From a virus (lineage: Duplodnaviria > Caudoviricetes), in the IMG/VR virus record IMGVR_UViG_3300032219_000218, positions 1-26,388 of that record: DNA of 26,388 nucleotides, one strand, 5' to 3'. The notes under the pieces are model-generated. The model did no database searches and had not been told where the DNA came from. It saw only the letters and a program-made list of their open reading frames with translations. Made by a program: the position numbers and the translations under genes. Positions 1-26,388 of the stretch are shown here, one piece after another (positions within the stretch are counted from its first letter, which is position 1; every line of letters begins with the position of its first letter).

Positions 1-642
1 GCCATCATAATCGGGAGGCATAATACGATTGAGTAGGGAATCGAGATGTAACACAGTTCCCACAACACGTACAATACCATGCTGAGACCGACAAGGAAGA
101 AGTGCAGCATAAAACCACCTTCTGAATTTCTCTCGCCTGTCTTTGCTTTGTACTTGTTCATCGCCTTCTAAGTCGTCACAGATAATTAAGTCTGGTCGAC
201 GTTGATCCCATTTTAATCCCCGAACTCTTTGTTCGGCACCGCGTACTAATATTCTAAACTGTTCACCATCAGAGAACTCCACTATGATGTCAGTCTGTGA
301 TTCTTTTACAAACTCTTTAATACCAAAAAGATTGATAAGGTCATCATTGTTTTTCAACTCATTGGTGATATCACCTAAGAAGTTGATAGCCTGGTTCTCA
401 GTGTCTGAGACTATAAGTGCAAACTTACGTTCTCTAAACATTAAGGCAGCTAGTAGGTAAGCATGTGACACTGCTGTCGACTTACCATGAGCACGAGGTG
501 CTGCTATAGCTACTAAAGGGTCTTTACTTGCGCAAAGATCCCACCATTCCATATGACATTGCGGGGTTGGTGTCGCTCCATCATACCTTTTAGCTAACAT
601 TGACCCAGCAAAGCCGTGTATCAGCTCAGCTGTTAATTCCAT
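1..642 (-). CDS. terL: Terminase large subunit, N-terminal ATPase part (runs off the window edge)
   Basis: Manual translation from ATG at 642: MELTAELIHGFAGSMLAKRY...IAAPRAHGKST (Walker A)...RGLKWDQRRPDLIICDDLE (Walker B)...VVGTVLHLDSLL (coupling motif). Open to base 1. Not in the ORF track. Confidence 0.95.
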   Translation of the reverse strand, partial: MELTAELIHGFAGSMLAKRYDGATPTPQCHMEWWDLCASKDPLVAIAAPRAHGKSTAVSHAYLLAALMFRERKFALIVSDTENQAINFLGDITNELKNNDDLINLFGIKEFVKESQTDIIVEFSDGEQFRILVRGAEQRVRGLKWDQRRPDLIICDDLEGDEQVQSKDRREKFRRWFYAALLPCRSQHGIVRVVGTVLHLDSLLNRIMPPDYDG

Positions 643-900
643 TTATCTCTTTTTCTGTTTTTCGCCAGGTTTATGGCCGTTGTCACTACGATTAGATGCA
701 ACTGAACGTGTTCGTGTGTTACTTAGAGCTTTAGAACCACCAGAACGTAAAGGTTTCTTGTGATCTACATCAGTAGGACCGGCACCTTTAGCTCTAGACG
801 CTTTATTTCTAGCGGCTCTATCTTTTTTAGCCTTGGTAGAGTCACCAAATAGGTCATACTCTTGTTTATAGTTACGTTTATAGTTAGGGCTGCTAGGCAT
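643..900 (-). CDS. Small basic HNH-like protein next to terL
   Basis: DVDHKKPLRSGGS..SN.R..S...NRS resembles an HNH core. Its stop abuts the terL ATG. Confidence 0.7.
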   Translation of the reverse strand: MPSSPNYKRNYKQEYDLFGDSTKAKKDRAARNKASRAKGAGPTDVDHKKPLRSGGSKALSNTRTRSVASNRSDNGHKPGEKQKKR

Positions 901-901
901 C

Positions 902-1162
902 TTAGCACTTCCAACGAGCTAGTGCAGCGGCTTTACGAGTAGGTCTACCTTTACTATCTTTCATAGGGCCAGGCATACCTCCCATACGTGCACAGAATGA
1001 CTTTTTACGAGAGCCACCCCCTGGTTGAGGGGCTTTTAGGTTAGAACCTGTAGCAGCGTTGTACTTAGCACGGCCTTTAGCCGTAAGTCCAGCACCTTTA
1101 GACACAGGTAACTTCTCACCACGACCAATAGATAGACTTACGCCCTTCTTTTTAGTAGCCAT
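902..1162 (-). CDS. Conserved small basic phage protein (DUF6321-like)
   Basis: GGSRKKSFCARM...KAAALARWKC is a motif recalled from aquatic podoviruses. The protein is Lys/Arg/Gly-rich. Confidence 0.75.
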   Translation of the reverse strand: MATKKKGVSLSIGRGEKLPVSKGAGLTAKGRAKYNAATGSNLKAPQPGGGSRKKSFCARMGGMPGPMKDSKGRPTRKAAALARWKC

Positions 1163-1317
1163 TACTTATTCTTCTTCGCCTTTTTAGCACTCTTCGTAAA
1201 ATCTTTTGCAGTAGGAGCACCCTTCGCTCCCACTTTACGCATCTTCTCGCCCGAACCAGCTTTAATCCTTGCCTTCTTAGCATGAATGTTTGCATATAGT
1301 CCTGGTTTAGTAGCCAT
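1162..1317 (-). CDS. 51-aa basic phage protein
   Basis: MATKPGLYANIHAKKARIKAGSGEKMRKVGAKGAPTAKDFTKSAKKAKKNK. TAATG overlap with the next gene. GLYANIHAK..RI..GSGEKMRK is a recurrent phage motif. Not in the ORF track. Confidence 0.85.
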   Translation of the reverse strand: MATKPGLYANIHAKKARIKAGSGEKMRKVGAKGAPTAKDFTKSAKKAKKNK

Positions 1318-1319
1318 GA

Positions 1320-1388
1320 TTAGCACTTACCCTTTTTCATTGGCATTTTCTTCATAGGTTTCATTGGTTTTTTCATTGGTGTTGCCAT
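1320..1388 (-). CDS. 22-aa Lys/Met/Pro-rich micro-peptide
   Basis: MATPMKKPMKPMKKMPMKKGKC. AAGGAG RBS (1395-1400) lies 6 nt before the ATG, and the stop is 2 nt before the next ATG. Confidence 0.65.
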   Translation of the reverse strand: MATPMKKPMKPMKKMPMKKGKC

Positions 1389-1830
1389 TTGCTTCTCCTT
1401 GAATTAAAGTACTGTTATCGTAGCTAATGCTACCTATATGATCTTCCCAGTCATTACCCACAAAATCAGGTTCTATACCGTTAAGCCATTTCTGTATTGA
1501 AAGGAAACTACCACCTTGGGGTCCAAAGTATCCTCCATGCCATGAGTTTGTTTTAACTCTAACAGGTTCCCCTGAAGTATGTAAAACACCATCACAGTAA
1601 AAATTAAATCCAGTTGTTAAATGTACTTCGTATGAATCTACATTAGGGTGTACATGTTGTACAATAGTAACATTAGGTTTAACAATAAACAACTCTACTT
1701 GGAATTGTCCTTTTCTATAGAGTACTACACCAGAGAGGTCTCCCTCTTGTACAATAGCATTCTTAGCAGGTGGACAAGTAGGTTTATGTTCTAACCACCA
1801 CTCTAGGAACTCTTCGAGATCATCCTTCAT
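1327..1830 (-). CDS. Cupin-fold putative metalloprotein
   Basis: VELFIVKPNVTIVQHVHPNVDSYEV...SWHGG fits the cupin HxH..E..H pattern. Probable start is the ATG at 1830; the track starts at 1854. Confidence 0.6.
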   Translation of the reverse strand: MKDDLEEFLEWWLEHKPTCPPAKNAIVQEGDLSGVVLYRKGQFQVELFIVKPNVTIVQHVHPNVDSYEVHLTTGFNFYCDGVLHTSGEPVRVKTNSWHGGYFGPQGGSFLSIQKWLNGIEPDFVGNDWEDHIGSISYDNSTLIQGEANGNTNEKTNETYEENANEKG

Positions 1831-2419
1831 CTGGGTTCTTAACCTCAGGGACACTCTCTATTTCTTTAGCGTTAGCAAACTTCTCAAACTGTTGAGCTAA
1901 GAGTCTTAGTCTATCGTCTACAGCTACTTGCGTTGTTATGTTAGTTGGTTCACCCCGTATAAGCTGTCGTCTATGGACAAGGGTATTGAATAGGTTAGAT
2001 AAGACTTTAGTGTCTATAGGCTTGCGTACAAGTTTAGATTTCCTAACATCCCAAAGGTAGTCTCCGTTATCGAGTCTATCGACAATATGAGTAAGAGAGT
2101 TATCAAGCACACCGTTAATTCTAGAAGCCAACTTTTCATTTTGTTCTGTAAAAACCTTCTTCTGTATTTCACTCCACCATGGTTCTTCTTTCCATTGACG
2201 GATATGTTTAACTGGTACATTAGTTAACTTACTTACTTCATCAGCATCACCATATACGCAGTATAGGGTGCATGCATCTATCTTGGTTTGTTGAGGAAAC
2301 CAATCAGGAGCGTGGTGTGAGGCTTTAAGTGGTCTACCTCTTCTAGGAGTTAAAGAGATTTCTTTCCCTTCATAGTAATATCCACTTGACACTTCTTCAC
2401 TTTTCTGATCTTCACTCAT
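1820..2419 (-). CDS. Putative terminase small subunit (HTH plus helical region)
   Basis: HTH-like DADEVSKLTNVPVKHIRQWKEEPWW. First gene of the operon leading to terL. Likely start is the ATG at 2419. Confidence 0.7.
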   Translation of the reverse strand: MSEDQKSEEVSSGYYYEGKEISLTPRRGRPLKASHHAPDWFPQQTKIDACTLYCVYGDADEVSKLTNVPVKHIRQWKEEPWWSEIQKKVFTEQNEKLASRINGVLDNSLTHIVDRLDNGDYLWDVRKSKLVRKPIDTKVLSNLFNTLVHRRQLIRGEPTNITTQVAVDDRLRLLAQQFEKFANAKEIESVPEVKNPDEG

Positions 2420-2425
2420 AGTAAT

Positions 2426-2454
2426 AGTATACCACAAGATTTATTATTTGTCAA
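2426..2454 (-). promoter_or_regulatory. Sigma70 promoter for the terS/late arm, leaderless geometry
   Basis: TTGACA (2454-2449), 17 nt spacer, TATACT (2431-2426) with TGn extension, then 6 nt to the ATG at 2419. Confidence 0.85.
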
Positions 2455-2488
2455 GAAGTATCTAAGGGCAAGTTAATATATTTTTATA

Positions 2489-2517
2489 TTGACAAAATAG
2501 TAATAGTGTGTTAAAAT
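2489..2517 (+). promoter_or_regulatory. Divergent sigma70 promoter firing into the non-coding region
   Basis: TTGACA (2489-2494), 17 nt spacer, TAAAAT (2512-2517) with TGn extension. Confidence 0.8.
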
Positions 2518-2518
2518 C

Positions 2519-2616
2519 TATAATTAATAATTAGTAATTATATTATTATAATAGTAATATATAATATAATAATACTATAGTATTATAATACTACTAATTA
2601 GTAATTAGTAATTACT
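2519..2616. repeat. Very AT-rich low-complexity tract built of TAATTAG/TAGTAAT/TACTA words
   Basis: For example ctaattagtaattagtaattactag. About 100 nt with very few G/C. Confidence 0.7.
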
Positions 2617-2779
2617 AGAGGGGGTATCTAACAGAATACCGAAGGACGAAGTCCGAGGTCGTCTTTCCCGAGGACATAGTTAAGTGTTCCCCCGGTAGGG
2701 TGTTCAAGATCGCATTACCCAGTAATGCTACTAGACCCTATTGTAAATATTATTATAAATCTAGAAGAGTGCCCCTCTA
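2616..2779 (+). other. Multi-hairpin element closed by TAGAGGGG/CCCCTCTA
   Basis: Internal stems ggac-GAA-gtcc, gtctt/aggac, and tagggt/acccta enclosing gcattac/gtaatgc. Confidence 0.5.
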
Positions 2780-2852
2780 CTAGAATTAAAGAATGCTTAT
2801 TTCCCTCCCCCCTATCCGTGTGGGATAACTAGTGTATAAACCCAATGATAAC

Positions 2853-2865
2853 AATCAATAACTTA
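2853..2865 (+). promoter_or_regulatory. IHF consensus site
   Basis: AATCAATAACTTA matches WATCAANNNNTTR exactly. Confidence 0.55.
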
Positions 2866-2953
2866 CACAATAGTAATCATTGCATAATACACCCCTCTAT
2901 AACTCACGCTATGCTATCTAGAACGCACGATGTATTACATCTAATACCATAGC

Positions 2954-3662
2954 TATGCCTCGCTTTGCGTGCTCGGCATAAACCTATGACAACACCGTCC
3001 CGTTTCGCCGGGACATCACGACCAATCTGCCATTGGATGGCGTCAAGTTCCCAAACCTTTCAGCGGACAATCCTGTCCGTAACCCTACAGTGTAATTATA
3101 ATACTGCAATGAAAACTACACTGTCGTTAGTTTTAATTGCGATTATAATAAAATCCTTGATGTATAAGTCTGTCCTCGAACATAAACTCTAACTAAGTAA
3201 TTACTAATTCTGATTAGTATTTATTTGTTTTAGAGTAATCAACAAGCTTCTAAAACTCGCAACAGAAACGGTTGTAAGGTTCAATCAGAATTACTAATGA
3301 CATAAGTTAGAGCTATTATGTTATACGAGGAGTACGGTCTGCCCTAGCAGACCCAGACTTATGTTATATATATATGACTTAACCGCGGATTATATTGGAT
3401 AATAGAACTATTAAGACTGCAAGGAATTCTTGAAATTAATAAAAAGCATTACGATAGGTATCAATAACACACAAGAATACCTTTTGGGCTAAAGCCATTC
3501 AAGAACTAAATGACCCCGTAAATTCTTTACGCCAAACCCGCTCTGTTTATTTGCACGCGTTGCGTGCCCTTTATATGTGTAAACAATTTCATTTAGTTAT
3601 TGACTTCTTAATAGTTCAATTATCTGGCATATATCCTAAGGGTTAAGTCCTATATATACAAC
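2954..3662 (+). ncRNA. Candidate large structured RNA or structured leader
   Basis: Nested long-range stems: 3164-3172/3354-3362, 3173-3178/3326-3331, 3187-3194/3305-3312, 3205-3215/3283-3293, 3376-3384/3641-3649, 3405-3416/3606-3617. Several G-U pairs favour the plus strand. No credible ORF. Confidence 0.55.
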
Positions 3663-3696
3663 CCTTATCTTTTTAAAACCTTTCAAGGAGTATATT

Positions 3697-3870
3697 ATGT
3701 TCCACAATGCACATGTTTTAGATTATGAAGACCTCATGCTCTTCTGGAATACAGATGATATCAATAAAGCTATGGAGCTTGATGTAGGCTACTGGAATTA
3801 TTGGAAACAAGAAGTATTAATACACAAAGAAATAAAAGTAACTCCATTCTTAACTTTAGTAGGAGCATAA
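3697..3870 (+). CDS. 57-aa early hypothetical protein
   Basis: AAGGAG RBS. MFHNAHVLDYEDLMLFWNTDDINKAMELDVGYWNYWKQEV...LVGA. Not in the ORF track. Confidence 0.8.
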   Translation: MFHNAHVLDYEDLMLFWNTDDINKAMELDVGYWNYWKQEVLIHKEIKVTPFLTLVGA

Positions 3871-3871
3871 C

Positions 3872-4045
3872 ATGGACGACCCTAAACAGCTCTATCTTTT
3901 CAACTATATGGACCCTGATTATGATGTCAATTGGGACGATATGGAGTCAGCTGAGTATGATGAACTACTATCATCCTCTCAATTCTGTGCAGAATATGAT
4001 GCATATATCGATTCATTATCAGATACTGCAATCAATGATTTATAG
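3872..4045 (+). CDS. 57-aa extremely acidic early protein
   Basis: AGGAG RBS. MDDPKQLYLFNYMDPDYDVNWDDMESAEYDELLSSSQFCAEYDAYIDSLSDTAINDL has 16 D/E against 1 K. Not in the ORF track. Confidence 0.8.
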   Translation: MDDPKQLYLFNYMDPDYDVNWDDMESAEYDELLSSSQFCAEYDAYIDSLSDTAINDL

Positions 4046-4054
4046 TTTCATCAG

Positions 4055-4088
4055 AAAAGGCGTCCTCCAAGTGTGGGGACGCTTTTCC
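4055..4088 (+). terminator. Stem-loop, terminator or processing site
   Basis: aaaaggcgtcctcca-agtg-tggggacgctttt lies between early genes. The U tract is short. Confidence 0.5.
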
Positions 4089-4136
4089 TCGTAGTAAAAT
4101 TAGTTCACAATTAACTTAAACTTAAGGAGTATTCAC

Positions 4137-4565
4137 ATGGCTTTAACAATCACATTCACAGACGGTAAGTTCGATTTCACTCAGTTCAACGATATGTTAG
4201 CTGTTGTAAAACCAAGTGCCGGCACCAAAGTAGCAATCGCTCGTTCATTAATGAAAGATGTCCTCTCAAGTGATATGCGCTACAGAGCAATGCCTTTGAT
4301 TGAATTAGGTTATGCTTTAGAAGACCAGATTGAGACATACTCTAACGCTCGTAAGATATACACAACATGCAACATTGAAGCACGCACTAACAAGACCATT
4401 GCCAAAACATGGTCAGCTCAAGAGTTAGTTCAAGCTGCAAAGACAGCAGCTCATGTCAATGCTAATGCTTCGTTGAAAGCCGAGCAAACAGAAAGTAATC
4501 GCGGTCGCCCAGAGTTAACACCTGAGAATCAATCAACATCAGCAGACGCAGGTCGCGTAGCTTAA
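4137..4565 (+). CDS. Early hypothetical protein (142 aa)
   Basis: Strong TAAGGAG RBS, followed by a terminator. Confidence 0.85.
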   Translation: MALTITFTDGKFDFTQFNDMLAVVKPSAGTKVAIARSLMKDVLSSDMRYRAMPLIELGYALEDQIETYSNARKIYTTCNIEARTNKTIAKTWSAQELVQAAKTAAHVNANASLKAEQTESNRGRPELTPENQSTSADAGRVA

Positions 4566-4575
4566 CTACTATCAT

Positions 4576-4608
4576 AAGGCAGGGTTTCGACTCTGCCTTT
4601 CTTTTTTT
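4576..4608 (+). terminator. Rho-independent terminator
   Basis: AAGGCAGGGT-TTCG-ACTCTGCCTT followed by TCTTTTTTT. Confidence 0.9.
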
Positions 4609-4619
4609 AAGGATATCAT

Positions 4620-4802
4620 ATGTTAGATAAATTCTACAAGCTTAAAAACAAGCACACCAACGCTACTATCTTTTACACAGAACTCTCAGACTATCTATTC
4701 TGGAAGGGATGGCGTATAGAACGCGAAGCTAAGATATCCGAAGTTGACTATCTAGAGTTCTGTGCAATCGAACACGATATACAGCAAGAAATCTACGAGT
4801 AA
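4620..4802 (+). CDS. Hypothetical protein (60 aa)
   Basis: AAGGA RBS. Co-oriented with the early genes. Confidence 0.75.
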   Translation: MLDKFYKLKNKHTNATIFYTELSDYLFWKGWRIEREAKISEVDYLEFCAIEHDIQQEIYE

Positions 4803-4881
4803 TCTCGTAGTTTTTAATTCTATGTTCTGTTCGTTATCACTCACAGATTTATATCCAAATCTATTTTCTTTAACAAGAAAA

Positions 4882-4910
4882 TTGGATTGCTCATGTATGT
4901 ATGATATACT
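4882..4910 (+). promoter_or_regulatory. Probable sigma70 promoter
   Basis: TTGGAT, 17 nt spacer, TATACT with TGn extension. Overlaps one ACTACTATCAT copy. Confidence 0.55.
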
Positions 4911-5011
4911 ACTATCATTAGAGTGTTTTGACACTCTGTGTCAACGCCCCTATGGGGCGGGGTAAATCAGGGGAGTACTGTGTTACTTGGGCAAATTATA
5001 GGAATCTAATT

Positions 5012-5398
5012 ATGTCAGATATCAATTATGTCGAATCTCAAATTGGTTGTATGGCCTATGCTATTTATGCAGAAGCTAATACACAATCATTAGAAGCAAA
5101 GCATGGCGTTGGATATTTAATACTGAATCGTGTCAAATCTAAAAGATATGGTAAAGACATATGTGATGTGGTATACTCCAAAGGACAGTTCATTGGTATT
5201 AGTGATATGCTTAAACATAAATATCGTGAACCATCTACTGAAGACTTATTAAAAACTAAACTCATTGCATTAAATATCTATTATGGTAAAGTAGTAAATC
5301 CTGTCGGTCGTTCATTATACTTTCATGATGACTCAATTGACATGAAGCACTTGTGGGGTAGGAAAACTGTTAAAATTGACAATCTTGTATTTTATTAA
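5012..5398 (+). CDS. SleB/CwlJ-like cell wall hydrolase (Hydrolase_2 family)
   Basis: CMAYAIYAEA...VGYLILNRVKSKRYGKDICDVVYSKGQF...SLYFH...IDNLVFY. Likely start is the ATG at 5012; the track starts at 4928. Confidence 0.88.
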   Translation: MSDINYVESQIGCMAYAIYAEANTQSLEAKHGVGYLILNRVKSKRYGKDICDVVYSKGQFIGISDMLKHKYREPSTEDLLKTKLIALNIYYGKVVNPVGRSLYFHDDSIDMKHLWGRKTVKIDNLVFY

Positions 5399-5408
5399 GG
5401 GGAATAAT

Positions 5409-5597
5409 ATGGCAGATGATTTTGATAATCACTATGACATCACTGATGGTGATGGGCACCATGACCAAGAAGAAGCACACTTCTATTGGACTATTCAAGA
5501 GTTTCAAGACTGTATTGACAAATACGGTTGTGCATTTGTATTAAGTAAAATGAATGACAATATCAAACAACTTATAAAGGAAAAATTAGATGTGTAA
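5409..5597 (+). CDS. Small acidic hypothetical protein
   Basis: AAGGGG RBS before the ATG at 5409. MADDFDNHYDITDGDGHHDQEE... Confidence 0.75.
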   Translation: MADDFDNHYDITDGDGHHDQEEAHFYWTIQEFQDCIDKYGCAFVLSKMNDNIKQLIKEKLDV

Positions 5598-5745
5598 TCA
5601 TGAAGAAGACTTTCGTGGTATTGCAAAGTATAAACATAAATATACACTAGTTGATAAATACCTTGTAGGTATTGTTTTACTTGGCGTAACAATCTCTATT
5701 GTATTCATGAGTGTATGTTTGTATCAACTTATTCTAAGCCTATGA
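5590..5745 (+). CDS. 51-aa single-pass membrane protein
   Basis: MCNHEEDFRGIAKYKHKYTLVDKYLVGIVLLGVTISIVFMSVCLYQLILSL. AAAGGA RBS and a long hydrophobic C-terminal run. Not in the ORF track. Confidence 0.7.
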   Translation: MCNHEEDFRGIAKYKHKYTLVDKYLVGIVLLGVTISIVFMSVCLYQLILSL

Positions 5746-5776
5746 ATGCAGCACTGGGGGTGCCTGCATTCTAGGC
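5738..5776. promoter_or_regulatory. Long hairpin, copy 1 of a twin element
   Basis: gccta-t-gaatgcag-cac-tgggg-gtg-c-ctgcattc-taggc. Confidence 0.65.
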
Positions 5777-5805
5777 ACTGCTATTAATCATAAAGGAAAT
5801 CATAT

Positions 5806-7359
5806 ATGAAATCATACAGTTTTACTGAGTTTAATAATAGGTTTAATATGTTCGGATGGTTACATCCAGACATACGACAAACCTATTGGACTAAAGAAAT
5901 GAACGAATGGGATTATGAACAACAAGCAACTGTTCGTAAAACCTGTACACTATCTACAATTTGGTATAAAGATCAACGAGTATTACAATTCTATACCAAT
6001 GATGAAGCCAATGGTAACAGACGATTAAATGTACATAACTTTTATCGTGAAGCTGCTCATGAAACAGGCCTTGTAACAAGTGCAAGTTATAGAATCAATG
6101 CATCAACTATTATAGATGCGTTATATTACAAAGCTAATGAACCTGTATACTACAATCAAAATGGCACACTAAAGAAAGGTTTCTGGGGTGCATTGCGTAG
6201 ACGACTACGCTCACAAGCTATGCGTACTAGTTGGGTAACTAATCATATGTTGCAAACAGCAGTAAGAGTAGCAGAAGGTATTACACAAGGTATAACTGTT
6301 CAAGATTATTTTATTGATAAAGATATACCATCTTATGCATTCTATCAAGATGAGTTAACAACTGAGTATCATATCGAAGGTAGTCAACGACGCATAAGAC
6401 TTGGCTCTAGTCAATGGACTGAAATACATAAGTCTACTGATCCAAGGTTGTATGGTTATACATTCAATGAACGACATGACATATGGCTTACCTCTGAACA
6501 ATTCTATCATAATGGTGAGATATATAATCGTAGTGAAGTAGACATTGCTACATGTAACACATGTAATAACGAATCTGTTACAGATCTTATGATTGATGGC
6601 ACATGTTATCAATGTCTTGACTCAAGCTTTAAGATACATAACTATTCAACACGAGTAGAAGGTATACTTAAATTCAAAGCTACTAAGGTACGACCTAATA
6701 CTGTTTACCTTGGCTGTGAATTAGAATACGAAACTAAAAATCGTAATCGTGCACAACTTGCAGTAGGTAAACTAATGCATGGTCATGCACTTATGAAGTC
6801 AGACGGTTCTATTCGTAATGGCTTTGAGATTGTTACATGTCCAGCTACACTAGATATACATTTAGATATCTTTAAGAAATTCTACGACAACATACCACCA
6901 GATCTTAAGATAGAAAAGAATGTAGGTATGCATGTACACATCAGTCGGAAACCCTTGTCGCAGTTAACTCTTGGCAAGATGACTGAGTTTCTTAATCGTG
7001 CAGAAAATAAACTATTCATTGCATTCATAGCAGGTCGTACAGATAATCAGTATGCTCGTATGGATAGTGGACGAAATGTTACATATGCATGGCGTAACAA
7101 GAATGGTGGTGACAGATACAATGCACTCAATCTTAACAACAGTAACACAGTAGAAGTTAGATTGTTTGCTACACCAATGAACTACAAAGAGTTTGCATCA
7201 CGCTTACAATTTGTACAAGCATTGGTCGACTATTGTATGCCTGCTCAATCTAGTGAATCACTCAAGAAACAAACTCATTACGAAGCATTCATGGGTTGGT
7301 TATCTAATCGTAAGCGTATGTTCCCCGAACTAAGTTATCATTTAAAGGAGTTTGTATAA
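5806..7359 (+). CDS. Putative amidoligase (COOH-NH2 ligase, Amidoligase_2-like) with long N-terminal extension and CxxC pair
   Basis: YLGCELEYE, KSDGSIRNGFEIVTCP, GMHVHIS, RYNALN and TVEVRLF motifs. CNTC...CYQC precedes the ligase domain. Confidence 0.88.
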   Translation: MKSYSFTEFNNRFNMFGWLHPDIRQTYWTKEMNEWDYEQQATVRKTCTLSTIWYKDQRVLQFYTNDEANGNRRLNVHNFYREAAHETGLVTSASYRINASTIIDALYYKANEPVYYNQNGTLKKGFWGALRRRLRSQAMRTSWVTNHMLQTAVRVAEGITQGITVQDYFIDKDIPSYAFYQDELTTEYHIEGSQRRIRLGSSQWTEIHKSTDPRLYGYTFNERHDIWLTSEQFYHNGEIYNRSEVDIATCNTCNNESVTDLMIDGTCYQCLDSSFKIHNYSTRVEGILKFKATKVRPNTVYLGCELEYETKNRNRAQLAVGKLMHGHALMKSDGSIRNGFEIVTCPATLDIHLDIFKKFYDNIPPDLKIEKNVGMHVHISRKPLSQLTLGKMTEFLNRAENKLFIAFIAGRTDNQYARMDSGRNVTYAWRNKNGGDRYNALNLNNSNTVEVRLFATPMNYKEFASRLQFVQALVDYCMPAQSSESLKKQTHYEAFMGWLSNRKRMFPELSYHLKEFV

Positions 7360-8276
7360 TGTGTATTGCAATCTATAAACCAGAAGAAAAGATCATCAGT
7401 AAAGCAACACTAAAAGAATGTTATTCATCTAACCCAGATGGTGCAGGCTTTATGTTTTCTGATGACAAACAATTAAACATTCAGAAAGGTTTCTTTAACT
7501 TTGATTCCTTTTACAATGCATACAAACAACATCAAAACAAGAAAGTTGTTATTCATTTTAGGATTAAAACTCATGGTGAAATTAATGAAACAAACTGTCA
7601 CCCATTTGCTGTCAATAGCAGTTTGGCTTTTGTGCACAACGGTATTATTAGTGGCCTTGATGGTGATAAAGCTTTCTCTGACACTATCCACTTCAATGAA
7701 CAAATACTTCAACCGTTAGTAAACAAGTGGGGTAACCTAGCTTTATTCCAAGACCCTATGATTAATCTTCTTGAAACTCGTATTGGTTACAGCAAGCTTA
7801 TCTTCTTAGATAGACACGGCAACCACAAGATCATGAATGAACACAAGGGTGAATGGGATGATGGTGTATGGTATAGTAACAACAGTTACAAACCTTATGT
7901 TGCACCCGTTGTTACATCATGGAAGAATGATGTATATGATTATGGTAACTGGCGTAAACCTGTAGCTATTTCTAAACCTAAACCTAAAGTAGTAGCAATA
8001 GGTGCAATGGTAGAATTACTAGAAGATACAGCTGACCCTGCTACTCTTAAAGTATATGAAACAGGTGAGCTATGTGAGATTGTTGCAGTTAATAAAGATT
8101 TTACATGTGACCTAATGCATGATGACTACAAAGGTAAAAGTTCTTTTCTTTACAATGTTCCTTATCATTCTTTATCTTTTGTAGATGAGTTTGAAGATGA
8201 CACCATTGATCCAGTAGGTGTACCTGCATATCAAAACTATGCATCACCATCTTTACTAAAAGGTAAATCTAAATGA
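7359..8276 (+). CDS. Class II (Ntn) glutamine amidotransferase
   Basis: N-terminal nucleophile MC-, NPDGAG, HFRIKTHG, NCHPF, HNGII, SDT. Confidence 0.92.
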   Translation: MCIAIYKPEEKIISKATLKECYSSNPDGAGFMFSDDKQLNIQKGFFNFDSFYNAYKQHQNKKVVIHFRIKTHGEINETNCHPFAVNSSLAFVHNGIISGLDGDKAFSDTIHFNEQILQPLVNKWGNLALFQDPMINLLETRIGYSKLIFLDRHGNHKIMNEHKGEWDDGVWYSNNSYKPYVAPVVTSWKNDVYDYGNWRKPVAISKPKPKVVAIGAMVELLEDTADPATLKVYETGELCEIVAVNKDFTCDLMHDDYKGKSSFLYNVPYHSLSFVDEFEDDTIDPVGVPAYQNYASPSLLKGKSK

Positions 8277-9022
8277 GTCTTAAAATATTCCCTTACAAGT
8301 TAGGTAGTGTATCTGCTAAACGATTGGCTAGAACCCTTGGTACTCTAAGGGTTTCACCATCGTACAATGCTAAACGAAAAGATGTAATAGTTAACTGGGG
8401 CAATAGTACACCACCACATTTTCGTTGGATGGAGCAAGATTTAAATAAACCTCATGCTATTGCATTGGCATCTAATAAACTAGAAACTTTTAGAGAGTTT
8501 CGTAGCAACTCTTTTACTGATGTACCTGACTGGACTACTAACCATAGTGAAGCTCAACACTGGCTTGACTTAGGACTTAAAGTATACTGTCGTACAACAA
8601 CAAGAGGGCATAGTGGTAATGGTATAATTATATGTAATGATGGTGATAGACTTGCACATGCACCACTATACACATTACATAGTAAACATAAACACGAGTA
8701 TCGTGTCCATGTATTCCGTGGACAAGTAATAGATATTCAAATGAAGCGTAAGCGTAATGGTGCCCTAGGGGGCACAGGCATTCGTAACAAAGCAAATGGA
8801 TGGGTGTATGCCAGAGCAGAAATAGCCCCGCCCAAAGAGCTACTACTATCATCAATCAAAGCTGTTCAATTACTTAATCTCGACTTTGGTGCAGTAGACA
8901 TAGGACACAGAGTCATTGATAATAAATTCTTTGTATTCGAAGTTAATACTGCCCCAGGATTAGAAGGAACTACGCTTGACAAATATTCAAAAGCCATTTA
9001 TAATTACTATAGGAGTCTATAA
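8273..9022 (+). CDS. ATP-grasp ligase (phage RimK-like)
   Basis: GHSGNGI, EYRVHVF, LDFGAVDI, FEVNTAPGLEG. Confidence 0.9.
   Translation: MSLKIFPYKLGSVSAKRLARTLGTLRVSPSYNAKRKDVIVNWGNSTPPHFRWMEQDLNKPHAIALASNKLETFREFRSNSFTDVPDWTTNHSEAQHWLDLGLKVYCRTTTRGHSGNGIIICNDGDRLAHAPLYTLHSKHKHEYRVHVFRGQVIDIQMKRKRNGALGGTGIRNKANGWVYARAEIAPPKELLLSSIKAVQLLNLDFGAVDIGHRVIDNKFFVFEVNTAPGLEGTTLDKYSKAIYNYYRSL
8976..9004 (+). promoter_or_regulatory. Perfect sigma70 consensus promoter inside the 3' end of the ATP-grasp gene
   Basis: TTGACA (8976-8981), 17 nt spacer, TATAAT (8999-9004). An AGGAG RBS and the ATG at 9025 follow. Confidence 0.85.
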
Positions 9023-9024
9023 TT

Positions 9025-9357
9025 ATGTCAGTAGAAATTGGTAGTTTTGTAACATTCTTTAGTCTTGATGAAGAGTTTAAACATGTAACACTTCAAAACA
9101 TTGATCAATTTGTTGATGGTTTATCTTGGTATAAAGTAGAAGATATGGGTGATAATTGGTTTGATGTTAGGGCTGAAGGATCAAGCAAAACCATTCATGT
9201 AGGACAAGCGTACGATGAGTATACAATATACACTAAAGAAAATCTTAAAGAGTATCTTAACACGCTATTTAACAATAGCAACCATGCTGCTATCTGTGCT
9301 AAAATTAGACAACTATATCGTAAACAAGAGTTTCAATTTAAAGGGGTATATGGGTGA
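9025..9357 (+). CDS. Hypothetical protein (110 aa)
   Basis: AGGAG RBS and its own promoter. Confidence 0.8.
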   Translation: MSVEIGSFVTFFSLDEEFKHVTLQNIDQFVDGLSWYKVEDMGDNWFDVRAEGSSKTIHVGQAYDEYTIYTKENLKEYLNTLFNNSNHAAICAKIRQLYRKQEFQFKGVYG

Positions 9358-9569
9358 GATGCTTAGCTTGTAACAAAGCGTTAAATGATTTCGAGGCTAC
9401 ACGCAAGTCGGCAACGACTGGCATATTTGTAGACTTATGTAATCATTGTTATCATGATGTTGAGTATGACATTTCGTCTCTCGAACGAGAAGACTTAAGG
9501 GAAACTAATGATGTCGAAGACGAGATAGAACTTGATGATTTACAGGGAGATTTCTTAGATGTCCAATAG
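9354..9569 (+). CDS. Small zinc-finger protein with acidic tail
   Basis: CLAC...CNHC and a D/E-rich C-terminus. GTGA overlap with the upstream gene. Confidence 0.8.
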   Translation: MRCLACNKALNDFEATRKSATTGIFVDLCNHCYHDVEYDISSLEREDLRETNDVEDEIELDDLQGDFLDVQ

Positions 9570-9795
9570 AAATGATATTACTGGAGATAAACTTATTAAT
9601 AAAAGACTATCTAAACAAGGTGAAGAAAACTGGGATCGTATCTTTAAAAAACAAGGCATTACTTTAACTGAAGAAGAGTTAGCTAATGTAGAAATCATTG
9701 CTGATATTGTACAACATCATCATGATAAAAAACAATTAGCTGAGTATGAACTTGACAAGTCCACGGGTGAAGTGATTAAGAATTATAAGCCGTAG
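9559..9795 (+). CDS. Hypothetical protein (78 aa)
   Basis: Overlapping start with a GGAG upstream. NDITGD...NWDRIF motif. Confidence 0.75.
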   Translation: MSNRNDITGDKLINKRLSKQGEENWDRIFKKQGITLTEEELANVEIIADIVQHHHDKKQLAEYELDKSTGEVIKNYKP

Positions 9796-9834
9796 AACGC
9801 AGGGCATCCCCACGGGTGCATGCATTCATACGGT
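9789..9834. promoter_or_regulatory. Long hairpin, copy 2 of the twin element, at the convergence with pqqA
   Basis: gccgta-gaacgca-gg-gcatcc-ccac-gggtgc-a-tgcattc-a-tacggt. Confidence 0.65.
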
Positions 9835-9840
9835 ATGTAA

Positions 9841-9912
9841 TTACTTATTCATTACATACATTGTAACTTCAAAGCCAAAACGCATTTCTGTCGCTGCTGG
9901 TTTAGTCCACAT
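9841..9912 (-). CDS. pqqA: PQQ precursor peptide PqqA
   Basis: Manual translation gives [23 protein letters not shown] (23 aa), with the W-x-x-P leader and G-F-E-x-x-x-Y core of PqqA. AAGGAG RBS (9920-9925) lies 7 nt upstream. Below the ORF-track size cutoff. Confidence 0.96.
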
Positions 9913-9925
9913 AGTGTAGCTCCTT

Positions 9926-9990
9926 TTAATTATAGTATATAAATTTATACTATGATAATATTATACTATAATTTTACAATTATGTCGTGT
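9926..9990. promoter_or_regulatory. Palindromic AT-rich divergent promoter region (pqqA and primase)
   Basis: TATAGTATA/TATACTATA inverted repeats. TATAAT on minus (9965-9960, with ACGACA 17 nt upstream) and on plus (9967-9972, with TTTATA 17 nt upstream). Confidence 0.5.
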
Positions 9991-10021
9991 GTCATTCTGT
10001 TAATAACTACTAAGGATATTC

Positions 10022-10714
10022 ATGAGTAAATTCATTGGTCATATACCTTGTCCAAGTTGTGGTAGCAAAGATAACTTGGCAGAATATGACGATCATTTGT
10101 TTTGTTTTGGATGTAAATACTGGAAGTCTAAGAACACAATCGAAGGAGTTCGCAGAAGATTGGTAACAATCGACGAAGAATGTCCCAATGACTTAAATTT
10201 AGATTTAGTACTTGACATTCCTAAAGAAGCAATGCAATGGCTATTACAATACGAGATGACAAGTAAAGATTGTGAGACTTACCACATTACTTGGTGTCCG
10301 TCAAGAAAAGCTTTAGTACTTGTGTATCTACCACACTATTACCAAGCTAGAAACTTTAGCAATGGACCTAAATATTTGTCTAAAGGAAACAAGCCCTTGC
10401 TATTCTATGGTAACAGTGATACAATAGTTATAGTAGAAGATGTTTTATCTGCCATTAAAGTTAGCAAGGCTAACAATAATTACACAGGGTGTCCTCTATT
10501 AGGTTCAAGTATGCCTCTAAAACTCACAGAAACCATCCTAGAACGCTTTAAAAAGGTTTGGGTATGGTTGGATAGGGATAAGGCAATTGATGCGGTTAGA
10601 ATGGCTAGGAATTTAAAACAGAAGGGTATTGATGCTGATGTTATTATTACAGATAAAGATCCTAAAGAGTATAGCACTTATGATATTGACTTGATTATAA
10701 AGGATAAACAATGA
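10022..10714 (+). CDS. DNA primase (zinc finger plus TOPRIM)
   Basis: CPSCGSKD...CFGC, VIVEDVLSAIKV, WLDRD, KDPK. Confidence 0.92.
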   Translation: MSKFIGHIPCPSCGSKDNLAEYDDHLFCFGCKYWKSKNTIEGVRRRLVTIDEECPNDLNLDLVLDIPKEAMQWLLQYEMTSKDCETYHITWCPSRKALVLVYLPHYYQARNFSNGPKYLSKGNKPLLFYGNSDTIVIVEDVLSAIKVSKANNNYTGCPLLGSSMPLKLTETILERFKKVWVWLDRDKAIDAVRMARNLKQKGIDADVIITDKDPKEYSTYDIDLIIKDKQ

Positions 10715-10941
10715 AACAACCTGACGCTTGGCTGTATGAAGAATACGATACTACTGGGGCACTACGTGCCAAATACCTTTGGTCATTTCTTCCTGAAGAT
10801 CTACAACAAAGTACCCGACTCAAAGACGTGCATCACTTTGTGCTCACGCCTTTGTATCTGGATGTGAATGAAAGAAAGATATACAATAAAGAAAACAAAT
10901 ACAACAGTAAGAAACTTACAGAAGCATTTTGTGGACTGTAG
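10711..10941 (+). CDS. Hypothetical protein (76 aa)
   Basis: ATGA overlap with primase and an AAGGA RBS. Confidence 0.75.
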   Translation: MKQPDAWLYEEYDTTGALRAKYLWSFLPEDLQQSTRLKDVHHFVLTPLYLDVNERKIYNKENKYNSKKLTEAFCGL

Positions 10942-10952
10942 AAAGGAGTTAA

Positions 10953-12194
10953 ATGGTAGAGAAACAAATCATTAAGTTGTTTTGTGAAGACATAAATCTC
11001 TTTACAAAGTATTACAAGTATGTTAACATTAATTATATAAAGATTAATTATAATGATATATATAAATTATTTAATATAGTATCATTATACTATAGTAAAT
11101 ATAATACTAGTACTACTATTACTAATAATGAATTAGAGATATTCTATAATAGTAATTATTTATTACGTGATCAAGAACGTAAAGAACTTAGTCTTCTTTT
11201 AGAAGACATCTTTAATCAGGATACTACTAACAAGGGTATCATTGTCTCATTACTAGAAGAACATCGTAGACGTTCCCTAGCAGGACAAGTTGCACTAATG
11301 GCACTAGATGTAGAAGGAGGTAAGAAGTCTACTGAAGATCTTCTTAATTTATTCAATGAGTTCGAACATCAAGAGGTTGAAGCAGATGACATTACACCCG
11401 TTGATATGGACTTGGAGAATTTATATGACACACAGATTTCTACTCCTGGTTTACGTTGGCGCCTTGAGTGGCTTAATAAGTCTCTTGGATCTTTGCGTAA
11501 AGGTGACTTTGGTTTTATCTTTGCTCGCCCCGAGACAGGCAAGACTACGTTTCTTGCGAGTGAAATTACGCACATGGTGGGTCAAACTAGTGGTGATGTA
11601 CTATGGTTTAATAATGAAGAACAAGGAAAGAAAGTTGGAATTAGAGTCTACCAAGCAGCCCTTGGATTAACATTACATGACTTGTTTGAAGACAAAGCTA
11701 CTAACAAAGAACGATACAACACACTAACAGGTAATCGTATTCACATCTTAGACTTTGAAGATTCAAGTAGCAAAGTAAGAATAGAAGCAGTGCTTAAACA
11801 ATATAACCCAGCTCTTATTATCTTTGACCAGATAGATAAGATTCGTGGATTCAAAGGAGAAAGAAATGATCTTGAACTTAAACAAATTTATCAGTGGGCT
11901 AGAGAGATTGCTAAAACTTACGCACCAGTCATCGCTGTGTCACAAGCAAGTGGCGAAGCAGAAGGCAAGCTATTTCTAACAATGGATCAAGTTGACGGCT
12001 CCAAAACGGCTAAACAGGGTGAAGCCGATTGGATCTTAGGAATAGGTAAAGAACAAGATAACCTTAGTCGTAGTAGATATTTTAATATCTGCAAGAATAA
12101 ACTAGTAGGTGACATTGACACCTTACCTGATCTAAGACATGGTTCTAAACAAGTACTAATTAAAGCAGACATTGCAAGATATATTGATATTTAA
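10953..12194 (+). CDS. SF4 (DnaB/gp4-like) replicative helicase
   Basis: FARPETGKTT (Walker A), NNEE, IIFDQIDK, VSQA, GSKTAKQGEADWILGIG, KNK. Confidence 0.93.
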   Translation: MVEKQIIKLFCEDINLFTKYYKYVNINYIKINYNDIYKLFNIVSLYYSKYNTSTTITNNELEIFYNSNYLLRDQERKELSLLLEDIFNQDTTNKGIIVSLLEEHRRRSLAGQVALMALDVEGGKKSTEDLLNLFNEFEHQEVEADDITPVDMDLENLYDTQISTPGLRWRLEWLNKSLGSLRKGDFGFIFARPETGKTTFLASEITHMVGQTSGDVLWFNNEEQGKKVGIRVYQAALGLTLHDLFEDKATNKERYNTLTGNRIHILDFEDSSSKVRIEAVLKQYNPALIIFDQIDKIRGFKGERNDLELKQIYQWAREIAKTYAPVIAVSQASGEAEGKLFLTMDQVDGSKTAKQGEADWILGIGKEQDNLSRSRYFNICKNKLVGDIDTLPDLRHGSKQVLIKADIARYIDI

Positions 12195-12212
12195 ATTAAA
12201 GGAGTATCTATT

Positions 12213-12371
12213 TTGGATAATGATTTTACAGAAGTTTTAGAAGCTAGACCTGACTTGAACAGAGCAGACATCTATGATATAATAGATCTAATGGGTCCTA
12301 ATGAAACCCTACTTGAAGCAGTAAATAAATACTACCCACTCAACCAAGGAACTGGCGATTGCGCAGCTTAA
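12213..12371 (+). CDS. 52-aa acidic hypothetical protein (TTG start)
   Basis: AAGGAG RBS. MDNDFTEVLEARPDLNRADIYDIIDLMGPNETLLEAVNKYYPLNQGTGDCAA fills the helicase-polymerase gap. Confidence 0.65.
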   Translation: MDNDFTEVLEARPDLNRADIYDIIDLMGPNETLLEAVNKYYPLNQGTGDCAA

Positions 12372-13528
12372 TCTTAGATGTTGAAACAACCATAAGCAAT
12401 AAGGGCAATCCATTTGATGAAAGGAATAAACTTTGTTATGTTGGACTCTATAGTACTGATGGCACTTATCTATACGACATTGATTATAGTGGAAGCCCTA
12501 ACAGAGAAAGACTTGACGCTATACAAAGAAGCATCGACAGTCACGATACTCTTGTTGGCTTTAACATCAAGTTTGACTTGCACTGGTTAAGACGCTATGG
12601 AATTAACTTTATGGATAAGCGTATTTGGGATTGTCAGTTGGCTCATTTTATACTTATGGGACAACAATATCCCTATCCAAGTCTCAATGGTGTTGCTGAC
12701 TACTATGCTTTGGGTAGTAAACTTGATATCATTGCTACTGATTATTGGAAGAATGGGATAGACACTGACAAGATACCTAAAGACTTGTTAGAAGAATACC
12801 TTACACAAGATTTGCAGTTAACGCAAAAGGTATACGAGAAACAGATGGAAGAATTTGCAGCTGGTACAAAACAAATGCAAAGACTTCTTAGCTTACATAA
12901 CCAAGATTTATTAATATTAGAGGAGATGGAATACAATGGTCTTAAGTTTAATGAAACAGAATGTGTTAGGCTTGGTCAAGAAACTACAAAAGATATTGAA
13001 CGTATTGATTCAATCCTTTATACTTATCATAAGCTTCCTGAGTTTAATGCTAATAGCACTGAACATATTAGTGCTCTTCTCTATGGGGGATCTATTAAAG
13101 TCAGACGTCAAGAAGTTATTGGTACTTTTAAGACAGGGACTAGAGCGGGCTTACCAAAAAGCCAATGGAAAGAATACGTCATAGAGTTTCAACGTTTGGC
13201 TAATCCTCTTAAAGGTTCTGAGTTAGAGAAAGAAGGATTCTTTTCTAATGATGAACAGACACTACGATCTCTTAAAGGTAACAAACAAGCTAAAGAACTA
13301 ATAGAACTTATCTTAGCTAGGGCTACACTAGAGAAACGATTGTCTGCATACTATGAAGGATTGGTAGTACTACGCAAGACTATGAACTGGAAAGAAGGTA
13401 CACTACACGGTGTTCTTAATCAATGTGTTGCTAAGACAGGAAGACTATCGTCTACTAAACCTAACTTACAGAACTTTGATGGAGAAATTAAACAATTATT
13501 TGGGAGTAGGTATGCTGTTACAAGCTGA
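12359..13528 (+). CDS. Family A DNA polymerase, N-terminal part (3'-5' exonuclease, thumb, start of palm)
   Basis: LDVET (ExoI), GFNIKFDL (ExoII), YLTQD (ExoII), KTGRLSSTKPNLQN. Ends just before motif A. Confidence 0.93.
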   Translation: MRSLILDVETTISNKGNPFDERNKLCYVGLYSTDGTYLYDIDYSGSPNRERLDAIQRSIDSHDTLVGFNIKFDLHWLRRYGINFMDKRIWDCQLAHFILMGQQYPYPSLNGVADYYALGSKLDIIATDYWKNGIDTDKIPKDLLEEYLTQDLQLTQKVYEKQMEEFAAGTKQMQRLLSLHNQDLLILEEMEYNGLKFNETECVRLGQETTKDIERIDSILYTYHKLPEFNANSTEHISALLYGGSIKVRRQEVIGTFKTGTRAGLPKSQWKEYVIEFQRLANPLKGSELEKEGFFSNDEQTLRSLKGNKQAKELIELILARATLEKRLSAYYEGLVVLRKTMNWKEGTLHGVLNQCVAKTGRLSSTKPNLQNFDGEIKQLFGSRYAVTS

Positions 13529-14231
13529 CGCTAAAGCACTAGAGTGGGTATGTGCAGCTTATCTATCGCAAGATGAAACTGCTATTAAGGAGATATGGGA
13601 TGGGACAGATCAACACACAGATAATCAGGTTAGGTTTGGTCTACCTTCTCGTCTCATTGCTAAGACATTTGTTTTCCGACTCATCTATGGTGGCAGTGCT
13701 TATAGTTATGCTAATGATCCTAACTTCACTGATACCAGTAAACAAGAAACGTTCTGGCAGAACATCATTGATGAGTTCTATAAAAAGTATAGTGGTCTTG
13801 ATACCTGGCACAAAGAAATTGTTGAGAAAGCTAAAAGAGATAGAAAGATAACTATGCCTACAGGGAGGGTATATCATTATGAACCAGAAATAAGATATGG
13901 TAAAGCTAAATGGCCCCGCACACGAATCCTTAACTATCCAGTGCAAGGACTCGGTGCTGATTTGATGGCTATAGCAAGAGTTAGTCTAGCTAATAGACTA
14001 AAGAAAGTGGAAGGAACTAAGTTAATAAACACTGTTCATGATTCGATTATAGTTGACTTTGATGATAAACTATGCGATAATAATAGTATAGTTAAGTTAG
14101 TAGATGATTGTTTTACGGACATCCCTCTTAACTTTAAGAAGTTATTTGGGGTTGAATTTAATCTTCCTATGAGAGTCGAATGTCAAGTTGGACTCAATTG
14201 GGGTAACATGGAGATAGTAAATGCTAATTAA
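13512..14231 (+). CDS. Family A DNA polymerase, C-terminal part (motifs A, B, C)
   Basis: LLQADAKALE (A), RLIAKTFVFRLIYGG (B, Phe at the E. coli 762-equivalent position), NYPVQG, TVHDSI (C). GGGAG RBS before the ATG at 13512. Confidence 0.93.
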   Translation: MLLQADAKALEWVCAAYLSQDETAIKEIWDGTDQHTDNQVRFGLPSRLIAKTFVFRLIYGGSAYSYANDPNFTDTSKQETFWQNIIDEFYKKYSGLDTWHKEIVEKAKRDRKITMPTGRVYHYEPEIRYGKAKWPRTRILNYPVQGLGADLMAIARVSLANRLKKVEGTKLINTVHDSIIVDFDDKLCDNNSIVKLVDDCFTDIPLNFKKLFGVEFNLPMRVECQVGLNWGNMEIVNAN

Positions 14232-14748
14232 TATTGTTGATGTTGGAACACCTAGTACTAAAGCTTCGTCTAATGGTAGATCTTATCAAGAGATTGAGAT
14301 AACTTACAAGACTGAAAATGGTCAAGTATCTAATAAAAAACTTATGTCTTTTAGTAACCCATCGGTATTTAATCATATCAAAGGTTTATCTAAGGGTGAA
14401 GTTGTTAATGTAACTACAGTTAAAAATGCCAAGGGCTTTTGGGATTGGACAGGTATTGGTAGTGAAGATGATGCACCAGCAGCTACTCAAAGTAAACCAG
14501 CGACTGCTCAAGCAGGCGGTAGGGTTACAGGAAGTAACTATGAAACTAAAGAAGAGAGAGCAGCAAGACAGATTCTTATTGTCCGTCAATCTTCCTTATC
14601 TAGTGCAGTAGAATTACTTGGTGCTGGTAACTCTGTAGCAGATGTTATTGCAACAGCTAAGCAGTTTGAAGCTTATGTCTTTGGTACAAGTGCAAATCCT
14701 ACTAAAGAAGTAAACTTTGATGACATGGAAGATGATATCCCAGTATAA
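14221..14748 (+). CDS. Putative single-stranded DNA-binding protein
   Basis: Beta-rich OB-like N-terminus, acidic tail FDDMEDDIPV, and a position between polymerase and exonuclease. Confidence 0.7.
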   Translation: MLINIVDVGTPSTKASSNGRSYQEIEITYKTENGQVSNKKLMSFSNPSVFNHIKGLSKGEVVNVTTVKNAKGFWDWTGIGSEDDAPAATQSKPATAQAGGRVTGSNYETKEERAARQILIVRQSSLSSAVELLGAGNSVADVIATAKQFEAYVFGTSANPTKEVNFDDMEDDIPV

Positions 14749-15422
14749 TGAAAGCACTCATTGATGCTGATATAGTGGCGTATAGGGTTGCCTGTACGCT
14801 ACAGGATGATGATGCTCAGGACTTTGCGTATGCTAGGACAGAAGATCTAGTTGATCATATCTTAGTTAGTACCGAAGCTTCTGAGTATAATCTTTACTTA
14901 ACGGGTAAGAATAACTTTAGGTATAGTATATACCCTGAGTATAAAGCCCACCGTCCTAAAGAGAAACCGTTCTGGTTAGAACCTATTCGTCAATATCTTA
15001 TTGCTAATTTTAATGCAGAAGTTATTGATGGTATGGAAGCTGACGATGCACTTGGGTTAAATCAAACAGATAATACTATTATTTGTTCTATAGATAAAGA
15101 TCTTCTTATGATTCCTGGTAAACATTTTAACTTTGTTAAGAATGAATTCTGTGAGGTTAATGAGTTTGAAGGACTTAAACACTTCTATAAGCAATGTCTT
15201 ATGGGTGATAGGTCTGATAACATTAAAGGCATAGAAAAGATTGGTACTAAGAAAGCAGATAAAATCTTAGCTGAATGTGAAACAGAACAACACTTGTTTG
15301 AATCAGTTAGAAATGCTTATAGTAACGATGAAGAGTTTAAGATGAATGCTCAGGTTCTTTGGATTAGACAAAAAGGAAAGGAAGACTGGTTAGATGCTTA
15401 TATCAAACTGTGTACAGAATAA
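14748..15422 (+). CDS. 5'-3' exonuclease (T7 gp6/FEN-like)
   Basis: LIDADIV, NFR..IYPEYKAHR, EADD, SIDKDL, GDRSDNIKGI..IG.K.A. Confidence 0.93.
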   Translation: MKALIDADIVAYRVACTLQDDDAQDFAYARTEDLVDHILVSTEASEYNLYLTGKNNFRYSIYPEYKAHRPKEKPFWLEPIRQYLIANFNAEVIDGMEADDALGLNQTDNTIICSIDKDLLMIPGKHFNFVKNEFCEVNEFEGLKHFYKQCLMGDRSDNIKGIEKIGTKKADKILAECETEQHLFESVRNAYSNDEEFKMNAQVLWIRQKGKEDWLDAYIKLCTE

Positions 15423-15588
15423 AGATGGATCATTAGACTTTGAGTTTCATGTAGACCCTAAAGAAGCTGCCTTCTTAATGGACTATGCTATCAAAGAACT
15501 GGTGCGTAGAGGTGTCTTTGAAGTTGCAACAGATGCTGTTGAACAGGAGTTAGACTTATTCAAAGAAGAGGGTGGTCAAATCAATTGA
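15394..15588 (+). CDS. Hypothetical protein (64 aa)
   Basis: In-operon ORF overlapping the end of the exonuclease gene. Confidence 0.65.
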   Translation: MLISNCVQNKDGSLDFEFHVDPKEAAFLMDYAIKELVRRGVFEVATDAVEQELDLFKEEGGQIN

Positions 15589-15639
15589 TCATCCTTATCT
15601 GGGTAGCTCTAATGATTTTAATTTATGAAGGAGAGTAAC

Positions 15640-15915
15640 ATGAGTAACGGAAACTCACCAGCATTCCCGTGTCAAGATAACAAGAAACAAATCTATACTG
15701 GTATGAACCTTAGGGATTACTTTGCATTAGAAGCTTTAAATGGTCTTATTAAAAAAGGGTTTTTAGATTATATAGAAGTCCCTAATTATGATTCTGATCC
15801 TGATGAAGACGACAGTGATTTAGATGCCCCTGTTCTTCCTGATGCAAAAGCAATTGCTAAAGATGCTTATCTTATAGCAGATGCAATGCTTGACGAACGT
15901 GTCAAATATAAGTAA
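15640..15915 (+). CDS. Conserved phage protein (PAFP...GMxLRDYFA...AYxxADAML family) with acidic insert
   Basis: Motifs as named. AAGGAG RBS before the ATG at 15640. Insert NYDSDPDEDDSDLD. Confidence 0.8.
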   Translation: MSNGNSPAFPCQDNKKQIYTGMNLRDYFALEALNGLIKKGFLDYIEVPNYDSDPDEDDSDLDAPVLPDAKAIAKDAYLIADAMLDERVKYK

Positions 15916-15942
15916 TTACTACTATCATCACGTGGAGGTAAC

Positions 15943-16269
15943 ATGAAAAAACTATTGTTAATTATCGGGTTATGCTTAAGTATAAGTGCTATTGCTGAAC
16001 CTTATAAATATTTACATTACAGTTATAACAAGAATGTAATTATAACCATTTCAAATATTGTATGTGTTTTACCTGAACTTAAAGATTTATACCCTTTAAC
16101 TGCAGTAGCTACTAGGATTGACGGTGACCGTCTTCTAGCATGTTATACTCACGAGGGTGAAGATATTGTAATACAATGGTACAAAGGTGACAAGAGCAGA
16201 TTCCCTGCCAATGTCTTTCTTAGTAGTCCTAAGATAGATGATACTTATAAAAAAGAACCTACATTATAA
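15943..16269 (+). CDS. Putative exported/periplasmic protein
   Basis: Sec-type signal MKKLLLIIGLCLSISAIA with an AxA cleavage site. GGAGG RBS. Confidence 0.75.
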   Translation: MKKLLLIIGLCLSISAIAEPYKYLHYSYNKNVIITISNIVCVLPELKDLYPLTAVATRIDGDRLLACYTHEGEDIVIQWYKGDKSRFPANVFLSSPKIDDTYKKEPTL

Positions 16270-16625
16270 TGGAGTGGACTGATGGAAGAATCAAAGGATT
16301 TATTACGTCCGTGTTGCGGGGAGGGTACAGACGTTGGCCTCCTAAGTATGAAACACTCAAGGAAGCACAAACTGGTAAGAAAGTTAATGCACTTACTAAA
16401 CGAATGGGCATGCATTATAAATGTAAGTCATGTAAAAACGAGTACCCTGCTAAACAAGTTCAAGTCGACCATATTAAACCAGTGGTTGATGTTAAAGTTG
16501 GGTTTACATCTTGGGACGAGTTCATTGAAAGACTTTATTGTACCAAAGATAACTTGCAAGTGCTCTGTAAAGAATGCCACGACAAGAAAACTCTAAAAGA
16601 GAAAAAACAAAGGATAAAGAAATGA
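16269..16625 (+). CDS. HNH endonuclease
   Basis: CKSC...VQVDHIKP...NLQVLCKECHDKKT. Confidence 0.9.
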   Translation: MEWTDGRIKGFITSVLRGGYRRWPPKYETLKEAQTGKKVNALTKRMGMHYKCKSCKNEYPAKQVQVDHIKPVVDVKVGFTSWDEFIERLYCTKDNLQVLCKECHDKKTLKEKKQRIKK

Positions 16626-17368
16626 GTAAAATATTACTATTAGATATTGAAATGGCTCCTAACGTAGCCCATGTATGGGGTATTTGGGATCAGAACATTG
16701 GTATCAATCAATTGCAAGAGTCTTCATATGTCATGTGCTATGCAGCTAAATGGCTTGGTAGTAAAGAAATGATGTTCCAGTCTGTAAAAAAGTCTGGTGA
16801 AAAGAAAATGCTAGAAGGCATACACAAACTACTTGATGAAGCCGATGCTGTTATCCATTACAACGGTAAACGTTTTGATATCCCTTCTCTTAATAAAGAG
16901 TTCTTATTAAATGGTATGTTCCCACCAGCACCTTTTAAAGAGATAGACTTATTAACTGTAGCTAGAGGTAGGTTTAGATTTGTATCTAACAAACTAGACT
17001 ATGTAGCACAGCAACTAGGACTAGGTAAGAAGACTGCACACAGTGGTCATGAACTATGGGTACAGTGTATGGCAGGTATTCCTAAAGCTTGGAAGACTAT
17101 GGAAGAATATAACAAGAACGATGTTATCCTTCTAGAGAAGGTCTATGAACGCTTTAAACCTTGGATTAAGAATCACCTTAACCGTAACCTTATTGAGAAC
17201 AATGGACTATGTTGTCCTACATGCACCTCTAAATCTTTCCAGAAAAGAGGGTATAACATCACTTCTACAGGCAAATACCAACGATATCAATGCCGTACGT
17301 GTGGTAACTGGTTTAAAGATGGTACTAATCTTAAAGAAAAAGGTTCTATAAAGCTTGTTAATATCTAA
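16622..17368 (+). CDS. RNase H-fold DEDD 3'-5' exonuclease with C-terminal zinc ribbon
   Basis: LLDIE, HYNGKRFDIP, SNKLDY, YNKNDV, CPTC...CRTC. Likely start is the ATG at 16622. Confidence 0.88.
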   Translation: MSKILLLDIEMAPNVAHVWGIWDQNIGINQLQESSYVMCYAAKWLGSKEMMFQSVKKSGEKKMLEGIHKLLDEADAVIHYNGKRFDIPSLNKEFLLNGMFPPAPFKEIDLLTVARGRFRFVSNKLDYVAQQLGLGKKTAHSGHELWVQCMAGIPKAWKTMEEYNKNDVILLEKVYERFKPWIKNHLNRNLIENNGLCCPTCTSKSFQKRGYNITSTGKYQRYQCRTCGNWFKDGTNLKEKGSIKLVNI

Positions 17369-17383
17369 AAAGGATGGTATAAT
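17355..17383 (+). promoter_or_regulatory. Sigma70 promoter with leaderless geometry for the DUF3310-RNR unit
   Basis: TTGTTA, 17 nt spacer, TATAAT with TGn extension, then 6 nt to the ATG at 17390. Confidence 0.7.
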
Positions 17384-17389
17384 AATAGT

Positions 17390-17593
17390 ATGAGTGCATT
17401 AAAAAAACAAGTGGCAGGAAGTCACTATAGACAATTTCCTATTCAACCTATTGAATTTATAGTTAAAAATAACTTACCCTTTATTGAAGGTAATATCATT
17501 AAATATATATGTCGATGGCAAGATAAAGGTGGGATAGAAGACTTAGACAAAGTTATTCACTATGTAGAACTATTAAAAGAATTGAAATCATAA
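17390..17593 (+). CDS. DUF3310 protein (T7 gp1.7-like putative nucleotide kinase)
   Basis: QVAGSHY...IQPIEFI...EGNIIKYICRW..KGGIEDL.K..HY. Confidence 0.88.
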   Translation: MSALKKQVAGSHYRQFPIQPIEFIVKNNLPFIEGNIIKYICRWQDKGGIEDLDKVIHYVELLKELKS

Positions 17594-17594
17594 T

Positions 17595-17780
17595 ATGCAA
17601 CTAACTTTAGAAGAGTTAAAAGAACGACTTGCGGATAGACTGGATGAGATAACTCTTCTAGAATTACTAAACATTACTTCTTACGATTTGGTAGAACGCT
17701 TTTCAGATCTAGTAGAAGATAACTACGATAAACTTCAGAAAGAAATTAACGATGACTACGAAACTGACGAACTACAGTAA
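17595..17780 (+). CDS. Small acidic helical protein
   Basis: LTLEELKERL...DEITLLELLNITS.DLVERF.D, directly upstream of the RNR gene. Confidence 0.75.
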   Translation: MQLTLEELKERLADRLDEITLLELLNITSYDLVERFSDLVEDNYDKLQKEINDDYETDELQ

Positions 17781-19626
17781 GTTCATACATAAGTCTCGAT
17801 ATGCTAGATACATTGAGGCTGAACAAAGACGAGAGTCCTGGGAAGAAACTGTTAATAGACTTGTGTCTTATCTAAAGACTAAGACTACAGTTACTATACC
17901 ATGGGATGAATTAAAACAATCTATTGTAGACTTAGAAGTTATGCCTTCTATGCGTCTATTAATGACTGCAGGTGAGGCAGTAGAACGAGATAACATTGCA
18001 GCTTATAATTGTTCTTACCTTGCTATTAATAATAAAAGAGCATTCTCTGAAGCTCTTTACATTCTAATGAATGGTACAGGTGTAGGGTTCTCATGTGAAC
18101 GTCAAGAGATTGATAAGTTACCACCATTACCTAGTTCTTTTAAGGAGGTAGATGATGTCATATCTGTTGCAGACTCAAAACTTGGGTGGGCTAAAGCCTT
18201 TAAAAAGCTATTGTCCTCATTGTGGGAAGGTGATATCCCTGAAGTTGACTACAGCAAAGTTAGACCAGTTGGATCAAGACTTAAAACATTTGGAGGGAGA
18301 GCTAGTGGCCCTGACCCATTGCGGAAGTTGTTTAAGTTCACGGTGGATACTTGCAAAGGATCTGCAGGAAGAAAGCTAAATAGTTTAGAAGTACATGACA
18401 TCCTATGTATGATTGGTGAGATTGTTGTAGTTGGAGGTGTAAGACGATCAGCTCTTATTTCTTTAAGTAACTTAACAGATAAAAGAATGCGTGATGCAAA
18501 GACAGGAGCATGGTATAATGATTATCCGTACAGAGGTCTTGCCAACAATTCAGTTGCGTATACTGAAAAACCCGATAGTGAAACTTTCATGGAAGAGTGG
18601 GTCAGCTTGGTTAAATCTAAATCAGGTGAACGAGGAATATTTAATAGAGTTGCTTCTCAAAATCAAGCAGCAAGATGGGGACGACGAGATCCAACTCTCA
18701 GCTACGGAACCAATCCATGTTCAGAAATTATCTTGCGTGATAAACAGTTCTGCAACCTTACAGAAGTGGTTGTACGGGAAAAAGATACTAGAGATTCCTT
18801 ACTTAGAAAAGTTAAGTTAGCTACAATCTTAGGTACTCTACAGTCTACACTCTTAGACTTCCAATTCTTATCTGAAGAGTGGAAAAAGAATACTGAGGAA
18901 GAGCGTTTATTAGGGGTATCATTAACAGGTATTATGGATTGTAAAATAACTAACAATCCTGATCCATTATTATTAGAGGAATTACGTGATGCAGCAAGAG
19001 AAACAAATAAACAACTTTCTAAAGAACTTGGTATTGCTCCTTCTGCTTCTATCACTTGTGTTAAGCCTTCGGGTACAGTCAGCCAGTTGGTGGACAGTGC
19101 TAGTGGCATTCATGCTAGACACAATGCTCATTACATACGAAGGGTACGAATTGATAAAAAGGATCCTGTATACTCGTTCCTCAAGGAAAAAGGTTTCCCA
19201 GTGGAAGACGAAGTATTCCGTCCTGACTCGACGGCTGTATTCAGCTTTCCGATGAAAGCTCCTAAAGGTGCTATAACCCGTAATGACATGACTGCCATAG
19301 AACAACTTAACCTATGGTTAGTCTATCAACGTCATTGGTGTGAGCACAAACCTTCTGTAACTATTACAGTAACAGATAATGAATGGCCTGAAGTAGGAGC
19401 ATGGGTATGGAAATACTTTGATGAGGTTAGTGGTATTAGCTTTCTTCCTCATTCAAATCATACGTATCAACAGCCCCCATATGAAGACATTACAGAAGAG
19501 CAATACAAAGAATTAGCATCCAAGATGCCTGGTGATATTAACTGGGAAGATCTTATTGAAAAGGATGATAATACCGAAGGATCCCAGACACTTGCGTGTA
19601 CTGGTGGAAGTTGTGAGATAGCATAA
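17752..19626 (+). CDS. nrdJ: Class II (adenosylcobalamin-dependent) ribonucleotide reductase
   Basis: YNCSY, GTGVGFS, VVVGGVRRSA, TNPCSEI, CNLTE, TCVKPSGT, HWCEHKPS and the C-terminal redox pair ACTGGSCEI. No nrdB in the window. Confidence 0.93.
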   Translation: MTTKLTNYSKFIHKSRYARYIEAEQRRESWEETVNRLVSYLKTKTTVTIPWDELKQSIVDLEVMPSMRLLMTAGEAVERDNIAAYNCSYLAINNKRAFSEALYILMNGTGVGFSCERQEIDKLPPLPSSFKEVDDVISVADSKLGWAKAFKKLLSSLWEGDIPEVDYSKVRPVGSRLKTFGGRASGPDPLRKLFKFTVDTCKGSAGRKLNSLEVHDILCMIGEIVVVGGVRRSALISLSNLTDKRMRDAKTGAWYNDYPYRGLANNSVAYTEKPDSETFMEEWVSLVKSKSGERGIFNRVASQNQAARWGRRDPTLSYGTNPCSEIILRDKQFCNLTEVVVREKDTRDSLLRKVKLATILGTLQSTLLDFQFLSEEWKKNTEEERLLGVSLTGIMDCKITNNPDPLLLEELRDAARETNKQLSKELGIAPSASITCVKPSGTVSQLVDSASGIHARHNAHYIRRVRIDKKDPVYSFLKEKGFPVEDEVFRPDSTAVFSFPMKAPKGAITRNDMTAIEQLNLWLVYQRHWCEHKPSVTITVTDNEWPEVGAWVWKYFDEVSGISFLPHSNHTYQQPPYEDITEEQYKELASKMPGDINWEDLIEKDDNTEGSQTLACTGGSCEIA

Positions 19627-19769
19627 TGGAAGTATCAATTAAACCTATATGCGGTGTATCACTTGGTTTTGAGATAGTTGAAACTAAATACATGCCTGAG
19701 TTAGATGACGATGGTACTTATTTAGTCTTTGAACTTCTCATATTTAGAGTAGTAATTTCATTAACATAA
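19626..19769 (+). CDS. 47-aa hypothetical protein
   Basis: TAATG coupling to nrdJ. MEVSIKPICGVSLGFEIVETKYMPELDDDGTYLVFELLIFRVVISLT. Confidence 0.7.
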   Translation: MEVSIKPICGVSLGFEIVETKYMPELDDDGTYLVFELLIFRVVISLT

Positions 19770-19778
19770 GGAGATAGT

Positions 19779-19925
19779 ATGAGTTATGATGGCGTGCAAA
19801 TAAACAAAGTATCAAATGGTTACATCGTGAATGCAACCAAGCTTGATGTCTTGACTAAACAACAAGATAACAAGATCGCAATCTTTGCGACTTTTGATGA
19901 AGCACTAGCCTTTCTGAAGGGCTAA
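19779..19925 (+). CDS. 48-aa hypothetical protein
   Basis: TAAGGAG RBS. MSYDGVQINKVSNGYIVNATK...FATFDEALAFLKG. Confidence 0.8.
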   Translation: MSYDGVQINKVSNGYIVNATKLDVLTKQQDNKIAIFATFDEALAFLKG

Positions 19926-19932
19926 TCGTAGT

Positions 19933-19960
19933 AGGGGGAGTGCAATGCTCCCCTTTTTTT
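19933..19960 (+). terminator. Rho-independent terminator at the convergence of the two arms
   Basis: GGGGAGT-GCAAT-GCTCCCC followed by T7. Confidence 0.85.
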
Positions 19961-20351
19961 ATTCTATTGTAAGTTCTATAGTTTTTTCTAATTCCATCTT
20001 ATCAAACAATGGATCAAAAGCAATCTTAGAATTACCAATAAAATCTTTCCCTGCCCACGTAGTACCAACTAATATACACCCTTCAGTGTTAGCACTAGTG
20101 TTTCCTGTATGGATACGCACACCCTCAAACCCAGGTACGTTTAATATACGAGGGAGCCTTCGTTTAAAACGATTAGAATTATCAACAATGACAGAGTAAG
20201 TGCCAGTAGGTATAGCTGTTTGTCCATTTATCTTTTCTCCTTTAAATCTAACTGTGTCTTCTAAAGTGTAACAATAGTATATACCATTAACATATAGTTT
20301 ACCTACAGTGTAAGTCTTAGCAAATTCAAACCTTTTAACTAATAGTTTCAT
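19959..20351 (-). CDS. DUF5675 protein (candidate endolysin)
   Basis: TLED...TAIPTGTY...VPGFEGVRIHTGNTSANTEGCILVG. Last gene of the late arm. Confidence 0.8.
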   Translation of the reverse strand: MKLLVKRFEFAKTYTVGKLYVNGIYYCYTLEDTVRFKGEKINGQTAIPTGTYSVIVDNSNRFKRRLPRILNVPGFEGVRIHTGNTSANTEGCILVGTTWAGKDFIGNSKIAFDPLFDKMELEKTIELTIE

Positions 20352-20710
20352 TATGTAGCCTGTGTTTGTGCTGTTAATATACCTTTAGTAAACGTCATAC
20401 TACCAGCAACACCTGCTAAAGTTACAGGTGCTGTTGTAATTGTAACAGATAATCCCGCTTCTAACGCATTATATTCATCAGCAGTTACATGATAATACTC
20501 AAGACCACTAGTAGCACCACCTTGTAATCCTTGTAAGTCATTGTGTCGTCTATTAACAATACTTGTTATATTAGAGGCATCAAATACAATGTTATCCCAA
20601 CGTACAATACCACCAGTATTAATGTTTTGTCCTAGACGAAAGAACCAATCACGCCATTCATGGGATTCAGCTATAGGTTGATTAGGTATAGGGAATATTA
20701 AAGTAGCCAT
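20351..20710 (-). CDS. Hypothetical protein, probably virion-associated
   Basis: TAATG-coupled on both sides within the late arm. EWRDWF and HNDLQGLQGG...YYH motifs. Confidence 0.65.
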   Translation of the reverse strand: MATLIFPIPNQPIAESHEWRDWFFRLGQNINTGGIVRWDNIVFDASNITSIVNRRHNDLQGLQGGATSGLEYYHVTADEYNALEAGLSVTITTAPVTLAGVAGSMTFTKGILTAQTQAT

Positions 20711-23700
20711 TAGAAACCTCTAATTTGTCTTTGTAAGTTACGTCTCAATGCATCTTTAGCTGCCTCACGTTTACGTTTCTCAGTAGAAACATATTGAGCA
20801 GCTGTTGGAGATTCAATATCAATCTGACGAGCAGCCATTGCTTGAACACCTTCACCTGATTTATCATTCTGAGCACGTAATGCTTGGCTTGCCATAGGTA
20901 GCTGTTGAGCAACATAACGAGATATATCAGAGGCTAGTGTTACAGGATCACTTTGTGGGTTATAAATAGATTGACCATTATACCAATTAGTATTCATACC
21001 AAGTTGTACTAGACCACTTAATGCTGGGTTCCATGTAAACACTGAATTCATAGCTGCAGCAGGGGATTTAGAACCTGCAGCTACATCTTCCATAGCATGT
21101 ATTAAATGGTAAGGACCAGCACGTCTAAACTTAGCTTTGTCATTATCAGTCATTGACTTAGCCATCATGTCCATTAATGGGTACACAACTGCTAGAGCAA
21201 CAGCTACAGCTGCTGCCGAATCTATACCTTGTTTAAATTCTTTTACACCCTCAGCACCTTTTCTAATGGCACCAATCTCACGTACCATGTTAACCAAAGA
21301 CTTAACCATACCATAGTGGTAACGACTAAACACTGAGATGTTAGGGTTTTGCATAACATAACTTAAACCTCTACCTACATTCTCCCCAACAACCTTTTCA
21401 CCAATCATTGATGGAAGTCTATAGTTAGGCATGTGCTTCTCTGCATAAAATATAGCTTCAGGGTGTGACAATCCTTTAGTTTCCATTATCTCTCTAAGAT
21501 ATTGCATATACATAATATCACGAGTAATCCACATAGCTCTATTAGATTGTTTAGAAATACCATTGTATAGTTGTTTAAGAGATACACCCATGTCATTAGC
21601 TAATTCTTTAAACTCACCAGTCTTAGAGAATTCATTTAAACCTTTACCAAATAAAGCTTCTTGAAAAGCTGTGGCTCTTGTACCAGGTGATAATAAAGAA
21701 CCACCAAGTCTAATAGTTTCTTCATAAAAATGTGATAGGTTAACTACATCATCTATAGCTAGTTTACCATGTTTATGAAACCTTGCAATACCACCAGGAG
21801 TTACCCAACCAGATAGACCACGGGCATTATACAAGTGGAATGCTTCGTTTAACATGTGGGCTATAGGGTTAACCATCATGTTCTTAACAATGATGTTAGT
21901 TAAATTAGTTAACACTGTAGGATCCCATACCCTAGCAAAATCATTAATAATGTTAGCTACGCGAGTAGGGAACATGTAACCAGCTAATGGTGGGTATTTC
22001 TGTACGTTCTTAGGTACTATGTAACCTTCAGGAACTTCTTGTAGTTTACCATCTACATGAGTAGGTAAAGCAATATCTTTCATCATAGGAGATGACATAA
22101 GGTTTTTAAGGAATAAATCTTGACGTACTTCCTCACGAACTTCTTCCATCTTTTTAAGTAATACAGCTAAAGAATTTCTATTATAAGTTATAGGTGCATG
22201 TTCTTCAAGTTCTTTAATAGAACCTTGAGATAAATGACCTCCAAAGAATGTATCACCTTCATGTAACATCCTATCACGTTCTGGCATACTACCTAGTAAC
22301 TTAGCTTTTTGACCTTCCCATTTAAATATCTTACCATCTTTAGCTATTTGAACTACAGTTCTATCTCCATTACGTTCTTTAATAACCCAGAATGAACGAG
22401 TCTTAGAAGCACTAGATAGTTTACCTAAGTCAGGGTCAAAGCCCCCTTCTAGTTTACCACCTAGTTCTGCAAAAGTATTCTTAATTTTACCAAAGAAATT
22501 AGGGTTTTCATAAGTACCATTTTCTTGCATAACTTTAATTTGTTCACGAGTTAATGGGTTCATCATTCTATTAAAAAAGAATTTACCATCTCTCATTTCA
22601 CCTAGTTGATTAGCAAGGTCAGGGTTAATATTCTTAAGATACTCATACCCTTTAGTAAGTTCAGCAATTAAAGGTGCATAATATTTATCATATATAATTT
22701 GTTCATCAGGTGCAAGAGGTGTAGGAGTTTCAATTTGTTTATTAAGTTTATCACGTTCAGCTTTTAATATAGTTTGTTTTTCAGGTAATTCAAATTCAAG
22801 TTCTTCCCACTTATCTCTTAGATCTCTATATGGTCTATTAATTCTAAAAACAATATCATCATAAAAGTCTTGTTCTTCTTTTGTAAGTGTTTCTTTTCTA
22901 GATTGCTTTCCTAAAATCTCTTCATATTTATTACGTTTAGGAGTACCAAATTGAAAGTCATTAGTTTCATATATGTCTTTAGCTCGAGCTTTTAAGCTAT
23001 CAATAGCTTCTTTTAAACCTTTAAGGGTAGAATCAATATCAACTACACTAGCATTAAGTTCATCAGAAAACTTATTAATACCTTCTAAATGCAATCTAAT
23101 ATTGTTTTGCATTTCAGGGGTTAATTTATCATTAGTAATAGCTAATTCATAAATCTTAGCAGATCTAATCTCATCAACCATCTTAGCATTAGCTGAGATA
23201 AATGCACCATCTGCTAATTCTTTTTCATTAGTAGGGGTAGGGGGTAATCCTAAATTATCCAGGTTATAGAATGGATTAATAGCAGCCTGTTCCATAGCAG
23301 TATTGTTTAGATAAGACTGATATGAATTGTCTTTAACTCTTAAATTTGATTCTCCACCTTTTCTAGTAAAGTCACCAAACTTTGGGTCTTTAGATAAGTT
23401 TTGATGTGTAAGATCTATAAGTTGATCTAATGCTGTTTCAGTCTTTTCTTTACCATTTCCAAGGAAGTCTTTAATGATGTCTTTAAACTCTTGCCATGCA
23501 CTAGGAGCTTTAGCATCTAATAGTGGGGGTCTTTCACTCATCCATCTTTGAAATCTATTACTAGCAAAAGCTTCAGAAATCATTTCTCTAGTAGATTCTA
23601 AACCATACATAGACTTTTCAGTTTGGCTTTCCCACAACTCATCTTTGCTTGCCGTAGCTTTAAGCTTTTCAAAGAAATCATCCATTTGTTTAGCAAATAC

Positions 23701-26388
23701 AGGATCTTTATCCATAGCATTAAGAGTTGCTGAATGCAACACTTCATGACCAAAGGTAAGTAAATCAGCATGTTTATTAAGATGTAAACTACCTTCATCC
23801 CACACCCCTTCACTTACTTTTTTTCTATTATAAAAGCCAGGGATAAGATAACCTTCTTTATCCATTATTTCTTTAGTAGGATTAAGTACTAATGGTATTT
23901 CACTAATATATTTATTAGATCTAAGAAGTCTAAATAAAGCTTTTTCAATAGGGTTACCTAAGTTACCTTCTACTAAACGATCTAAAGCCTCACCAATAGT
24001 TTTAGCACCAGTTAATACATTGTGTGTATCTTCACTAGATAAACGTTCTTTACTAGAAAGTTGAGCTTCAGGGGGTTCATTAGTTTTTACCTCTTTAAGT
24101 GTTGCTTCTTTACTATTAATTTCTTTTAATATATCAGCTTTTTCTTGAGGATTTGTTTCTGATTGATGTAATGTTTTTAATCCATTAATTTCAGATTGAA
24201 GGTCTTCAACAGTATTATAATATTGTTGCCTTCTAGTAAATGACTCTTGTTCAGCTGCCGCAAAAGATGCTTGATTTTTATAATCAAAGGCAGACTGTGG
24301 TTCTTGATGTTCAGTTTTAACTCTTTGAAGTTTAAAGTCTAGGTATGATTGAAAGTCTTTAAATGCAGTTTCAGGTAAATTGTATAGTTTAGTCCATTCT
24401 TTATTAGCAAACTCACTGGCTAGCCCATCATAGTTTACTTCAATAGTTGGTTTACCTTTAGTTTCATGTATTCTAATATTATCTTTATCAGTATTACGAG
24501 TTTGTTGATGTGTGTCTACTTCAGTCTCAGCAATACCATGACGAGTAGCATAGTCAATCTTAGACTCTCTACGTAAATCTACAATTGGGATATCATCTAC
24601 TTGTTTAGGTATAAAGAACTCAGAGCCTCTAATCCTACTAATAATATCTTCTACTTTTTCTTTTGTTTTAAAGTTTACATTTTCAAATGATACGGCTTTA
24701 CCAAGACGAGTCTTGTCGCCACTTACTAATGGCATCATAAAACCACTAATAAGAATACGTGCTGGATCAAACTCACCTTGTACTGCTTGTGTTATACCTT
24801 CAATACCTACACCAAAACCTGTTGCAACTAAAGGTTCAGACCATGTTTTAAGTGACTTAAGTTTAGAAGCATCACCAGCTTTATATAAGTTATAAGCTTC
24901 ACCTATCTCTTTACGAGCTGCTGTAGATAAGCCATAACCACCATATAAACCAAAAGGTAAGAACCCACCTACCATAGCTGCTGTAGGGTGTTGTGCTTCA
25001 CCTTGTTCTAGGGTTTTGTTAACAGCTTCTGGAAGTAAGTTCTTTTGTACAGCACTAGCACCAGCATGCCCTGCTACAAAGGTACCAATGCGAGCTGCAA
25101 GATTAACAAGTAAAGGTACTACTGCTAAGGAAGCACCTCCTGTTGAAGGAGCTAGAGCAGCACCCACAATCTCTGATACTCCAAAGCCAATACCAGTAGG
25201 TATAACTTCTTTTAAAGCTGTTTGACCTAGTACTCTTAGAGCACTTTGTTCTTTGACTGGTTCTGCTGGTTTAGCCTCAGGTGCAGGAGTTTGTTGTTTA
25301 GGTATATTACTATAAATAGAAGACATATCATTGTAATATTGTTTAGCTAAGTCTTTTTGATTACTAGAAACTAAACCCTGTACAACCTGATCATTAAACT
25401 CTTTTGAAGGTAACCCTTTATTAGTTAGCATGCTAGATATATTATTGTAATAGTCTTTAGCTAAACCATGTTGTTTATTTTGTACTAATACTTCAACAAT
25501 TTTGTCATTAAAGTCAGTATTAAATGGTGTTTGAGGTGTTTGTTTAGGGCTTTGAGTACCCTTAAGAGTTTGTAAAACCTGTTGAGACATTGATAAAGGT
25601 ACATCAGGGTTTAATTGTTGAGGTGGGGGTTGAGTTCCATTAAGAGTAGATGAAACTTGTTGTACCATAGATTGTGGTACATCACTAGCTACATTAGGGT
25701 TTGTATTAGATGCTACTTGTATAGGTGGAGTATTAGCAAACACAGAGGATGCTTGTTGTTGCCCTTGAGGAGCATACATTTTTTCTTGATCTTGATGGAG
25801 GGATTGAGCATAAGTGTTAGCAGCATTAACAGTTTTAAATTTACCTAAGTGTTGACCAGATGATTGATAAGATTTAATAGCTTCATCATCAGACATAATA
25901 CGACCATCATCAGACACTGTAGGAATAAGTACTTCATTCTTACCATCATTAAAAGACATGCTACGAACTGTACTTATAGAACCATCTTTATTTTTTACAA
26001 CAGGCCTTTTAGTAAGATCAATGTTACCTTGTTCTACACTATTGTTAGCAAAGTTCTTTACAGAATTAGTTTCAGTAGGTGTAGTAAATGCTAGTTGATT
26101 TTGGAATCTACGGTTTTGAATACCTTGATTAAACTCACCATCTACTTTATTGTATTCTGGAAGTTTAGCAGCAATTTCATCAGTAGAACGTTTACCATTA
26201 TCAGTAAGAGCTAAGAAGTTCTTTTGACCAGTGTTATAATGAAAGTCAACTAAACTATTAACTTGTGAGTCATTCCAATCATAACCTTTAACTTTAGCAA
26301 AGTTACGTACAAACTTCTCACGAGTGTCAATATCTTTAAGTAAACGTTGTTCTGCTACTTTTTTAGATATAACTTCATCAGGACCAGA
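20710..26388 (-). CDS. Giant internal virion/ejection protein (>=1892 aa, 5' end outside the window)
   Basis: The frame stays open for 143 codons upstream of the track start (25959) to the edge. That part has a GH24 lysozyme-like segment ([13 protein letters not shown]...[17 protein letters not shown]). HEVLH zincin motif at 23734-23748. Gly/Ala-rich hydrophobic segments. Confidence 0.8.

Follow-up and report, generated by a model that had tools for sequence, protein, structure and literature searches.

What is the large folded region that lies ahead of the first early genes in this phage, and is it built of RNA or of DNA? The window, which is the whole 26,388-nt stretch that we analyzed, is part of a phage genome and has two convergent arms. 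A terS-like gene and a terL-like ORF, the latter recognized by eye through its ATPase motif, both run leftward; the rightward arm carries small early genes, an amidoligase-like cluster, a primase, a helicase, a split DNA polymerase, and a reductase. The nearest cultured relatives are the Methylophilales phages MEP401 and MEP402 (helicase identity of 62-63%, similar gene order), and the window phage is a MEP401/402-like member of the Zobellviridae. Near-identical DNA is present in freshwater runs. Among the prokaryote genome contigs that we searched, there were no relatives of terS, and five distant helicases in metagenome bins indicated no host.

Two other proteins of this phage deserve mention. 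An early protein family without a Pfam or PHROG match (window 4137-4565) ranges from freshwater relatives to MEP401, and its divergent members retain a C-terminal S-x-D-A-G motif. The 1749-aa late protein (window 20710-25959) has an HExxH motif and resembles LPD38-type internal core proteins; it had no match in PDB.

The initial annotation described two adjacent folded domains in this region and proposed a plus-strand noncoding RNA of no known family. A selected fold without an Rfam family is indeed what we found, but the assignment to plus-strand RNA was poorly supported: the folding molecule is likely the minus (template) strand of the DNA. Our preferred explanation, to which we give a probability of roughly 45%, is that the cassette is a Frpo-like hairpin promoter for sigma70 polymerase on single-stranded template DNA.

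A maintained fold ahead of the early genes

The folded region and its surroundings comprise the following features, in window coordinates.

2946-3093, unstranded: a further hairpin module that can be swapped; L058 has 96% identity to it over 2991-3092
3095-3149, unstranded: domain 0, a covarying hairpin that the initial annotation overlooked (7 of 23 pairs covary in 3 sequences)
3156-3680, unstranded: exchangeable cassette with domains 1 and 2, 97.1% identical in L039/L047, which have unrelated DNA on the terS side
3164-3362, minus strand (from the leader families): domain 1, a three-way junction plus a long arm; putative accessory fold
Helices of domain 1: 3164-3172/3354-3362, 3173-3178/3326-3331, 3187-3194/3305-3312, 3205-3215/3283-3293, 3227-3234/3249-3256, 3259-3263/3271-3275, and 3336-3342/3347-3353
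3363-3662, minus strand: domain 2, a long interrupted helix plus a four-way junction; predicted hairpin promoter
Helices of domain 2: 3376-3384/3641-3649, 3395-3403/3619-3627, and 3405-3416/3606-3617
3685-3870, plus strand: RBS and first early ORF (57 aa), without a family match

This fold is real and has been maintained during evolution. Both strands fold far better than shuffled controls, with z scores of about -9 each: the plus strand reaches -150.1 kcal/mol (z = -8.9) and the minus strand reaches -160.5 kcal/mol (z = -9.9), and 0 of 100 shuffles were as low on either strand. Folded as DNA, domain 2 has z = -6.6 on the minus strand and -6.7 on the plus strand. Homologs covary in both domains. 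Both sides had changed in 15 of 69 pairs in domain 1 (reached by 0 of 500 shuffles) and in 18 of 98 pairs in domain 2 (2 of 500 shuffles), and slid controls were all far below the true alignment; each domain was represented by 8 sequences that are related to each other, so these counts are not independent.

The helices that had been named in the two domains are present where they were claimed, with one exception. TGAAATT/AATTTCA is missing from the best fold, and its 5' arm is altered in L039; the conserved helix in that part of domain 2 is 3499-3513/3589-3603. Domain 2 was said to stop about 25 nt short of the first RBS; the distance to this RBS, at 3685, is 22 nt. The structured region also reaches upstream of domain 1, beyond the limits first drawn, and 2946-3162 folds with z = -4.3. 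The ORF at 2965-3192, which has no PHROG match, was not counted as a gene.

No Rfam family was recognized by the initial annotation, and our search agrees. At the gathering score, there were no Rfam matches (6S, ROOL, GOLLD, or others) in the window or in 12 related loci; an E-value threshold gave no credible match either, and the best subthreshold match scored 23 bits, as against 60. No tRNA or tmRNA was found. A shortened core of domain 1 lies ahead of the early genes in MEP402 and L111, as judged by eye (our model R1 gave E = 0.36 only), and a search of 50 sources with model R1 found no new distant domain 1. Plus-strand loops that are A/C-rich and end in GC (G/T-rich when read on the opposite strand) recur at 3237-3248, 3438-3446, and 3528-3540 and in many loci, and they are common to otherwise unrelated modules, such as those of L006/L008 and L040/L043.

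Folded leaders as exchangeable modules

Related phages, to judge from their sequences, exchange the folded cassette as a unit. The left edge at 3156 is joined to a different flank in DNA runs X2, X3, and X5 and in RNA run X18; pieces of the cassette were present in all four further DNA runs, three of which share the left edge. Among 34 loci with a related terS-like gene, just L004 contains part of the cassette. In L001-L003, whose terS-like protein is 99% identical, about 720 nt is replaced by 250-370 nt of other sequence. The modules at this position in sister phages differ in sequence and are also folded. BLAST of the intergenic region against phage records gave no match, and against plasmids it gave nothing beyond one 35-nt match, in 4 records. 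A 27-nt flank pattern had 0 matches in metagenome contigs, and we discarded chance pattern matches in L041 (1 of 4), L042 (1 of 6), and L129-L132 (4 of 5; the fifth is the L111 contig).

Leaders, as we term the sequences ahead of the first early genes, fall into 18 sequence groups, with sub-modules shared between groups. With leader bounds drawn by hand and some modules common to several leaders, the minus-strand fold has z <= -3.6 in 18 of 20 representatives, including MEP401 and MEP402. Contigs that duplicate each other entered the counts a single time (L039 = L047, L044 = L045, L046 = L061, and L004 = L038). What is conserved in the leaders is position and foldedness, without conservation of sequence. 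We rejected the idea that all Zobellviridae have such a fold: the leader of ICBM1 is unstructured (z = -1.6 to 0.6), the Alcaligenes phage has a canonical promoter, and L048 and L092 lack a fold.

Several leaders have features of their own. In a marine leader (L123:2270-2822), the architecture is like that of domain 2, the side hairpin of domain 1 is inverted, and there is no GC skew. The leaders of L017, L018, L021, and L022 (oriented, 700-975 upstream of terS) form a rod without TTGAC; they have a 3' hairpin with a GNAA loop and a competing long-range pairing, and because both pairings covary, a two-state switch is suggested. In MEP402 (L050:1-310), two annotated genes, gp01 and gp02, lie across the folded leader and are unlikely to be real genes.

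Could such a hypervariable and mosaic region have acquired its folds as a neutral by-product of template switching or inversions, if this genome end is prone to recombination? The covarying changes are mainly from one Watson-Crick pair to another, which copying from arm to arm could produce. However, this would not account for the branched junctions, the conserved bubbles, the strand-biased loops, or the strong folding of 18 of 20 leaders despite their differing sequences, and we consider a neutral origin very improbable.

Which strand folds, and as which molecule

The plus strand had been chosen initially from the consistent nesting and from G-U rather than A-C pairs. This choice is not supported: the two strands fold to an equal degree, and homologs do not keep the G-U pairs. 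In particular, the three G-U pairs of domain 2 (alignment columns 36 to 38) are U-G in 3, U-G in 2, and G-U in 4 of 8 homologs.

Across the family, loop and mismatch signatures favor the minus strand and DNA. On stems of at least 4 pairs, the minus strand of the leaders has seven distinct C(GNA)G triloops and the plus strand has zero (0.5 and 0.4 in shuffles); if short stems are included, the counts are 23 and 2. According to passages of PMC13037366, DNA mini-hairpins of the GNA and GNNA types have extraordinary stability, and the GNNA type is much less stable as RNA. The RNA tetraloop cUUCGg was not found in 34-43 leaders, and the downstream terminator-type hairpins of the same phages provide an internal control, with four cUUCGg on the plus strand and none on the minus strand. 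Three further measures, which are linked rather than independent, point the same way. First, the 1x1 mismatches of the leaders, read on the plus strand, are A-C in 13 cases and G-T in 2 (P = 0.007), or 9 and 0 with DNA parameters, so that wobbles are favored on the minus strand. Second, C exceeds G on the plus strand in 41 of 43 leaders. Third, the DNA energy was lower for the minus strand in 19 of 20 leaders; its RNA energy was likewise lower in all 13 domain comparisons.

Within the window's own cassette, these signatures point to the minus strand weakly: it contains 0 GNA triloops, its mismatch bias is not significant (A-C 2, G-T 0), and as DNA it folds equally on both strands. The L017 group has its GNNA/GNRA loops on the plus strand.

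These results bear on the view of the initial annotation, a plus-strand leader RNA or noncoding RNA (a decoy or an RNase III substrate, to which an antiterminator may be added); it would be transcribed from an upstream promoter. Such an RNA would explain the strong covarying fold, and a forward promoter is available at 2489-2517 in the window, L004, L044, and L055. It would also fit with the terminator-like hairpins between early genes, with the A/C-rich plus-strand loops, with the plus-strand GNRA loops of the L017 group, and with two short pieces in RNA run X18. These 151-nt pieces (3156-3280 and 3307-3452) were found in one of three RNA runs at a depth of 2-3; the contigs do not give the strand, and the pieces may be DNA carry-over. 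In RNA runs X19 and X20, 3110-3676 had no coverage, which does not count as evidence, since their phages may carry other modules. In a plus-strand leader RNA, G-U pairs should be conserved and the sense strand should carry RNA tetraloops, but we found neither: there are just 1-6 G-U pairs per 57-110 pairs on either strand, the leaders lack cUUCGg, and the polarity of the family is minus. Furthermore, L039 and L047 carry the cassette but have no forward consensus promoter in the 900 nt upstream of domain 1. We consider a plus-strand RNA to be unlikely.

The strand bias would also fit with the wobble pairs of a minus-strand RNA, which could be an antisense transcript or could act like 6S RNA, as a decoy for the host's RNA polymerase. 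6S RNA has a duplex-bubble-duplex architecture, which this fold resembles. Leftward consensus promoters that could produce such a transcript are present at 3930-3903 in the window and at position 169 in MEP402. However, the promoter at 3930 lies inside a coding frame and is absent from L039, L040, L044, L047, and L055 (L004 ends before it). Also, a gene-oriented TTGAC would be superfluous in a 6S-like RNA, there was no Rfam match, and the GNA triloop is a signature of DNA; passages of PMC13037366 describe a much lower stability of the GNNA counterpart in RNA. This makes a minus-strand RNA quite improbable.

A candidate promoter near the putative left end, and its relatives

If the minus strand folds as DNA, then what is it for? 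Four features bear on this question.

2803-2865, plus strand: C-tract (2803-2812) and a site that we take to be an IHF-consensus site (2853-2865), conserved in most freshwater relatives
3389-3394, minus strand: TATAAT in the far arm, 22 nt rather than 17 nt from the partner of the -35; homologs have TACAAT, TAAAAT, TATGAT, or CATGAT
3600-3605, plus strand: putative -35 hexamer TTGACT, which lies in the gene-side arm and pairs with 3497-3502 in the fold
3623-3628, plus strand: -10 position, with the nonconsensus TCTGGC; open as a bubble when the minus strand folds, closed by G-T wobbles when the plus strand folds

In 12 of 19 leader families, as against 1.36 expected, TTGAC is found 45-125 nt ahead of the first RBS; the reverse motif GTCAA is found in this interval in 1 of 19. 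Several of the seven families that lack TTGAC are strongly folded. In L055 (a variant of domain 2, 17 nt), L012, and L092, a consensus-like -10 follows the motif after 16-17 nt, which argues that the motif is a -35; in 19 of 22 loci, a consensus-like -10 is missing. The three G-U pairs discussed above coincide with the -10 position of the promoter-like element. In predicted folds, the -35 and the spacer are paired at 0.77-0.80. Across 14 subfamilies folded as minus-strand DNA, pairing is lowest at positions -12 to -7, at 0.54 (P = 0.0005; counting domain 2 a single time gives 0.002); we had spotted this bubble by eye prior to the statistical test. The G of TTGAC is often mismatched (P = 0.002-0.02, minus-strand DNA folds). 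The bubble is present in plus-strand folds too, and it could simply block a divergent promoter.

In MEP402 and L111, a -10 occurs on the inverted copy only, at 16 nt, which is a Frpo-like arrangement. A general -10 on the inverted arm was not supported, as matches did not exceed the background of 0.24; the script did not cross the junction in L040, L043, L057, and L061, and we read the hexamers there separately.

Consensus promoters serve the middle genes of these phages. For the early genes, we found no consensus promoter in the window from 2524 to 8895, nor one ahead of gene 1 in MEP401/402. Terminator-like hairpins lie between the first early genes, at 4046-4087, 4576-4609, and 4793-4818; as no consensus promoter follows them, read-through or antitermination would be needed.

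Under the hairpin promoter explanation, the minus strand near the putative left end would become single-stranded and fold, and domain 2 would act as a promoter for the host's sigma70 polymerase. The far arm of the folded strand would substitute for the nontemplate strand, sigma region 4 would contact the duplex -35, and the mismatch bubble would take the place of -10 melting. Bubble templates relax the requirement for a -10. Transcription is predicted to start near 3635-3638, and one RNA contig starts at the equivalent of about 3658, or about 20 nt past the predicted start, which is a weak hint from a single contig. The promoter would have little or no activity in ordinary duplex DNA, so that it would act as a switch that automatically confines itself to the early phase. 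The role of domains 1 and 0 would be to hold the exposed strand in a folded, nuclease-resistant form.

The single strand might arise from an unfilled lagging-strand tail or a packaged gap, from the loss of a nicked top strand, or from end resection; the polarity would fit an unfilled lagging-strand tail. Phage tf, which has a similar architecture, has nicks in the top strand and a 3'-protruding left end, according to excerpts of PMC3517423. Here, the tf nick motif is absent, the Chi motif of E. coli is absent or not enriched, and no shared nick motif was found. As to the position of the left end, the C-tract at 2803 and the IHF-consensus site at 2853 may mark the start of a terminal repeat, in which case the folded cassette would sit just before the first early gene. 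Cobaviruses, which are also Zobellviridae, have direct terminal repeats of 159-173 bp with a G+C-rich 5' part, as given in passages of PMC6775973, and the mapped repeat of ICBM1 has a C-tract about 20 nt from the repeat end. For MEP401 and MEP402, the main text of PMC10580990 does not contain the words "promoter," "termini," "terminal repeat," or "non-coding."

In its broadest form, the scenario is that the genome of MEP401-like double-stranded DNA phages has, at its left end, several hundred single-stranded bases of template strand, whether delivered that way or quickly created. This would provide a pre-melted sigma70 promoter and a protein-free early switch, and the interchangeable folds would be a diversifying arsenal against the host's surveillance of DNA ends. 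We view this broad scenario as doubtful.

Sequences to the left of the cassette suggest a candidate transcription-activated origin at 2426-2680. This segment has back-to-back consensus promoters (2454-2426 on the minus strand and 2489-2517 on the plus strand), beside which lie an AT-only tract and a conserved GTC/CCGAGGAC motif. The unit of promoter plus AT tract is inverted in L028, L039, L040, and MEP401/402. Because the promoter at 2489 precedes the AT tract and is flipped in L039/L040/L047, where it points away from the early genes, it is more likely to be an origin promoter. Repeats of TATCCACA, presumably a DnaA-box-like sequence, are found in L014, L025, L028, L092, and L117. Another motif, GTCGGTCA, is repeated on the sense strand in marine relatives (L049:366 and 11673; L110, L115, L120, L122, and L123) and is absent from the window; it is possibly a phage promoter or a nick site.

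The folded minus strand might instead serve replication or packaging, by protecting an unfilled 3' tail at the left end or by priming in the manner of sso, ssi, or G4 origins; an ordinary promoter, weak or dependent on an activator, would then lie within it. The polarity evidence is the same as for a hairpin promoter, and an origin-like promoter, an AT tract, and a GTC-rich motif adjoin the cassette. On the minus strand, TTGAC contains GTC, which is the T7 primase triplet, and its C is the mismatched base. Priming sites are marked by GNA mini-hairpins, according to passages of PMC13037366. However, a role in replication or packaging would leave three things unexplained: that TTGAC stands at a fixed distance from the first RBS, that a bubble coincides with the -10 position, and that L055, L012, and L092 have a canonical -10. 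We consider such a role unlikely.

If the hairpin promoter explanation is correct, it implies an unrecognized genome state or entry step in a tailed double-stranded DNA phage, and it offers a possible function for the enigmatic nicks or overhangs of some podoviruses. The idea is directly testable, as MEP401 and MEP402 are in culture and have folded leaders. Even if the fold acts as an RNA, abundant aquatic phages have family-wide folded modules that are fixed in position, unrelated in sequence, and missing from Rfam.

Known systems share some of these traits. T7-like phages have early leaders that are processed by RNase III, and ROOL and GOLLD are large noncoding RNAs of phages; both resemble the leaders studied here in having long helices upstream of early genes. 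Unlike them, these leaders lack Rfam matches, RNA-type loops, and, in some carriers, an upstream promoter. The cultured phages MEP401 and MEP402 have folded leaders too; their lineage within the Zobellviridae has OM43 hosts, as described in parts of PMC10580990, whereas the window phage is from freshwater.

The promoters of the N4 virion RNA polymerase are hairpins of template DNA with GNA triloops at the early end of a double-stranded DNA podovirus (passages of PMC4496689 and PMC13037366), and they are exposed with the help of gyrase and SSB (PMC4496689, in part). However, the N4 hairpins are short (5-bp stem) and are read by a phage enzyme, as these sources describe, while the folds here span 150-700 nt and have a host-type -35. 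The leaders of the family contain seven template-strand GNA triloops, and the window's leader contains none. There is no sign of an RNA polymerase in the window, which covers part of the genome, or in the annotations of MEP401/402.

Host-polymerase promoters on single-stranded DNA have been described for conjugative plasmids, whose DNA arrives single-stranded. In the leading regions of these plasmids, Frpo/ssi elements are likewise noncoding stem-loops with a duplex -35 ahead of the first-expressed genes, and they act on the template strand and shut off in duplex DNA (as described in portions of PMC9849209 and PMC11541004); these last two properties are predicted for the window fold. The predicted folds do place a duplex -35 in a stem-loop upstream of the first genes, but a canonical -10 at normal spacing is lacking, with 22 nt in the window and 16 nt in MEP402 and L111 only. 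Homology to plasmids is limited to the 35-nt match in 4 records, and the context is that of a phage rather than a conjugative leading region. Also, this is a tailed double-stranded DNA phage with no known single-stranded entry, the bubble mostly replaces the -10, the folds are branched, and the sequences are interchangeable. Our searches of the open-access literature turned up no account of leaders like these in this group of phages, and none of a sigma70 promoter on single-stranded DNA in a tailed double-stranded DNA phage. Overall, the window fold lies outside Frpo and every Rfam family, and probably outside the N4 promoters: the folded leader is a real and undescribed feature, and it may, at somewhat less than even odds, be a promoter of the single-stranded kind.
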